From Phormidesmis sp. (GTDB lineage Bacteria; Cyanobacteriota; Cyanobacteriia; Leptolyngbyales; Leptolyngbyaceae), in assembly GCA_965248535.1 (NCBI GenBank), contig CBDFJR010000005.1, forward strand, positions 1,632,001 through 1,696,000: DNA of 64,000 bases. The letters run 5' to 3'. Below the pieces are notes generated by a model that was not told where the DNA came from, ran no database searches, and saw only the letters and a program-made list of their open reading frames with translations. The position numbers were made by a program, and so were the translations under genes. Every line of letters starts with the position of its first letter. Position 1 is the stretch's first letter. Shown here piece after piece: positions 1-64,000 of this stretch.

Positions 1-53
1 GATCAAAAAAAGCGGTTTCCGGCGATCGTGCCTGACTTTTGATTTTGCCCATT

Positions 54-90
54 AAAAAGCGGCAGTTGACTATTCATCAGCTTACCGCTT
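54..90 (-). terminator. probable intrinsic terminator downstream of frr
   Basis: AAGCGG...CCGCTT stem; A-run at 54-58 is a U-tail on the minus strand. Confidence 0.45.
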
Positions 91-132
91 GCAAAATTGA
101 GATTCCAATCTTTGAAGATTAGTTTGACGAAT

Positions 133-681
133 TTAGACCGTCAGAATGTCTTTTTCTTTTTCTGCCAAAACTCTTTCCACTTCAGCGACATATTTGTCGG
201 TTAGCTTTTGAATTTTGTCTTGAGTATCCTTCGATTCGTCTTCAGAGACTTCCTTCGCCTTCTCTTGCTTTTTCACCGCATCGACCGCATCCCGGCGAAT
301 ATTCCGAACCGAGACTTTGCCCTCTTCAGAATATTTGGTGGCTAGTTTCACCAGTTCTTTGCGGCGATCGCTGGTCAACGGCGGAATATTTAATCGAATC
401 GCTGACCCATCATTGTTGGGCATTAACCCTAAACCAGACATCGAAATCGCCTTCTCAATGATCGCCAGACTGCCCCGATCGTAAGGCTGAATCTGAATGG
501 TGCTCGAATCAGGCGTACTAATATTCGCCAAAGCCTTGAGAGACGTAGGAGTCCCATAATATTCGACCGACACTTTATCTAGAAGACTAGTGCTGGCTCG
601 ACCCGTCCGAATGGTATTAAAAGACCGCTGAGTGGCTTCGATCGCCTTCTTCATATGGTCTTCGACATCAGCAAACTTCAC
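133..681 (-). CDS. frr: ribosome recycling factor
   Basis: IRTGRA...VEYYG...IPPLT..RRKELVK motifs; GTG start at 681 chosen by expected length (182 aa); follows pyrH. Confidence 0.97.
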
Positions 682-1396
682 AGAGACCTCCGACAATCGT
701 TCCGATAGATTCTCCCATCACTGCACGGCGCACATTTCCGGCAACCGACAAATCAAAGACGATGATGGGGATATTGTTATCTTTACACAACGAGATGGCC
801 GTGCTGTCCATAACTTTGAGATCGTGGGTCAACACATGAGAATAGGTGAGACTCTTAAAGCGCTTGGCCTCAGGATGATGCGCGGGGTCAGCGTCATAGA
901 CCCCATCGACCTTGGTCGCTTTAAACAGCACATCTGCCCCAATCTCAGCCGCCCTTAAAGCAGCCGTTGTGTCTGTGGTGAAAAAGGGATTGCCAGACCC
1001 CGCCCCAAACACGACGACTCGACCTTTTTCGAGATGGCGAATGGCGCGACGACGAATGTAGGGTTCGGCAACTTCTTGCATGGCGATCGCCGTTTGCACT
1101 CGTGTCGGCACTCCCATGTGCTCTAGAGCATCTTGCAGGGTCATGGCATTCATGACGGTAGCAATCATGCCGATATAGTCAGCGGTGGCTCGCTCCATGC
1201 CTGCCGCTGCCCCTTTCACCCCTCTGAAAATATTGCCGCCGCCGACCACGATCGCGATCTGAACTCCAGTGGCGGCGATTTCTGAAACTTCTTCAGCAAT
1301 CCCGTTGACTACGGCAGGATCGATCCCGTAGGACAGGTCGCCCATCAGGGCTTCACCACTGAGCTTCAGCAGAATCCGCCGATAAGTTATTCCCAT
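668..1396 (-). CDS. pyrH: UMP kinase
   Basis: [28 protein letters not shown] motifs. Confidence 0.98.
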
Positions 1397-1527
1397 GTGA
1401 CGATGACTTGCGTGACTTCAATTGCTTTCACCTTAAGATAGCAGCAGATCAGGTGCTTTTATCAGATCTGCCTGGGAGAGCAGTCCTTGATAGTTTTGCT
1501 CTGAGGAATCACTCCTCAGAGAGATCG

Positions 1528-2076
1528 CTAGCTGTTGCGCCATTTGACAGAGCACCCGATCGGGTCAGTTGAAGTGGGCACGATCGCGTCTCCGATCAGA
1601 ACTTTCGCGATCGCGTTTCTCAAATAGTTCGCCTCGACAGCTTGAGGATTTTGGGGATTGTCGTCGATCGCGCCGCTATAGCAGAGCACACCCTGCTGGT
1701 TGAGCAAAAACACCTGGGGCGTTTTCTGGGCCCCAAACGCATTGGCCACTTCTTGAGTCACATCGCGAATATAGGGAAAATTCACCTGATGGTTGGTGGC
1801 AAAGGGTTTCATCTGCTCAAAGCTGTCTTCAGGAAACTGCTCTGCATCGTTGGGGTTAATGCCGATCAGCGTCAAGCCTTGCCCCTTAAAGTCGCTTTGA
1901 ATCTGCTTGAGGCGATCAAGATAGAGCGTCACATAGGGGCAGTGATTGCACATAAACACGACTCCGACCGCTCGAAACTGTTCAAGATAGCGGGCGAGAT
2001 GATGCACTGAGCCATCGGTTCCGGGGAGTTCAAAATCTGGAGCGTAGCCGCCAATCTGAGTTCCGATCGTGTCCAT
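1528..2076 (-). CDS. thioredoxin-fold AhpC/TSA family protein
   Basis: APDFELP, CNHCPY, GAIDD, terminal GCSVKW. Confidence 0.9.
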   Translation of the reverse strand: MDTIGTQIGGYAPDFELPGTDGSVHHLARYLEQFRAVGVVFMCNHCPYVTLYLDRLKQIQSDFKGQGLTLIGINPNDAEQFPEDSFEQMKPFATNHQVNFPYIRDVTQEVANAFGAQKTPQVFLLNQQGVLCYSGAIDDNPQNPQAVEANYLRNAIAKVLIGDAIVPTSTDPIGCSVKWRNS

Positions 2077-2227
2077 AAAGTCAACTTAAAGGGTGAAGGA
2101 GTAAGACTTCAAAGCAAAACCGCATCCAAATCGTGACACAAAAAGGCTCAGGGTTCAAAGGGCAACGACTGGACGCTTGACGTTAAACTAGACTACATAA
2201 AAGTTTATAATTCTGTAATTAAGTTTT

Positions 2228-3118
2228 ATGGTGGCTTCTTCTGATCGGACGATCGACAAAACCTGGCTGTGGAAAGGCTTTAAAATTGCCTATCAAACCC
2301 AGGGCAGCGCGGGGCCTGCGGTGATTTTGATTCACGGGTTTGGCGCGTCCTATTATCACTGGCGCAAAAACACGCCAGAGTTAGCTAAGACGTACCGAGT
2401 CTATGCGGTGGATTTGATCGGGTTTGGTCAGTCAGAAAAGCCCGTGCCGATCGAGCAAGTTGACTACACCTTTGAGACGTGGGCGGAGCAGATCGCCGAT
2501 TTTTGTCGTGAAGTCGTGGGCGAATCGGCCTTTTTGGTGGGCAACTCGATCGGGTGCATTGTGGCGATGCAAGCTGCCGTCGATTATCCAGACCTCGCAC
2601 GGGGATTGGCGTTGATCAACTGTTCGTTAAGACTGCTGCACGATCGCAAACGCATCGGACAACCCTGGATTAAGCGCGTCGGTGCGCCCGTTTTGCAGGG
2701 AATTCTTAAACAGAAGTGGGTCGGCAATCTGTTTTTTAAGCAACTCGCCCAGCCCAAAACCGTTCGCAATATTTTGCTCAAGGCTTATGCCCGATCGGAA
2801 GCCGTCACCGATGAGCTAGTCGAGTTGTTGATGAGAGCGGCTCGCGATCGGGGTGCCGCAGCCGTTTTTGTCGCCTTCACAGGCTATTCTCAAGGGCCAC
2901 TGCCCGAAGATCTGTTCCCAAAACTGTCCTGTCCGACCCTGATTTTGTGGGGAGAAAAAGACCCGTGGGAACCGATCGAGCTTGGCAAAGCCTTTGCAGA
3001 CTATCCTCAAGTTGAAAAATTCATTCCACTAAAAGGGGTAGGTCATTGCCCCCAAGACGAAGCGCCAGAACTGGTTAACCCGATTTTGCGAGACTGGATC
3101 TTGTCCCATTCACCCTAG
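2228..3118 (+). CDS. alpha/beta fold hydrolase
   Basis: HGFG, GNSIG nucleophile elbow, GHCPQDE. Confidence 0.92.
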   Translation: MVASSDRTIDKTWLWKGFKIAYQTQGSAGPAVILIHGFGASYYHWRKNTPELAKTYRVYAVDLIGFGQSEKPVPIEQVDYTFETWAEQIADFCREVVGESAFLVGNSIGCIVAMQAAVDYPDLARGLALINCSLRLLHDRKRIGQPWIKRVGAPVLQGILKQKWVGNLFFKQLAQPKTVRNILLKAYARSEAVTDELVELLMRAARDRGAAAVFVAFTGYSQGPLPEDLFPKLSCPTLILWGEKDPWEPIELGKAFADYPQVEKFIPLKGVGHCPQDEAPELVNPILRDWILSHSP

Positions 3119-3308
3119 TAGTCCACCAAACAAACTCTGAGGAGTCATGTCAAACTACTTAGCCAAGATTTCGTTTGCAGGGGGTTTGGGGGAGGCAACC
3201 GTCCCCCAATGGGGGTTTGGGGGAGTGCCCCCAAGGGTCGGAAGCCCAAGACTATCGCATCATCGCCAAAGATCTGTACTAGTCAAAGTTGAATGGGTGA
3301 ACTACTAG
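3115..3308. mobile_element. MITE-like element with imperfect terminal inverted repeats, flanked by CTAG
   Basis: CTAGTAGTCCACCAAACAAACTCTGA vs reverse complement of right end CTAGTAGTTCACCCATTCAACTTTGA (20/26 match); non-coding; internal GGGGTTTGGGGGA twice. Confidence 0.7.
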
Positions 3309-3919
3309 GCGTGAAGATCCTGCCAGCGTTTTTGCAGATCTTGAATCGTGAAAACAGTTTGAAACTTTAGCCCCACCGTTTTGTAGAACTCTGCGCCGCC
3401 CTGCTGACGATCGACGAGCGTAATCACTTCCTCAACTCGATAGCCCGCTTCTCGCAGTCGATCCACCGCTTTCATCGCCGATTGTCCCGTGGTCACCACA
3501 TCTTCTAACACCACCACCGGGCTGCCCTCTGGCAAAGTTGGGCCTTCAATATAGGCTTGAGTGCCGTGACCTTTAGCCTCTTTGCGGACAATTAAAGCCG
3601 CCAGCGATCGCCCTTCATAAGCCGCGACGACGCTAGCTGCGGTGACGATCGGGTCTGCGCCCAAGGTCAAGCCTGCCACCGCCACCGTTTCAGGCGACAC
3701 GTAAGGCAACAGAATTCGTCCTACCGCCAAACCGCCTTGAGGGTGCAGCGTCACCTGTTTGCCGTTAATGTAGTAGGTGCTTTTTTGCCCCGAAGACAGC
3801 AAAAAATCACCTTCTCGATAGGCGACCTCACAAAACAGCGTCAACAGCGCTTGACGAAGAGCAGGTAACTCGGCGATCGCCCACGGGAAATTTGCTGAAG
3901 ATTGAGACGGATTTGTCAT
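3305..3919 (-). CDS. pyrE: orotate phosphoribosyltransferase
   Basis: FLLSSG, RKEAKGHG, VVVLEDVVTTG PRPP-binding motif. Confidence 0.96.
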   Translation of the reverse strand: MTNPSQSSANFPWAIAELPALRQALLTLFCEVAYREGDFLLSSGQKSTYYINGKQVTLHPQGGLAVGRILLPYVSPETVAVAGLTLGADPIVTAASVVAAYEGRSLAALIVRKEAKGHGTQAYIEGPTLPEGSPVVVLEDVVTTGQSAMKAVDRLREAGYRVEEVITLVDRQQGGAEFYKTVGLKFQTVFTIQDLQKRWQDLHA

Positions 3920-4038
3920 AGGTAGGGCAGACTAGAGTTATTAATGATTGAGAAGATAGCGTGACGAACCCGGTCAAAACCCCGGTTTTAATCAACAATC
4001 CAAAGTTAAACTTTAGCGGAATAGTGGAGACAAATCCC

Positions 4039-4443
4039 ATGGGCGTGAGGTTAAAGAGTGTCTTGAGCTTAGTGGCTCTAGCGGCGGCTTCGACGGTGGC
4101 GACAGCAGCCACGGCTCAAGAAAGACCTGCGACGTTTAAGCCGCGTGAATCTGTGCCAGATGCGGTTAATCGGGCTTTTTATGGAGCGAGTGAAGGGTTT
4201 CAAGATGTCAAACGCCCGATCGAGGCTTTGGTTGGCGTGCCTAGATTTCCAGAAAACGCTATTGCTCGTGATGGCGATCGCGTCGATCGCATCTACCGCG
4301 ATTTGCTCAATCAGCAAAGCACCAGCGACCCCTTAATCCGCACGGTAGATCTACCAAACCCCTACAGCACGTCGGTTTTGACGCTTCCTAGTGCCAGTGT
4401 CAGCAACCGAGTAACTGGCTCTGAGCTAGTGTTTGGTCAATAG
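4039..4443 (+). CDS. exported hypothetical protein
   Basis: ORF with N-terminal signal-peptide-like segment ending ATA-Q. Confidence 0.7.
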   Translation: MGVRLKSVLSLVALAAASTVATAATAQERPATFKPRESVPDAVNRAFYGASEGFQDVKRPIEALVGVPRFPENAIARDGDRVDRIYRDLLNQQSTSDPLIRTVDLPNPYSTSVLTLPSASVSNRVTGSELVFGQ

Positions 4444-4455
4444 ACTTTGACGAAA

Positions 4456-4528
4456 TGCGCCGTGCTGGAATCGAACCAGCCTGAAGGCGAATTATGAGCT
4501 CGCTACCTCCCCAATCGGTCAACGGCGC
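4456..4528 (-). tRNA. tRNA with CAT anticodon, most likely tRNA-Ile2 (lysidine-modified)
   Basis: GCGCCGT acceptor stem, GCGAG-CTCATAA-TTCGC anticodon arm, GGTTCGATTCC T-arm; resembles cyanobacterial Ile2 rather than Met tRNAs. Confidence 0.88.
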
Positions 4529-4677
4529 AGATGGGTTCGTGTAACATTTTAGCTTGAGTTTCGCGGTTGTCTCTCAGCCGCGATATTTTTTTTAATGGAG
4601 CGTGGTCTTAATCTCGTTTAGCGAATACAATTCAGGTCAAACCGCGTTTACCGTTCACTTAATCTTGATCACGATCG

Positions 4678-5337
4678 ATGCGAATTAATTCTACGGTTGC
4701 CCTGACTTTTATTTTGCTAACCCTGATGTTTGGTGCAGGCATCGTGACCGGAGCTTGGGGGTTTGCGATCGGACGAGAAGCCCTGAAGGGAATTACGCAG
4801 CCCGATGCCCGCCCCACTAACAAAGGGGGCAAAAAACCTAGCTCGACGCGAGCCTCAGAAGAGCTAGTGATTTTGCAGGAAGAAGATATTATCAAGAAGG
4901 TGAAAACCCGCCTAGATGGGAACGCAAAATCAGCCCCTGCCGCTACCCCCACTTCACCCAAACCAGAGCCAGAAAAACAGGTGACAGCCTCAGCCAAGTT
5001 TCCGATCGTCAGCCAAGACAAAGGGGTCACGATCGAAGTCAGCGGCGTTCGGCAGCGAGGAGACTCTGTAGTGTTTGATGTCTCTATCAAAAATGAGGGC
5101 ACCCAACCCGTCAAATTTCTCTATAGTTTTTTAAACGTCACCGATGAACAGGGGCGCGTGCTCAGTGCCGACACCGATCGCCTGCCAACCGAATTGCCAC
5201 CCAATAATCAGAAATTTAGCGGAACGGTTTCGCTTTCGACAACCCTGCTGGACAAGGCTCAAAAAGTCTCGATCCAGCTAACCGACTATCCTGATCAAAA
5301 GCTCCAACTGCGGATGGCTGACATCCCGGTCAAATAA
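4678..5337 (+). CDS. membrane-anchored hypothetical protein
   Basis: 219-aa ORF; N-terminal TM helix, Pro/Ala linker, beta-rich C-terminal domain. Confidence 0.8.
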   Translation: MRINSTVALTFILLTLMFGAGIVTGAWGFAIGREALKGITQPDARPTNKGGKKPSSTRASEELVILQEEDIIKKVKTRLDGNAKSAPAATPTSPKPEPEKQVTASAKFPIVSQDKGVTIEVSGVRQRGDSVVFDVSIKNEGTQPVKFLYSFLNVTDEQGRVLSADTDRLPTELPPNNQKFSGTVSLSTTLLDKAQKVSIQLTDYPDQKLQLRMADIPVK

Positions 5338-5420
5338 GCCCAAACTAACAAAGTTCGGGGCATTATCTAAAGTCTTTTGATTGCCCATTGTGGTGCATTG
5401 TTTATGGGTCTTCTTCGCAA

Positions 5421-6872
5421 ATGATTGCCCCTTTTGCGGTCGGTTTGGTGTCGAGTGCGCTGCAAAGTCTAAGTTGGACGGATGTAGCGCTGAGATTTTC
5501 GTCAGTGTTGCTGCTGATCACGATTAATGCGTTTTTTGTGACGGCAGAGTTTGCGATCGTTTCGGTGCGGCGATCGCGCATTAACCAACTGGTTGACGCA
5601 GGAGACATTCAGGCTCGCACCGTGCAAAACTTGCAGCGCAGCATCGATCGCCTATTGTCTACCACTCAGTTGGGCATCACGCTGTCGAGTCTGGCCCTAG
5701 GCTGGATCGGCGAAAGCACGATGGCCGTCGTTGTGGCTAACTGGATTGCTCAACTGCCGTTTTCACCGTCGATCGTGCAAACCCTATCTCACTCGCTGGC
5801 GATTCCTCTAGCATTTTTGTTGATTGCCTATTTGCAAATCGTGTTGGGTGAATTGTGTCCTAAATCAGTGGCGATGCTCTACGCCGAAGAACTGGCGCGA
5901 TTTCTAGGGCCATTTAGTCTGGCGATCGCCCGCTTTTTTAACCCATTTATTTGGATTCTTAATCAATCGACGCGCTGTCTGCTGCGCCTGATCGGAGTCC
6001 AATACACCGGGCAGGGATGGTATAACCAGGTGACTCCTGAAGAGCTACAGCTAATCATCTCCACCTCTAGTGAATCGACGGGGTTAGAGGCTGAAGAACG
6101 CGAGCTTTTGAGTAATGTCTTTGAGTTTGGAGACGTTCCGGCGACTGAAGTCATGGTGCAGCGTCCAAGTATGATCACCCTGGGAGTCGATGCGACGGTT
6201 CGACATCTGTTAGAAGAAGTGGCCCATTCGGGACATTCTCGCTACCCGGTGATCGGTGACTCGCTGGATGATATCTGCGGCATGATTCACTTTAAAGAAC
6301 TGGCAGAGCCGTTAGTGCAGGGCACCTTGACCTTAGACAGTCCGATTAAGTCGTGGATTCACCCCGCGCAGTTTGTGCCAGAATATACGCCCTTGGGGGA
6401 ACTGCTGACCTTGATGCAGCGATCGCGACTGCACATGGTGGTGGTGGTCGATGAGTTTGGCAGCACCGCCGGGTTGGTCACCCTTCAGGATGTTGTTAGT
6501 CAGATTATTGGCGATAGCTCAGAGCCGCCAAGCGATGAAGAACTTTCGATTCAAATCCTCGATGAAAATACCTTCTTGATTCAAGCGCAGATGAATCTAG
6601 AAGAAGTGAACGAGGAGTTAAATCTAGAGTTTCCCCTAGCCGAAGAATATCAGACCCTCGGCGGTTTTTTGTTTTACCAGTGGCAAAAGATTCCGGCTCC
6701 GGGTGAGACGCTGCAATATGGCAACTGCGAGTTGACTGTGGTGTCTGCCGAGGGCCCGCGATTACATCAGATTCAGGTGCGACGAATTGAGCCATCGGAC
6801 GGGAGATCGAGCGATCTCTACCCCTCTAGCCCCACCGAGTCGCCTAACGAATCGCGGCGTGCCGATCAATAA
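5421..6872 (+). CDS. hemolysin/CNNM (DUF21-CBS-CorC) family protein
   Basis: NAFFVTAEFA, QLGIT, HSRYPV, VVDEFG, YQTLGG motifs; start uncertain. Confidence 0.93.
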   Translation: MIAPFAVGLVSSALQSLSWTDVALRFSSVLLLITINAFFVTAEFAIVSVRRSRINQLVDAGDIQARTVQNLQRSIDRLLSTTQLGITLSSLALGWIGESTMAVVVANWIAQLPFSPSIVQTLSHSLAIPLAFLLIAYLQIVLGELCPKSVAMLYAEELARFLGPFSLAIARFFNPFIWILNQSTRCLLRLIGVQYTGQGWYNQVTPEELQLIISTSSESTGLEAEERELLSNVFEFGDVPATEVMVQRPSMITLGVDATVRHLLEEVAHSGHSRYPVIGDSLDDICGMIHFKELAEPLVQGTLTLDSPIKSWIHPAQFVPEYTPLGELLTLMQRSRLHMVVVVDEFGSTAGLVTLQDVVSQIIGDSSEPPSDEELSIQILDENTFLIQAQMNLEEVNEELNLEFPLAEEYQTLGGFLFYQWQKIPAPGETLQYGNCELTVVSAEGPRLHQIQVRRIEPSDGRSSDLYPSSPTESPNESRRADQ

Positions 6873-6883
6873 TGCCAAAGCCC

Positions 6884-7537
6884 TCAGGTGCCCTCAAACC
6901 AAGCAACCACGGCAAACACTAAAAACAAAATGCCGCCTAGTTGAGTCACCGTTCGTTCTGAGATCCGCCCAGCGATCAGTTTGCCGCCAACGACGGCGAT
7001 CGCCGCGCAGATCGTGTGACCCGCGATCGCTCCCAGCGTCACCCCAACCGGATTGTTAGCCGCAGCTAGGGCGATCGTGGCAAATTGAGTCCGATCACCC
7101 CATTCCCCCACAAAAATCAGCACAAACGCTTCGGCGCAGATGGCAAACGGCGTTTTCTGTTTGAGATTGGCTTCGGCTTGGGCAATGGCCGCAATCGCGT
7201 CTCGCTCTGCCTCAGACGCACACTCAGCCGAGTCATTGGTTACCAGGGTGTGATCGCGGCATTCGGGCCGCATTTGAGCCGCGTCATAGAGCAACTTAAT
7301 GCCAAAGGCGACGAATAGCACGATCGCAGCATAGTGCGTCACGTCTTTGGGCAACAGTGATATAATCCGCCCTAAACAAACTGACAAAATGGTCATTGCA
7401 GCCAACGCCAGCACCGCACCAGCAAACACATAGCGGCGACGATGACGCATGGCTAAACACATCGCAATGAAGAAGGTCTTGTCGCCTAACTCAGACACGG
7501 TGATCAACAACAAACCCGCAGTAAAGGCAGTTAACAC
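6884..7537 (-). CDS. TMEM165/GDT1 (UPF0016) family Mn2+/Ca2+ transporter (Mnx/PAM71-like)
   Basis: two E-x-G-D-K/R-T motifs (ELGDKT, EWGDRT); GTG start at 7537 with GGAG upstream; longer ORF-track start runs through the riboswitch. Confidence 0.93.
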   Translation of the reverse strand: MLTAFTAGLLLITVSELGDKTFFIAMCLAMRHRRRYVFAGAVLALAAMTILSVCLGRIISLLPKDVTHYAAIVLFVAFGIKLLYDAAQMRPECRDHTLVTNDSAECASEAERDAIAAIAQAEANLKQKTPFAICAEAFVLIFVGEWGDRTQFATIALAAANNPVGVTLGAIAGHTICAAIAVVGGKLIAGRISERTVTQLGGILFLVFAVVAWFEGT

Positions 7538-7635
7538 GCTCTCAAGCTCCTCAGAATCAACAGTGTAGAGATTTTCTGAGTGGGCTTGATGAGGGTGCAA
7601 CGACTCCACCAAGCTCACATCAGATGTGAACTCAG

Positions 7636-7792
7636 TGAAGGTCTCGCTTACAAGTTTGGGTGCAGAGTTTAGAAGCAGTTTATTGACTGAATTCTTACTC
7701 TCTGTCTCCGATTTGTCACTTGAACCAGGCTCATCACCAGCATGTTGACTCAAGTGGGCTGGCGTTGGTTGACCAGCAGCTACTCCCCTTCA
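7636..7792 (-). promoter_or_regulatory. yybP-ykoY manganese riboswitch
   Basis: minus strand TGAAGGGGAGTAGC...GTCAACATGCTGG...GCGAGACCTTCA with TGAAGG/CCTTCA closing stem, upstream of a Mn exporter. Confidence 0.88.
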
Positions 7793-8088
7793 AACTATAA
7801 GAATTATACTTGAGTTTGGCGAGAGAAGCACGATCGGACTCTCAATTTTTTATCGTCTAGTTGCCCTGCAACCCAACTGAATGCCGACCCAAAAATCTTA
7901 TCTCGCTGCTGATTAGACTTTGACAAAAATTGGTCAGCAACTGGGTGAGATCCCTTATTCTTGATCCATGGTGACTTGAGTTCGGAAATCAAACCTGATG
8001 GAGGTAGAGAAAGCCGTCTACTAAAACCGCCTGTCTCTGATTAGATTGAAGTAGACCGATCGTGACTTTGAGTTTATAGGAGTTTGCT

Positions 8089-8472
8089 GTGAACCAGAAC
8101 AGCCTCAACAATCTTCAGTTAAGCATTACTGGCTTCGGACGCATTTTAACCATTATTGGGTTTGCGTGGTTGCTCGCGGCCTTAGGGCTGGGCTGGTTGA
8201 TAAAATCGTTTTTTGTGCTGCTGGCGCTGCTGCTGCTGGCCCCAGTCGTTGCATTTTTGGGCTTTCGGTGGTGGCTGCAAAAAAATCTGGTGCAAGATGC
8301 TTGCCCTGTCTGCCGCTATGAGTTTACAGGGTTAAATGGGGCGGCGATTCAATGCCCTAGCTGTGGAGAAGCCGTGCAGGTTGAGCAGGGACATTTTAGG
8401 CGGTTGACTCCGGCGGGCACGATCGACGTAGATGCGGTTGAAGTCTCGGCAACGACGATCGACGAAGGTTAA
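8089..8472 (+). CDS. membrane protein with CxxC-CxxC zinc-ribbon motif, hypothetical
   Basis: two TM helices, CPVC/CPSC, AGGAG RBS upstream. Confidence 0.85.
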   Translation: MNQNSLNNLQLSITGFGRILTIIGFAWLLAALGLGWLIKSFFVLLALLLLAPVVAFLGFRWWLQKNLVQDACPVCRYEFTGLNGAAIQCPSCGEAVQVEQGHFRRLTPAGTIDVDAVEVSATTIDEG

Positions 8473-8504
8473 CTATCCAACGGACGAAGGTTAACTATCC
8501 AACG
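8461..8504 (+). repeat. perfect 22-bp tandem duplication
   Basis: GACGAAGGTTAACTATCCAACG twice. Confidence 0.95.
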
Positions 8505-8528
8505 AAAGCTAACCGCTAGCATTAATTT

Positions 8529-8560
8529 AAAAAGGGCGGACATTGGTATCCACCCTTTTT
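8529..8560. terminator. bidirectional intrinsic terminator
   Basis: AAAAAGGGCGGA-loop-TCCACCCTTTTT between convergent genes. Confidence 0.75.
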
Positions 8561-8602
8561 AGTGCGTTCAAGTTTTATGCGGTTAAGTTGACTAGGAACG
8601 CC

Positions 8603-8920
8603 TCAATCTTCGTCGCCTTCCATGCGGGCAACCACGATCGCGCAGAAGGCAAATGCCAACACGATCGGCATCGGTGACTCAAAGAAATAGCCCGAAGCAG
8701 CGGCTACGATCGTGCTCACTATGGCTGCTAGGCTCCAAATTCTCTCGCTAACGGTTAGCCCTCTTTCAGCTTTGATGGCTCTCAACACTTGCGTCGGAAT
8801 CGGCACAGGCATCACCGCATTGGGAGGAAAGGCCCAATAGCCCGATCGCTCTTTAAACCAATCTGTCCAGCCGTTTTCTTGGCACCAGTCAGAAATCCAA
8901 TGTTCGCAGTAGTGATTCAT
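8603..8920 (-). CDS. hypothetical membrane protein
   Basis: 105-aa ORF, Trp-rich N-terminus (WCQENGWTDW, WAFPP), two TM helices. Confidence 0.8.
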   Translation of the reverse strand: MNHYCEHWISDWCQENGWTDWFKERSGYWAFPPNAVMPVPIPTQVLRAIKAERGLTVSERIWSLAAIVSTIVAAASGYFFESPMPIVLAFAFCAIVVARMEGDED

Positions 8921-9432
8921 ATCTAGATTGAAAGAAGTAGAAGGGCCAAGAGACTAAGCCTCGATCGCTTGAGTGAATAAGCGAGAAGTCAAAACTGTTT
9001 TGATAATGGAAACATTGGACAGGTCTCCCGGTTGCGAGTTGAGTCGCAGTGACTCAGAAAGCTTCGCAAAACCCAGGTGCACGATCGCATCACTTCCATG
9101 ACAATAACAAAGCAAGTTCTCTGATGACCGCCAAAGATAATAAAATTTACTTTCTTAAGCGTTTGTGCAATCTTTTGTAACTTGCTGTTTCACTACTTTA
9201 TTAATTTGGCTTGCGGCACTGATAGCGGGCATTTGCAGTTCGGTATAAAATACGTTTCTTCAGTGTCTTTAAAGCACTTTTCAGCGTGTTTCTCTAAGAA
9301 CTGAACTGACGAATTGGTGGATTTTTTAATCAAAGAGTGAGAGTCTAAAAAAGCAGGCTGATCGATAGAAAAATTGGTAAGTTCTATAAAGTTCTGTGGG
9401 ATAAAACACCTTTCGTTACCTGAGAGATTGCC

Positions 9433-10140
9433 ATGACACTCAATCAATTTACTGCCCAGTTTTCTAGAAGAACGCTGTTCTCGATCGGGGCAGGGGCGAT
9501 CGCGGCAGGGCTAACGACTAATTTTCTGACCCCCACTCAGGCGCTTGCCGCCCCGCCGACCACACCCATCTCTCCTCAACAAGCGCTCAAGCTATTAAGG
9601 GAAGGCAATCAACGCTATATAGACCACCAATTGTCTCACCCGCATATCGACCAAAAACGGCTATCAGAATTGGCAAACCAACAAACCCCCTTCGCGATTA
9701 TCTTGAGTTGTGCTGACTCGCGGGTGCCGCCCGAAGTAGTCTTTGATCAAGGGCTGGGTGACTTATTTGTGATTCGAGTCGCTGGCAATATTTTAGATGA
9801 CGCTGTTTTAGGCAGCATCGAATATGGGGCTGTTAATTTGAATGTTCCGCTAGTGATGGTGTTGGGTCATGAGCGGTGCGGCGCAGTTGCAGCCACCGTA
9901 GCGGGCAGAGAGGTGCCAAATCACATTAGCTCATTGGTGAAAGCGATTCAGCCCGCCTTAGAGCGGGTCAAAGGCCAGCCAGGCGACCTGTTAGACAACG
10001 CAGTTCGAGCCAATGTGCAACTGGTGGCCGAGCAGATGAGCGAATCTGAACCTCTGGCTGGGTTAGTCAAAAGCCAAAAACTGATGATCGTGGGCGGCCG
10101 CTATGACCTCGACACAGGCACCGTCGAAATCATTGCTTAG
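9433..10140 (+). CDS. beta-class carbonic anhydrase with Tat-like signal peptide
   Basis: CADSRV, RVAGN, GHERCGAV zinc ligands; N-terminal FSRRTLF and ALA cleavage motif. Confidence 0.93.
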   Translation: MTLNQFTAQFSRRTLFSIGAGAIAAGLTTNFLTPTQALAAPPTTPISPQQALKLLREGNQRYIDHQLSHPHIDQKRLSELANQQTPFAIILSCADSRVPPEVVFDQGLGDLFVIRVAGNILDDAVLGSIEYGAVNLNVPLVMVLGHERCGAVAATVAGREVPNHISSLVKAIQPALERVKGQPGDLLDNAVRANVQLVAEQMSESEPLAGLVKSQKLMIVGGRYDLDTGTVEIIA

Positions 10141-10970
10141 AGGGCGAAGACGTTCAAACTTGCGGCTGGGAGAAACTCCAATCGATAGCGATAGAGGATT
10201 GCTGGAACACCACGAAGCCACGGGCGTTTCTCCGACGGGGCTTTAAAGTAGTCGGGGTCTTGCGGAGAGAGATAAACTGCCGTGATCTGATTGGCCTCGA
10301 TCGTAGCCCCGCGCTGGTAAGCAGTAGTCGTCGTTTCAACCTGGACATTGAGATAGGGCTGAGACGTGCCGCGAAAAACTCGGTGCTGAAAGATTTCTGT
10401 CGTAAAATGAATTGGTCAGAAACCTAGCAGTTGGGGTTTCGACGGCTCTCGCGTTGACGATCGAGACCAACTGACGATCGCCCCGCAGCAGCGTGATCTG
10501 CCGATTAGGAGAACTCGGATCGACTTTGACCGCCAGCACCGCCCGATCGCCCAGATAGGCCTTTGCTAGATTCAGGCCATTAAAAGCCCGATCGGCAACT
10601 ACTTCTGTCTCACCCGACTTGGATTGCAGCGCCTTTAAAGCTTTGGCGATCGCAGTCTTCGGACCACAGGTTGCCGCACAAACCTCACATCAAACCCGAT
10701 CGGCTGATTGAGATAGGCGCGGTTGCTCTCAAACCCTGGTGTGGTCAAATCTGGGGCAAAGGGTGCCACTAGGTCAACCAGCGTGCTCTTAACGTGCCAA
10801 GTTCCGGCTAACCACGCGGGATAGGCTAAATCTCCCTTGGCGGCTTGCACGGTGGGTTTGCTTTGCCAATCGGGAAAAGCGGCAACCCGATCGCTGAGGG
10901 TTTCTGCTTGAGCAGAGGCGCTTAAAAACAGCCACACGATCGTGAGCAGCAGTGAATAAATAAACTTCAT
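10137..10970 (-). pseudogene. frameshifted exported protein (DUF6816-like); pseudogene or sequencing indels
   Basis: one protein-like sequence split over several frames (..FDVRFV / VVADRAFNG / VETTTTAYQ..TAVYLSPQDPDYF..YRYRLEF). Confidence 0.7.
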
Positions 10971-10976
10971 AGGGTT

Positions 10977-12179
10977 CTAAATAACTGCCGCAGCTTTGAG
11001 CGCAAAAATCTTCTCAATCACATCAGCAACCACTTTATCGGGCGTGGATGCTCCCGACGTGATCCCAACCACGATTTTGCCCTTGGGCAGCCAAGCTTTG
11101 GCGATTTCTAACTCGCCGTGAAGCGGTTTGTGCTCAATGCCGTTTTCACTAATTCGCTCGGCGCTGTCGATGTGATAAGAGGGAATTTGGCGATCGACCG
11201 CGATCTCTTGTAGGTGCGTGGTGTTTGAAGAGTTATAGCCCCCAATCACGACCATGAGATCGAGTTTTTCATCTACTAAATCAAACATGGCATCTTGCCG
11301 TTCTTGGGTGGCATCGCAAATGGTGTTGAAGCTGAGAAAGCGCTGATTTAGCTGATCGGGGCCATATTTCCGCATCATCGTGCGCTCAAATAATTTGCCA
11401 ATCTGCTCAGTTTCGCCCTTGAGCATGGTGGTTTGATTGGCGATGCCGACTCGCTCTAGGTCACGATCGGGGTCAAAGCCTACCGATGTTGCTCGCTGAA
11501 ACTTAGTCAAAAACTCGTCGCGATCGCCGCCGTTGAGAATGTAATCGGCCACATATTCGGCTTCTCCCAGGTTTAAAACAATTAAATAAGTGCCCGCAAA
11601 CGAACTGGTGGCCACTGTTTCTTCATGTTTATATTGACCGTGAATTAGAGACGTGTGAGCAACTTTTTTATGTTTCTCGACGGTGTTCCAAACCTTGGAA
11701 ACCCACGGGCAGGTGGTATCTATAATTTTGCAGCCACGATCGTTGAGAATCTGCATTTCTTGAACGCTGGCCCCAAAAGCGGGCAAAATCACGACATCGC
11801 CCTGTCCCACCTCAGAGAAGTCTTTTTGGTTATTAATCAGCGAGATGAAATGCACGTTCATCTCTCGCAATCGCTGATTGACCGAAGGATTGTGAATAAT
11901 TTCATTGGTGATCCAAATCCGCTCGGTGGGAAAGTGTTGGCGAGTTTCATAAGCCATGGCGACGGCCCGCTCTACACCCCAACAAAACCCAAACGCCTCT
12001 GCCAAGCGAATCGTCACCTCGCCTCGCGTCAGGATGTAGTGACGATCGCGGATCTGCTGAATCAAATCGCTCTGATATTCAGACTCCATAACGCTGGCGA
12101 CTTCAGTCTCGTGGCCAAACCCCTTGCGGTGATAGTTTTCAGAACTGTTGAGCGATCGCTTAAATGCTTTGGTATCCAT
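10977..12179 (-). CDS. ispH: 4-hydroxy-3-methylbut-2-enyl diphosphate reductase
   Basis: [33 protein letters not shown]. Confidence 0.98.
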
Positions 12180-12548
12180 CCCATCTCTTCCCTTAATTGC
12201 CGCTGGTGCATCGGACGTTTATATCTGTGATCATAGAGCGGTTGGGTGATCGAGATAGAAACCCTACCGGAGTGCATGATTAGGAAATCCTTTAAAAAGC
12301 TGAGGAGAATCGGAGACTTAGCAATACCTGCCAGCTAAAGCAGAAGAGACACTATTCTCGCAGCCAATCGAACAGTTCACCGATCGTAAGGTTGAAAACT
12401 TCGGAAAAGGCAGGCACTGGAAGGCGATCGCTGGAAGTTTCAAACACAGCGAGGGTGCGATCGCGGTGATAGAAGAAGCCCTGCAACGCAGCCAAACCGA
12501 CGATGAGGGGGCTGTGAATCGCTGGCTGTTGCAGCAGTTTCGCTAGAC

Positions 12549-12842
12549 TTAAAATTCAGCATACTGTAGCGGACTTGCCCCGACCCGTTTTGTAATTTGG
12601 GGATAGTTGACCTTCGGTGCGGTTCTGTAATCGCCACAACACCCACCTGATGCCACCAATCATCCCCAAAATCAAACCAATAGCCAAACATTTCCTCGAT
12701 CGCTAGACCCAACGATCCAATTTTGGTCTTGGCAACATCCCCCGCGATCGGGCTGCCAAAATCATCCTCTAAAGTCATGGCTAGCTCGTAGCGATCGGCA
12801 TCAGGATCATTGGGGCCGTCGCCTCGCAATTGGAATTCATGG
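12549..12842 (-). pseudogene. fragment of plasmid pRiA4b ORF-3-like (IS1096 TnpR-like) gene
   Basis: HEFQ...YWFDFGDDWWH motif; no N-terminus; frameshift before YPQITKRVGASPLQY. Confidence 0.65.
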
Positions 12843-13007
12843 CGACTTCTTCACTGGTCTCTTTGTGTCCTTGAACCACCTGTACCGCTCAAAGTTGGAG
12901 GGTCAACCGATAGTCAAAAGCCTCCAAAACCACCGAACTGATCGCCTGAAAAGGAACCCCAAACTTCAGATCTCTCTTGGAAGCCTGACTAGGCTTAAGT
13001 TTTAGAA

Positions 13008-13092
13008 CGGAGAGAGAGGGATTCGAACCCTCGTTAAGTTGCCCTAAACAGCATTTCCAGTGCTGCGCCTTCAACCACTCGGCCATCTCTCC
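13008..13092 (-). tRNA. tRNA-Ser(GGA)
   Basis: GGAGAGA acceptor stem, CAGCA-CTGGAAA-TGCTG anticodon arm, long variable arm, GGTTCGAATCC. Confidence 0.97.
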
Positions 13093-13182
13093 AAAACTGC
13101 GCTGTGTTCTCAGTCACAGGTCTTCTATAGTACCAGAATTGTCCCATACTGAAAAGAGAGCGCAAGAAATTTGGCGAATTGT

Positions 13183-13548
13183 ATGACTCATCACACCATC
13201 CGCGTTTATAACCGTCAAAAAAATACCTACCACAGCTTTCGGGTGCCTGACGATCGCTATATCCTCCACAGCGCCGAAAATCAGGGGGTTGAGTTGCCCT
13301 TCTCGTGCCGCAACGGGGCTTGCACGACCTGTGCCGTTCGAGTCCGATCGGGGGAACTCTATCAGCCAGAAGCGATCGGGCTATCGGTCGATTTGCAGCG
13401 CCAAGGCTATGCCCTGCTCTGCGTCAGCTATGCCCGATCGGACTTAGACGTTGAAACTCAAGACGAAGATGAAGTGTATGAGCTTCAGTTTGGACGCTAT
13501 TTTGGCAAAGGTCGAGTTAAACGGGGCTTGCCCCTCGACGAAGAATAA
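13183..13548 (+). CDS. 2Fe-2S ferredoxin with C-terminal extension (Fed2/FdC2-like)
   Basis: CRNGACTTC...C; ELQFGRYFG tail. Confidence 0.93.
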   Translation: MTHHTIRVYNRQKNTYHSFRVPDDRYILHSAENQGVELPFSCRNGACTTCAVRVRSGELYQPEAIGLSVDLQRQGYALLCVSYARSDLDVETQDEDEVYELQFGRYFGKGRVKRGLPLDEE

Positions 13549-13567
13549 AAGCAGGGTGCGATTAACC

Positions 13568-14089
13568 GTGAATCTCTGGAAAAGACTGCTGACGCTGATT
13601 GTTTTGCCGATTTTTCTCGGACTGTCGGGCTGTCAAGAGTCCAGCTTTTCGTCAGGAGAGGCGGTTTCAGTCCAACAGGTTTTGAGCGGTCAAGAATTGG
13701 AACTTGCCGGACTTTCTGGACAGCCAGAGATTACTGAACAGGTGCGACTGGCGGGAATCGCCGTGCCCAGTCTGACTCAAAAGCCCTGGGGAAACGCCGC
13801 TAAAACGCAGCTAGAGCAGATGATCAGCCATCAATCGGTGGTGCTAGAGTCCGGTGGACGAACTGCTCAAGGACAGCGATCAGTCTACGCCTGGGCTAAC
13901 GGCCGTCTGCTAAACGAGCAGCTAGTTGCTACCGGATACGCTCTGGTGACGGCTTCTAAAACTCTAAAATCTAGATACGACCTGCGCCTTAGTCGTGCCC
14001 AAGACCGCGCCCGAATTTTAGGATTGGGCATCTGGAATCCTCAAGAGCCACTGCGACAACCGCCCGGAGAGCCAGAAACTCGCGAGTGA
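13568..14089 (+). CDS. thermonuclease (SNase) family lipoprotein
   Basis: LSGC lipobox, VRLAGI, LLNEQLVATGYA, LGIW. Confidence 0.85.
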   Translation: MNLWKRLLTLIVLPIFLGLSGCQESSFSSGEAVSVQQVLSGQELELAGLSGQPEITEQVRLAGIAVPSLTQKPWGNAAKTQLEQMISHQSVVLESGGRTAQGQRSVYAWANGRLLNEQLVATGYALVTASKTLKSRYDLRLSRAQDRARILGLGIWNPQEPLRQPPGEPETRE

Positions 14090-14124
14090 GTGCTAAACTT
14101 TCCTCGTTTCCACTGCTTAAACTC

Positions 14125-14949
14125 ATGGCTTCTCATTCTCCTCAACAGCTTCAAATCTTTTTAGACATCGCCACCGAAGCGGTTTTGGCCGCCGGAGCCG
14201 TTTTGCAAACTCACTGGGGCAAACTCGAAGACATTCAAGAAAAAGGTCGCCCTGGCGATTTAGTCACTGAGGCAGACAAAGCCGCAGAAGCCGCCGTGAT
14301 CGAGGTTTTGCGCCGCCATGTGCCTGATCACCCCATTTTGGCCGAAGAGTCGGGATCGCTGGGTCGCTTGGATGGTGACTATCTCTGGGCAATCGATCCC
14401 CTGGATGGCACGACCAACTACGCCCATCAATATCCCTTTTTTGCTGTGTCTGTCGGGTTGCTCATTGATGGCGTTCCGCAGGTGGGGGCCGTGTTTAACC
14501 CGATTCATCAAGAGCTTTTTAGAGCCGCCAAAGGGTTAGGGGCAACCTGCAATCGGCGATCGATACGAGTCTCTCAAACGGCGGAACTGAGTAAAAGTCT
14601 TTTGGTGACGGGGTTTGCCTACGATCGCCACCAAACCACCGACACCAACTATGCCGAATTTGCCCATCTGACCCATCTGACTCAAGGCGTTCGGCGTGAC
14701 GGCGCGGCTGCTCTTGACTTGGCTTATGTGGCCTGTGGGCGATTTGATGGCTATTGGGAGCGCGGCTTGTCAATGTGGGATATGGCAGCCGGAATTGTGC
14801 TCGTTGAAGAAGCTGGGGGCAGGGTGAGTGCCTACGATCGTGCCCCCTTTAATCTGCAATCTGGGCGAATCTTAGCCACAAACTCTAAAATTCATCATCC
14901 TCTTAGTCAAGAGTTATTGCAGGTAAAGCCAGAAAATCCCATAAAATAA
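14125..14949 (+). CDS. inositol monophosphatase family protein (SuhB-like)
   Basis: DLVTEAD, WAIDPLDGTTNY, WDMAAG. Confidence 0.93.
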   Translation: MASHSPQQLQIFLDIATEAVLAAGAVLQTHWGKLEDIQEKGRPGDLVTEADKAAEAAVIEVLRRHVPDHPILAEESGSLGRLDGDYLWAIDPLDGTTNYAHQYPFFAVSVGLLIDGVPQVGAVFNPIHQELFRAAKGLGATCNRRSIRVSQTAELSKSLLVTGFAYDRHQTTDTNYAEFAHLTHLTQGVRRDGAAALDLAYVACGRFDGYWERGLSMWDMAAGIVLVEEAGGRVSAYDRAPFNLQSGRILATNSKIHHPLSQELLQVKPENPIK

Positions 14950-14993
14950 GCAGATACTGATCTATGAAGAGCTTACTCAGGTAGACCATCCCC

Positions 14994-15968
14994 ATGAGTT
15001 TTCAAATTGAACGGGGTCTGTTCATGCTAGATTTCTCCGACTATCACTCTATTTTGGGTGTGTCGGTTGAAGCAGACGTTAAAGAAATTCGTAAGAATTA
15101 TTTGAAAATTGCCCGCCGTCTGCACCCGGATAGCGGCGTACTGGAGAGTGAAAGCGATCGCCAACTGGCAGGTCAATTTCTCTCAAAAATGGTCAACCCT
15201 GCCTGGGAAAAGCTTTCTCAAGAGCGCAGTCGCACCGATCATGGGATCGTGCTCAAGCTCAAAGGGCAGGGAGCTATGCGAAACCAAACCCATACCCAAG
15301 TGTTGGGGAGTTTGGCCAAGCAACTGCTGACAGCTAATAATCTTGACCATTTTTATCGAACGGCTCTGCAAGACCTGTCCGATCGCCAATATCAGCATCT
15401 CGATCAAGTTTTAGAACTGATTGCCCAGATTAGTGAGCTAAATCTGGTCTACCTGGCCCGGAAAGAAGGCACGGGCGAGAGCACGATCGGGGAACCCAAA
15501 AAACCGCTCTACACGGCGGCAGCGACTGGCTCGACTTCTGCCCCTTCTAACTCGGCCCCTGCGGCTCCTTCCTCGGCCCATCAGCAGAGAGAGGAGCTGC
15601 TTGAGCAATATTATCGTCGGGCTGAAGGCTTTATGAAAAAAGGCAACTATGCCCAAGCTACTCTAGAACTGAGAGACGCACTGCAAATTGATCCCAACCA
15701 CTCTCGATGTCACAGCTTGATGGGCATGGTCTATTTGCAGCAAAAACAGGGGACGATGGCCAAGATTCATTTCAACAAGGCGCTGACCGTGAATCCAGAA
15801 GACGCGACCGCTCTAGAAGGCAAGAAATATTTAGAGCAACAGGCCAATAAAGCTGCTTCCCAGTCATCTGCCTCTCGGCCTGCTAATAATGCGAACAGCA
15901 AGCCCGATCGCAACAAGCCTGACGGTGGCGGACTGTTTGGCGGCTTATTTAGTGGAAAGAAAAAATAA
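14994..15968 (+). CDS. J-domain and TPR protein
   Basis: HPD motif in N-terminal J domain; C-terminal TPR repeats. Confidence 0.9.
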   Translation: MSFQIERGLFMLDFSDYHSILGVSVEADVKEIRKNYLKIARRLHPDSGVLESESDRQLAGQFLSKMVNPAWEKLSQERSRTDHGIVLKLKGQGAMRNQTHTQVLGSLAKQLLTANNLDHFYRTALQDLSDRQYQHLDQVLELIAQISELNLVYLARKEGTGESTIGEPKKPLYTAAATGSTSAPSNSAPAAPSSAHQQREELLEQYYRRAEGFMKKGNYAQATLELRDALQIDPNHSRCHSLMGMVYLQQKQGTMAKIHFNKALTVNPEDATALEGKKYLEQQANKAASQSSASRPANNANSKPDRNKPDGGGLFGGLFSGKKK

Positions 15969-17227
15969 TGGTTTACCAACCTCCAGCAGGGGCAAGAGAT
16001 TTATTGCCCTTAGATGTTGCTCAAAAATGCTGGATCGAAGATCGGCTCCAGCAGACGTTTCGGCGCTGGGGCTATCACCGCATCATCACTTCGACTTTAG
16101 AACGGCTCGACACCCTGATGGCGGGGGGCGCAATTCAGCGATCGACGGTGATTCAACTCAATAACTTAGACGATGAGGTGCTAGGGCTGCGACCAGAACT
16201 GACGGCCTCGATCGCCCGCACTGCCGTGACTCGCATGGCGGGTGCCACCTATCCCCAACGGCTTTACTACAACACTAATGTGTTTCGCCGCGCCCCAGAA
16301 GGCAGCCATAGCGGTCAACAGGAGTTTTATCAAGCTGGGGTCGAGCTTCTGGGCGGCGGTGGGCTGTTGGCTGATGCCGAGATTTTGCTGCTGCTGATTG
16401 ACTGTCTCGATCATTTAGGACTGGAACCCCTAAAAAGTGCTGCTGAAGCTTCTTGGAGCTTGATTTTAGGGGAAGCGGGCTTGACCCGATCGCTGCTCTC
16501 GGCCTTCCCGGTGCCTCTGCGTGATCAGGTTCGGTTGGCGATCGCTCGACTCGATCGCACAGGCTTAGATGCTTTGCCGTTGTCTCAAGACCTGCACGAT
16601 CGGGCGCTGCTGCTGCTCGATTTGCGAGGCAAACCCGCCGATGTGATTCAACGAGTCAGCCAGCTAGCGTTAGATGACAGCCAGCGAGAGTCGGTCAACA
16701 ATCTCAAATCACTGATCGAGTTGCTGCAAGAAAGTCTCGATTTGCGGCTAGGAGAGGGCGAGGGCGAGATCCCGATCGTGCTCGATCTGAGCCTGATTCG
16801 CACCTTTGACTACTACACGGGCATCGTGTTTGAGGTGGCTAGCAACACCCCATCGGGGCAAAAAGTGTTAGGGCAAGGCGGTCGCTATGACCAGCTTTTG
16901 GGGCTTTTTCATCCTCAAGGGCAGGCGATTCCTGGCATCGGCTTCTCGCTGCAAATTGAGCAACTGCACCAGATTTTGATCCCCACGGGGCAACTGCCTC
17001 ACAAGACCCCTGCTAGCGATTGGCTCGTGGTGTCAGAGACTTCGCAGACCCACGCGATCGCCTTTGCCCATGCCCAAAAGCTGCGAGAATCTGCCCAAGT
17101 TCAAGTCGAGCTAGATCTCAGTGGCACCCGCCGAGAAGACATCCGAAATTATGCCCGTCGTCGCGGCATTGCCCAAATTGTTTGGATGGATGGGGACGGC
17201 TCACCCGTGGATGAAATTCTGACTTAG
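15968..17227 (+). CDS. hisZ: ATP phosphoribosyltransferase regulatory subunit
   Basis: P-x-GARDLLP, LRPELT, EFYQAGVEL, DYYTG, GGRYD. Confidence 0.93.
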   Translation: MVYQPPAGARDLLPLDVAQKCWIEDRLQQTFRRWGYHRIITSTLERLDTLMAGGAIQRSTVIQLNNLDDEVLGLRPELTASIARTAVTRMAGATYPQRLYYNTNVFRRAPEGSHSGQQEFYQAGVELLGGGGLLADAEILLLLIDCLDHLGLEPLKSAAEASWSLILGEAGLTRSLLSAFPVPLRDQVRLAIARLDRTGLDALPLSQDLHDRALLLLDLRGKPADVIQRVSQLALDDSQRESVNNLKSLIELLQESLDLRLGEGEGEIPIVLDLSLIRTFDYYTGIVFEVASNTPSGQKVLGQGGRYDQLLGLFHPQGQAIPGIGFSLQIEQLHQILIPTGQLPHKTPASDWLVVSETSQTHAIAFAHAQKLRESAQVQVELDLSGTRREDIRNYARRRGIAQIVWMDGDGSPVDEILT

Positions 17228-17289
17228 CGATCATAGAAAGTGCTCTCAGTAAGGGCTTTCACTCAACTATTTTTAGTAGGAAAAAACTT

Positions 17290-17517
17290 GTGTCTCATAC
17301 GATCGTTACCAATGTCTGTGAAGGGGTCGCCGATTGCGTCGATGCCTGTCCAGTTGCCTGCATTCACGAAGGCCCCAGCAAAAACACCAAAGGCACCGAT
17401 TGGTATTGGATCGATTTCTCGACCTGCATCGACTGCGGAATTTGTCTGCAAGTCTGCCCGGTTGAGGGGGCGATCGTGCCCGAAGAACGCCCAGAGTTGC
17501 AAAACACCCCTCAATAA
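17290..17517 (+). CDS. bacterial-type dicluster Fe-S ferredoxin
   Basis: CEGVADCVDACP and CIDCGICLQVCP. Confidence 0.93.
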   Translation: MSHTIVTNVCEGVADCVDACPVACIHEGPSKNTKGTDWYWIDFSTCIDCGICLQVCPVEGAIVPEERPELQNTPQ

Positions 17518-17537
17518 CTTTCGTTTTTGACTAGACT

Positions 17538-18269
17538 ATGAATGATCTTGCCCCGCTCTTAGAAGTCGAAACGGTTCACGCTGGCTACATCAAAGACCTC
17601 AATATTTTGCAAGGGGTGAGCATGAAGGTCTATCCGGGGGAGTTAGTGGCGATCATTGGCCCCAACGGAGCCGGAAAATCGACCTTAGCTAAGGCGGTGT
17701 TTGGGTTGCTGACTCCCAATCAGGGCAAGATTAATTTTAAAGGTGAGAGCATTGCGGGGCTAAAGTCTGACCAGATTGTGCGGCGAGGGATGTGCTATGT
17801 GCCCCAGATCTCCAATGTCTTTCCGTCTCTGACCGTGGAAGAAAATCTAGAAATGGGCGCATTTGTGCGGGATGTCTTGCTACAGCCGCTCAAAGATGAG
17901 ATTTTTACTAAATTTCCTCGTCTGGCAGATCGTCGCCGTCAACGGGCCGGAACGCTTTCTGGCGGTGAGCGACAAATGTTAGCGATGGGCAAAGCGCTGA
18001 TGCTGCAACCCAGTTTGCTTTTATTGGATGAACCTTCGGCCGCGTTGTCTCCCCTTCTCGTCAACAGCGTCTTTGAGCAGATTAAACAGATCAACCAAAG
18101 CGGAACGGCGATCGTGCTCGTTGAGCAAAATGCCCGCAAAGCGCTAGAGATGGCCGATCGAGGCTATGTCTTAGAAGCGGGTCGCGATCGCTTTGAGGGT
18201 CGTGGGGCTGATTTGCTCGACAACCCCAAAGTCGCTGAACTCTATTTGGGAGCCGGAAAAGCGCATTAG
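17538..18269 (+). CDS. branched-chain/neutral amino acid ABC transporter ATP-binding protein (LivF/NatE-like)
   Basis: GPNGAGKST, LSGGERQMLA, LLLDEPS, VEQNA. Confidence 0.92.
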   Translation: MNDLAPLLEVETVHAGYIKDLNILQGVSMKVYPGELVAIIGPNGAGKSTLAKAVFGLLTPNQGKINFKGESIAGLKSDQIVRRGMCYVPQISNVFPSLTVEENLEMGAFVRDVLLQPLKDEIFTKFPRLADRRRQRAGTLSGGERQMLAMGKALMLQPSLLLLDEPSAALSPLLVNSVFEQIKQINQSGTAIVLVEQNARKALEMADRGYVLEAGRDRFEGRGADLLDNPKVAELYLGAGKAH

Positions 18270-18310
18270 AATCAGTTCGGTCAAAGCCCCACGAGCGCTC
18301 ATCAAAACGC

Positions 18311-18994
18311 CTACCCTCGCACTGCTTCTAGAATGCGGGAATAGTAAAAGCGGGTGCTCGTCATCGCCGATCGCTGAATCTTGAAGCCAGAACTCTCAAG
18401 CACTCGAACGACATCTGCTTCCCGGTGCTGATAGGCGCGAGTCGCCTTGCTAGGGCCAGGAAAAAATTCACCGATCTTCTTCAGAATCGTGAGCAAAAAG
18501 GTCTTAGGGGCAAAACTGAGAATCAGCCGATCGGTTGCCAAGCTAGACAAATTCTTAATCATGTCCATCGCCTGATCGCTGGGGTAGTGAATCAGCACAT
18601 CCAAACAAATAATCGTAGGGTAATTTCCGCTCAAGGTTTCTAAATCTTGAACCGAAAAATTGGGATTGTTAGGAAGCCCGATCGCCACCGCTCTTTCCTT
18701 CGCTTCCCCTACCATCTTTTCAGAAATATCACTAGCAAAAATCGTTGCCCCGGCTTGGGCTAGCGGAATGCTGAGACTGCCCACCCCACAGCCTGCATCA
18801 CAGATCGTTAGCTCAGAGAGATTGCCGTCGGCCTCAAGCCAAGCCAAGACCGTATCAACGGTTTGCTGATGCCCCGTGCGGATGTCTAGCTGAACTTTGT
18901 TAACGTCGCCATCGCCATAAATGCGCCGCCAGCGATCGAACCCCGTTGCATTAAAATAGTCCCGGACAACGGTTTTGTCATCGATTCCGTTCAT
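18311..18994 (-). CDS. chlM: Mg-protoporphyrin IX methyltransferase
   Basis: YFNATGFDRWRRIYG, CDAGCGVG, CLDVLIHYP, FPGPSKATRAY. Confidence 0.97.
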   Translation of the reverse strand: MNGIDDKTVVRDYFNATGFDRWRRIYGDGDVNKVQLDIRTGHQQTVDTVLAWLEADGNLSELTICDAGCGVGSLSIPLAQAGATIFASDISEKMVGEAKERAVAIGLPNNPNFSVQDLETLSGNYPTIICLDVLIHYPSDQAMDMIKNLSSLATDRLILSFAPKTFLLTILKKIGEFFPGPSKATRAYQHREADVVRVLESSGFKIQRSAMTSTRFYYSRILEAVRG

Positions 18995-19145
18995 AAAGCC
19001 TGTTTTTGTCTGATAGTCTCAACAGGTTTATCGTAGTCCCCGATCGTGCATTCAAAAGCAGAGAGGCTGAAATTTGTGATTGCACATCGCATACACCTCT
19101 TAATGCACAATGTGAGAATTACCTAGAAACGGTTAGGATTTCATG

Positions 19146-19332
19146 AAATTTTCGTATAGCTCAGACTGCTACAGCCTTTTGTCAGTTATCCTACGGGTAG
19201 GCAAAATCCCAAACGGTCACTAGTTAAACATCTCAACCCTGTTTAACTGAAAAGTGGTGGCTTTGTGAGGTTGTTTTGCTTTGACAAGTCAATCTGAGTA
19301 TCTTGGGGGCACCCACAAAGTGTCCCTTTTTT
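19146..19332 (+). ncRNA. probable 6S RNA (ssaA-like rod-shaped RNA)
   Basis: nested pairings GCTCAGA/TCTGAGT, TTGTCA/TGACAA, GCAAAA/TTTTGC, AGTTAAACA/TGTTTAACT, then terminator hairpin and T-run; TAGGAT -10 upstream; ~185 nt. Confidence 0.6.
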
Positions 19333-19460
19333 ATGAGCAGAGAGGGCTTTCATCGCCTCTGTAATAGACTCTCCACCAGTTTAAGCGAAGCCTCAAAGAG
19401 ATATTGACGGAGATCAGCCAGAATTCAATCTGGCACACAAAAAACTTGATTCACAAACGC

Positions 19461-20597
19461 TCATAATCGCTGCCAACTCAAGTCACCTGTATTATGTAGG
19501 TGCCATTGCAGCAGGTGTGCAGGCTGATGAAGATAGCTGTCTGATAGCGCGATCGCTCGTCTAGGGGCAGTAGTAGCTAGCGCGATCGCGGGTTCAACTT
19601 CACAGATGCCCCACTTCACCAGGTTTTGTGCCCCGACTAAAAGCGGTAGGGTCGTTCCGGCTAGCGTGTGGTCGAGCAGTCGAGCGGTGCCGTTTTGCAC
19701 GGTGATCTGTCGCGTGTCCCAGGGATAGGTGCCATCGGATAGCCCCAAGGGAGATAGGGCATCGCTGACCAAAAAGAGTCCGTGACCTTGACTAGCTCTC
19801 AGCACTAATTTCAGCATTAGGGGCGAAACGTGTTGACCATCGGCAATCAGCCCGCAATGAACGTTGGAATCTACGATCGCCGCTCCCAATAGCCCCGGTT
19901 CTCGGTGATGGAGGCTGGGCATGGCATTAAAGGCATGAGTGACGAGGGTGGCTCCTTGGGCAAACGCTGTCTGCGCTTGGGCTGCGGTTGCCTGAGAGTG
20001 ACCGAGACTGACGAGAATGCCAAGCGATCGTAGATAAGCGATCGCGGCTCCAGTGGGGTCAAGTTCGGGGGCGAGGGTGATGACTTTGACAATCGAGGCA
20101 TAATCGCCCAGAACGCGCTTGACTTGCTCAACCGTCAGAGGCAGCAGATAGTTGGCGGGGTGTGCGCCGCGCTTTTCGGCGTTGAGAAAGGGGCCTTCGA
20201 GATGGACTCCCAGGATTTGGGCAGTGTTTTTAGAAGGTTGAGTTAGGAATTGGGAAATCGTAGCCAGCGATCGCTGAATCTTTTCAACCGATGTGGTGAC
20301 GATCGTGGGCAAAAATCCATCAATGCCTTGACTCCAGAGAAATTGGCAGATTGCCTTTAATTTGTCGCCATTCTCGTGACTCAAGTCTGGAAACGCTAGA
20401 CCCAACGCACCGTTAATTTGTAGGTCAATGCCGCCGAGAGAAATCCAATCTCCTGAGACATCCAGAATAGGTAAATTCCTTTGGAGTCGAATGGACTGGG
20501 GAACAATTTCGCAAATCACACCGTTTTGGATGCAGATCTGCTGCAATCCCTGATAGCTAGGCACTTGAGCATTGAGAATCCACACGTCGTCGAGCAT
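19461..20597 (-). CDS. nagA: N-acetylglucosamine-6-phosphate deacetylase
   Basis: DLQING, HLEGPFL, RGAH, TLAPE, THAFNAM, DGQH. Confidence 0.95.
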   Translation of the reverse strand: MLDDVWILNAQVPSYQGLQQICIQNGVICEIVPQSIRLQRNLPILDVSGDWISLGGIDLQINGALGLAFPDLSHENGDKLKAICQFLWSQGIDGFLPTIVTTSVEKIQRSLATISQFLTQPSKNTAQILGVHLEGPFLNAEKRGAHPANYLLPLTVEQVKRVLGDYASIVKVITLAPELDPTGAAIAYLRSLGILVSLGHSQATAAQAQTAFAQGATLVTHAFNAMPSLHHREPGLLGAAIVDSNVHCGLIADGQHVSPLMLKLVLRASQGHGLFLVSDALSPLGLSDGTYPWDTRQITVQNGTARLLDHTLAGTTLPLLVGAQNLVKWGICEVEPAIALATTAPRRAIALSDSYLHQPAHLLQWHLHNTGDLSWQRL

Positions 20598-20638
20598 GAG
20601 CGATCGTCACCGAAATTACGTTTTCAATCCTGACACGG

Positions 20639-21832
20639 CTAATGGTCTAGTAGAGCCTTCAGTTTTTGGGCAAAGGCAGGTTTTCCAAAGCGTTCTAAAA
20701 CGCTCTGCCGGAGCCAAACCCCGTTACAGCGCCGATCTTCACTCTTGAGTATTTCAACGCTAGCCGCCGCCACCGCACCGGGATCGCGATGGGGCACTCG
20801 CCAGCCTAGTTCGCCATCTTGCAGGGGGTCAGCCGAGCCATCAGCATCGCCTGAGAGCACGGGCACGCCGCAGGCCATCGCTTCTAGATAGACGATGCCA
20901 AAGCCTTCTTGCGAGGGCATGACGTAGGCATCAGCGAGGCGATAGTGATTAACCAGATCCTTGGTGGCGACAAATCCGGCAAAGATGACGCGATCGCTCA
21001 CTCCCAATTCTTCTGCCAGTCTCGCTAGTCGCGGCTGATCGTCGCCCCGTCCGATCACTAAATATTTGACTTGAGGGCAGCTTTGAGCGATCTCAGCCAG
21101 TGCTCGAATGGTTACGTCTACGCCTTTGTAGGGATCGCCTGACCACAGTCTTGCCACGGTCATCAAAACCCTTGACCCTGTTAGCTGATAGCGTTCCATC
21201 AATTCTGGAGATTTGACACCGGGCGTAAAAACGTCACCATCGACAGCACAGGGCAAAAAGTCCAAGCGATCGCGATCGAGGTAATTGGCAAGACACGCCC
21301 GATCGCCGGAATAGCGGCTAATCGTCCAGACCCGATCGGCGTGTTGTAGAGCAGTTTGTTTAGAGATTGGGAGAGCCTCCCAAACCTCTTTGCCGTAGGT
21401 CAAGACAGTGTAGGGAATTCCCAACGGGCTGCAAAGCGCCTGAATCAACGGTGCCAGATTAACGTGTCCACAAAAAACTCGCTGAGGTCGGTTTTTGATT
21501 AGGTAGGTCAACAGCGTGACGGCGAGACGAATTCGCCCGATCGCCGCATTTTGAGTTTTGAGATAGTGAAAGGCGATCGCACCCGACTTAAACGGATTGT
21601 CTACGGCCTTGCTGTCTCTGAGCAAAAAAACCTCTGCCTCACGGCCCGACTCTAAATAAGCTTGCAGAATGTCTTTGACATAAGACTGAATGCCGCCTTC
21701 GCCAGAGAAAATTTCTAGGAAGACAAAAACGGGCTTCTTAAAAGATGAAGACGGCGAGGAGAGGAATGAGTTAGATAAACGATCGCTCAGTGGATGGCGC
21801 TTTAGAGTCCAATTCTGTCGCTTGCCAGTCAT
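20639..21832 (-). CDS. glycosyltransferase family 4 protein
   Basis: GGIQ N-terminal motif, EGFGIVYLEAMACG. Confidence 0.92.
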   Translation of the reverse strand: MTGKRQNWTLKRHPLSDRLSNSFLSSPSSSFKKPVFVFLEIFSGEGGIQSYVKDILQAYLESGREAEVFLLRDSKAVDNPFKSGAIAFHYLKTQNAAIGRIRLAVTLLTYLIKNRPQRVFCGHVNLAPLIQALCSPLGIPYTVLTYGKEVWEALPISKQTALQHADRVWTISRYSGDRACLANYLDRDRLDFLPCAVDGDVFTPGVKSPELMERYQLTGSRVLMTVARLWSGDPYKGVDVTIRALAEIAQSCPQVKYLVIGRGDDQPRLARLAEELGVSDRVIFAGFVATKDLVNHYRLADAYVMPSQEGFGIVYLEAMACGVPVLSGDADGSADPLQDGELGWRVPHRDPGAVAAASVEILKSEDRRCNGVWLRQSVLERFGKPAFAQKLKALLDH

Positions 21833-21849
21833 CCCTCATTCCTCATCGT

Positions 21850-22143
21850 TTATGGCTTGACTCGCGCTTGCTTCAACATATCGATCAGCGTGTGGTGCGC
21901 GTCTTCAGCATCTTTTAGGTCATGGTCAAACGGAATCCGCAAGGATACGGGTTCGCCATTAATTTGGGCGTTGAGATCCATTCCCTGGGCATCGATCGCG
22001 GCCATCTCTGCGGCAGTTGCTTCACTCGCCTGCCCATAAGCGGTCGCGTAGAGCAAGATGGCTTCAGGATGGTCATCATTCATGTGTTTGCAGATGCGAT
22101 CGCTGACGGTTTTAGAAAATACTTCGCTGCTGGTTTCTGACAT
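21850..22143 (-). CDS. DUF2470 (heme-utilisation HugZ-like) domain protein
   Basis: RICKHMNDDH, IDAQGMDL, RIPFDH. Confidence 0.88.
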   Translation of the reverse strand: MSETSSEVFSKTVSDRICKHMNDDHPEAILLYATAYGQASEATAAEMAAIDAQGMDLNAQINGEPVSLRIPFDHDLKDAEDAHHTLIDMLKQARVKP

Positions 22144-22237
22144 GGTGCGTTTTTGTAATCCACTGTCAGAAATCATAACAAGCTCAGGAGTTCTCTACTC
22201 TAGCTTCTGCACTCTGAGGAACACGGATTTATTAATG

Positions 22238-22317
22238 CCGAGATATTCGCCCTCCTCACGAAGTGGGGCGAAGCCCTCCGAGATATTCGCCCTCCTCACG
22301 AAGTGGGGCGAAGCCCT
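22238..22317 (+). repeat. perfect 40-bp tandem duplication with internal hairpin
   Basis: CCGAGATATTCGCCCTCCTCACGAAGTGGGGCGAAGCCCT twice. Confidence 0.95.
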
Positions 22318-22411
22318 CACCTAACCCCTTCTCCCAAACCAAAATAGAAGAAGGGGAACCGGACTATTGCTCCCTTCTTCCAAGCTAGGGAGAGGGGCAG
22401 GGGGTGAGGGC
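22313..22411. repeat. REP-like GC-rich palindromic element
   Basis: GCCCTCACCTAACCCCTTCTCCC ... GGGAGAGGGGCAGGGGGTGAGGGC inverted arms. Confidence 0.75.
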
Positions 22412-22515
22412 ACGATAGCCTTTCGGGACAATGAATTAGCCCTGCCAATTTTGGGGATTAGGGGGCTTCCCGAATTCATAATCAGAGTGAATCACTTCTA
22501 TCAAACTCACATTAA

Positions 22516-22800
22516 TTAAGGCACGACTAAGGGATGCCAGAAGGGATCTTGAGTGTCTTCTAGCCGCGCCATGTCTCCTTCATAGTGCGCGTTGACCGTC
22601 TCGGCTCTTTTTTTTAAACGCGGCGGCACATGACACAAGTCAACGGGCAAGCCGTGCCACAGAAAAAACTCTACTAGCTGGTGAGGATGGATATAAATTC
22701 CTTGCCGATGCAGCCTCAGCACTATCTCAGCAAATGTGTGCCACCTGATCAGGTCTTTGAGCACAAGATGTTCAGGATTTGTAAATACATCTTTTTTCAT
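22516..22800 (-). CDS. hypothetical protein
   Basis: 94-aa ORF in otherwise intergenic space. Confidence 0.55.
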   Translation of the reverse strand: MKKDVFTNPEHLVLKDLIRWHTFAEIVLRLHRQGIYIHPHQLVEFFLWHGLPVDLCHVPPRLKKRAETVNAHYEGDMARLEDTQDPFWHPLVVP

Positions 22801-22951
22801 CGCAGTAAAAAACAAAGCGGAGGGCTGAAGGGCGATCGTCCGGCTCCACTTGGGGCAGAATCATGTCCTTTGATGGTATCGCTCCTTACACTGAGTCAGA
22901 TTTGAAGGTGTGAAAATTTACGGCTGGGTGAGCAGTTGCTCTCGTCTCTGT

Positions 22952-23548
22952 CTAGGAACTTGAAGCGCGAGGATAATCGCCCAACTTCCACATCAAAGCC
23001 GCAATCAGATTGGTGACAATGTGAGCCACGATCGGAACTAATAAATTCCCTGTCCAGATGGCGCTGTAGGCAAACAGTGCGCCAATGCAGGTTGCCCAAA
23101 TGACATAGGCCCACTGCTTAAAGTTGCTTAGGTGCAGCACTCCAAAGCAGGCGCTAGAGATCAAAACCCCTTCTAACGTCAGACCAAACTCAGGCAGCAT
23201 GACCCCGCGAAAGAGCAGTTCTTCGCTGAGTCCGGGCAGCAGCCCCAACCAAACTAAATCGGGAATGAGGAGCGGCTTAAGCACGAGGTCAAGATAATAA
23301 TTGGCGCTGACGCGGTAGGCAGCCCAAAATCGATAGACGATCGAGCTAGCGATCGTCACACTCAGCCCTAACCCGACCCCCTGCAAGACGGCGGTTGCTG
23401 TTAGCTGCACGGGCAAAAGATTCACCGAGCCAAGCTGCATCCACAGTTTGGCGACGAGCAGCAGCACGATCGCTGTCACGCCCATCGCGATCAAGATTTG
23501 GGTGCGAGTTAAAGGTTCCATTTCTGGAGTTTCGGGGATTTGTTGCAC
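22952..23548 (-). CDS. CPBP (Abi/CAAX) family intramembrane metalloprotease
   Basis: EELLFRG, FGVLH, PIVAH motifs. Confidence 0.92.
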   Translation of the reverse strand: MQQIPETPEMEPLTRTQILIAMGVTAIVLLLVAKLWMQLGSVNLLPVQLTATAVLQGVGLGLSVTIASSIVYRFWAAYRVSANYYLDLVLKPLLIPDLVWLGLLPGLSEELLFRGVMLPEFGLTLEGVLISSACFGVLHLSNFKQWAYVIWATCIGALFAYSAIWTGNLLVPIVAHIVTNLIAALMWKLGDYPRASSS

Positions 23549-23584
23549 TGGGATCTTTGGGTAAGAGGGATCAGTAGCTTTATG

Positions 23585-24682
23585 TTAGTAGACGATCAAG
23601 GGAATCATCGACTCAACCTTTAGGCAACTCAGAGGCGCGATCGTCGGATTCAGCGCTTTGGGATCGATGCCTGCCCGATCGCACACCAGCACGCCCAACG
23701 CTTCGAGATAGGAATTGACGGAGATGGCGCTGATCCCCAACGATTCTGGCGGAACTTGCATTTTCGTGGAGTTTTCTCTAACAGCAATAATCTTGGTCGT
23801 TGACTGGCTGAGACTCATCACCGCACTGCCCCCGCAAGCGGTTTCTGGAATCACGATCGCATCAATCTGATCAGCCCAGACATCGCTAGCGTGAATGCTG
23901 GAATGAATGCTTTGAGTCATGAATTGAGGAGCACGACTTAACCCCGCTAGCACACAGGGAAGAAACGTAAAGCCTAACTCTTCGGCGGCCGATCGCGGCG
24001 ACAATTGAGCATCTAAGGGCAACGGCAATAAAGCAGGCGCGTGAGCACACGGAACTTGGAACGTTTGCACCACCAAATGGCTAATCACCGCTTCGGCACC
24101 CGCTAACGGATCAACGCCTTGACCGTGGCGATAATCTTGCAGCGCTTGACTACTGCAATCATCGGGGAACCGAGCAACAACAGCGATCGCCGTTGCGCCT
24201 GCTTGGTGAATCAGTCGATCGGCGGCTCTTAACAGGCTGTCAGGATTCTCGATCGTGCCCCAAGTCGCGCCAGATTTGGCAGTTTTTAATTCAACGTTTA
24301 ACGGCTGATCGGTGATCACATACTCGGTTAGATCTAACCCAAGTGTGGCTCTTGCTGCGTCGGCCGCCTGCAAATGTCGCAATCGCAGATCGGGTTCGAT
24401 GGCGCGATCGAGAATCAGTCCAATCCGATTTTGATGCACGAGACGCAGACCCCAATTGCCCGCCGCTACTTGGTCGAGTCCGTAGCCTTCGACATAGAGC
24501 GTGTTAGGCAGATTCCAATAAAGCTGGGCCCCGTTGAGCACGTTGGGATGAGTGATCAAGCGATCGCACACTTGCGAGATCATTCGCGCTACCGGAAGCG
24601 CATCTCCGGCATAGCCCCCGATCGCCGCTCCGATTCCAGTTGGCACAATTAGAACAACAGTGTATGGGCGATTAGTTATCAA
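23585..24682 (-). CDS. DUF3326 family protein
   Basis: VPTGIGAAIGGYAGDA, THPNVLNGA, AAEELG. Confidence 0.9.
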   Translation of the reverse strand: MITNRPYTVVLIVPTGIGAAIGGYAGDALPVARMISQVCDRLITHPNVLNGAQLYWNLPNTLYVEGYGLDQVAAGNWGLRLVHQNRIGLILDRAIEPDLRLRHLQAADAARATLGLDLTEYVITDQPLNVELKTAKSGATWGTIENPDSLLRAADRLIHQAGATAIAVVARFPDDCSSQALQDYRHGQGVDPLAGAEAVISHLVVQTFQVPCAHAPALLPLPLDAQLSPRSAAEELGFTFLPCVLAGLSRAPQFMTQSIHSSIHASDVWADQIDAIVIPETACGGSAVMSLSQSTTKIIAVRENSTKMQVPPESLGISAISVNSYLEALGVLVCDRAGIDPKALNPTIAPLSCLKVESMIPLIVY

Positions 24683-24851
24683 GAGTCGTCACGATCGCTT
24701 CAATTTGAACAGTTTGTTCCTTCGCATTCACGCTAGTGATCGCCCAGCGTAGAGGTTCCCCATGGTCTCGCAATTCAGCTTCGATTGCGCTTCGCATTTC
24801 AACCGGAGACGATAGCAGGTCAATTTCTAGACTGATAAAGTGTGTATTCAT
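24672..24851 (-). CDS. small hypothetical protein
   Basis: GEPLRWAIT motif; sits between ferredoxin and DUF3326 gene, overlapping the latter. Confidence 0.8.
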   Translation of the reverse strand: MNTHFISLEIDLLSSPVEMRSAIEAELRDHGEPLRWAITSVNAKEQTVQIEAIVTTLDN

Positions 24852-24891
24852 AACAGCAAAAGAATTCAAAAATAATTAACTTGAGTGTGAA

Positions 24892-25215
24892 TTATTTATT
24901 TTGATGCTGTCCAAATTGCAAGTGATAAACCGTTTCTTCTTTTTCGGTGGCGATTTTAAGATCCGATCGTGGAAAGGTGACGCAGAGTAGAGCATATCCC
25001 TGCTCTTGTAATTCTTGACTCACGCCCATGCCATCCGTTTGATCGATGGTTCCTTCTAAGATCTGAGCGGCGCAAGTCGTGCAGACTCCGGCCGTGCAAG
25101 AACTGGGCAAATCTAACCCTAATTTGTTTGCAACTTCAAGAACTGTCCGATCGTCGGGGACTGCGATCGTATGAGTTTGTCCCCGATGCAAAATTTCAAC
25201 GGTGTAGGTTGCCAT
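24892..25215 (-). CDS. 2Fe-2S ferredoxin (Fed3/FdC1-like)
   Basis: CTAGVCTTC...C; YHLQFG tail. Confidence 0.93.
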   Translation of the reverse strand: MATYTVEILHRGQTHTIAVPDDRTVLEVANKLGLDLPSSCTAGVCTTCAAQILEGTIDQTDGMGVSQELQEQGYALLCVTFPRSDLKIATEKEETVYHLQFGQHQNK

Positions 25216-25299
25216 TTTAAGTGTGATTGCGCGTGTATTCCCACCTTTATTTTAGAAGCATTAGGGACGGGAATTGAGAGCCGGATTTGATTAAACAAA

Positions 25300-26016
25300 C
25301 TATCGGGGTCGATATCTGAGCGATCGCAGTCTTGCCGCTAACCGCTCTGCTCGTTCTTCTGCCTGCTGCGCTCGGCCTTCTGCAATTAGTCGCTGTTGCT
25401 GTTCAGACAACGCTGATTCTTCGGGAGTCGCTACTAGTTGACCGTCTGAGTGAAAGAACCGCAGCTTGGTTTCGTGGATACCTAGAAATAGTTGCAGTTG
25501 ATCACTCCACAATAAGCTTTGTTGATTGGGCTGAATCGGCTGATAGTGCCCCCGATTAAGAGAGAACCCAACAAACTCTAGCGTTTCGGGATCAAACCAG
25601 AAATATTCAGGGGTGCGAAACGTGTCTTGATAAAGAGTCTTCTTGGTTGTGCGATCGACCTCAGCAGTTGATTCTGACAAAATCTCAACAATTAGATCGG
25701 GATACTTGCCATCTTCTTCCCAAATTGTCCAGCTTTTGCGAGGGCGAGACTCAACACCTTGAACCACAAAGAAATCTGGCCCGCGAAAGTCTCGCGTTTT
25801 GATGCGCTTTTGACTGTAATAAACCGTCAAATTGCCCGCCACGAAAAAATCTTGACGATCGCGCCACAGCCAACTTAAACAACTGATCAGCAACATCATT
25901 TGTTTAAGATGCAAATCAGTTTCCATGGGCGGTTCGTCGCTGTAGAGATCACAAGGCGGCAGAGTCGGCAGTTCCTCTAATGAGTCATCAACAATCAGGT
26001 TCATTTGAGAAGTCAT
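25300..26016 (-). CDS. Uma2 family endonuclease
   Basis: SDEPPMETDLH, GPDFFVV, VEILSEST, EYFWFDP; coiled-coil tail. Confidence 0.9.
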   Translation of the reverse strand: MTSQMNLIVDDSLEELPTLPPCDLYSDEPPMETDLHLKQMMLLISCLSWLWRDRQDFFVAGNLTVYYSQKRIKTRDFRGPDFFVVQGVESRPRKSWTIWEEDGKYPDLIVEILSESTAEVDRTTKKTLYQDTFRTPEYFWFDPETLEFVGFSLNRGHYQPIQPNQQSLLWSDQLQLFLGIHETKLRFFHSDGQLVATPEESALSEQQQRLIAEGRAQQAEERAERLAARLRSLRYRPR

Positions 26017-26075
26017 AAGCCTGAGCAGAATCTGAATGTCTTTATCATAGCGATCGGGCGACTCACCCCGCTCAC

Positions 26076-26106
26076 AAAAATGCGCCTGAGAAACTCCCAG
26101 ACGCAC
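26076..26106 (-). terminator. intrinsic terminator of the atp operon
   Basis: minus strand GTGCGTCTG-loop-CAGGCGCA-TTTTT. Confidence 0.7.
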
Positions 26107-26133
26107 ACCGTTAATTGATTACAAACTGGATGA

Positions 26134-27084
26134 TTAGTTTAACGCTTCAGCACCACCTACCACTTCTAGAATCTCTTGAGTAATTGCCGCCTGACGCGCT
26201 TTGTTGTAAGTCAGTGACAATCCTTTCATGAGTTCTGAAGCGTTTTCGCTGGCGTTGTTCATGGCTGTCATCCGGGCAGCAAGTTCACTCGCCGCAGATT
26301 CTTGCAGAGCGCGCAGCAGTTGATTGTTCAAATACAACGGCAGCAGCGCATCCAAAATCTGTACTGGATCTTGTTCAAAAAGCATATCCTGCGGGAAACT
26401 AGTCTGAGTCGGTGCGGTCATTTTTTCGCGCTCGACCTGCAACTGTCCGCCACGAGTCGTCAGCCGGAAGATCTCGTCGTCTGGCACCTCTAACCCTTGA
26501 GGGTCAAGCGGCAGCAGGGTTTGAATCACCGGACGAGAGCTAATCAGCGACACAAATCGAGTGTAGACAAGCTCAACCCGATCGACCGTATCCGACAAAA
26601 ACAGAGACAACAACTGATCTGAAATCTGCGACGCTTCTGCCGCCGTTGGGATCTGCTCTAACCCGATATAAGTGCCCTCGATCGGCTGCTCACGACGCTG
26701 AAAATATTGGGCAGATTTGCGACCGACCACAATAAATTTGTAGTTCAGCCCTTCTGCTTTTAGCTCTTTGGCGCGAATCTCAGCGCGACGAATCACGTTT
26801 GAGTTGTAGGCACCACACAAGCCGCGATCGCCAGAAATCACCAGCAGTGCGACGGTTTTTACATCGCGCTTTTTGAGCAGCGGCAGGTTGGCTTCTTCAA
26901 ACCGCAGACGGGTTTGCAAGCCATAAAGCACCTGAGCCAGGCGATCGGCAAAAGGACGGGTGGCAATCACCTGTTCTTGAGCGCGACGCACTTTAGCAGC
27001 AGCCACAAGCCGCATGGCTTCTGTAATTTTTTTGGTGTTTTTGACCGACTGAATGCGGTCTCGAATGAGTTTGAGGTTTGCCAT
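26134..27084 (-). CDS. atpG: ATP synthase F1 gamma subunit (cyanobacterial atpC)
   Basis: [30 protein letters not shown]. Confidence 0.98.
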
Positions 27085-27102
27085 AATCTTGACCAATGTT
27101 AG

Positions 27103-27158
27103 AGTTTGGATTTTGGATTTTGGATGCGATCGTCGATCTCAGATCCAAAATCCAAACT
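27103..27158. repeat. heptamer (STRR-like TTTTGGA) inverted repeat between alpha and gamma genes
   Basis: AGTTTGGATTTTGGAT / ATCCAAAATCCAAACT 16-bp arms. Confidence 0.85.
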
Positions 27159-27162
27159 AGTT

Positions 27163-28680
27163 TTACGCGGCGGCTAAGAAGGTCTTTTTATATTCAGCGA
27201 TCGCGTCCTTCAACATCCCTTCAGCTTCAGCGCTGAGAGCTTTAGTGGTGCGAATGCTGTCACCATATTGGGGCTTGCTGGTTGCCAAATAGTCTCGCAA
27301 TCCCTTGGCGTAGTCGGTGATTTTCTCCACGGGGATGTCATCAAGATAGCCGTTGATGCCCGCGTAAATGATCGCGACTTGATCGCTCACCGACAGCGGC
27401 GAATATTGAGACTGCTTCAGCAGTTCGCGCAGACGCTGACCGCGGGCGAGTTGGTTCTGAGTCGCTTTATCTAAGTCAGACGCAAACTGAGCAAACGCTT
27501 CTAGCTCGGCGAATTGCGCCAATTCTAGCTTCACTTTACCCGCGACTTTTTTCATCGCCTTGGTTTGGGCTGCCGATCCGACTCGCGACACCGAGATGCC
27601 TGCGTTTACGGCGGGGCGGAGACCAGAGTTGAACAGGTCAGACGACAAGAAGATTTGACCATCGGTAATCGAGATGACGTTCGTCGGAATGTAAGCCGAT
27701 ACATCACCTGCTTGAGTTTCGACGATCGGCAATGCCGTCATGCTGCCTTCACCCAACTCAGGGCTGAGTTTTGCGGCGCGCTCTAGCAAACGAGAGTGGA
27801 GATAAAACACATCCCCAGGATAGGCTTCACGACCGGGCGGACGACGCAGCAGCAAGGACATTTGACGATACGCCTGTGCCTGCTTGGACAGGTCATCATA
27901 AATCACCAGCGTGTGCTTGCCTTTGTACATAAAGTACTCAGCCAGCGATGCGCCTGTGTAAGGAGCCAAATACTGTAGCGTTGCCGCATCGTTGGCGTTT
28001 GCCGCAACAATAATCGTGTAATCCAATGCGCCACGTTCACGCAGCACGTTGGCGATGTTGGCAACGGTCGAGGCTTTTTGCCCGATCGCCACATAGACGC
28101 AAATCACGTCTTCGCCTTTTTGGTTGAGAATCGTGTCTACCGCAACGGAAGTCTTTCCCGTTTGACGATCGCCGATGATTAATTCACGCTGACCCCGACC
28201 AATTGGAATCATGGTGTCGATCGCGGTGATCCCCGTCTGCATCGGCTCATACACGGATTTCCGCTCAATGATGCCCGGTGCGGGAGATTCGATCAGACGA
28301 AACTCAGTGGTTTGGATGTCGCCTTTGCCGTCGATCGGACGAGCTAACGCATCCACAATCCGACCCACCATCGCATCTCCGACGGGAATCCGAGCAATTT
28401 TGCCGCTCGCCGTGACGCTGCTGCCTTCTTGAATGGTGCGTCCGTTACTCATCAAGACCGCGCCCACGTTGTCTTCTTCAAGGTTGAGGGCGATGCCGAC
28501 CGAGCCATCTTCAAAGTCAAGCAACTCACCAGACATAGCCTTTTCTAGACCATAGATCCGGGCAATGCCGTCGCCGACTTGAAGCACGGTGCCGACGTTG
28601 GAGACCTTTACGCCCTGGTCATAGCTCTCGATCTGCTGGCGAATAATATTACTAATTTCGTCGGGTCTGATTGCTGCCAT
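27163..28680 (-). CDS. atpA: ATP synthase F1 alpha subunit
   Basis: GDRQTGKT Walker [22 protein letters not shown]. Confidence 0.99.
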
Positions 28681-28751
28681 TGGAACCTCTGTTGAAGGAT
28701 GAAGGGAAAGCGGAAATTAGGGTTTAGGGTTTAGAAAACCCTGCGCCTCTT

Positions 28752-29309
28752 TTAAGTTGCACTACTTAAACGGAGAGAAATACGCCGCAGTTGACCCCGC
28801 AAACTTGCGTCAATCACCTGAGAGCCGACTTTGATAATCACACCGCCAATCAGGTCGCGATCGATTCGCGTTTCGAGATCAACCTGACGCGCAGAAGTCA
28901 TTGACTTCACCTGTTCGCGGATGGTGTTTTTCTGGTCGTCATTGAGTTCGATCGTTGAAATCACTTCGGCTAACACCGCTTGATTCAGCTTTCTCAGAAG
29001 TGACTGATACTGTTTGCAAATGCCATCTAGAAAGAGAATCCGGCGCTTATCGACGAGCAGCATCAAGAAGCTCTTCGTAAACGGATGGATCTGCGCTCCA
29101 AAAACCTGTTCTAAAACCGCTTTTTTCAAATCGGCTTTCGTCAACGGGCTGCTGAGAAAGGCTTGCAGGTCGGGTGACTCGTCCCAGCTAGAGAGAATCG
29201 CCGCTACATCTTCGCCGAAGCGATCGGTCAAATTGTTTGATTGCCCCAGAGACATCAACGCCTGAGCGTAGGGTTCCAAGACCTGAGCGGTCAAAATGCT
29301 ATCTTTCAT
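28752..29309 (-). CDS. atpH: ATP synthase F1 delta subunit (cyanobacterial atpD)
   Basis: PYAQAL, LIGGVIIKVGSQVIDAS; operon position. Confidence 0.96.
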   Translation of the reverse strand: MKDSILTAQVLEPYAQALMSLGQSNNLTDRFGEDVAAILSSWDESPDLQAFLSSPLTKADLKKAVLEQVFGAQIHPFTKSFLMLLVDKRRILFLDGICKQYQSLLRKLNQAVLAEVISTIELNDDQKNTIREQVKSMTSARQVDLETRIDRDLIGGVIIKVGSQVIDASLRGQLRRISLRLSSAT

Positions 29310-29872
29310 CAGGAACCACCTCCGAGTAGGGCAATGCTGCGATCAACTAATCTCTGCTGCAAGTCATCGTTGAGACGACCCGGAAGTTCCCCTTCTGCAC
29401 GCTGCATGGCCATGAGGGCAATGCGCTGACGTAGCTCATTGATCACCCGCTCCTGCTCAGAGCCGAGTTCTTGAGCCGCCGTCTCCCGCATTCGAGCCAC
29501 ATCTTGGTCAGCTTTGACCAAGATGGCTTCTCTCGCTAACTTGGCACCTTCTTCAGCCGAGGCTCGAATCTTAGCGGCTTCAGCCTGAGCTTGCGCTAAT
29601 TTCTGCTGCTGAGAAGCGAGAGCAGAGGCAGCACTTTGTTTGCGTTGCTCGACTTCCTTGATTTGAGCTTCGATCGCGGCCGTGCGATCGCCCAAAATCT
29701 TGCCTAAGAACTTGCGGCCAAAATAGACGACTACGGCAATCACGATCGAGAGGTTGATCAGGTTGGTTTCTAGGATGTCAAAATTGATACCAAAACCACC
29801 TTCCCCCACTGCTTCTGCTGCTTCAGAGCCGAGTAAAGTGGCTCCGGCAGCGAGTCGCAAAAAAATTTCCAT
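29309..29872 (-). CDS. atpF: ATP synthase F0 subunit b
   Basis: [15 protein letters not shown]; operon position; start may be GTG 29884. Confidence 0.95.
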
Positions 29873-29937
29873 GACACTATCCACAACTGCGCGGTTGACA
29901 ATCCTAAAGGGGTTAACGATCGCTCGTCAACCACCTA

Positions 29938-30360
29938 TCAAACTCCAGCTAAAAGCTTATCTAGAATCTCACGACTCAGCGACTCAACCTGCTGCTCTAG
30001 CGTTTGCATGGCAGCCTGTTTTTGCTGGTCTAGCTCTTTTTGAGTAGCTTCTCGTTGAGATTGAGCCTCTTGTTGAGCCTCAGCAGTTTTTTGAGCAGCG
30101 ATCGTTTGGGCCTCAGTTTGAGCCGCCACGATCGTCGCCTGATATTGTCTGCGAGTCTCGGCTAACTCAGACTCATATTGTTTTGCCAAATTTTCGGCTT
30201 TCGCGAGACGCTCTCGCGCATCTGCCTCATTGCTGCGGATGTAGTCACTGCGATCTTCAATCACTTTCGTCAGTGGCTTATAAAAAACCACATTCAAAAC
30301 CGCAGCTAAAAGAAGAAACTGCACTGCCATCAAGGGCAAAGTTGCATCAAAATCAAACAT
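29938..30360 (-). CDS. atpF2: ATP synthase F0 subunit b' (cyanobacterial atpG)
   Basis: [15 protein letters not shown]. Confidence 0.96.
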
Positions 30361-30411
30361 TATCTTGAGTGAGGGTGAGAAAAGGGCAAGACAATCTTAG
30401 AAATCTTGAGC

Positions 30412-30452
30412 TTTGAGTTTTGAATTCTGTAACCCAGAACTCAAAACTCAAA
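30412..30452. repeat. heptamer (STRR-like TTTTGAG) inverted repeat downstream of the subunit c gene
   Basis: TTTGAGTTTTGAATTCTG / CAGAACTCAAAACTCAAA (17/18 complementary). Confidence 0.85.
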
Positions 30453-30463
30453 ATTCTTGACCC

Positions 30464-31526
<1,063 letters not shown>

Positions 31527-31581
31527 TTCAGTTCAGGCGGCTTTCCCCAGAATTCTAAGGAGTGAAAATTCTCTAACAAAC

Positions 31582-31983
31582 TCAATCGCTAGAATTGAGC
31601 AAGGTTCGCAAGGTGTAAACGATCAGCGTTGCTTTGTAGGTCAGAAAGCCTAAAAAAATAGGTAAGACGTGTAGTCCATTCCATTGGGTTCCGACTATGA
31701 TCAGCCCAATAAAAATGGCGATGTGCGACTTGCCTAGTTTGTCTTTCTGGCTACCCAGTTGCTCAACATTTCTTGCTAACAACTTCAAGTAAACCACACC
31801 TGTGCACGCTCCAAGTAAATAATTCAGAGCGATGTTAAGGGAGTAGAAATACCAAACCGGGAAAAAGATTAGCCCCGTCAAGATCAGGGTGATCACTAGC
31901 AACTCTTGTTGAAGTTGATAGAAATCTTGCATTGATGCGCTGGGTTCTGATGACTCAGAAACAGGCGTTGAGATTTCCTCCAT
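31582..31983 (-). CDS. atpI: ATP synthase protein I (atp1)
   Basis: first gene of operon, four TM segments, FLGFLTYK. Confidence 0.9.
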
Positions 31984-32115
31984 TGCAGGTGCGATCCATG
32001 AAGTAGGGCAACTTTGTCATGATAGTCATCAAGCTCGAATGGAGTCTAATGCAGTCACAACACTTCGTTTAGCCAGTAGGCATCATACCACGCAGGGGGT
32101 AATAATACTTATTGT

Positions 32116-33315
32116 TTAGGATCGGGGACTCAGCAAAATTAGCTGCTGCTGTTGCAGCGATCGCACATTCTCCAATTCCAACGGTGCGTCCAATAGCAGA
32201 TCCACGATCGGGCGCTGGGTCTTCTGATTAGCCTCACAAGCTTGCATAAATTTAAACTCTGGCTCTGTCAGATTCACAATCTGGTAGTCATAGTTAAACA
32301 GACAGCGACTCTCCCAACCATCCATGCAGGGGCTACGCTCAGGAATCGCATTGAGCAGCGCTTCATCCGATGACCAATCCGCTAAAGGCAACTCGCCGCG
32401 ACCTAAAAAGAATTCGTAGTGAGTGACGGTGGAGGGATCGAGTAACTCGATCAAGCGGTAGCGTTGGCGATCGCTCAAGCCTTTTGCCCGTTCAACGAGA
32501 TCTGGATTTTTGCCCAACAAGCGATCGAGCGTCCACTGGCGCGGATTAGAGAAACCCAAAAACTTCAGCCCAGACGCATCAATGAGTTGAAACAGCGTCT
32601 CAATGTTGTAGTCAATCTCTTGAGGATGGACATACATATCGGCAAAACATTCATCGCGCTGATTTTCCATTGACCAGCGTTCTTTTTCGCGCTGCACCAG
32701 CCGATTATTTTCGGGCAATGTCTCAAAAATCTGACGACCAACGCTTACACCATCGCGATAGTCGCCTTTTTGCTTGCCTTGCAGGAGGGCGATCGCTTGC
32801 TGCATTAGCCCAATTTCCCACCGCCCCAACTCTGCATAGACGAAGACGTGCATAATCCCGCCAGGGGCGAGTTTAGTGGCGAGAGATTGAACGCCGCGAA
32901 TCGGATCGGGCAAGTGATGCAGCACCCCGACGCAGTTGATCAAATCAAATTTGCCGGGCAGTTGATCGGCATCATAGATGCTGAGGTGATGAAATTCTGC
33001 CCGATCGTTGACCGATCGCTGACAGCGCTCACGAGCGATCGTCAACGCCCCTGAACTCAAGTCAATGCCCGTCACCTGAGCGTGAGGATTGAGATGCACC
33101 AGATATTCGGTGCCGCAGCCCGTGCCGCAGCCCGCGTCTAAAATGCGAATATCGTGCCGTTTGGGTTTTTGTCCGGTGCAAAAATTGTAGGCTGCTGGCC
33201 AGTTCCAGCGCCAGTTATAGCCCGGCGGTGGCTCGTCGAGCAACGGCTCTGGCGGAAACGGATAGGTGTTATAAAGCGCTGCAACCGCCGCACTAATCGC
33301 TTGTGGATCTGGCAT
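32116..33315 (-). CDS. class I SAM-dependent methyltransferase
   Basis: ILDAGCGTG, GVLHHLPDP, DMYVHPQE. Confidence 0.92.
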   Translation of the reverse strand: MPDPQAISAAVAALYNTYPFPPEPLLDEPPPGYNWRWNWPAAYNFCTGQKPKRHDIRILDAGCGTGCGTEYLVHLNPHAQVTGIDLSSGALTIARERCQRSVNDRAEFHHLSIYDADQLPGKFDLINCVGVLHHLPDPIRGVQSLATKLAPGGIMHVFVYAELGRWEIGLMQQAIALLQGKQKGDYRDGVSVGRQIFETLPENNRLVQREKERWSMENQRDECFADMYVHPQEIDYNIETLFQLIDASGLKFLGFSNPRQWTLDRLLGKNPDLVERAKGLSDRQRYRLIELLDPSTVTHYEFFLGRGELPLADWSSDEALLNAIPERSPCMDGWESRCLFNYDYQIVNLTEPEFKFMQACEANQKTQRPIVDLLLDAPLELENVRSLQQQQLILLSPRS

Positions 33316-33451
33316 GACACATCAAAATGACAGTAGCTTAGAAATCTAGTGTCTCATTGCTAGAGCCGTGACGTTAGACAGATTGTTGCTAAATGCTTTA
33401 AGAAGCGTTAAGTTGTACGAAGAAATATATCTTTAGAGTGAGACAACCATC

Positions 33452-33595
33452 ATGGAAAAGCAAGAAGGCAAGATCGGCTTTACCAAGTTTGCTGAGTCTT
33501 GGAACGGTCGTCTAGCCATGCTAGGCATCGCGATCGGGTTCGCCACCGAGCTAATGACGGGCAAAGGCATCTTAGAGCAACTCGGTTTGATGTAA
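33452..33595 (+). CDS. high light-inducible protein (Hli/SCP, HliC-like, 47 aa); not in ORF track
   Basis: MEKQEGKIGFTKFAESWNGRLAMLGIAIGFATELMTGKGILEQLGLM, ExxNGRLAM chlorophyll-binding motif. Confidence 0.95.
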   Translation: MEKQEGKIGFTKFAESWNGRLAMLGIAIGFATELMTGKGILEQLGLM

Positions 33596-33626
33596 TTCTC
33601 ACAACTCATTTGATTAGAACCATTTG

Positions 33627-33660
33627 CCTGGAGGTCGTTGAAGAACCCTCCAGGTTTTTT
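33627..33660 (+). terminator. intrinsic terminator after hli
   Basis: CCTGGAGG-loop-CCTCCAGG-TTTTTT. Confidence 0.8.
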
Positions 33661-33669
33661 AATGAAGAC

Positions 33670-35058
33670 TCAAAACTCAACGTTCAAAGGGGTTCTAGGA
33701 AAGGGGATCACATCGCGGATGTTGCCCATTCCGGTCATGAACTGCACTAGGCGCTCAAATCCTAGCCCAAATCCTGCGTGGGGCACGGTGCCATAGCGTC
33801 GCAAATCTAGATACCACCAATAGTCTTTCAAGTCTAACCCTTGGGCTTGAATGCGGCGTTCTAAAACGTCAAGCCGCTCTTCTCGCTGGGAACCGCCGAT
33901 AATTTCGCCAATCTTGGGAGCGAGAATATCCATTGCCCGAACCGTTTTTTCGTCTTCATTCAGCCGCATATAAAAAGCTTTGATTTGAGTTGGATAGTCC
34001 GTCACAATCACAGGCTTTTTAAACAGTTCTTCGGCTAAGAATCGCTCATGTTCAGATTGCAGATCTAAGCCCCACTCGACGGGATATTCAAAGGTACGAT
34101 CGCTCTTCAGCAAAAGCTCGACCGCCTTCGTGTAGGTAACCCGCTCAAACTCATTCTGAATAATGTTTTCGGCAGTTATGAGAACGGAGTTATCGATACG
34201 ATCGTTAAAGAACTGCATATCTTCAGGGCACTTTTCTAACACATAAGAAAAAATGTATTTGAGAAATGCCTCGGCTAAATTCATGTCGCCTTCAAGGTCG
34301 CAAAACGCCATTTCTGGCTCAACCATCCAAAACTCTGCCAGGTGGCGCGACGTGTTAGAATTCTCAGCCCGAAACGTCGGCCCAAACGTGTAGACATTGC
34401 TGAAAGCCGTGGCCATAATTTCGGCTTCTAGCTGTCCGCTCACGGTCAGATAAGTGGGTTTTCCAAAAAAGTCTTTGCTATAGTCAACCGACTGATTTTC
34501 GGTCAACGGAACCTTCTTAAGATCCAAACTAGTGACGGCAAACATTTCACCTGCTCCCTCGCAGTCGCTGGCCGTCAGAATGGGCGTGTGCACCCAGATA
34601 AACCCCTGTTCTTGAAAGAATTGGTGAATCGCCATCGAGCAAGCATTGCGAACTCTAAAGACGGCTCCTAGGGTGTTGGTGCGCGATCGCAGATGCCCAA
34701 TCTCTCGCAAAAACTCAAACGAGTGGCGTTTCTTTTGCAGGGGATAGGTTTCGGGATCAGCTTCCCCATAGACCGTGACGGCATCTGCTTTGACTTCAAT
34801 GCGCTGCCCTTTGCCCAGAGACGGCACCAAAACCCCTGACACCTCCACCGATGCCCCAGTGCTGAGTTGTTTGATCGCCGACTCATAGCCAGGCAGGTCA
34901 GCATTCATCACCACTTGCAGCCCTGCCATCGACGAGCCATCGTTGACTTCAATAAACGAAAAGCCTTTTTGCTCTCGCTTAGTGCGAACCCAGCCTTTGA
35001 TGATGACTGACTCGTCAGGGTGTCCGTTACGCAGCAGTTCTGAGATCCGTCGTGTCAT
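33670..35058 (-). CDS. asnS: asparagine--tRNA ligase
   Basis: [33 protein letters not shown]. Confidence 0.98.
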
Positions 35059-35065
35059 GGGGAGG

Positions 35066-35500
35066 TTAGGGGGCTAGGGTTTGAGGGGCGGGGCTAGGGG
35101 GGGTGGGAGCCGGATTCTTGAGGGTGTAAAAGGCAAGCGACCAGCCGACCACGATGCCCAGTCCGCTAAATCGAACGGCTTGCCAGAAAACGTCTTTAAA
35201 GCCAGCCCATGAAAATAAGCGGCTTTCTAGATTGAATTCCAGTTCGTCTAGCTGCTTTTCGAGCTTCTGTAATTCTAATTTAAGGCTAGAAGATTTGCTT
35301 TGGCGTAGCTGCGATCGTAGCGTCTGCGATCGCGCTTCTAAATCCTGTTGAAGTGTCTGATCATGCTCGATTTGGGCATATCGGTCTTTGAGGTCTTGCA
35401 GCGATCGCTCCACTTGCTCAAGCGTTTGCTCAAAGGTTAGCTCTGAGTCGTCAGCGTTGGGACGGGTCGATAAGCGATCGGGGTCGTGGGATGGCGGCAT
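35066..35500 (-). CDS. coiled-coil membrane-anchored hypothetical protein
   Basis: LESRLFSW...FWQAVRF.GLG motif. Confidence 0.82.
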
Positions 35501-35585
35501 TCAAGCGTAGTAAAGTAAAGAGGACGGGTAGACCGATTCATTTTACCCATTCCTTTCAAGCCGTGTTCTATGCCGGATTTTGTAA

Positions 35586-35885
35586 ATGACTCCATCTCAG
35601 ACAGAAGCCTCTAACCCAGCCGCTACGCGCCAGCTTTCTGAGTTTAGTGCGCTTGAGTTGGCGCAGGCATTGACCGAAAAGTTGAGCATTAACGATCGCG
35701 ATTGGCATCGACTCAAATCAAATCGGCTGGCGCGATCACGAGAACAGGCAGCCGTCGCGCTAATTTTCTTGCTAAAAGAACAGCCCGAAGAAGCGATTTT
35801 GCGACTCCAGCAGGCAGCCGGATGGTTAGATCAATCCATTTCTGCCCCACCTTGCGAACATCACGGTTCTAAAAAGCAGGGCTAG
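35586..35885 (+). CDS. DUF6439-like protein
   Basis: DWHRLKSNR, GWLD..ISAPPC..HG. Confidence 0.8.
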   Translation: MTPSQTEASNPAATRQLSEFSALELAQALTEKLSINDRDWHRLKSNRLARSREQAAVALIFLLKEQPEEAILRLQQAAGWLDQSISAPPCEHHGSKKQG

Positions 35886-36185
35886 ATTCCTGACGGGAAC
35901 TACTTGTTCGCTTTAGCCTTGTAGTTGTCTTGAAAGTTAGTTTTGCAATATAGCCCTTCTAGCTGGGCAGAGATTTGCAAGACTGTTTCGGCAGGAGACG
36001 TGGTGACGGCTTGCGCGATCGGTTGACAAAGCAGGGTAAAAAGGCAAGAACACCCCGCTAATAAAAGTAGCTCTAATTTCTTGGTTTGCATGATTCTGTG
36101 TGAAATGATCCCTTTGCAGTCAGGGGCGTTGGTGGTGCTTTGCCAAGATAACAAAGTTTTGAGTAACTCTGACAAACCGATAGAA

Positions 36186-37106
36186 TTAGCCCAAAATTTC
36201 TTCTAGAGCGGGTTTGATGGTGGGATATTGATAGTCAAATCCATCAGATAGCGTGTGTTTGGGCAACACTTCTTGACCTTCGAGCACGACTTTAGCGCCA
36301 TCGCCCAACATCGCTTCTAGGGCAAAACTGGGCACCGGGAGCCACGAAGGACGATTCATCACTTGTCCCAATACGGTGGTCATTTCCGCCATGCGAACGG
36401 GTTTTGGAGCGGTGGCATTAAAAACGCCTTCCATCTGCGATCGCGTCAAGGCGCGCAAAATCAGACTCACCAAATCCTCTCGATGAATCCAGGAAAACCA
36501 CTGGTTGCCGCTGCCGATCGGGCCGCCTGCAAACATCTTAAAGGGTGTCAGCATTTTGCCGAGGGCACCACCCATGCCCAAGACAATTCCCAGCCTCAAG
36601 ATCACTAAGCGAACGCCGCTTTCTTTAACCTTGCTGGCTTCGGCTTCCCAAACTTGACAAATCTCGGCGAGAAAATCGCCGCCCGCCGGACTGGTTTCGT
36701 CAAAGGTGGCGGTCTCGCTGGTGCCATAAAACCCGATCGCCGACGCATTCACCAACACAGTCGGTCTAGGATTGGCTTTAGCAATGGCTTCGACCAGCTT
36801 TTGAGTCGTGATTTTGCGACTGTTCATTAACGATTGCTTGCGCTCTGGAGTCCACCGAGATTCGGCGATCGCTTCACCTGCCAGATTCACAACACCATCG
36901 CAGCCTGGGATCTGGTCTTGCCACGCGCCAGACTCTAGAGGATTGTAGGTCACAATTTCTAACTGGGGGTAGGCAGACTTTGGGAAACGCTGTTCTGCTT
37001 TTGGGGCGCTGCGAGTGAAGATGACCACTTGATGCCCTTCAGCCGTCAAGCGATCGACTAAACGACTGCCTACAAACCCGGTTGCCCCTGTGACTGCGAC
37101 TTTCAT
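36186..37106 (-). CDS. TIGR01777 family NAD-dependent epimerase-like protein (ThyD-like)
   Basis: TGATGFVG, VVNLAGE, ASAIGFYG, GGPIGSGNQWFSWIH. Confidence 0.93.
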   Translation of the reverse strand: MKVAVTGATGFVGSRLVDRLTAEGHQVVIFTRSAPKAEQRFPKSAYPQLEIVTYNPLESGAWQDQIPGCDGVVNLAGEAIAESRWTPERKQSLMNSRKITTQKLVEAIAKANPRPTVLVNASAIGFYGTSETATFDETSPAGGDFLAEICQVWEAEASKVKESGVRLVILRLGIVLGMGGALGKMLTPFKMFAGGPIGSGNQWFSWIHREDLVSLILRALTRSQMEGVFNATAPKPVRMAEMTTVLGQVMNRPSWLPVPSFALEAMLGDGAKVVLEGQEVLPKHTLSDGFDYQYPTIKPALEEILG

Positions 37107-37231
37107 TCCCGTTCTCCCTAATTGCAATCATTCGCCTGTAACTAGCGATTCATAAAACTTAAGATTAAGTATACAAGGGAGGGCTGGCGCTTAGAAAACT
37201 GAGTCATTAGAAATGTTAAGACATCTATAAC

Positions 37232-37264
37232 AAAAAGGTACAAACCGTTAAGTTTGCACCTTTT
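37232..37264. terminator. intrinsic terminator downstream of pirA
   Basis: AAAAAGGTACAAAC-loop-GTTTGCACCTTTT. Confidence 0.7.
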
Positions 37265-37308
37265 ACTAGATCCCAAACAAGAGCCAGATAAGACGGTCAG
37301 AACGTTGA

Positions 37309-37464
37309 CTACTTGATGTAGTTAGCCTCTGCTTCTAGCATCCGCAAAAGGTTTTCATCGCCTCTGTCTCTGGCGGCTTCTATCCGGCGCTGCAAGTTTT
37401 TTTGCAGATTTTCGCGGTGGGTGGCTGCGGTTTGTGTGGAGGGTTGATGACGATTTTTGTTCAT
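37309..37464 (-). CDS. pirA: PII-interacting regulator of arginine synthesis PirA (51 aa); not in ORF track
   Basis: MNKNRHQPSTQTAATHRENLQKNLQRRIEAARDRGDENLLRMLEAEANYIK matches PirA pattern H-R-x-N-L..L..R...AR..G...L...L..E; NtcA box upstream. Confidence 0.85.
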   Translation of the reverse strand: MNKNRHQPSTQTAATHRENLQKNLQRRIEAARDRGDENLLRMLEAEANYIK

Positions 37465-37534
37465 TGTGGACATTTCCAAAAAAATATCTGTGCTATCTAG
37501 TTATGCCCTAATCATAACATTAAAGAGTCAGACG

Positions 37535-37548
37535 GTAGCTTAGGATAC
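37535..37548. promoter_or_regulatory. NtcA binding site
   Basis: GTA-GCTTAGGA-TAC perfect GTA-N8-TAC; minus-strand -10 TATGAT at 37511-37516. Confidence 0.75.
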
Positions 37549-37581
37549 CAAAATTAATGATTAGAAATATAACAAATCTTT

Positions 37582-38364
37582 ATGATTGTGACGCTATTGA
37601 GTGATTTTGGCGTGAGCGATGTCTATGGGGCGGTGATGAAAGGGGCGATCGCTCAGATTAATTCTGCCCTCACCGTGATTGATCTAACCCATCAAGTTCC
37701 GCCTCAAGACATTGCGACGGCTCGGTTTCATTGGATGAATGCTTACCCCTATTTCCCGATCGGGACGGTGCACATAGCAGTGGTCGATCCAGGAGTGGGA
37801 AGTCAGCGCCGAGCGATCGCGATTCAGCTAGAGTCGGGATTTTTGGTCACGCCTGATAATGGTTTGGCGAGTGGGGTTCTCAGTCAATATGCGGCGATCG
37901 CGGCTGTTGAGTTGACCAATTCTATTTATTGGCGCACGTCTTTGCCCAGCGCCACCTTTCACGGCCGCGACATTTTTGCGCCCGTTGGGGCCCATCTAGC
38001 TAGCGGTGTGCCGCTTCCGGCAGTGGGAACTGAAATTGATCTGAGTACGATCGTGCAGTTGCCCATCCCTGATCTGGTGCGGATGGGAAGTAATCTTCAG
38101 GGAATCGTGCAAGCGATCGACCATTTTGGCAACTTGATCACCAACATTCCAGCAATCGAAGTGGCGGGCAAGGCTTGGAGCTTGCGAGTTGGGAGTGTGG
38201 CTTACCCCAGCAAAACCAGCTACTCAGAGGGCGAACCTAGAGAAATTTTGGCTTTGGTCGGCAGTCATGGCTGGGTTGAAATTGCAGCAAATCGAGCGAG
38301 TGCTCAAGCCGTTCTAAATTTGGAGTGGGGCAGCGTCGTCTCTGTGGAGATTGAGGAAGATTAG
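37582..38364 (+). CDS. SAM hydrolase/SAM-dependent halogenase (DUF62) family
   Basis: TLLSDFG, VVDPGVG, TFHGRDIFAP, IDHFGN. Confidence 0.92.
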   Translation: MIVTLLSDFGVSDVYGAVMKGAIAQINSALTVIDLTHQVPPQDIATARFHWMNAYPYFPIGTVHIAVVDPGVGSQRRAIAIQLESGFLVTPDNGLASGVLSQYAAIAAVELTNSIYWRTSLPSATFHGRDIFAPVGAHLASGVPLPAVGTEIDLSTIVQLPIPDLVRMGSNLQGIVQAIDHFGNLITNIPAIEVAGKAWSLRVGSVAYPSKTSYSEGEPREILALVGSHGWVEIAANRASAQAVLNLEWGSVVSVEIEED

Positions 38365-39173
38365 CGGCTCCCGATCGAGCTGACTAATGGCTCAAATACG
38401 GGCAACAAATCCGGTCGGCTGACCACTAAGGTCGGAAACGATCGCTGACTATAATTCTGTCCGATTTGGATGGGAAAGATCGGATCGGGTTCGAGAGGAT
38501 GCCAGACTGCGCCTGCTGCTTGCACGATCGCCCAGACTGCCGCGATATCCCAAATTTTTGGGGTGGCTTCGACTCCTCCCAGGGTTGCCCCAGCCGCAAC
38601 GGTCAAAAAACTATAGGTCGTCACTCCCAACATCCGAATCTTGGCAGGAATAGGATTTTTAAGCACTGAGATACTTCGAGCGCACACATTAAAGAAGTGA
38701 TTGCTCGTCAATGGATCTTGACTGGCGTGAATGGGCTTGCGATCAAGAAAGGCTCCGGTGGGCATCTCTAAACCGGATGAGCCTTGCCAAAACCCATGAA
38801 AGGATTGCCGCAATGGGGGAAAATGCACATATCCAAAGACCGGAGTGCCCTGATAGAGCAAGCCAAGCGAGATGCCCCAAAGCGGCAGACCTCTCGCAAA
38901 ATTGTTCGTGCCATCTAAGGGATCGACGACCCAACACCAATCTTGAGCGGGCAAAATATGTTCGGTTTCTTCCGTCAGAACGCCGTGAGCGGGGAAGGTG
39001 TGAGCGATCGCATCTCGTAGTTCCTGATCGGCCCAATGATCAGATTTAGTCACTAAACTCCCATCTGATTTTTCAGACGCTTTTGCCTGCCCATAATCCT
39101 GGAGAAGTTGTGCGCCGACTCGCTCAGTGGTCGTTTGAGTGAAGTCAAGGATTTCTGTCCAAAAGTCAGTCAT
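38361..39173 (-). CDS. inositol monophosphatase family protein
   Basis: WVVDPLDGTNNF, KIWDIAA. Confidence 0.9.
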   Translation of the reverse strand: MTDFWTEILDFTQTTTERVGAQLLQDYGQAKASEKSDGSLVTKSDHWADQELRDAIAHTFPAHGVLTEETEHILPAQDWCWVVDPLDGTNNFARGLPLWGISLGLLYQGTPVFGYVHFPPLRQSFHGFWQGSSGLEMPTGAFLDRKPIHASQDPLTSNHFFNVCARSISVLKNPIPAKIRMLGVTTYSFLTVAAGATLGGVEATPKIWDIAAVWAIVQAAGAVWHPLEPDPIFPIQIGQNYSQRSFPTLVVSRPDLLPVFEPLVSSIGSR

Positions 39174-39187
39174 TTACAAAGTCCACA

Positions 39188-40609
39188 TTAATCAAGTTCG
39201 GTTTCAAGGACGGCAGCGATCGCTGTTTCAGAGCTAGTTTTAAATTCTTGGACGTTGACTCGCGCCAGCAAGATCACCGCCAAGATCATACCCACTGCTT
39301 CACAAGCAAACACCAGGCTATAGGCCGGAAAGGGTTGTTGAAACAGCCGCCGACCCAAGTCAAGAATTGCGCCGCCTGCCAGGGTTGCGCTGGCTTGAGC
39401 TAAGGCTTGAGAGAGTCCCCAAGCGCCGACAAAGGTGCCTGCGGTTTCGGCAGCGGTGAGATCCAACATGAGACTGACGGCACTGTTGGTCATCACGCCC
39501 GACGCTAAACCAAACAAAACCACCGCACTTTTGAGCAAAATTTGGGTTTGGGTCGCGCCAGAAATAATCACTAACACAAAGCAAGCACTCGTGAACAGAC
39601 AGCCTAGTGCTGCCGTGCGCTGCTTGCCGAGGCGAGGCACAATCAAAAATCCACCGAGGCTCATTCCGGCGAGAACTCCATATCCCCAATATTTGTTGAG
39701 TCCGGCGCTTTCGGCGATCGTCATCCCAAACACTTCGCGAGCATAAGGCTCTAACACAGGCTGCTGTAGAAATAAACTAATCGTCATCACCAGCAAAAAC
39801 GTGAAAAAGATTCCCGTCTGGCGGCTGGCAGTCAGAACTTTAAAGGCTCTGCCTAAAGTAATTTGATCTTCTCGCTCGACCAGATGCGATCGCAAAGCAT
39901 AGCGAGAATATTTTTTCTCAATCCCAAACGTTGCCAGAAATGTGAGACCAATGACGGCGATCGGAAAAACTGTAAACAGACGATTTATGACAGGCTGCAA
40001 CGTGTTGGGGGTCAATCCGGTGAGCATTTTTTGCCCTACGATCGCGCCGATCACAATTCCCACCATCAGCATTGACCAGACAATGCCAACGACCTTCGAT
40101 CGCTGATCCTCGTCGGTGATATCCACCAGCAGCGCCATAAACGGAGTTGAACTCGCGCTGATGCACAGCCCATACATCCCAAACATCAAAGCGAGTAGTG
40201 CAGTCCAAGCTGTGCTTTGAGCCGTCCAGCCCAGAGCAGCGCTGGCACCGAGTTTCCAGACCACCTGCACCGCTAAAAATAGACAGATCGCCTGAAGCGT
40301 CATGCCGATCCAGACATAGCCCGTGCGATGATAGCCTCGAATCGGCTTTGAGTCAGACATCTGCCCAAACCAGATGCGAGCCGGAGACACAAATTGATAC
40401 ATGGCGATCGTGCCCGCAGCGATCGTGGCTGGCACCTTGAGTTCTGAGATCATCACCTGGTTAAGAACGCCCAGCGTCAGCAGTGACAACATCCCCAACC
40501 CCATCTGAAACAAGCCCAGCCGAAACATCGTGAATAAGCCCAGTTTAGGCAGAGACTTGACCTGCTCAGACGGCATCAAAGGTGGATCGGGAAAATCACG
40601 AGTCGTCAT
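39188..40609 (-). CDS. BCD family MFS transporter (PucC-like)
   Basis: RLGLFQ, LEPY, GTFVGAWG; about 12 TM helices. Confidence 0.92.
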   Translation of the reverse strand: MTTRDFPDPPLMPSEQVKSLPKLGLFTMFRLGLFQMGLGMLSLLTLGVLNQVMISELKVPATIAAGTIAMYQFVSPARIWFGQMSDSKPIRGYHRTGYVWIGMTLQAICLFLAVQVVWKLGASAALGWTAQSTAWTALLALMFGMYGLCISASSTPFMALLVDITDEDQRSKVVGIVWSMLMVGIVIGAIVGQKMLTGLTPNTLQPVINRLFTVFPIAVIGLTFLATFGIEKKYSRYALRSHLVEREDQITLGRAFKVLTASRQTGIFFTFLLVMTISLFLQQPVLEPYAREVFGMTIAESAGLNKYWGYGVLAGMSLGGFLIVPRLGKQRTAALGCLFTSACFVLVIISGATQTQILLKSAVVLFGLASGVMTNSAVSLMLDLTAAETAGTFVGAWGLSQALAQASATLAGGAILDLGRRLFQQPFPAYSLVFACEAVGMILAVILLARVNVQEFKTSSETAIAAVLETELD

Positions 40610-40776
40610 AGGTTTTTTAATAGATCGAGGTTATGACAGATCAGTGTCTCATTTTCAGGATAGAAGCGATCGGGCAGATTGAGAGGCGCATGAGGATTTG
40701 TAACAATTGGAGGACACGACCCTCGTGATGAATCGTTACACTAATAAACATTAAGCCCTCTAACAAAATCGGTTTT

Positions 40777-41727
40777 ATGGTTCAGTCCGTTTCTTTTGGC
40801 GCAAATCTGCCCGCAATTTCGCCCCTCGGCATCGGCACCTGGCAATGGGGCGATTCGTTGTTTTGGAGCTACGGCAAAGATTATGGCGAAGCTCAGGTGA
40901 AAGAAGCGTTTGATGCCGCGATCGCGTCTGGAGTCGATTTTTTTGATACCGCAGAAATCTATGGCTTGGGCGAGTCAGAAAAACTGTTGGGACGATTTTT
41001 AAAGCAGACCGATCGCCCCGTTCAAATCGCCACAAAATATATGCCACTACCTTGGCGATTTTCGGCAGAGTCAGTTCACGAAGCGGTGTCAGATAGCTTA
41101 AAACGACTCCAAATCGCGCAGATTTCGCTCTATCAAGTTCATATGCCCTTCGACTTTTTCATGAGCAAAAAAACCCTCATGGAGGCATTAGCTGAAGAAG
41201 TCAAGCGGGGACGAATTGCAGCGATCGGAGTTAGCAACTATTCAGCCGAGCAAATGCGCGAAGCCCACGGATACCTAGCCGCAAAAGGCGTTCCGTTAGC
41301 GGTGAATCAGGTTCGCCACTCGCTGATCACTCGTCAAATTGAGGCAAATGGAATTTTTAATACGGCTCGTGATTTGGGCGTAACTATCTTGGCCTACAGT
41401 CCATTAGCGCAGGGTTTGTTAACCGGAAAATATACCCCTGAGAATGCAGACTCGGTGACAGGCGCTCGAAAATTGGATAGTCGTTTTAGCCGTCAGGGGT
41501 TAGAAAAACTTGCTCCCGTTCTTAGCCTGCTGCGTGAAATTGGACAGAAGTATGACAAAACTTCTGCTCAAGTCGCTCTCAATTGGCTGATTACTCAGGG
41601 CAACGTGATCCCGATCCCCGGTGCTAAAAATGCTGATCAAGCTCGACAGAATGCAGGCGCTTTGGGCTGGTCACTTGATGCTGATGAGTTTGTAAAACTG
41701 GATTTAATGACCCGCGATCGCCGTTGA
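40777..41727 (+). CDS. aldo/keto reductase
   Basis: GIGTW, FDTAEIYG, GVSNY, AYSPLAQG, PIPGAK. Confidence 0.94.
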   Translation: MVQSVSFGANLPAISPLGIGTWQWGDSLFWSYGKDYGEAQVKEAFDAAIASGVDFFDTAEIYGLGESEKLLGRFLKQTDRPVQIATKYMPLPWRFSAESVHEAVSDSLKRLQIAQISLYQVHMPFDFFMSKKTLMEALAEEVKRGRIAAIGVSNYSAEQMREAHGYLAAKGVPLAVNQVRHSLITRQIEANGIFNTARDLGVTILAYSPLAQGLLTGKYTPENADSVTGARKLDSRFSRQGLEKLAPVLSLLREIGQKYDKTSAQVALNWLITQGNVIPIPGAKNADQARQNAGALGWSLDADEFVKLDLMTRDRR

Positions 41728-41915
41728 CAAATTCATCGTTGCTCAAAAACTAGGAGAATTCTCAGTAGATTCACTCAGCCTTTAAAGTTCAAAACTTATT
41801 AAGGTTTCAGCCCTCTTTACACTCTCTCTACACAAAAACTCCGGAACAGAGAGCGCTCAACCGGAATAGTAAGTCAAGAGAGCACAACCCTGATTATTGG
41901 CTGACGCAGGTGTCT

Positions 41916-42284
41916 ATGAGTGCAGTTTTAGTCGTTGACGATAGCACGATGGTTCGGGTAGTTCTGACGGAATGCCTGGAAAGCAGCGGATTTAAAGTGA
42001 TTGAAGCGATCGACGGACTGGAAGCGATCGCGCAGATTCAGACCCATCATCCTGATCTGGTGATCACGGATATCGTCATGCCCCGCATGAACGGCTACGA
42101 ACTGTGTCGCTGGATCAAGAGTGATCCCCAAGCAAAAGACATTCCTGTGATGATGTGCACCTCAAAAAACGAGGAGTTCGATCGCTATTGGGGCTTCAAA
42201 CAAGGAGCCGATGCCTACATCGCAAAACCCTATCACTCTCTAGAAATGGTTAATGCCGTCAAACATCTGCTAGCGATGGCGTAA
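41916..42284 (+). CDS. single-domain response regulator (CheY/PilH-like)
   Basis: VVDD, TDIVMPRMNG, GADAYIAKP. Confidence 0.93.
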   Translation: MSAVLVVDDSTMVRVVLTECLESSGFKVIEAIDGLEAIAQIQTHHPDLVITDIVMPRMNGYELCRWIKSDPQAKDIPVMMCTSKNEEFDRYWGFKQGADAYIAKPYHSLEMVNAVKHLLAMA

Positions 42285-42312
42285 CGCACGATCGTCACCT
42301 CCAAGTTCAAAC

Positions 42313-42345
42313 AAAAAAGCGGGTCAAGGCATCGCCCTAACCCAC
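42313..42345 (-). terminator. intrinsic terminator of crhR
   Basis: minus strand GTGGGTTAGGG-loop-CCTTGACCCGC-TTTTTT. Confidence 0.75.
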
Positions 42346-42376
42346 TCACTTTAACTATCGTTTGCTGCTATTCACA

Positions 42377-43786
42377 CTAGTTTGAATTGGCAGAAGTCTT
42401 GGCGCGCTTGACAGGCTTGGGCTTGTCAGAACCACCGCCCCCGCGAGAACGAGGCGCATCGTCCACAACCGGGTCACCCCCAGAGGTCATCCAAGAAGGA
42501 CGAGTCTTGTCATAGACCATTTGCAAAGCGGCAGCCGCGATCGCATGAGGTTCAAACTCTTCAGCTAACTGGGCCACGATCGGCAAGAATGAAGCCATCC
42601 GTTCGCCCGTCAAAGCCTCGCGCACCTGACCTTGGAGCTTATCTAAGTAACGAACTTCAATTTCGGCACGAGTCGGCACGTTGCGAATCTCTAAACGCTG
42701 ACGCACATGGTTCTCAATGTCGCGCAGTTTGCGACGATCAAGCGCGTGAACCAACGAGATTGCGGTGCCCTCTTTGCCAGCGCGCCCAGTGCGACCGATG
42801 CGGTGAACATAGCTTTCAACGCTGTCGGGCAAGTCGTAGTTGATCACATGGGTGAGATCATCGACGTGAATGCCTCGTGCGGCAATATCCGTTGCCACCA
42901 CCCAACGCACCTGACGCTGACGGAACCGCAACAGCAGCCGTTCACGCTGGGTCTGGGTGAGATCACCGTGATACTCATCTACGCTATGTCCAGCAGATTG
43001 CAGTTGACTGGTCAGTTCAGCAGCAGCGCGACGAGTCCGCACAAAGATCAGAGCCGTTTCAGGATCTTCCAACTCTAAGATGGGTTGCAGTGCCCGCGCT
43101 TTCGTCCAGCCACGGGGGATCGTATAGGCCACCTGATTAATGCGATTGGGAGCGGCTTTAGGCTGCTCGATCGTCACCGTCACAGGCGATCTTAAGAACT
43201 TCGTCACCAGCTTCCGCACCGAGGGTTCCATCGTGGCAGAAAAGAACGCGGTTTGACGCTCAACTGGAGCCTGGTTCAGAATCTTTTCAACATCCTGAAT
43301 GAAGCCCATGTTCAGCATCTCATCCGCTTCGTCTAGCACCATCCAACTCAACTGGTTAAGCTTGAGGTCACCACGGCTGAGGAGGTCGATCACTCGTCCG
43401 GGTGTGCCGACGACAATTTGCGCTCCTTTGCGGAGACGAGAAATTTGCTGATCGATCGACTGGCCACCATAGATGGCTAGAACTTGGACGCGCTTGTCGT
43501 CCACAAAAGTGCGAGCTGCCTGACATACCTGCATTGCCAACTCACGAGTTGGCGTAAGGATCAGGGCTTGCACGGCCGGGTTTTTCGGGTCAATCCGCTC
43601 CAAGATGGGCAGAGAGAAGGCGGCGGTCTTGCCTGTTCCGGTTTGAGCTTGACCCACCACATCGCGACCTGCGAGTAGGTGAGGGATGGCCTGGGCTTGA
43701 ATCGCGGTCGGGGCGGCAAAGCCTAACTCTTCTAAGTTACGAACGCGAGCTTCAGAAAGTCCAAGGCTTTGGAAAGAAAGGGTCAT
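42377..43786 (-). CDS. crhR: DEAD-box RNA helicase CrhR
   Basis: AQTGTGKT, DEAD, SAT, HRIGRTGR; downstream of rimO. Confidence 0.93.
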   Translation of the reverse strand: MTLSFQSLGLSEARVRNLEELGFAAPTAIQAQAIPHLLAGRDVVGQAQTGTGKTAAFSLPILERIDPKNPAVQALILTPTRELAMQVCQAARTFVDDKRVQVLAIYGGQSIDQQISRLRKGAQIVVGTPGRVIDLLSRGDLKLNQLSWMVLDEADEMLNMGFIQDVEKILNQAPVERQTAFFSATMEPSVRKLVTKFLRSPVTVTIEQPKAAPNRINQVAYTIPRGWTKARALQPILELEDPETALIFVRTRRAAAELTSQLQSAGHSVDEYHGDLTQTQRERLLLRFRQRQVRWVVATDIAARGIHVDDLTHVINYDLPDSVESYVHRIGRTGRAGKEGTAISLVHALDRRKLRDIENHVRQRLEIRNVPTRAEIEVRYLDKLQGQVREALTGERMASFLPIVAQLAEEFEPHAIAAAALQMVYDKTRPSWMTSGGDPVVDDAPRSRGGGGSDKPKPVKRAKTSANSN

Positions 43787-43992
43787 TGAATGCTCCTAAT
43801 AGGTCAAAGGTCATGCGCCATCACTCGACGAGGGGATCAGGATGTCCTGAGAAAACTCAGGGGTGGTCAATCCTGCTGCTGACACTGGTCGGAAAAGGCG
43901 CGTCAGAAAAACGTCAGAAAGAGGTGAAAAAGAGGAGGTCGCAAACAGCGGCTCTTAAATCACGCTTGGTAAACCGTAACCATCGAAAAACC

Positions 43993-45348
43993 TCATCGAG
44001 TCGCCAGTAAGGATTTCTGCATTAGGTCTGCTGCGGTTGCAACGTGCCCATACAGGTCATAGACATCGGCATCGACGATCGCCACGGGCACAAGTGCCCC
44101 TAGCGATGCCTCACCCTGGACATACACCAGTCCATCCACCTCTGGCGAAAAGCGGGCAGACCGACCGACTAACTCACCCGTTTCCGGGTTTTCTTGCTCA
44201 ATCAAAACATCGACAACCTTGCCAATCTGCGATCGATTTCGTCTAAGAGAAATCGGTTGCTGAATCTGCATCAAGGCATCGCGACGGGCATCCATTACCG
44301 ATTGCGGCAACTGGTTGGGCAACTCGTAGGCAGGGGTTCCCTCTTCGGGGGAAAAGGTGAAGACCCCTACATGATCGAACTCGTGACGTTGAACAAATTG
44401 CAGCAAATGTTCAAACTGTTCATCGGTTTCACCGGGGAATCCCACGATGAAAGTGGTTCTCAGCACAGCATCGGGCAACGCTAATTTGATGCGCTCAATG
44501 ATGCCGTCGTTGACCCGACCCTGCCAGGGACGATTCATCGATCGAAGAATCTCTGGGTGAGAGTGCTGAAGGGGCAAGTCTAAATAGGGCAGAACGTTGG
44601 GCGTTTCTTGCATCGCCGCCATCACCTGGGGCGTTAAGCCCGTGGGGTAGGCATAGTGCATCCGAATCCAGGGGATGTCTACTTTGCCAAGGGCCCGGAT
44701 CAGGTCTGCCAGTCTGGGTTCCCCATAGATATCTAATCCATAGTTCGTGGTGATTTGAGAAATCAGGATAATTTCCCGAACGCCCTCTAGGGCAAGCTGG
44801 TGAGCTTCAGTGACGATGGACTCGATCGTGCGCGATCGTTGGTTTCCGCGCAAGTGGGGGATAATACAAAAGGCGCAACGATAGTCACAACCTTCTGCAA
44901 TTCTGAGATAAGCAACTCCCTCGGTGGTGGTGCGATAGCGGGGAGTCGTTTCGTCTGCAATATAGGTAGGTTCTTGAGAGACTTCGGTAACTCGCTCTCC
45001 TAACTCAGTGCGAGCAATCACATCTACAATTTTGTGATAATCGCCTGTTCCCACGAGTGCCACGGCTTCAGGAAGCTCGTCTAATAGCTGCTCCTGAAAG
45101 TGCTGCGCCATGCAGCCCGTGATCACAATTTTTTTGTTCGCTTCTGCTAGCTCTACAAGCGTCCGCACTGACTCTTCGCGTGCTGCTTGAATGAAGCTGC
45201 ACGTATTGACGATTACATAATCTGCGAGTTCATCGTTTGCGTCAACCTCGTAGCCTGCTTGCACTAACAAACCCAGCATGTGCTCGGTGTCAATTCTGTT
45301 TTTTTCGCAGCCTAAATGAGAGATGGCAATAGTTGGCTTGTTGCCCAT
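43993..45348 (-). CDS. rimO: ribosomal protein S12 methylthiotransferase
   Basis: LGCEKN, NTCSFI, radical [15 protein letters not shown] domain. Confidence 0.97.
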
Positions 45349-45668
45349 GAAAAACCTGATGGAATGGATAACGAAAGGTCAGTGTCGGTTTAAACCGTAG
45401 CGATCGTCGGTGCGATGGCTCTTTCCCTCGCTTCCCATCCAAAGAGCCAGATGCTTAATGGATACAGATACTCGCAATCGCTTTGCTGTCTTGATCTCAA
45501 TAATAGCGCAAAATCTAGAAATATTACGTTCTGTTAAACAGATTCTTTTTCGATCAGCCAGGGGAAATAGATTGAGGCTTCCGCTGCTCTGAATTTTGCG
45601 CCTTTCCAAGCTTAACCCCTGAACAGACGCACCCTACTCTTTCTCTCTATCCTTTTACACTTCTTAAT

Positions 45669-47102
45669 TTATCTAACCGAGAACGCTTCGCTAAATTTCT
45701 TGGTCACAGGCTCAAGCAAAAAGCTCAGAATTGATTTCTTGCGGGTCACAATCTCAGCGGCTCCCGTCATGCCAGGAGTCAGTTCAACATCTCGACCGCG
45801 GACGCTAATGGCACTTTTGTTGAGCCGAATCTTAGCCAGGAAGACCGGGCCCATCGTGCGACCGTTTTCATCTTTCTCGACGACAGCATCGGGGCTGATC
45901 TGAAGCACTTCGCCCTCGATCACGCCGAACTCTTGATAGGGAAAGGTGGCCAATTTAATTTTCGCATTCATGCCGGGACGAATGAAGCCAATATCTTGAT
46001 TAGGCACTTTGACTTCTAGAACCAGATCTTGATTTTTAGGCGAGATTGAAAGTAACTCTTCACCCTGCTGCACGGGGCCTTGAGTCACCTTAATGTTGTA
46101 GACCGTTCCATCAAAGGGCGCGGTGACAGTTTCTTTATCTGACTGCTGCTTTTTAGCGATCGCGATCTCGCCACTCTTTTTAATCAACTCTTCACGGCGT
46201 TGATTGAGTTGAGTGAGAATCTCACCCTGACGCTGCGGAGCCAAGCCCTGAGCCGTGCTTTTGGCTGAGTTAAACGCTTGCTGGGCTTGACGAATTCGAT
46301 CTTGCTGGGCTTGAGCTTCTTTGACCAGAGACGTGATTTTGTCTTCTGCATCGTTGATCTGGTTGTTAGCATTCGTGACCTGATCAACCGCGTTGAGATA
46401 GTCTAATCGGGGAACAGCATTGCTAGCAATCAGGGTGTGAAGACTTTTCTCGCGCTCTTGAGCCGTGGCGAGGTTGGCTTTGGCATTTTTTAGCGTCGTC
46501 TGAGCATTCAAAAGATTTTCTTGATATCGCTCTAGGCGGGTTTGCGCTTCGTTAATGGTCGCGATTTGCCGATTGGCTTCGGCGACTGCCCCGGCTTGCT
46601 TTTCGGTGAATTCTCGCTGGCGCGCATTCAATAACTGATCTTGAAGAGGATTTCCGCCTGAGACCGTTTGCCCTCGACTCTCTGCTTCTAGACGATTGAC
46701 ATCTTCTTGAATCTTTTGGGCATCTTTTTCTAAACTCGCGACATTGGTTTCGCTAGCTCCCGGATCGATTTCGACCAAAACCTGTCCCTTTTTGACGACG
46801 CTGCCTGTTTTGACTTTGGTTTGGGAGACGCTGCCGACCCCCAAAGCTCGAATCGGTCGCACTTCGGTTGAGGGAACCGTTTTGCCTTGGGTGATCGCCA
46901 CTTCATCAATTTGGCTAAAGTGCGCCCAAGAGATCGTGCCGATCACAATCACGCTAACCGTGCCTGCCAGGATGCGGGTGTAGAGGGGCGGCAACTCTTG
47001 AACGGCTTTGCCAAGCTCAAACGAAAGCGAATCTTCAGGGTTGGCAAGCTGCTGTTTGACTTGCTGAGACTGAGCAGGAGTGGAAGAAAGAGAAACGCGC
47101 AT
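45669..47102 (-). CDS. HlyD family type I secretion membrane fusion protein
   Basis: TM anchor, long coiled coil, APFDG, DIGFI..G, ISPDA, LTPGM. Confidence 0.92.
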   Translation of the reverse strand: MRVSLSSTPAQSQQVKQQLANPEDSLSFELGKAVQELPPLYTRILAGTVSVIVIGTISWAHFSQIDEVAITQGKTVPSTEVRPIRALGVGSVSQTKVKTGSVVKKGQVLVEIDPGASETNVASLEKDAQKIQEDVNRLEAESRGQTVSGGNPLQDQLLNARQREFTEKQAGAVAEANRQIATINEAQTRLERYQENLLNAQTTLKNAKANLATAQEREKSLHTLIASNAVPRLDYLNAVDQVTNANNQINDAEDKITSLVKEAQAQQDRIRQAQQAFNSAKSTAQGLAPQRQGEILTQLNQRREELIKKSGEIAIAKKQQSDKETVTAPFDGTVYNIKVTQGPVQQGEELLSISPKNQDLVLEVKVPNQDIGFIRPGMNAKIKLATFPYQEFGVIEGEVLQISPDAVVEKDENGRTMGPVFLAKIRLNKSAISVRGRDVELTPGMTGAAEIVTRKKSILSFLLEPVTKKFSEAFSVR

Positions 47103-47298
47103 AAGTCTTTCGTTGTTCGGGGGCAGAGATCAAGAGTCAACCGTATACTGGCTTTAACGATAGTCGATCGGACTGGGAATCTATCAGGGGCTACAGTAAT
47201 GTAATGAGATTTGAATAACCCTTAAGCAAGGCGACGATCGGCGACACGGCGCTTAAGATAGCTCCAGAATGCCCACCTCTGTCAAGGGTGACACATCT

Positions 47299-47580
47299 GT
47301 GTTTCAACTTCTTTATCCGCTGGTTCATACCATCCAACCGTTTTTGGTGCCCATTTGCTTTGTGGTTGCTTGGTTGTTTGTGATTCTCACCGTCTGGAGT
47401 TTGGTTTCAACGGTGTTTGACGGGTTAGGCAGAGCTAGACAGATGCACCAAATTCCTTGTGCAACCTGTCAATATTTTACGGGTGATTATGTGCTGAAGT
47501 GCACCGTTCACCCCTCGATCGCGCTCTCCGAAGAAGCGATTCACTGCCCTGATTATCACCCTAATCCTCATCTCTATTAG
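47299..47580 (+). CDS. hypothetical membrane protein with Cys motif
   Basis: HQIPCATCQYFT..LKCTVHP..C.DY. Confidence 0.82.
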   Translation: MFQLLYPLVHTIQPFLVPICFVVAWLFVILTVWSLVSTVFDGLGRARQMHQIPCATCQYFTGDYVLKCTVHPSIALSEEAIHCPDYHPNPHLY

Positions 47581-47631
47581 GATTCTCTATTAGGATTTTA
47601 GAGAAGAATTTAGAATTGTGGAGATCGTGTG

Positions 47632-47994
47632 ATGTTGGTGCAAAAACTCAGTCATTGTCCAGAGTTTGTGGCCGGAGACGGGACGCTGCTGCGCGAATTG
47701 TTTCACCCTGACAAGCAGTCGCTGGATTTGAGATATAGCTTGGCGCAGGCGATCGTGCCAGTCGGAAAAACCTCGATTCCCCACGCGCTAGCCACGTCTG
47801 AGGTTTACTATATTCTCGCGGGTGAGGGAGAAATGCACATTTACAACGAAACCCAGACCGTAGGAACCGGGGATGCCATTTATATTCCGCCGGGGGCAAC
47901 ACAGTTTATCCGTAACAGTGGCGATGAGCCGCTGGTTTTTATCTGTATTGTTGATCCTGCTTGGCGCAAGGAAGACGAGACGGTCTACCCGTGA
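47632..47994 (+). CDS. cupin domain protein
   Basis: PHAL..SEVYYIL.GEG, IYIPPG. Confidence 0.9.
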   Translation: MLVQKLSHCPEFVAGDGTLLRELFHPDKQSLDLRYSLAQAIVPVGKTSIPHALATSEVYYILAGEGEMHIYNETQTVGTGDAIYIPPGATQFIRNSGDEPLVFICIVDPAWRKEDETVYP

Positions 47995-48037
47995 ACGATC
48001 GTAGGGTGAAGACGTTAATCTCCACCCCAGACGATCG

Positions 48038-48352
48038 TTAGTCTGGGTTTGACTCTGGGTAGTGACGCTTAGGAAGCTGTTCGGCTTCAGGGCAATCGTC
48101 TGAAACCAGAGGATCGACATTTCCTTTCGGCACAGAGGCAAGCTTTTGAGTAACTGCCCCAATGCTTTCTAGACGCACCATCTCTTCCCAAGAGCAGTTT
48201 TCGTCATCTTCTTCGGTCTCATAACGCAACGTGACTAGATCGCCTTCGATATCTAGAATCTTGGCACGCTCAATCCAGCGTTGCTGATCCCGCAAGAAAA
48301 TCCAGACTTCTCGACCATCGCAACAGAGTTGATAGATCTTGCGGTGTAGCAT
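48038..48352 (-). CDS. small acidic hypothetical protein (DUF6679-like)
   Basis: MLHRKIYQLC..; AGGAG RBS upstream. Confidence 0.82.
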   Translation of the reverse strand: MLHRKIYQLCCDGREVWIFLRDQQRWIERAKILDIEGDLVTLRYETEEDDENCSWEEMVRLESIGAVTQKLASVPKGNVDPLVSDDCPEAEQLPKRHYPESNPD

Positions 48353-48927
48353 ATATTGCTTCTCCTGAGCAAATGACTCTTAAAACTGCACATTGAAACT
48401 GCGCTTCCCTAGACGTGAGGGTGACAATGTTCTTCAAACCTGGCAAGGAAGCCCTAAGTCTCCTTGATGGATGCACCAGGCTAAATTTTTCTGCTGAAAG
48501 AGAATCACTGGCTTTGGTACAAACTTTCTACTCATGTTAACAGGCTAACGTCAGAGAGGACAGGGGAGGTTCTAACCAAGGGGTGCTTTGACGGGGGATC
48601 ACAAGAAAGTCTGCCCAGTTAAAAGGAGAGTTGCGATCGCCATCATTTATTGAAAGTCAGAAAAGGTTAACGTAGCTCAATTTAATAACGTGCAGGGGGT
48701 GAATCAAAAGAGCAACGGTTGGTCAGACGGGTGAAAAGCACAGGCAGATCGGCATCGGTCAAAAGCTTGAGGGGGGGCATTGATGACAACCATTATGCAA
48801 AGCGTTCCCATGGGTTTGTGAGCCTTTCAAGGTCTTGCTAAGTTAACTGCCTTTAAGTATCGAATTGTACCAACTATTCTAGCCATTGTTAAGCAGAGTG
48901 ACTAAATGAATTGACGAATTTTGAAAT

Positions 48928-50463
48928 CTAAGGAAGCCAGCGGGGATGAAAGCCGGGCATGGGTAGGGCTTCAGGCTGAACTTTAGCGGTTAAATTGCCG
49001 TTGAGGGGCAAAAGCCAGAGACGACTATTGGCGACTGATTTGCCGTCGGGCGATCGGGCTTCTCCATCCGTCTGATCAAAGAGCAGCGCTAACCCATCGG
49101 GGGCCAGGCTCACTTGAATATCTCGCTGTTTGGGCAGCAGCACCATGGGGTGCAGGGCCTTGTCTGGGCCGCCTGGGGTCACGGCAGTTTTGAGGTCGAT
49201 CGCAGCTAGATAGGGCTGTTCTTGATAGGTGGCACCCGGCAAAAGATTAGTCAGCAGACAGTAAAGAATTTGCTCGGTGGGGTCAAACTGAGCGCTAACG
49301 ATCGAGCCTGTGGTTTTAAAGATTTCTTTGGGGTCTCCTTGATTAGTGACGAGAAACAGCGATCGGGTGTAATCGGTGTTGAATTTGACCATGGCAGCGC
49401 TAGAGCCATCTTTAGAGAAACTCAGCACCGTGCCAAACTTGGGTAAAAAGTCTAGCGGGTCAGCTTGGGGTCGCAGGGGAATGAGGGCGAGTCCTTGGCC
49501 TTGGGCGATCGCGAGGGATGAACTGTCAGGCGTAATTAAAAACTCACCTCCGGGCTGCTTGTTGTCTAGCGGCTGGGGCGCAGAGCCTGGGCGGAGCATC
49601 CACGGGCCAAAATCATTGGGGTTTTTGCGGTTGACGCGCTGCACGACGATCACATTTCCATCAGCCGATAGATCAAATTTGAGATTTTGATAATCTTGAT
49701 TGTCTAGAACACGATCGATTTGCCCAGAGGCTTGACTAGGCGAGGGTTTAACTGAGTTAAAGAAATCCCAATCAGACTTTTGAACGTCAGTGGGTTGGGC
49801 TGGAGCTTCAATCGAGAGTCCGGTTGTCACGGTGTAAAGCTGTTGATCGACTAACGTCTGGGCGGGATTGGCACGATCGAGAGCAGAAAAAAGAATGCGA
49901 TCGCTTTGGGCATAGGGTTTAAAGTCCATGACCACCAGATTTTGGGGAGTCAGGATTTTTTTCTCTTGCTTGGTCAAGTTGAAGAGCATCAACCGCCCCG
50001 CTTCGTCGCCGTCAACCCCTATGTAGGCAAAAGACCGATCGCGGCTCTGAAAGTTGCCAATAAAGGGCTGAAGGCTGGCGCGGTCAGCCCCCTCTTGAGC
50101 AAACCGATCTTGGGCATTTTGCAGCTTCACCTTGAAGGACGTGCCGTAGGGCGCAGGCGCATTCAGGGTATAGGCCATTCGTCGCCCGGCCCAGCTAGTC
50201 TTTCCGGGCAGAGACGGCTCGATTTGCAGGTTTTGCTCAACGCTGGGGTGATCCATCGGGCGGCTAAACGTCAGCACAAACGCACTGTCGTCTGAGCCAA
50301 CTTGCTTGTTTTGCCAATTAAAATCACGGACTCGTGGGGCACTGCGATCGCCGCTTAACAACAGCAGCCCAATCACCACGCTCAAAATTGCCATGACAAA
50401 CAGCGCGGCACGATCGAGCGGTTGAAAAAACTGCCTAGACGGAGCGGTGGGCGTAGGTTGCAT
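48928..50463 (-). CDS. Ig-like (Big_5) domain and beta-propeller membrane-anchored protein
   Basis: TM anchor, LTFSRPMD, propeller-like repeats, terminal PRWLP. Confidence 0.85.
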   Translation of the reverse strand: MQPTPTAPSRQFFQPLDRAALFVMAILSVVIGLLLLSGDRSAPRVRDFNWQNKQVGSDDSAFVLTFSRPMDHPSVEQNLQIEPSLPGKTSWAGRRMAYTLNAPAPYGTSFKVKLQNAQDRFAQEGADRASLQPFIGNFQSRDRSFAYIGVDGDEAGRLMLFNLTKQEKKILTPQNLVVMDFKPYAQSDRILFSALDRANPAQTLVDQQLYTVTTGLSIEAPAQPTDVQKSDWDFFNSVKPSPSQASGQIDRVLDNQDYQNLKFDLSADGNVIVVQRVNRKNPNDFGPWMLRPGSAPQPLDNKQPGGEFLITPDSSSLAIAQGQGLALIPLRPQADPLDFLPKFGTVLSFSKDGSSAAMVKFNTDYTRSLFLVTNQGDPKEIFKTTGSIVSAQFDPTEQILYCLLTNLLPGATYQEQPYLAAIDLKTAVTPGGPDKALHPMVLLPKQRDIQVSLAPDGLALLFDQTDGEARSPDGKSVANSRLWLLPLNGNLTAKVQPEALPMPGFHPRWLP

Positions 50464-50502
50464 AGTCAATTTTGATCAAAGGCTTAAGCATTTCAGTCTA
50501 GA

Positions 50503-50718
50503 TTACTGCAAATCGTTGGCGGGCAGAGTTAACCCCAATCGCTGCTGAAGCGCGTGAATCACCTCTTCGCTGGTCTGGGGGTCTAAAATTCTTAAATCTT
50601 CTTCGGTGTAATTCATCAAATCACCGATCGTTTGAATTTGAGTGCGTTTGAGGGAGCCAAGAGCCTTCATTGAAAGCTGAAGATCTTCAATGGGCTGGCG
50701 ATCGAGCGCGTTGTTCAT
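50503..50718 (-). CDS. stand-alone RNA polymerase alpha subunit C-terminal domain protein
   Basis: PIEDLQLS..A..SLKR.QI..IGDL..Y.EEDL...SEEVI.ALQQRLG.TLP closely parallels cyanobacterial RpoA CTD. Confidence 0.85.
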   Translation of the reverse strand: MNNALDRQPIEDLQLSMKALGSLKRTQIQTIGDLMNYTEEDLRILDPQTSEEVIHALQQRLGLTLPANDLQ

Positions 50719-50918
50719 AGCTCTAAAGATTAAGTGATAAGAGTTTTGAATTCTAGGAGAGAACCCTGCTGAAAAAAGGACTGGCTTGATCTCGCCCATC
50801 GCATATTTAATCACTCAACTTGATTGTCCTCAAGCTTATGCGGGAACTCTAGAGATTAATCGCGCTCCACAAAGCGAGTCAGCAAGCCCCCTTTGAACTT
50901 GTTCTAAGAGATCTGCTC

Positions 50919-51584
50919 ATGAATTTAGAGTCCAACGCGCCAGAGCTTTCTAACCCTTCAGCGCACAAAATTTTATCCCTAGAGTCTCAAGAGCGCCCGA
51001 TCGTAGAAGTTGCGAAGCAAGCCTTTTGGAGTGATCAAGAGTCGGATCATGATGAGAGCATTCCTGCTAAGGCGCAAACCTTGTTACTCAACGGTAGACC
51101 CATTCCTGAAGCTGATTTTCCGCGTTTATCGTCTCCAGAGAGAAAGCTGAAATACGTTCAAGGGGTCGCGCAGTCGGGGCAAGTTTATTTGCTCACCAAT
51201 CTGCTGCAAGACCAATCCCAAACGCTCTTTCAGTCTCAAACCGTCTGGACGATCGGACGACATCGTGGGGCTGCCCTGTCTCTCAGCGATCGTAAACTGT
51301 CTCGCCGCCACGCCGTGATTCTCCACGATGCAGAAGGATTTTATCTGATCGATCTCAATAGCCTAAACGGCTCGTATGTAAACGGCGATCGGGTGCAGCA
51401 GCGTCATCTTTTGGGCGATGGCGATCGGGTGTGTTTAGGCAGCGTCGAGTTTTTCTTTTTCGTCAGTCAACAGAGACACTCTTTAGAGCCGATTCACCCA
51501 GAAGTGCTGTCTCGCCTACACAATCTAAAGTCGCGCTCTACGTCGTTTGCTGACTATTCAGACGAACAGCAAAAGAAGATTTAA
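50919..51584 (+). CDS. FHA domain protein
   Basis: WTIGR, LSRRHA, DLNSLNGSYVNG, LGDGD. Confidence 0.9.
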   Translation: MNLESNAPELSNPSAHKILSLESQERPIVEVAKQAFWSDQESDHDESIPAKAQTLLLNGRPIPEADFPRLSSPERKLKYVQGVAQSGQVYLLTNLLQDQSQTLFQSQTVWTIGRHRGAALSLSDRKLSRRHAVILHDAEGFYLIDLNSLNGSYVNGDRVQQRHLLGDGDRVCLGSVEFFFFVSQQRHSLEPIHPEVLSRLHNLKSRSTSFADYSDEQQKKI

Positions 51585-51592
51585 ACAAGACG

Positions 51593-51625
51593 CTGTAGAG
51601 ACGCTTTGTGAGAACCTCTCTACAG
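51593..51625. repeat. GTAG-type REP-like palindrome
   Basis: CTGTAGAGA ... TCTCTACAG between convergent genes. Confidence 0.65.
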
Positions 51626-51660
51626 ATTAGCCAACTAGGACAGGAGATAGAAAGCGATCG

Positions 51661-52680
51661 CTAGATCAGCAGCGGGCGGAAGCCATGCTTCACCGAGGCC
51701 TCACCAATTTGCTCCATCTTTTCAACCGTGATGTGGTTGCGCCCCCACGAAAAGTTGGTGTGCCATTTCTCAAACTCCAGCAGCATCGACTCAGCGAAAC
51801 AGGCAAACAACTGGCGAGCGGGCACGTCCATGTTAACGATGCTCATAATCCGCCAGTCGATGTCGAGCGAGTGTTCTACAATGCCACCATTGAGAACGTG
51901 CACCCCCTCATGCTGCACCTTTGTGCCCAGGTTTTTAGGATAGCCGCCATCAATCAGCAAACAGGGCTGCTTAAGAACTGCCGGATTGATCTCAACCCCT
52001 TTGGGCATACTGGCAACCCAGACAATAATGTCTGCTTGGGGCAGGGCTTCTTCTAGCCCCATAATTTTGCCGCGACCGAGTTCGGCTTGCAGATTTTGCA
52101 GGCGTTCTTGGTTGCGAGCAATAAGCAGCAGTTCGGCCACGTCGGTGCGTTTGTCTAGCCAACGGCAAACTGCGCTGCCGATGTCGCCCGTTGCCCCACA
52201 GACTGCAACCGTAGCTTCTGACAGGTTGATCCCCAATTGTTGAGCAGCTTGCTCGACTTGACGGCAGATAATATAGGCTGTGTGGGTGTTGCCCGTGGTA
52301 AATCGCTCAAACTCCAGCATGACATTGCGGACTTGGCGAATCTGACTCAAATTGAAGTTTTCAAAAATAATTGATGAAAAGCCGCCTAGGGCGGTGATGT
52401 TAATGCCGTGTTTTTGGGCGTGGGCCATCGCATTGATAATTTTGCGAGTGGCGGCCTTGATTCGGCGGGTTGCTAGCATTTCGGGCAGGAAACAAGACTC
52501 GACGTATCGGCCTTCGATCGTTTGCCCAGTAATACTGGTAACGGTGATGTTATCCACAATCTGCGGAGGAGCGCTGCACCAAAAATCCAACCCTTGGTCG
52601 GCGTATTCGGGATAGCCCAACTCTCTAGCGACTGATTGAGCGTGCTCTAGACTCGTGAGATGACCAATTAAACCAAACAT
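51661..52680 (-). CDS. aar: long-chain acyl-ACP reductase (alkane synthesis)
   Basis: [35 protein letters not shown]. Confidence 0.96.
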
Positions 52681-52896
52681 CGACAAATATATAGGTAGCC
52701 TACGGGTAAGGCTGAGATGAAGTGGATATTGAAGAAGGTTTCTGACTTCAAGAGTCAGAGGGTTTGAAACTGTGAATTCAGCGCTGTCGGTGGCTTGCGA
52801 TGATAGTGGGCACGGCAATGCCATGCCCTCACCCAAACCTCGACTTTAGTAATTCCCAATTTTTAGGCTCTGTCTAACCCTTGAAACCTGAAACGT

Positions 52897-53592
52897 TTAG
52901 ACGGTTGCTAACCCGTAGGCTGACATTCGCATGATGTCGCGGGTGGTGAACCCAATGTTGCTGAGAGCCTCGCCGTATTGGATCATGAAATCTTCGACCA
53001 GGGCTTCGCGCTCCATGCCAAGAACTTTGGCATCGACATCAACCTGGTTGAGCATCTTCCAAACGATCGGGAGATTGGCGCGGTTGGCTTCTTCAAGCTC
53101 GGCTTTTGAGGTTTCAAAGTTGGCTTTGAGCCACTCTTCGCCAAAATTGAGGTGCAGGTATTCATCTTTGACAACCCCTTCGGTGATCTTGCGGGCGAAG
53201 TCATCGGCGACGGGGATATAGATGTTGTAGGCGGCGATCGCAAAGCACTCAATGATCAAAGACTGAATCAGCAGGCAGGTGACAATCTTATTTTCTGCTG
53301 CCGCCGTTTGAAAATTCTCGTGTAGCGGAGAGAAAAACTGACGGGCAAACTCCATATCTGGAGTCACTTTAAGATTGCGACCACAGGCTTCAAACCCTTT
53401 TTTGTGACGGCTCTCCATTTTTGCCAAGCCGACGAGTTGGTCTTTTTGGTCAGGAATCAGCCCGCCCAAGCTGTGATAGTTTTCGTGGGCTTCTTGCTCG
53501 CCCTCAATCACGATCGCGTTGATGCGGCTATAAGCGTCTTTATAGGTTTCGCTCTGGAAGTCAATGTCTTGAATCGCCTCAAGTTGGGGCAT
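52897..53592 (-). CDS. ado: aldehyde-deformylating oxygenase
   Basis: [19 protein letters not shown], ExxH di-iron motifs. Confidence 0.97.
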
Positions 53593-53866
53593 AAAACAGT
53601 AGTCTCCTGGTCATGAATACGTCGTCACAGATCGATCCGGGCTTTGAAATTGAGGAAAAGGGGTCGCTCAACGGGTTGAACGTCTAATCTACACTTTACC
53701 GTCTCTCGTCAAGGATGAAGATGAGAATCATTAAATTCTGCTCCATTTTGTACGGTTGGGGGCTAAAATGCCAGATTCTTAGTTCTGTGTCATTCAGCGT
53801 TAGTGTAGCCTGTGCAGATATCGTTTTTCTAGAGAGAAGTGGTCTATCTATCCTCTACTGAGCAGA

Positions 53867-54721
53867 ATGCCCAAAAAAAGTTCCGATCGTCAGTCTCCCA
53901 ATTCTCAGTCGAGTTCTAGATCTCAATTCTACGATCGGGATAAAATTCTTCAGGGACTCAGTCTGATTTTGCTGATCATCGGCGCAGGGGTGGTGCTGTT
54001 GCCCTTGGGCATTGTGATCCAAACGTCCCTAACCTCAGCCCAAGGCAACTGGTCTCTAGAAAATTATCGGCAGGCCTGGCAGCGCGGCGGTTTTCTGCTG
54101 GCGTTTGCCAATTCGACCTTTGTGGCGCTGGCGGTGACGGCATTGCAGATTTTTACCTCAGCGTTGGCGGGTTATGCGCTGGCTCGGCTGACATTTCGCG
54201 GCAAGCAAGCGCTGTTGCTGATTATTTTGACGACCCTAGTGATTCCGTTTCAGATTTTGGTGATCCCAATTTTTCTGGTGCTGAAATGGGGACATCTGAT
54301 CAACACTTACGGAGCGTTGATTTTGCCCACGGCGGTGAACGGGTTTGGAATTTTTCTGCTGAGGCAGTTTTTTCAGACGATTCCGATCGAGCTTGAAGAA
54401 GCCGCGATGCTCGACGGTGCCGATCGCTTACAAATTCTCTGGCGGGTGATGCTGCCGCTAGCGCGCCCTGCCTTAGTGACCCTATTTTTATTCACGTTTA
54501 TCGGGGAGTGGAATGATCTGTTTAAGCCCCTGGTGTTTACGACGCGCCCAGAATTGCAAACCGTGCAGTTAGCGTTAGCCGGATTTCAAGAACAGTTTAC
54601 CAATGATTGGAAGCTGATGATGGCGGCAGTTGTGATTGCTACGACTCCGGTAATCGGGTTATTTTTGTTGGGCCAGCGGCAGTTAATTCGCGGCATTGCA
54701 ACCACTGGAATCAAGAACTAG
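53867..54721 (+). CDS. carbohydrate ABC transporter permease
   Basis: NS..VAL, AGYALARL, ELEEAAMLDGA EAA motif. Confidence 0.93.
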   Translation: MPKKSSDRQSPNSQSSSRSQFYDRDKILQGLSLILLIIGAGVVLLPLGIVIQTSLTSAQGNWSLENYRQAWQRGGFLLAFANSTFVALAVTALQIFTSALAGYALARLTFRGKQALLLIILTTLVIPFQILVIPIFLVLKWGHLINTYGALILPTAVNGFGIFLLRQFFQTIPIELEEAAMLDGADRLQILWRVMLPLARPALVTLFLFTFIGEWNDLFKPLVFTTRPELQTVQLALAGFQEQFTNDWKLMMAAVVIATTPVIGLFLLGQRQLIRGIATTGIKN

Positions 54722-54745
54722 TGGGTAATGTTGATGCAGAAACCT

Positions 54746-55738
54746 CTATTTAGAAAGATTGGGTTCTACAACATTAGGAAAGCTCTCAAAGTTACGCCGT
54801 ACCCAATCCATTCCCACTTCATTGTTGAGTTTGATTTTCTGAGGTGTATTGGGATAAATTTTGCTCAAAATATCTGCATCTTGATCGACGACGACCTTGC
54901 CGAAGTTCAAATAGGTGTTGCCAAATAGCTTGAAAGCAGGATGCGTGACTTGACCAAACAGCAAAATGTAAGTCCGAGTGCGATTCTCAGCTTCTGGTAC
55001 AAAGATATGACACTGAGCAGCTTTCCCCAACGGCATCTCTGTGCGAAAAATCACTAGGCAAGGGAAGTGATTTTCTAAGTGCGCTTTGAGGAGGCTGGGG
55101 AGCAGGAATAGATCCGGTTTTCTGAGTTTTTCCACCAAACTGTAGGGAGCCGTGGGCATATCATAAAACGCCTGAGACCGATGTCCCTCGTCAATGAATT
55201 GATGAAATTCCACATGGGTGATGCGAAACAACTCCCGATGCGTGCCATTTTGATGATTGTAGTCGTGCATATTCAGCAGCATGGTCAACAGATCGGTCTG
55301 GATGCTGCGATCGGCGGTGTGCCCAACAAAGTAGTAAGTCTTTGCAATTTCATTCAGCACAGTGGGAATCGGAATTTTGGGTTCACAGCCGCCATAAGAC
55401 CAGATAAAATCGCCTTGAATGGTTAATTCTAAAGGTTGCAGTTGAGGTAATGTTTTCTTGCCCGATCCAGGTAAAACGGTGCAGCCCGACGCATCAAACG
55501 CCAAAGCATGAAACGGGCAAGCAACCTGACTTGTGCCATCGCTTTGGACTTCGCACCAGCCCTCTGAGAGCATTGCGCCCATGTGGGGACAGGCATTGGG
55601 TAGAGCCTGAATGGCTCCCGTCCCATCTTTCCACATCACATAGTCAGTGCCGTATAGGGAAATTTTTCGCGGTTGGTTGATGTTCAACATAGATTTGTGC
55701 GCCAACAACCAGGGTGCGCCAGGAAGCATGGACTGCAT
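54746..55738 (-). CDS. Rieske non-heme iron oxygenase alpha subunit
   Basis: CPHMG...CPFH Rieske motif; N-x-H-D-x-x-H-x4-H mononuclear iron site. Confidence 0.92.
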   Translation of the reverse strand: MQSMLPGAPWLLAHKSMLNINQPRKISLYGTDYVMWKDGTGAIQALPNACPHMGAMLSEGWCEVQSDGTSQVACPFHALAFDASGCTVLPGSGKKTLPQLQPLELTIQGDFIWSYGGCEPKIPIPTVLNEIAKTYYFVGHTADRSIQTDLLTMLLNMHDYNHQNGTHRELFRITHVEFHQFIDEGHRSQAFYDMPTAPYSLVEKLRKPDLFLLPSLLKAHLENHFPCLVIFRTEMPLGKAAQCHIFVPEAENRTRTYILLFGQVTHPAFKLFGNTYLNFGKVVVDQDADILSKIYPNTPQKIKLNNEVGMDWVRRNFESFPNVVEPNLSK

Positions 55739-55762
55739 AGGGTTCTCCAGAGGGGATAGAAT

Positions 55763-55807
55763 TGTGAGAAATCCGTCGTGTTTCCACAATATGACAGAAG
55801 ATTCATG
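55763..55807. promoter_or_regulatory. two imperfect palindromes, candidate TetR operators
   Basis: TGTGA-N8-TCGTG and TATGA-N8-TCATG in the short divergent spacer. Confidence 0.45.
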
Positions 55808-56600
55808 TTCGTCAAGCGCCCAGTCCTTCGGTTTGCGTCGCCAGCCCAGACAACAGCGAGGTAAAGAACGGGTTGAAAAAATTCTTGATGCGGCGGCGGC
55901 AGTGTTTGATGAGATTGGGTATGACACGGCGACTACCCATTTGATTGCGGCAAAAGCGGGGACAGCGATCGGGTCTCTCTATCAGTTTTTTCCCGATAAA
56001 GCTGCCATTTTTAATGCGATGGAATTGCGCCACACAGAGCGGGTCAAGATGATGTGGGCCCAGGCAAACACATCTGCTATTGTGCAGTTACCCCTGCGTC
56101 AGATGATCCATGCACTGACGATCGCTGTAGCAGATTTGTTTGCCCAGCCCGTTTCACGAGTCGTGTTTGTGCAGTTCTATACGGCGCGCCAGATCTTTCA
56201 GTCGATCGACGACAGCATGACGCAAGAAGCGATCAATTTTATCGCTAGTCTCTTAATGCAGAGAAATTCGGCTCTCGGCGAACCCCAGTGCAACTTGTTA
56301 GCAGAAGTCTGTGTCCATAGCAGCAATGCGGTGATGTTGGCTGCCTTGCGTAACCCTAATCCGCAGCATCACCATCAGTTGACTGAGCAGATCGAGGATT
56401 TGTTAGTGTCATATTTAGAGCCGCACGTTGGGGACAATCTGTTTGACAATGTAATGAAAGTAATGAAATGTCCCCACTGTCGATCGCAATCAACATCCAA
56501 AAACGGCTATCGTCGAGGAAAGCAGTGTTATCGCTGTAAGGATTGCGGGCGGCAGTTTGTAGAGAGTGGCAATCTAGCTAGGGCAAAAAGTTCTCCATAA
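55791..56600 (+). CDS. TetR family regulator with C-terminal IS1 InsA-like zinc ribbon
   Basis: ILDAAAAVF..GY..TT..IA..AG.AIGSLYQFFPDK HTH; CPHC..KNG....Q.YRCKDCGRQF tail. Confidence 0.9.
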   Translation: MTEDSCSSSAQSFGLRRQPRQQRGKERVEKILDAAAAVFDEIGYDTATTHLIAAKAGTAIGSLYQFFPDKAAIFNAMELRHTERVKMMWAQANTSAIVQLPLRQMIHALTIAVADLFAQPVSRVVFVQFYTARQIFQSIDDSMTQEAINFIASLLMQRNSALGEPQCNLLAEVCVHSSNAVMLAALRNPNPQHHHQLTEQIEDLLVSYLEPHVGDNLFDNVMKVMKCPHCRSQSTSKNGYRRGKQCYRCKDCGRQFVESGNLARAKSSP

Positions 56601-56617
56601 AACTCAAATTTCATCCT

Positions 56618-56860
56618 ATGAGAAAGTTAGGGATTGGCTTGATATTAGTGTCGTTTTTGCCCTGGATTATGGTGGCGGTTTTGCCTTTTTTGGCCCTCTC
56701 GATCGCTCAAAAAGCAGTGCTCATCCCTGTGCTGATCGGCAGTGCTGAGGTGATATTTTGGGTCGGAATTTTGATCGTGGGCAAAGAGGTGGCTGAACGA
56801 TATCGACGCTGGTTGAATCCGCGTTATCTATGGGAGAGGATTCGGCGACGAGATCGCTAA
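56618..56860 (+). CDS. small membrane protein (transporter-suffix-domain type)
   Basis: two TM helices, AEVIFWVGILIVGKE. Confidence 0.8.
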   Translation: MRKLGIGLILVSFLPWIMVAVLPFLALSIAQKAVLIPVLIGSAEVIFWVGILIVGKEVAERYRRWLNPRYLWERIRRRDR

Positions 56861-56875
56861 CTCAATGAGGGTGAA

Positions 56876-57952
56876 TCATTCCCAGGTGCCCACGTCAGAC
56901 GCTTCTTGATCGTCATCTAACTTTAGGCGAATGGTGCGCGAAAAGCCTTCACCTTTGGGGTCACCAAGACAGAACTCGATCGAGTGACTGGTCAATCCAT
57001 CCAAGCAGCTTAATAGCGTTCTCAGATGAGGAGAACTGGCTCCGGTGTCGAGATAAACCCGTTCGGATAGGGTGTTGATGCGCTTCCAAGTCGTGTAGAG
57101 TTTGGCGATCGCTTGCTCTAACTGCGCGGCTTGGCTGACTAATTCTGCGGTGGAATTTAAACAGCCCAGCCGCAGCGCTTCTTCGAGAGCTAGTTCTAAA
57201 TCTAAAGACTCGTTGCTTAAGGCTTGCACTTGAGTAGCCGCTTCTAGATAGCGACTCAAATAGCGGGCCTCTGACGTGACCTGTTTGAGCGTATCAACAT
57301 CGGGATTTTGAGCCACCGTGTCTCTAATTGAGACCTGATGAGACTGAGGAAGTTTTTCTAACTGCCGGACTAGCGGCGCTAAATAGCGAGTCGGAATCGT
57401 TTGATCGGCCGCTTTTTCGCGCACTTCGACAGGCAGCAGATCTGAGGTCATGGCAGTCCAGTCATCAGAGAGTTGCCGAACTTCTCGCCGCGTGATGCGA
57501 TCGCCCTTTCTCGCCGTGTCGCCAATCATCTGCTGCACTTCAGGCGCGGCTTGAGCCGTCTCGACAAACGCCCGCTTAGTAAACTGATTTACGTCTTCAG
57601 GCTCTAAGCAGCCGCTCTCAAGCAGCGTGTCGGCACTGTTGGCTAACTCGATCAGGTTATAAGCCTGACTTTTGCTGATTTCGCGATCTTTAAGCCAGTT
57701 GAGAAACCCAACACCTCGACCTTCGCCGCGCTTTTTTTCACGATCGCGCACCGTTTTGAGAATGCGCCCGCGCCAGATATCGGTTTGCAAATCAAAGCGA
57801 TCGCACACCTGCCACGCCGTCTCAATCTGCTGCTGAAAGTCAAGATCTAAAATCTTCTCGTCTTCGGGGTCGGGTAGCTGAAAACCGAGATCTAAAAATG
57901 GCTCTGAGGCAGATGGGGCAAGATTTGTCAGAGATTGAGGCGCTTGAACCAT
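56876..57952 (-). CDS. hypothetical protein
   Basis: 358-aa ORF, WQVCDRFDLQTDIWRGRIL motif, helical. Confidence 0.85.
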   Translation of the reverse strand: MVQAPQSLTNLAPSASEPFLDLGFQLPDPEDEKILDLDFQQQIETAWQVCDRFDLQTDIWRGRILKTVRDREKKRGEGRGVGFLNWLKDREISKSQAYNLIELANSADTLLESGCLEPEDVNQFTKRAFVETAQAAPEVQQMIGDTARKGDRITRREVRQLSDDWTAMTSDLLPVEVREKAADQTIPTRYLAPLVRQLEKLPQSHQVSIRDTVAQNPDVDTLKQVTSEARYLSRYLEAATQVQALSNESLDLELALEEALRLGCLNSTAELVSQAAQLEQAIAKLYTTWKRINTLSERVYLDTGASSPHLRTLLSCLDGLTSHSIEFCLGDPKGEGFSRTIRLKLDDDQEASDVGTWE

Positions 57953-57979
57953 CGGGACGTTTTAATAACAGCCGAACTA

Positions 57980-58453
57980 TTATTGCACGATCGCTTTCCA
58001 CACTAGCCCGATCACAAAAACGCTTAAAGCTGCAATGCTAACAACTAACAATAAAAATCCGAACAGCAATAGCAGTACAAATCCTTGGTCAGCTTTTTTC
58101 TGATGTTGGGGTGAATCGAGATGCGCTTCTAACAATCGCACATTTTTGCTGTTGGCTTTCCAGGTGACATCTAACAAATCTCCGGCAACCGGAACAGAAC
58201 CCGCTACTGTGTCGAAGACTAAATTAGACACCATCCGCGTCACGGTCGATCGGGGCAACCCCAGTCGAGCCGCTTCCCACACAATGTAGACCGAAAACGC
58301 CGCCATGACTAAATCTCCGCCACCGGGAAGCAAGCCCACGATCGGGTCAATTCCGACTCTAAACGAGGTGCCAGGAATGGCGATCGCGTTGTCTAAAAGA
58401 TGAGCCAGCGATCGTAGTCGTTGCAGTGAAGCCGCTTTAGAATCGGGTTGCAT
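57980..58453 (-). CDS. DUF4112 domain protein
   Basis: LLDNAIAIPGT.FRVGIDPIVGLLP, GD.LDV.WKAN. Confidence 0.92.
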   Translation of the reverse strand: MQPDSKAASLQRLRSLAHLLDNAIAIPGTSFRVGIDPIVGLLPGGGDLVMAAFSVYIVWEAARLGLPRSTVTRMVSNLVFDTVAGSVPVAGDLLDVTWKANSKNVRLLEAHLDSPQHQKKADQGFVLLLLFGFLLLVVSIAALSVFVIGLVWKAIVQ

Positions 58454-58616
58454 AGATGCTCAAAAAACAAGTCGCTCTCAGCATAGAGGAAGTTAGAGCG
58501 ATCGGGCAGTTTGATATTAGAATCTATCCCTGAATTGCATTATTTACTTGATTTAGACCTGCTCTGAAAATCCATCTTCAAAGCAGATCTATTGACGACT
58601 CCCTAACCCCAACTCC

Positions 58617-58988
58617 CTACAGTTGAATGGTTGTTTTGTTGGATACCTCCTCTACTTGAATTAACGAACCACTACCCAGAACAATGTTGAACTTCATTAA
58701 AGAACGTTCAACCTGATAACCAGGCAACACTCGAACAATCTGATACTCTGTGGTCAAATCACTCGTGCCATCCCACTTGAGAAACGCCAGTTGATTAGAC
58801 GCAATCTCACTCAGTTCTGAGACGAACTCTTCAATGCTATCGCTAACATTCACGAGAATGCCAGACGGCACAAAGAGATAACGCTCTTGTAAATCCAAAA
58901 CCACACTCACCCGATAACGCTTTTCGATTGAGCATCGCAACTCAACCGTAAACGAAATCGAGCTAGGCACGATCGTCCTAACTGCCAT
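58617..58988 (-). CDS. orphan hypothetical protein
   Basis: 123-aa ORF, ATG with GAGG RBS; no family recognised. Confidence 0.6.
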   Translation of the reverse strand: MAVRTIVPSSISFTVELRCSIEKRYRVSVVLDLQERYLFVPSGILVNVSDSIEEFVSELSEIASNQLAFLKWDGTSDLTTEYQIVRVLPGYQVERSLMKFNIVLGSGSLIQVEEVSNKTTIQL

Positions 58989-59443
58989 AGTTTTTGTCCT
59001 CTTAGTTAAGTTAAAGAGGACAAAAACTCTGATGGCTCAGAAATTCGGTTGGGGTGAAACCTGTATGCAGGATCTTGATTCCAGCCTTTCAAGATCCCAT
59101 AGCAAAGCCGACGGTGTACAATCATGAACGCCTCCTGAGTTACTGACTCTAACTAGGGATGGAAGACCTCGGAGTCTGATTTGGACGATCAGGCTTCGGG
59201 GCACAACTCCATCACTGCGGTGTATTCTACAGGAGTTTTTTGATTTTTGGAATAGTGAGGTTTTTGGGGGAGGGAAGCGATCGGGTTTTGGGGAAGAGAG
59301 GGGAGCGATCGTAAATTCTCCCTGATTTATGTTCCAGTCGAGCAACGGCAGGGATGCGATCGACTCAGCGCCATGACTGATTCATCGGGACGAGACAATT
59401 TACTTTTGGCTCCCTTAGAATCGAAAAACCTGAGTGCCATTCC

Positions 59444-59602
59444 GTATAATTACCCGAAAGTGGAGAGTTATCCTGTGAGAATTCAGGATGATTCCTAAAA
59501 AAATGGGAGTTATCCGGTTTCCATACGGCATAATTTCTCTGAGAGAGGCATTTATCCTGTTTGATAGGAGTTCAAACGGCAGAAATAGTTAGACCGTTAT
59601 GC
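59444..59602 (+). mobile_element. long, atypical attC-like site
   Basis: R''-like GTATAAT (59444), second GCATAAT near 59529, R' GTTATGC (59596); weak internal complementarity. Confidence 0.4.
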
Positions 59603-60151
59603 ACACCATTTGATGCAGTATCTCCGACAAGCATAATTTGCTCAATTCGGATATTTCTTCGATCACGAGTTGCTTGACTGCAAAGCCTAGAGTTGAACCA
59701 ACCGAACATTCCTCAACGGCATCTCACTTTCTATTGAGCAAACGGAAGGATTCAACTTGTAAAGGTCAGTGGTGAACTTGGCTGGCAAGAGCAGTCATAA
59801 ATTTGAAAGAAGCATTCGCAAAGCTGATGTGACAGCGATCGCTACGCCGACTTATCATTTGGTCAAATTACGCATTTGTAGCTTATAACTTGTCCAAGCA
59901 AAGATACTTCAGAAAATTTCTTAGAGAAGTGACCAAATTTATTCCTATTAAGGAATTAACGTAGGTGACGGGTCGCATAGGATTTCTGAAAGCGGTGCTC
60001 CGTCAGTTACAACTTTAGCGCGAATGCCGAGTTCTTCGATTTATCTGTGGCTTATTGAGATGGCTGAGTTCCTGTGCTTAATAATGAATTGGCAATGAAA
60101 CTCTGGCGAAGCTTGCGAAGCATAGATGCGGTTGATGGTTTGTCGAGCAAC

Positions 60152-60221
60152 GCATAACAAAACCCCAATGCGTTAGAGCCGGAGACCGATGCGAGAGGGT
60201 TTCAATTACGAGCGTTATTGC
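60152..60221 (+). mobile_element. degenerate attC-like site
   Basis: R'' GCATAAC followed by AA; AAACCC/GGGTTT arms; GTTATTG at 60214. Confidence 0.45.
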
Positions 60222-60985
60222 TAAAATTTTCACTACTTTCATCTCCAATTGACTTCTCAGTCGAAAACAGTAATCTTGGATTAAGAGGGGAGCTTAGAGA
60301 TAATATGTCGCCGCTAACCTTTGGTACACTCTTGAACTATCTGTTAGTTGCCGCCAGCCCGAGATACTTTAGTTGATATAATCAATTACTTCGGTCTTTT
60401 AGAGCGCTTTTATCTTAATTACCAGTCAAGCATGAACAGCTTTTAGACAACGCTCAATCCGAAACGGGAAGATGTAATCAACGGTGCAGCAGACATAATC
60501 GAAATTGCAACTCAAGATCAGAGACTCAGAACGGTTTTCAATTCCATCTATAATTTTGAATTAAGTTGCCATTTCATCCATACGCACATTGTAAGAGAGA
60601 ATTTTATGATTGATAGTCGTAGTTCGCGCCGACTTATCTATGCTTACGACGGGTCGATGAGATTTATGACAAGTGCGTCCTCAAGTTGAGGAAGGCAATC
60701 ACAGGCACCGATCGTGGCGAGATCATTGAAACCGGAATTGACGATAGATGGTGGCAGTCTTCGTTGATGCTCAGCCTTGGGTGATTCGGTGGGAGGTGAC
60801 AGGTAGCCGCAGCTTGAGGAAGCTTCCGCAATGAGGATTTAAATCCGTCCGCGAATCGCCGAGTTCTTCTATCCTTCTTTCATCATTATGAGATGCACTT
60901 GGCTTTGGCATTCTGCTGACTGTCGAAGCGTTGGGCGCGAAGCGAGGGTTCGGTTGAACTGTACAAAGACGAGCAACGCAGAACA

Positions 60986-61091
60986 AGATAACAACCCGAT
61001 TGGATGGCGGCTTCACTGTTGAGTCAGTTGATCTGGGTCGAGGCTGCAAAAATCAGACGGTTTACAAAGCCGCTCAATCGGAACGTTAGGT
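60986..61091 (+). mobile_element. integron attC site
   Basis: ATAAC-AA-CCCGATTG...GCGGCT // AGCCGCTCAATCGG-AAC-GTTAGGT. Confidence 0.8.
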
Positions 61092-61181
61092 CGCTTGTCT
61101 TCTTACTAAGGCATTCAATGAGGCTATGCATAGCTCTGCCATTTCATTTTCAAAGTTGACGTTTAGATAGGTGCAGGGTCT

Positions 61182-61706
61182 ATGAGATGTCCTAAGTGTG
61201 GTTATGATAATTCGCCTGAAGGTACACAGGATGGTAAATGTGACGAGTGCGGGCATCCTCTGTTTGCTGAAGGTGAGAGTTTAAGTCCTCAAACTAATGA
61301 TTCAATCGGCGACAGCATAGTTAGTGCTTCCACTGGTAAGCGAATTGTTAATTTTATCGGAGATCTAATGATTTCTAGATTTATCGTAGTGGCACTATAT
61401 ATGGTTCCCGCTAATTCAGGGGGCATAAGTTCTTCAGTAAAAGAGCCGGGTGGAAATTTTTTGTTCAATATTCTCATATTATTTTTGTATTATTTCTTAT
61501 GTGAAGCAAGATTTCAACGGACACCAGTGAAATTTATTACGCGGACAAAAGTCGTTATGAAAGATGGTTCAAAGCCTAGTGAAGGTTCAATAGCGTTAAG
61601 AACACTCATCAGGTTTGTGCCATTCATAATCTTTTCCATGTCTTCCTACGGGACTTGGTGGCATGATCAATGGACAAATACCCGTGTGGTAGACAGTAAA
61701 GGATAG
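61182..61706 (+). CDS. RDD family membrane protein with N-terminal zinc ribbon (gene cassette)
   Basis: CPKC..CDECG; ASTGKRIVNFIGD, YYFLCEA..QRTP.K, LRTLIR, WHD; flanked by attC sites; AT-rich. Confidence 0.85.
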   Translation: MRCPKCGYDNSPEGTQDGKCDECGHPLFAEGESLSPQTNDSIGDSIVSASTGKRIVNFIGDLMISRFIVVALYMVPANSGGISSSVKEPGGNFLFNILILFLYYFLCEARFQRTPVKFITRTKVVMKDGSKPSEGSIALRTLIRFVPFIIFSMSSYGTWWHDQWTNTRVVDSKG

Positions 61707-61757
61707 GAAAACGGATTGGTGTAAAGTTGAGAGTCCTGGTCTGAGTATGTTGTCGCG

Positions 61758-61843
61758 GTCTGACAACCGCACTGCACCGGAATGTATGATACGGTCGGTT
61801 AATTGCAAAGGTAATCTGCATCCGGTGAGCGCGAACGTTATGC
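61758..61843 (+). mobile_element. integron attC site
   Basis: GTCTGAC-AAC-CGCACT(g)CACCGGA(a)TG // CATCCGGTGAGCGCG-AAC-GTTATGC with two extrahelical bases. Confidence 0.8.
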
Positions 61844-61910
61844 CGCTTATATCGTCCAGGGGCATTGCTGATTTCCAAAATCTAGAAAATTATTAGCAGG
61901 AGAAGAGTTC

Positions 61911-62147
61911 ATGTCATCTTTCAAGCTTGAATCTATGAAAAATGGGGATAACTTGTCCTTAACTAGCACAATGATGTATCCAGGAGTCACAGATCTTCAT
62001 GTTCACAAACACGAAAAAGGTCTGACGCTTACCATGGTGTACAAAGGTGAGAAGGAACACCTTCCACTTGATAGATACATGCCAGCAGCAGAGTCTAAAG
62101 AAACTGTTGACCATATGTACAAGAAACTTCAACAAAAGTACGGCTAA
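61911..62147 (+). CDS. orphan 78-aa protein (cassette cargo)
   Basis: ATG with AGGAG RBS shortly after an attC R' site. Confidence 0.7.
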   Translation: MSSFKLESMKNGDNLSLTSTMMYPGVTDLHVHKHEKGLTLTMVYKGEKEHLPLDRYMPAAESKETVDHMYKKLQQKYG

Positions 62148-62282
62148 GTTCTTTTTTCATTCCAAGACTTGGAGAGGTGTGATCGCCCTATCAAGAGTAA
62201 TTGCCCCTCTAACAATCGTTCACCAAACTTTAGATTTGCTCAAAATCAAATCGGTGTAGCCAGTGGTACAATCATACCCATT

Positions 62283-63065
62283 ATGTATGACGATACCTGC
62301 CGATTCCTTGCCGAGCACTTCTCCGCCGACTTTGCCAGTTGGCTGCTGGGAAAATCTGTCACCTTGACAGAACTTCAGCCCTCCGAACTCTCCCTTGACC
62401 CAATTCGCGCCGATGCCCTGATTTTCCTAGAGTCGGACGAAGAAACTTTGCATATCGAGTTTCAAACGCTTCCCAAAGATAATATTCCATTCCGTATTCT
62501 AGATTATCGTGTGCGAGGCTACCGGAGAGATCCGACTAAACCGATGCGCCAAATTGTAATTTATCTGAAGCAGACTGCATCGCCGTTGGTTTATCAAACC
62601 AGTTTTACAATGGAGCGCACCTGCCATGAGTTTGAGGTGATTCGCTTGTGGGAGCAGCCTGCATCACTCTTTCTAGAATATCCTGGACTGATTCCTTTTG
62701 CGGCTTTAGGGCAAAGTGCAGATGCAGAGGAAACGCTACGCCAAGCCGCTCAAAGAGTGGATCAGATCACTGATCCCCAAATTCAAGCGAATCTGATGGC
62801 GGCATCCGGGATTTTAGCTGGGTTAAAATTAGAACAGGAAGTAATTTATCGTTTATTGCGGAGGGACATCATGCAAGAATCCACTGTTTATCGTTCGATC
62901 CTGGCAGAAGGTGAGACAAAAGGCGAAGAAAAAAAACAGCGAGAGATTGCCACTAATTTTTTACGAGATGGTTTATCGGTCGAAACTGTTGCCCGTGGTA
63001 CAGGGTTATCGATCGAGGAAGTTCAACAGCTTCAGCAGCAATTGAACGAGTCTCCGCAAAATTAG
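62283..63065 (+). CDS. Rpn family recombination-promoting nuclease/putative transposase (PD-(D/E)XK)
   Basis: YDDTCRFLAE, IRADALIFL...LHIEFQT, RILDY, IRLWE, MQESTVY; C-terminal IA.NFL..GLS.E.VA..TGLS.EEV. Confidence 0.9.
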   Translation: MYDDTCRFLAEHFSADFASWLLGKSVTLTELQPSELSLDPIRADALIFLESDEETLHIEFQTLPKDNIPFRILDYRVRGYRRDPTKPMRQIVIYLKQTASPLVYQTSFTMERTCHEFEVIRLWEQPASLFLEYPGLIPFAALGQSADAEETLRQAAQRVDQITDPQIQANLMAASGILAGLKLEQEVIYRLLRRDIMQESTVYRSILAEGETKGEEKKQREIATNFLRDGLSVETVARGTGLSIEEVQQLQQQLNESPQN

Positions 63066-63086
63066 GGCTGGTCGGTGTAGTGAGCG

Positions 63087-63173
63087 GCATAACAACCCGA
63101 TTGGAGCGGATCGACAAAGTTAGTTGGTCATGTGGCAAAAAATACTCGCAGCCGCTCAATCGGAACGTTATTT
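63087..63173 (+). mobile_element. integron attC site
   Basis: GCATAAC-AA-CCCGATTG(g)AGCGG // CCGCTCAATCGG-AAC-GTTATTT; ends nearly identical to the 60986 site. Confidence 0.85.
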
Positions 63174-63464
63174 GTAGAGCAACCACAAATCGCAAAGTGG
63201 GCAGTTTAATTTGATGTTAGATTGCAATACTACGCAGAGAAAACTGATTGATGGCAGGGTTGCATCGAAGCTACAGAAGTATATAACTTTAGCTATCTGT
63301 GGCTATTGATAGTTGGCGATCGCTCAGAAGATTGATCAAAAAGCTTATGGTCTCAGGTTTAGTCCAACTGTTAGTGATCGCCCGTGCCTTGATTGCTGCA
63401 CGCACTCTTTAGTGCGATCGCTCCACACCCGCTAGAATTAAGTCTCTATCGGTTTTAAAAGTCT

Positions 63465-64000
63465 TTGTTATCTCAACCGTTAAAAGTCGTCGTGATTGGC
63501 GGAGGAGCGGCGGGCTTCTTTGGCGCGATCGCCTGTGCTCAAACCAACCGCAGCGCTGACGTGACCCTGCTCGAAGCGAGTCGTCAACCGCTCACCAAAG
63601 TGCTCGTGTCGGGGGGCGGACGCTGCAATGTCACCCACGCCTGTTTTGATCCAGCAATTCTGGTGCAGAACTATCCCAGAGGGGGAAAAGCGCTGCGGGG
63701 TGCCTTTAGTCAGTTTCAGGCAAAAGATACGGTCGAGTGGTTTACGGCACGCAACGTGAAGCTGAAAACTGAGGCAGACGGGCGAATGTTTCCGATTACT
63801 GACAATTCTGCCACGATCGCTCATTGTCTCATTCAACAAGCGCAGGATGCTGGAATCAACGTTTGTCTGGGAGCCAGCGTTAAATCTGTGATTAAAAAAG
63901 ACAACGCTTTTGAGATTGAGTTGCGATCGGGCGACATTCTCACCGCCGATCGCTTGTTAATCGCGACGGGCAACAGTCCCCAAGGGTATCAGATTGCTAG
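63465..64000 (+). CDS. HI0933/BaiN family NAD(P)/FAD-dependent oxidoreductase (partial, runs off window)
   Basis: VVVIGGGAAGFFGA, KVLVSGGGRCNVT, GRMFP; TTG start inferred. Confidence 0.92.
   Translation, partial: MLSQPLKVVVIGGGAAGFFGAIACAQTNRSADVTLLEASRQPLTKVLVSGGGRCNVTHACFDPAILVQNYPRGGKALRGAFSQFQAKDTVEWFTARNVKLKTEADGRMFPITDNSATIAHCLIQQAQDAGINVCLGASVKSVIKKDNAFEIELRSGDILTADRLLIATGNSPQGYQIA

Follow-up and report, generated by a model that had tools for sequence, protein, structure and literature searches.

Anatomy of the locus

The analysed stretch, hereafter the window, is 64,000 nucleotides of contig C5 of a Phormidesmis genome. Towards its right end lies an island of ~4.9 kb that carries, from left to right, an orphan module on the minus strand, a remnant of an integron integrase gene, an attI site and a short cassette array on the plus strand. 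The left junction is a HIP1-like octamer (58498..58505), and similarity to a congener with another insert at this locus ends just after it. The right junction, from congener comparison, is a HIP1 (63414..63421) upstream of baiN. HIP1 occurs 5128 times in 5.03 Mb, about once per kb, so its presence at junctions is weak evidence. The site is empty in two of six congeners, and the content of the interval differs among relatives, a comparison that an earlier sequence-only reading of this DNA had proposed as a check.

The orphan module contains orf123 (58617..58988, minus strand), which encodes 123 amino acids. In most copies a hairpin with a variable loop lies 3′ of its stop codon and forms the left edge of the repeat; here only the inner arm (58597..58607, minus strand) is present. 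This left hairpin was considered as a reversed attC or a cassette start and rejected, as the order of its cores is wrong and our attC model (R1, see below) does not match it. The genome holds 17 copies of orf123, 16 of them intact, and a dN/dS of 0.12 indicates that the gene is under purifying selection. It was found in all seven congeners and in none of 53 other genomes, and judging by these genomes it is genus-restricted. Searches of Pfam, NCBIfam, PADLOC and PHROGs returned no family and those of the PDB no credible match, and a metagenome scan with P0123 found no locus. A structure model reached a pLDDT of 86 (from two of five models; the first model had 34). Foldseek searches of PDB and BFVD with it gave nothing at E ≤ 0.001, and the best Z was 4.5; these results do not show a new fold. 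The first match in an Atlas search (0.91) is an unnamed cluster, and a profile search gathered 15 proteins, including a few distant full-length relatives and two unrelated repeat proteins.

An 18-bp hairpin (58986..59031, minus strand; inverted repeat I11) covers the ribosome-binding site and start of orf123, and hairpins are predicted to sequester ribosome-binding sites. The core stem is retained in 30 aligned copies with little covariation (term −0.98; 5 of 60 pairs). Upstream is a 39-codon leader ORF (59006..59125, minus strand), whose stop falls within the loop of the same hairpin and whose start, GGAGG and first ~20 codons are nearly invariant at the DNA level. The leader ORF and orf123 may thus be translationally coupled, an arrangement that we take to resemble hok/mok coupling. 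The alignment of 30 copies also includes a conserved leader with a −10-like TAGAAT (59126..59260, minus strand), the putative promoter of the module. No target duplication, terminal inverted repeats or transposase were seen for the module. A comparison with an empty site could be resolved for only one insertion; searches with the flanks of three further copies yielded no clean empty site.

Beyond the module lies what is left of an integrase gene. The sequence-only reading had seen neither an attI nor a tyrosine recombinase, and it was right about the latter insofar as no full tyrosine recombinase lies in the window (0 of 5 PF00589 matches). A deletion junction with a HIP1-like GCGATCGT at 59305-59312 is followed by the 5′ remnant of intI-C (59305..59385, minus strand), ~20 codons with a stop at codon 7. 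Of its first 19 residues, 14 are identical to the intact IntI-C of locus L034. The same junction is present in all eight attI-C copies linked to orf123. This remnant is all the intI that adjoins the attI.

There is an attI, which we call type C, at 59444..59596 (plus strand), upstream of the array and divergent from the remnant. It had been taken for part of a degenerate attC (59444-59602), a stretch that R1 does not match. Its crossover, G|TT at 59588/59589, is placed by copy comparison: nine genomic copies agree up to this point and diverge beyond. The region is 73% identical to the one divergent from intact intI-C in L034, and in locus L102 such a region is followed by cassettes. In the window copy three nucleotides (TAG) are missing and an additional G|TT occurs at 59596, which may belong to the consensus artefact discussed below. 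A candidate cassette promoter Pc (TCGAAA-18-TATAAT; 59421..59450, plus strand) has 10 of 12 consensus matches. The region holds 13 such sites against 9.0±3.2 in shuffles, and because this count is near the shuffle level we infer Pc only tentatively. A cyanobacterial LexA-box pattern matched one of ten intI loci and did not match the window.

The attC sites and their cassettes

In order to score the attC sites we used a covariance model, R1, of 17 sites of the same genome, all outside the window. In these training sites 89.3% of cells are paired and 14 of 22 pairs show two-sided changes, as high as in none of 500 shuffles, pairing statistics to be read in the knowledge that the sites were picked partly for complementarity. 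The three clear palindromes of the sequence-only reading are attC sites, at 60986..61091 (32.3 bits; crossover 61085/61086), 61758..61843 (65.8 bits) and 63087..63173 (70.5 bits), all on the plus strand and scored on the bottom strand. Of the 17 R1 matches in the 64-kb window (E ≤ 5) these three rank highest, with the next-best place at 15.9 bits. Each has R′′ and R′ cores of the AAC...GTT kind and L boxes that pair on the bottom strand, where the extrahelical bases are C and T. Two finer details were also correctly read: the ends common to the first and last sites are identical over 17 and 21 nt, and the middle site has GAC at R′′. The first site equals an attC at C2:1133921 plus 19 inserted nucleotides, with no substitutions. 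Folding energy against shuffles is weak by itself (z −1.4 to −2.1), and an Rfam search of 58000-64000 gave two matches, both at chance level.

A further degenerate attC had been proposed at 60152..60221 (plus strand). It is a garbled attC of which the left arm alone stands, with 36 nt at 89% identity to a site at C5:1067129 (E 0.002); R1 gives no match and the fold z is +0.66.

The sites were said to separate co-oriented ORFs or ORF remnants; the ORFs are intact in the last two cassettes only. Cassette 3 encodes a 174-aa protein with a zinc-ribbon-like N-terminus and an RDD membrane domain (61182..61706, plus strand; PF06271, E 2.6e-9). Cassette 4 carries a 78-aa ORF without a family match in Pfam, NCBIfam and the like (61911..62147, plus strand), followed by a 260-aa Rpn-family nuclease gene (62283..63065, plus strand). 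The latter scores 72.9 against a 52.1-bit cut-off for TIGR01784, named ‘Rpn family recombination-promoting nuclease/putative transposase’, so the earlier statement that no transposase is visible is arguable. Inside the gene an in-frame GGAGGG-5nt-ATG at 62871 opens a candidate 64-aa RpnS antitoxin. A gene-within-gene antitoxin of this kind has been described for Rpn/RpnS (PMC10400941, whose main text names cyanobacteria zero times), with the same internal ribosome-binding site and in-frame ATG. Here the pair would differ in being cassette cargo only, and its activity is putative.

The interleaved stretch

Proximal cassettes 1 and 2 (59597..61083, plus strand) look very different. This stretch consists of two tandem supersequences of one 361-nt cassette that has no ORF, with ~64 insertion events per 361 nt in both and offsets that only grow. 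Within 60340-61090 it is also intermixed with a second gene that is unrelated. The longest stop-free frame in 59597-61085 is at most 93 aa, and among 500 random genome tiles just one does as badly. In permissive alignments match counts were discarded, since controls reach ~260/286, and scores and exact blocks were kept.

Two near-identical holders, the runs X1 and X2, give no coverage of 59670-60537 except for a depth of 1.2 in one X1 bin, and the flanks match with 0-4 differences per contig. In both, the attC ahead of the RDD cassette is another one and the differences stop at 61083, two bases before the crossover; no X1 or X2 contig joins attI to the RDD cassette. This strain comparison is limited in that one of the two runs may be the source sample itself.

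The stretch is most likely an assembler consensus that interleaves different cassette alleles, not decayed DNA. This suggests that the proximal array is polymorphic in the sequenced material. What had been described as decay heaviest at the left end is thus better read as an artefact than as age. Very unlikely, in our view, is real DNA from an error-prone, template-switching process. The stretch does sit in a 99.8% complete assembly, and the search for a second component of 59597-60230 was negative, a match on contig C3 being at shuffle level. However, such a process would have to produce the insertion load twice with offsets growing only, keep two unrelated sequences in register, and leave almost no cover in near-identical holders. 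A caution for users of long-read assemblies is that hypervariable arrays can appear as interleaved consensus that mimics decay.

The platform family

The platform occurs 17 times in this genome. In twelve cases an attI is present together with one or more co-oriented attC less than 12 kb away, and one of the twelve keeps intI. The remaining five orf123 copies, without attI, have no co-oriented attC within 12 kb. The readable orf123-linked attI-C copies outside the window, seven in number, begin with seven different cassettes. Of the 17 copies, 16 group in a single clade (100/98), among them one whose position is common to three congeners. At C5:1942766 a copy resembles that of the window at 81% in orf123 but at 100% in attI, and judged by such sequences conversion among copies is evident. 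Two arrays that lack intI-C share a cassette start (97.8% over 542 nt) on platforms 90-95% alike; the terminal attC of this piece is absent in both arrays, and it could derive from homologous recombination. Almost all near-identical sequence common to arrays is the intron, not cassettes.

Two intact IntI are encoded in the genome, both on contig C2, above the TIGR02249 cut-off and with intact catalytic motifs. Both are of other types, and IntI-C is absent. More widely, 44 of 81 genomes of the family have an IntI over the cut-off. The congeners show, in sequence, the same pattern. Upstream sequence of at least 1.5 kb is available for 41 copies; a known attI type was recognized in 31, of which six carry a full-length intI, in one case frameshifted. 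At one locus whose flanks are both common to G005 and G006, attI-B without intI stands against attI-E with intI; attI types have been swapped there.

Interpretation

We think that the locus, operationally a CALIN, is probably an intI-deleted, amplified integron platform within a distributed system. With similar confidence we favour seeing it as a satellite platform, in which the orphan module (promoter, leader, orf123 and hairpin) is joined to an intI cut to ~20 codons, an attI with Pc and a short array. What the sequences show directly is how the locus is built, how many copies exist, the deletion they share, the differing cassettes behind identical deletions and the attI/intI swap at one locus; how the platform spreads we infer. 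The conserved 700-bp module would act as a homology anchor, through which recombination between copies or with incoming DNA may spread and replace the arm made up of attI and cassettes. The one or two intact integrases that a genome encodes could remodel arrays in trans, most easily by attC × attC excision and re-insertion, and insertion at attI-C may need a visiting IntI-C. Against this picture count the lack of an X1 or X2 contig from attI to the RDD cassette, the intron as the bulk of the near-identical sequence between arrays, the missing terminal attC of the 97.8% piece, and the single insertion that could be compared with an empty site.

A broader version is possible, though we hold it only tentatively: that one distributed integron operates across the genus. 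A dedicated 700-bp module, kept by selection and encoding an orphan protein, would seed and homogenize 10-20 platforms around the chromosome, attI arms of at least six types would be grafted by recombination, and one or two integrases, resident or arriving via transformation, would keep the arrays turning over. If true, orf123 would be the first example of an accessory gene that forms part of an integron platform.

The sequence-only reading had offered an array built in trans or a relic. The first is possible, given the two intact IntI that the genome encodes; the left-end decay cited alongside is most likely an artefact. The relic reading we consider unlikely. It holds that each locus took up its cassettes when it still carried an integrase, that gene conversion, reaching as far as the attI crossover, afterwards spread the deleted allele, and that the arrays have been inert since. 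The specificity of attI (PMC2095811) and the lack of IntI-C speak for it, as do the degenerate remnant and the conversion among copies. Inert arrays are, however, hard to square with the finding that near-identical strains have another attC ahead of this RDD cassette, with the switch at the crossover, with the mixed alleles implied by the interleaved consensus, or with the shared 97.8% cassette start.

Also unlikely is a mobile or addictive nature of the orphan module itself, as a small transposable unit of the non-autonomous kind or as a toxin module under RNA control; it would then carry neighbouring attI platforms to new sites or prevent their loss. The sharp left edge at the hairpin in most copies, the variable right edge, the five solo copies and the purifying selection would fit, as would the sequestered ribosome-binding sites and coupled leader ORF, and 15 of 17 positions have no junction-based match among 57 congeneric copies. 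Nevertheless, neither target duplications nor terminal repeats were seen, orf123 matches no transposase or toxin family or fold, and the hairpin covaries little. Many copy positions are also common to congeners, so most copies are old.

Hardly credible is a CALIN seeded de novo at attG or split off a complete integron by rearrangement: such routes are described in parts of PMC4889954 and 10.1101/2022.09.11.507474, and 18 of 49 attC in this genome are not downstream of an orf123 copy, but the array begins at an attI with an intI remnant and a full platform.

Comparison with known systems

CALINs and cyanobacterial integrons are already known. We found no description of such an arrangement in the open-access papers searched; supplements of PMC4889954 may list cyanobacterial arrays. 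Most CALINs have no recognizable intI remnant to point to their origin, and their attI is not searchable. Here attI is defined by copy comparison and a route is visible: intI deletion, then platform multiplication. The locus also lets one test directly whether orphan attI sites are used in trans, and such a system offers a genome many promoter-proximal slots in place of one.

The earlier CALIN call holds under the working definition of IntegronFinder, as given in the part of PMC4889954 (2016) drawn on here: at least two attC on one strand within 4 kb (here three, spaced 0.8 and 1.3 kb) and no functional intI nearby. The short array and the presence of IntI elsewhere in the genome are further common traits. 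Yet this is no bare cluster. It keeps attI, a promoter region and an intI remnant, where that source counts intI pseudogenes near 15 of 279 CALINs, and a single genome has 11 platforms of this kind, carried by a shared repeat.

The sedentary chromosomal integrons of Xanthomonas, from the portion of 10.1101/2025.06.18.660453 used here, are similar in that intI is deleted while platform and array are kept, and conserved loci hold additional CALINs. Their platform, however, occupies a single locus (ilvD), and strains with a common intI deletion usually had identical arrays. In contrast, here one deletion allele lies at eight loci, with different arrays and several attI types.

SALIN/attG insertion (Loot et al., 10.1101/2022.09.11.507474, in the part relied on) likewise has an integrase act outside its own integron and, by analogy, may account for the solitary attC sites of this genome. 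Those inserts have neither attI nor platform, whereas the window array starts at an attI. Finally, delta-attI-type cassettes of mobile integrons, as partly covered by PMC12901181, also place an attI, possibly still recombinogenic, away from its integrase. These are truncated attI in clinical arrays, however, whereas here a platform that includes an accessory gene is dispersed over the chromosome.

Results

The array and its attC sites

The array lies in a 5.03-Mb, HIP1-rich genome of five contigs (the window is C5:1632001-1696000), between a DUF4112 gene (57980-58453) and baiN/HI0933 (from 63465), and the GC content of this interval, 42-46%, is lower than the value of about 50% with which it was compared. 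By grammar scan and BLAST we collected 17 attC-like sites from elsewhere in the genome, trained an attC model, R1, on them and scanned the window unfiltered. The three clear palindromes proposed as attC in the sequence-only reading ranked first to third among 17 matches (70.5, 65.8 and 32.3 bits), with a model that differs from that of IntegronFinder and whose training sites were chosen partly for complementarity and for likeness to those of the window. The training stems covary at 14 of 22 pairs (none of 500 shuffles was as high) and are 89% paired, against 25-38% in slid controls. In the genome R1 gave 49 matches at E<=1, among 150 of 1231 candidates scored; 31 of the 49 lie downstream of a module carrying orf123, a 123-aa orphan gene. 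A solitary attC (35 bits, R1) lies at C5:1631245-1631330, 670 nt ahead of the window start. The CALIN label fits the working definition of PMC4889954, at least two attC and no nearby intI; the same locus fails as a complete integron.

The two supposed degenerate attC sites upstream were not matched by R1 in the window scan, and the first is instead an attI. This sequence (59444-59589) has eight more genomic copies, all alike to ...AAATAG(TAG)|TT and divergent thereafter, and in a congener (L034) a 73% identical sequence directly adjoins an intact intI, here named IntI-C, and diverges from it. At another locus (L102) the attI-C sequence is followed by cassettes. What is left of intI-C in the window is its first ~20 codons, which include a stop at codon 7 and are joined to a HIP1-like site; this remnant reads alike in six of nine copies, and the deletion junction is the same in all eight orf123-linked copies. 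Two attI-C-like sites lack the orphan module (C2:2140380, which heads a 3-attC array, and C2:2448467-2448517), and in one copy about 1.2 kb of inserted transposase-like sequence separates orf123 from attI-C (L010, C2:1675657-1676916).

The platform and the integrases

Left of the intI junction is a 700-bp orphan module. It consists of a leader, a 39-codon ORF and orf123, with one hairpin covering the start of orf123 and another at the 3' end. The platform recurs at dispersed places in the genome. Its 17 module copies comprise eight with attI-C, three with attI-B (one with intact intI-B), one with attI-D and five solo; co-oriented attC occur within 12 kb of all 12 attI-bearing copies and of none of the five solo ones. 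The orf123 gene is intact in 16 of the 17 (dN/dS 0.12), is present in 7/7 congeners and 0/53 other genomes, and the named relatives of its product are labelled Phormidesmis. A small palindrome (TAGACCTGC...GCAGATCTA, 58555-58592) replaces the outer arm of the module hairpin in the window, and similar sequence lies 3' of orf123 at L109. One solo module directly adjoins a tRNA-like sequence (L019, C5:1266500).

Among 61 congeneric loci extracted, 41 copies had enough upstream DNA, and 31 of these fit one of the attI types established at loci linked to intI; of the 31, 24 have attC within 5 kb and six have full-length intI. Judging by remnants of several IntI types, intI has been deleted repeatedly and independently in the congeners.

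No tyrosine recombinase was found within the window, as the sequence-only reading had said. Two IntI exceed the TIGR02249 cut-off of 265 bits genome-wide (468 and 466), which none of 14 control genomes passes. Both are on contig C2 with intact catalytic motifs and an array each, and the IntI-A integron is without the orphan module. Immediately upstream of one intI (L033:2011) is a perfect AGTAC-N4-GTACT palindrome that resembles a LexA box and is missing from the other nine intI loci tested.

In a tree of 68 module copies (17 from this genome and 51 congeneric loci with full leader), 16 of the 17 form one clade (100/98). One member, C5:1069877, occupies a position common to three congeners. 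The congeners G005 and G006 agree there on both flanks, with attI-B and no intI against attI-E plus intI; the present genome has attI-C and a different right flank. The copy outside the clade combines an old orf123 (81% to the window's) with an attI identical to the window's. These conflicts suggest that copies have recombined with one another or with incoming DNA.

The window's own site differs across relatives: of six congeners with both flanks, two are empty (about 65 nt), one holds 2.2 kb of unrelated inserted DNA that lacks attC, and in three the flanks lie apart. HIP1-like octamers, common in the genome, stand at both junctions of the window's insert; a role for HIP1 in uptake and integration has been suggested in some of the literature.

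The left end and the cassettes

The left end, formerly thought the most decayed, is probably an artefact. One 361-nt ORF-less cassette, known from the intI-B array, can be traced through both 59590-60230 and 60340-61090 as exact blocks in the right order (12 blocks, 135 nt, and 15 blocks, 191 nt; 200 shuffles, mean 15-17, maximum 35-46), each copy with about 64 insertion events and alignment scores of 326-362, against 144-169 for unrelated targets. The attC at 60986 differs from the C2:1133921 site by 19 inserted bases and zero substitutions, and 60340-61090 is also interleaved with a small gene that many members of the family carry (score 164, shuffle maximum 89). Two public runs, either of which may be the source sample, have contigs that agree almost exactly with the flanks and with cassettes 3-4 and give next to no cover at 59670-60537. 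These contigs carry another attC ahead of the RDD gene, with differences from the window that stop at 61083, and none bridges attI to cassette 3. The stretch 59597-61083 (cassettes 1-2) is thus probably a consensus of mixed alleles, from a strain mixture or polyploid chromosomes.

Cassette 3 encodes an RDD protein. Cassette 4 pairs a 78-aa ORF without assigned family with an Rpn-family nuclease gene that has an internal start; related Rpn genes lie ahead of a solitary attC (C2:1340894) and in a G005 array. Nuclease gene and internal start resemble the antiphage toxin-antitoxin described in PMC10400941.

Other arrays hold further elements. An aspartoacylase-like gene lies in two parts about 870 nt apart within an array, with a 74-nt imperfect duplication (L014, C5:354328-356069), by insertion or as another consensus artefact. 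A ~720-nt ORF-less element, which resembles a group IIC-attC intron, sits in attC R'' sites at C2:1133222-1133921 (L009) and in five other arrays, most copies sharing 99-100% identity. A ~200-nt ORF-less cassette (starting TTCCACGAG, with a long 114-nt attC) occurs at L006, L007, L015, L028, L030, L033 and L070, and in several genomes stands first in line after attI of at least five types; it is perhaps a promoter cassette under selection.

Discussion

We consider it fairly probable that an intI-deleted platform has been multiplied and swapped through its module, with arrays remodelled in trans. Deletion of intI would leave a platform that recombination via the module could multiply, swapping its arms, while integrases elsewhere would act on the arrays. 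This reading is favoured by the seven different cassettes that come first after a single deletion allele, by the switch of sequence at the attC crossover in the public runs and by a cassette start shared by two arrays at 97.8%. It is weakened because attI is reported to be specific to its cognate IntI (PMC2095811) and IntI-A/B are 55-57% like IntI-C, and because most sequence shared between arrays is intron. It is unlikely that the arrays are inert, frozen relics. Slightly less credible is that the module is itself mobile or addictive; it has solo copies. A CALIN seeded at attG is highly improbable at this attI-bearing locus.

We found no account in the open-access literature of satellites that keep attI, sit on an orphan module under selection and form a family throughout a genus. 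In Xanthomonas a shared intI deletion usually accompanies identical arrays (10.1101/2025.06.18.660453), whereas here a single deletion allele precedes different ones.
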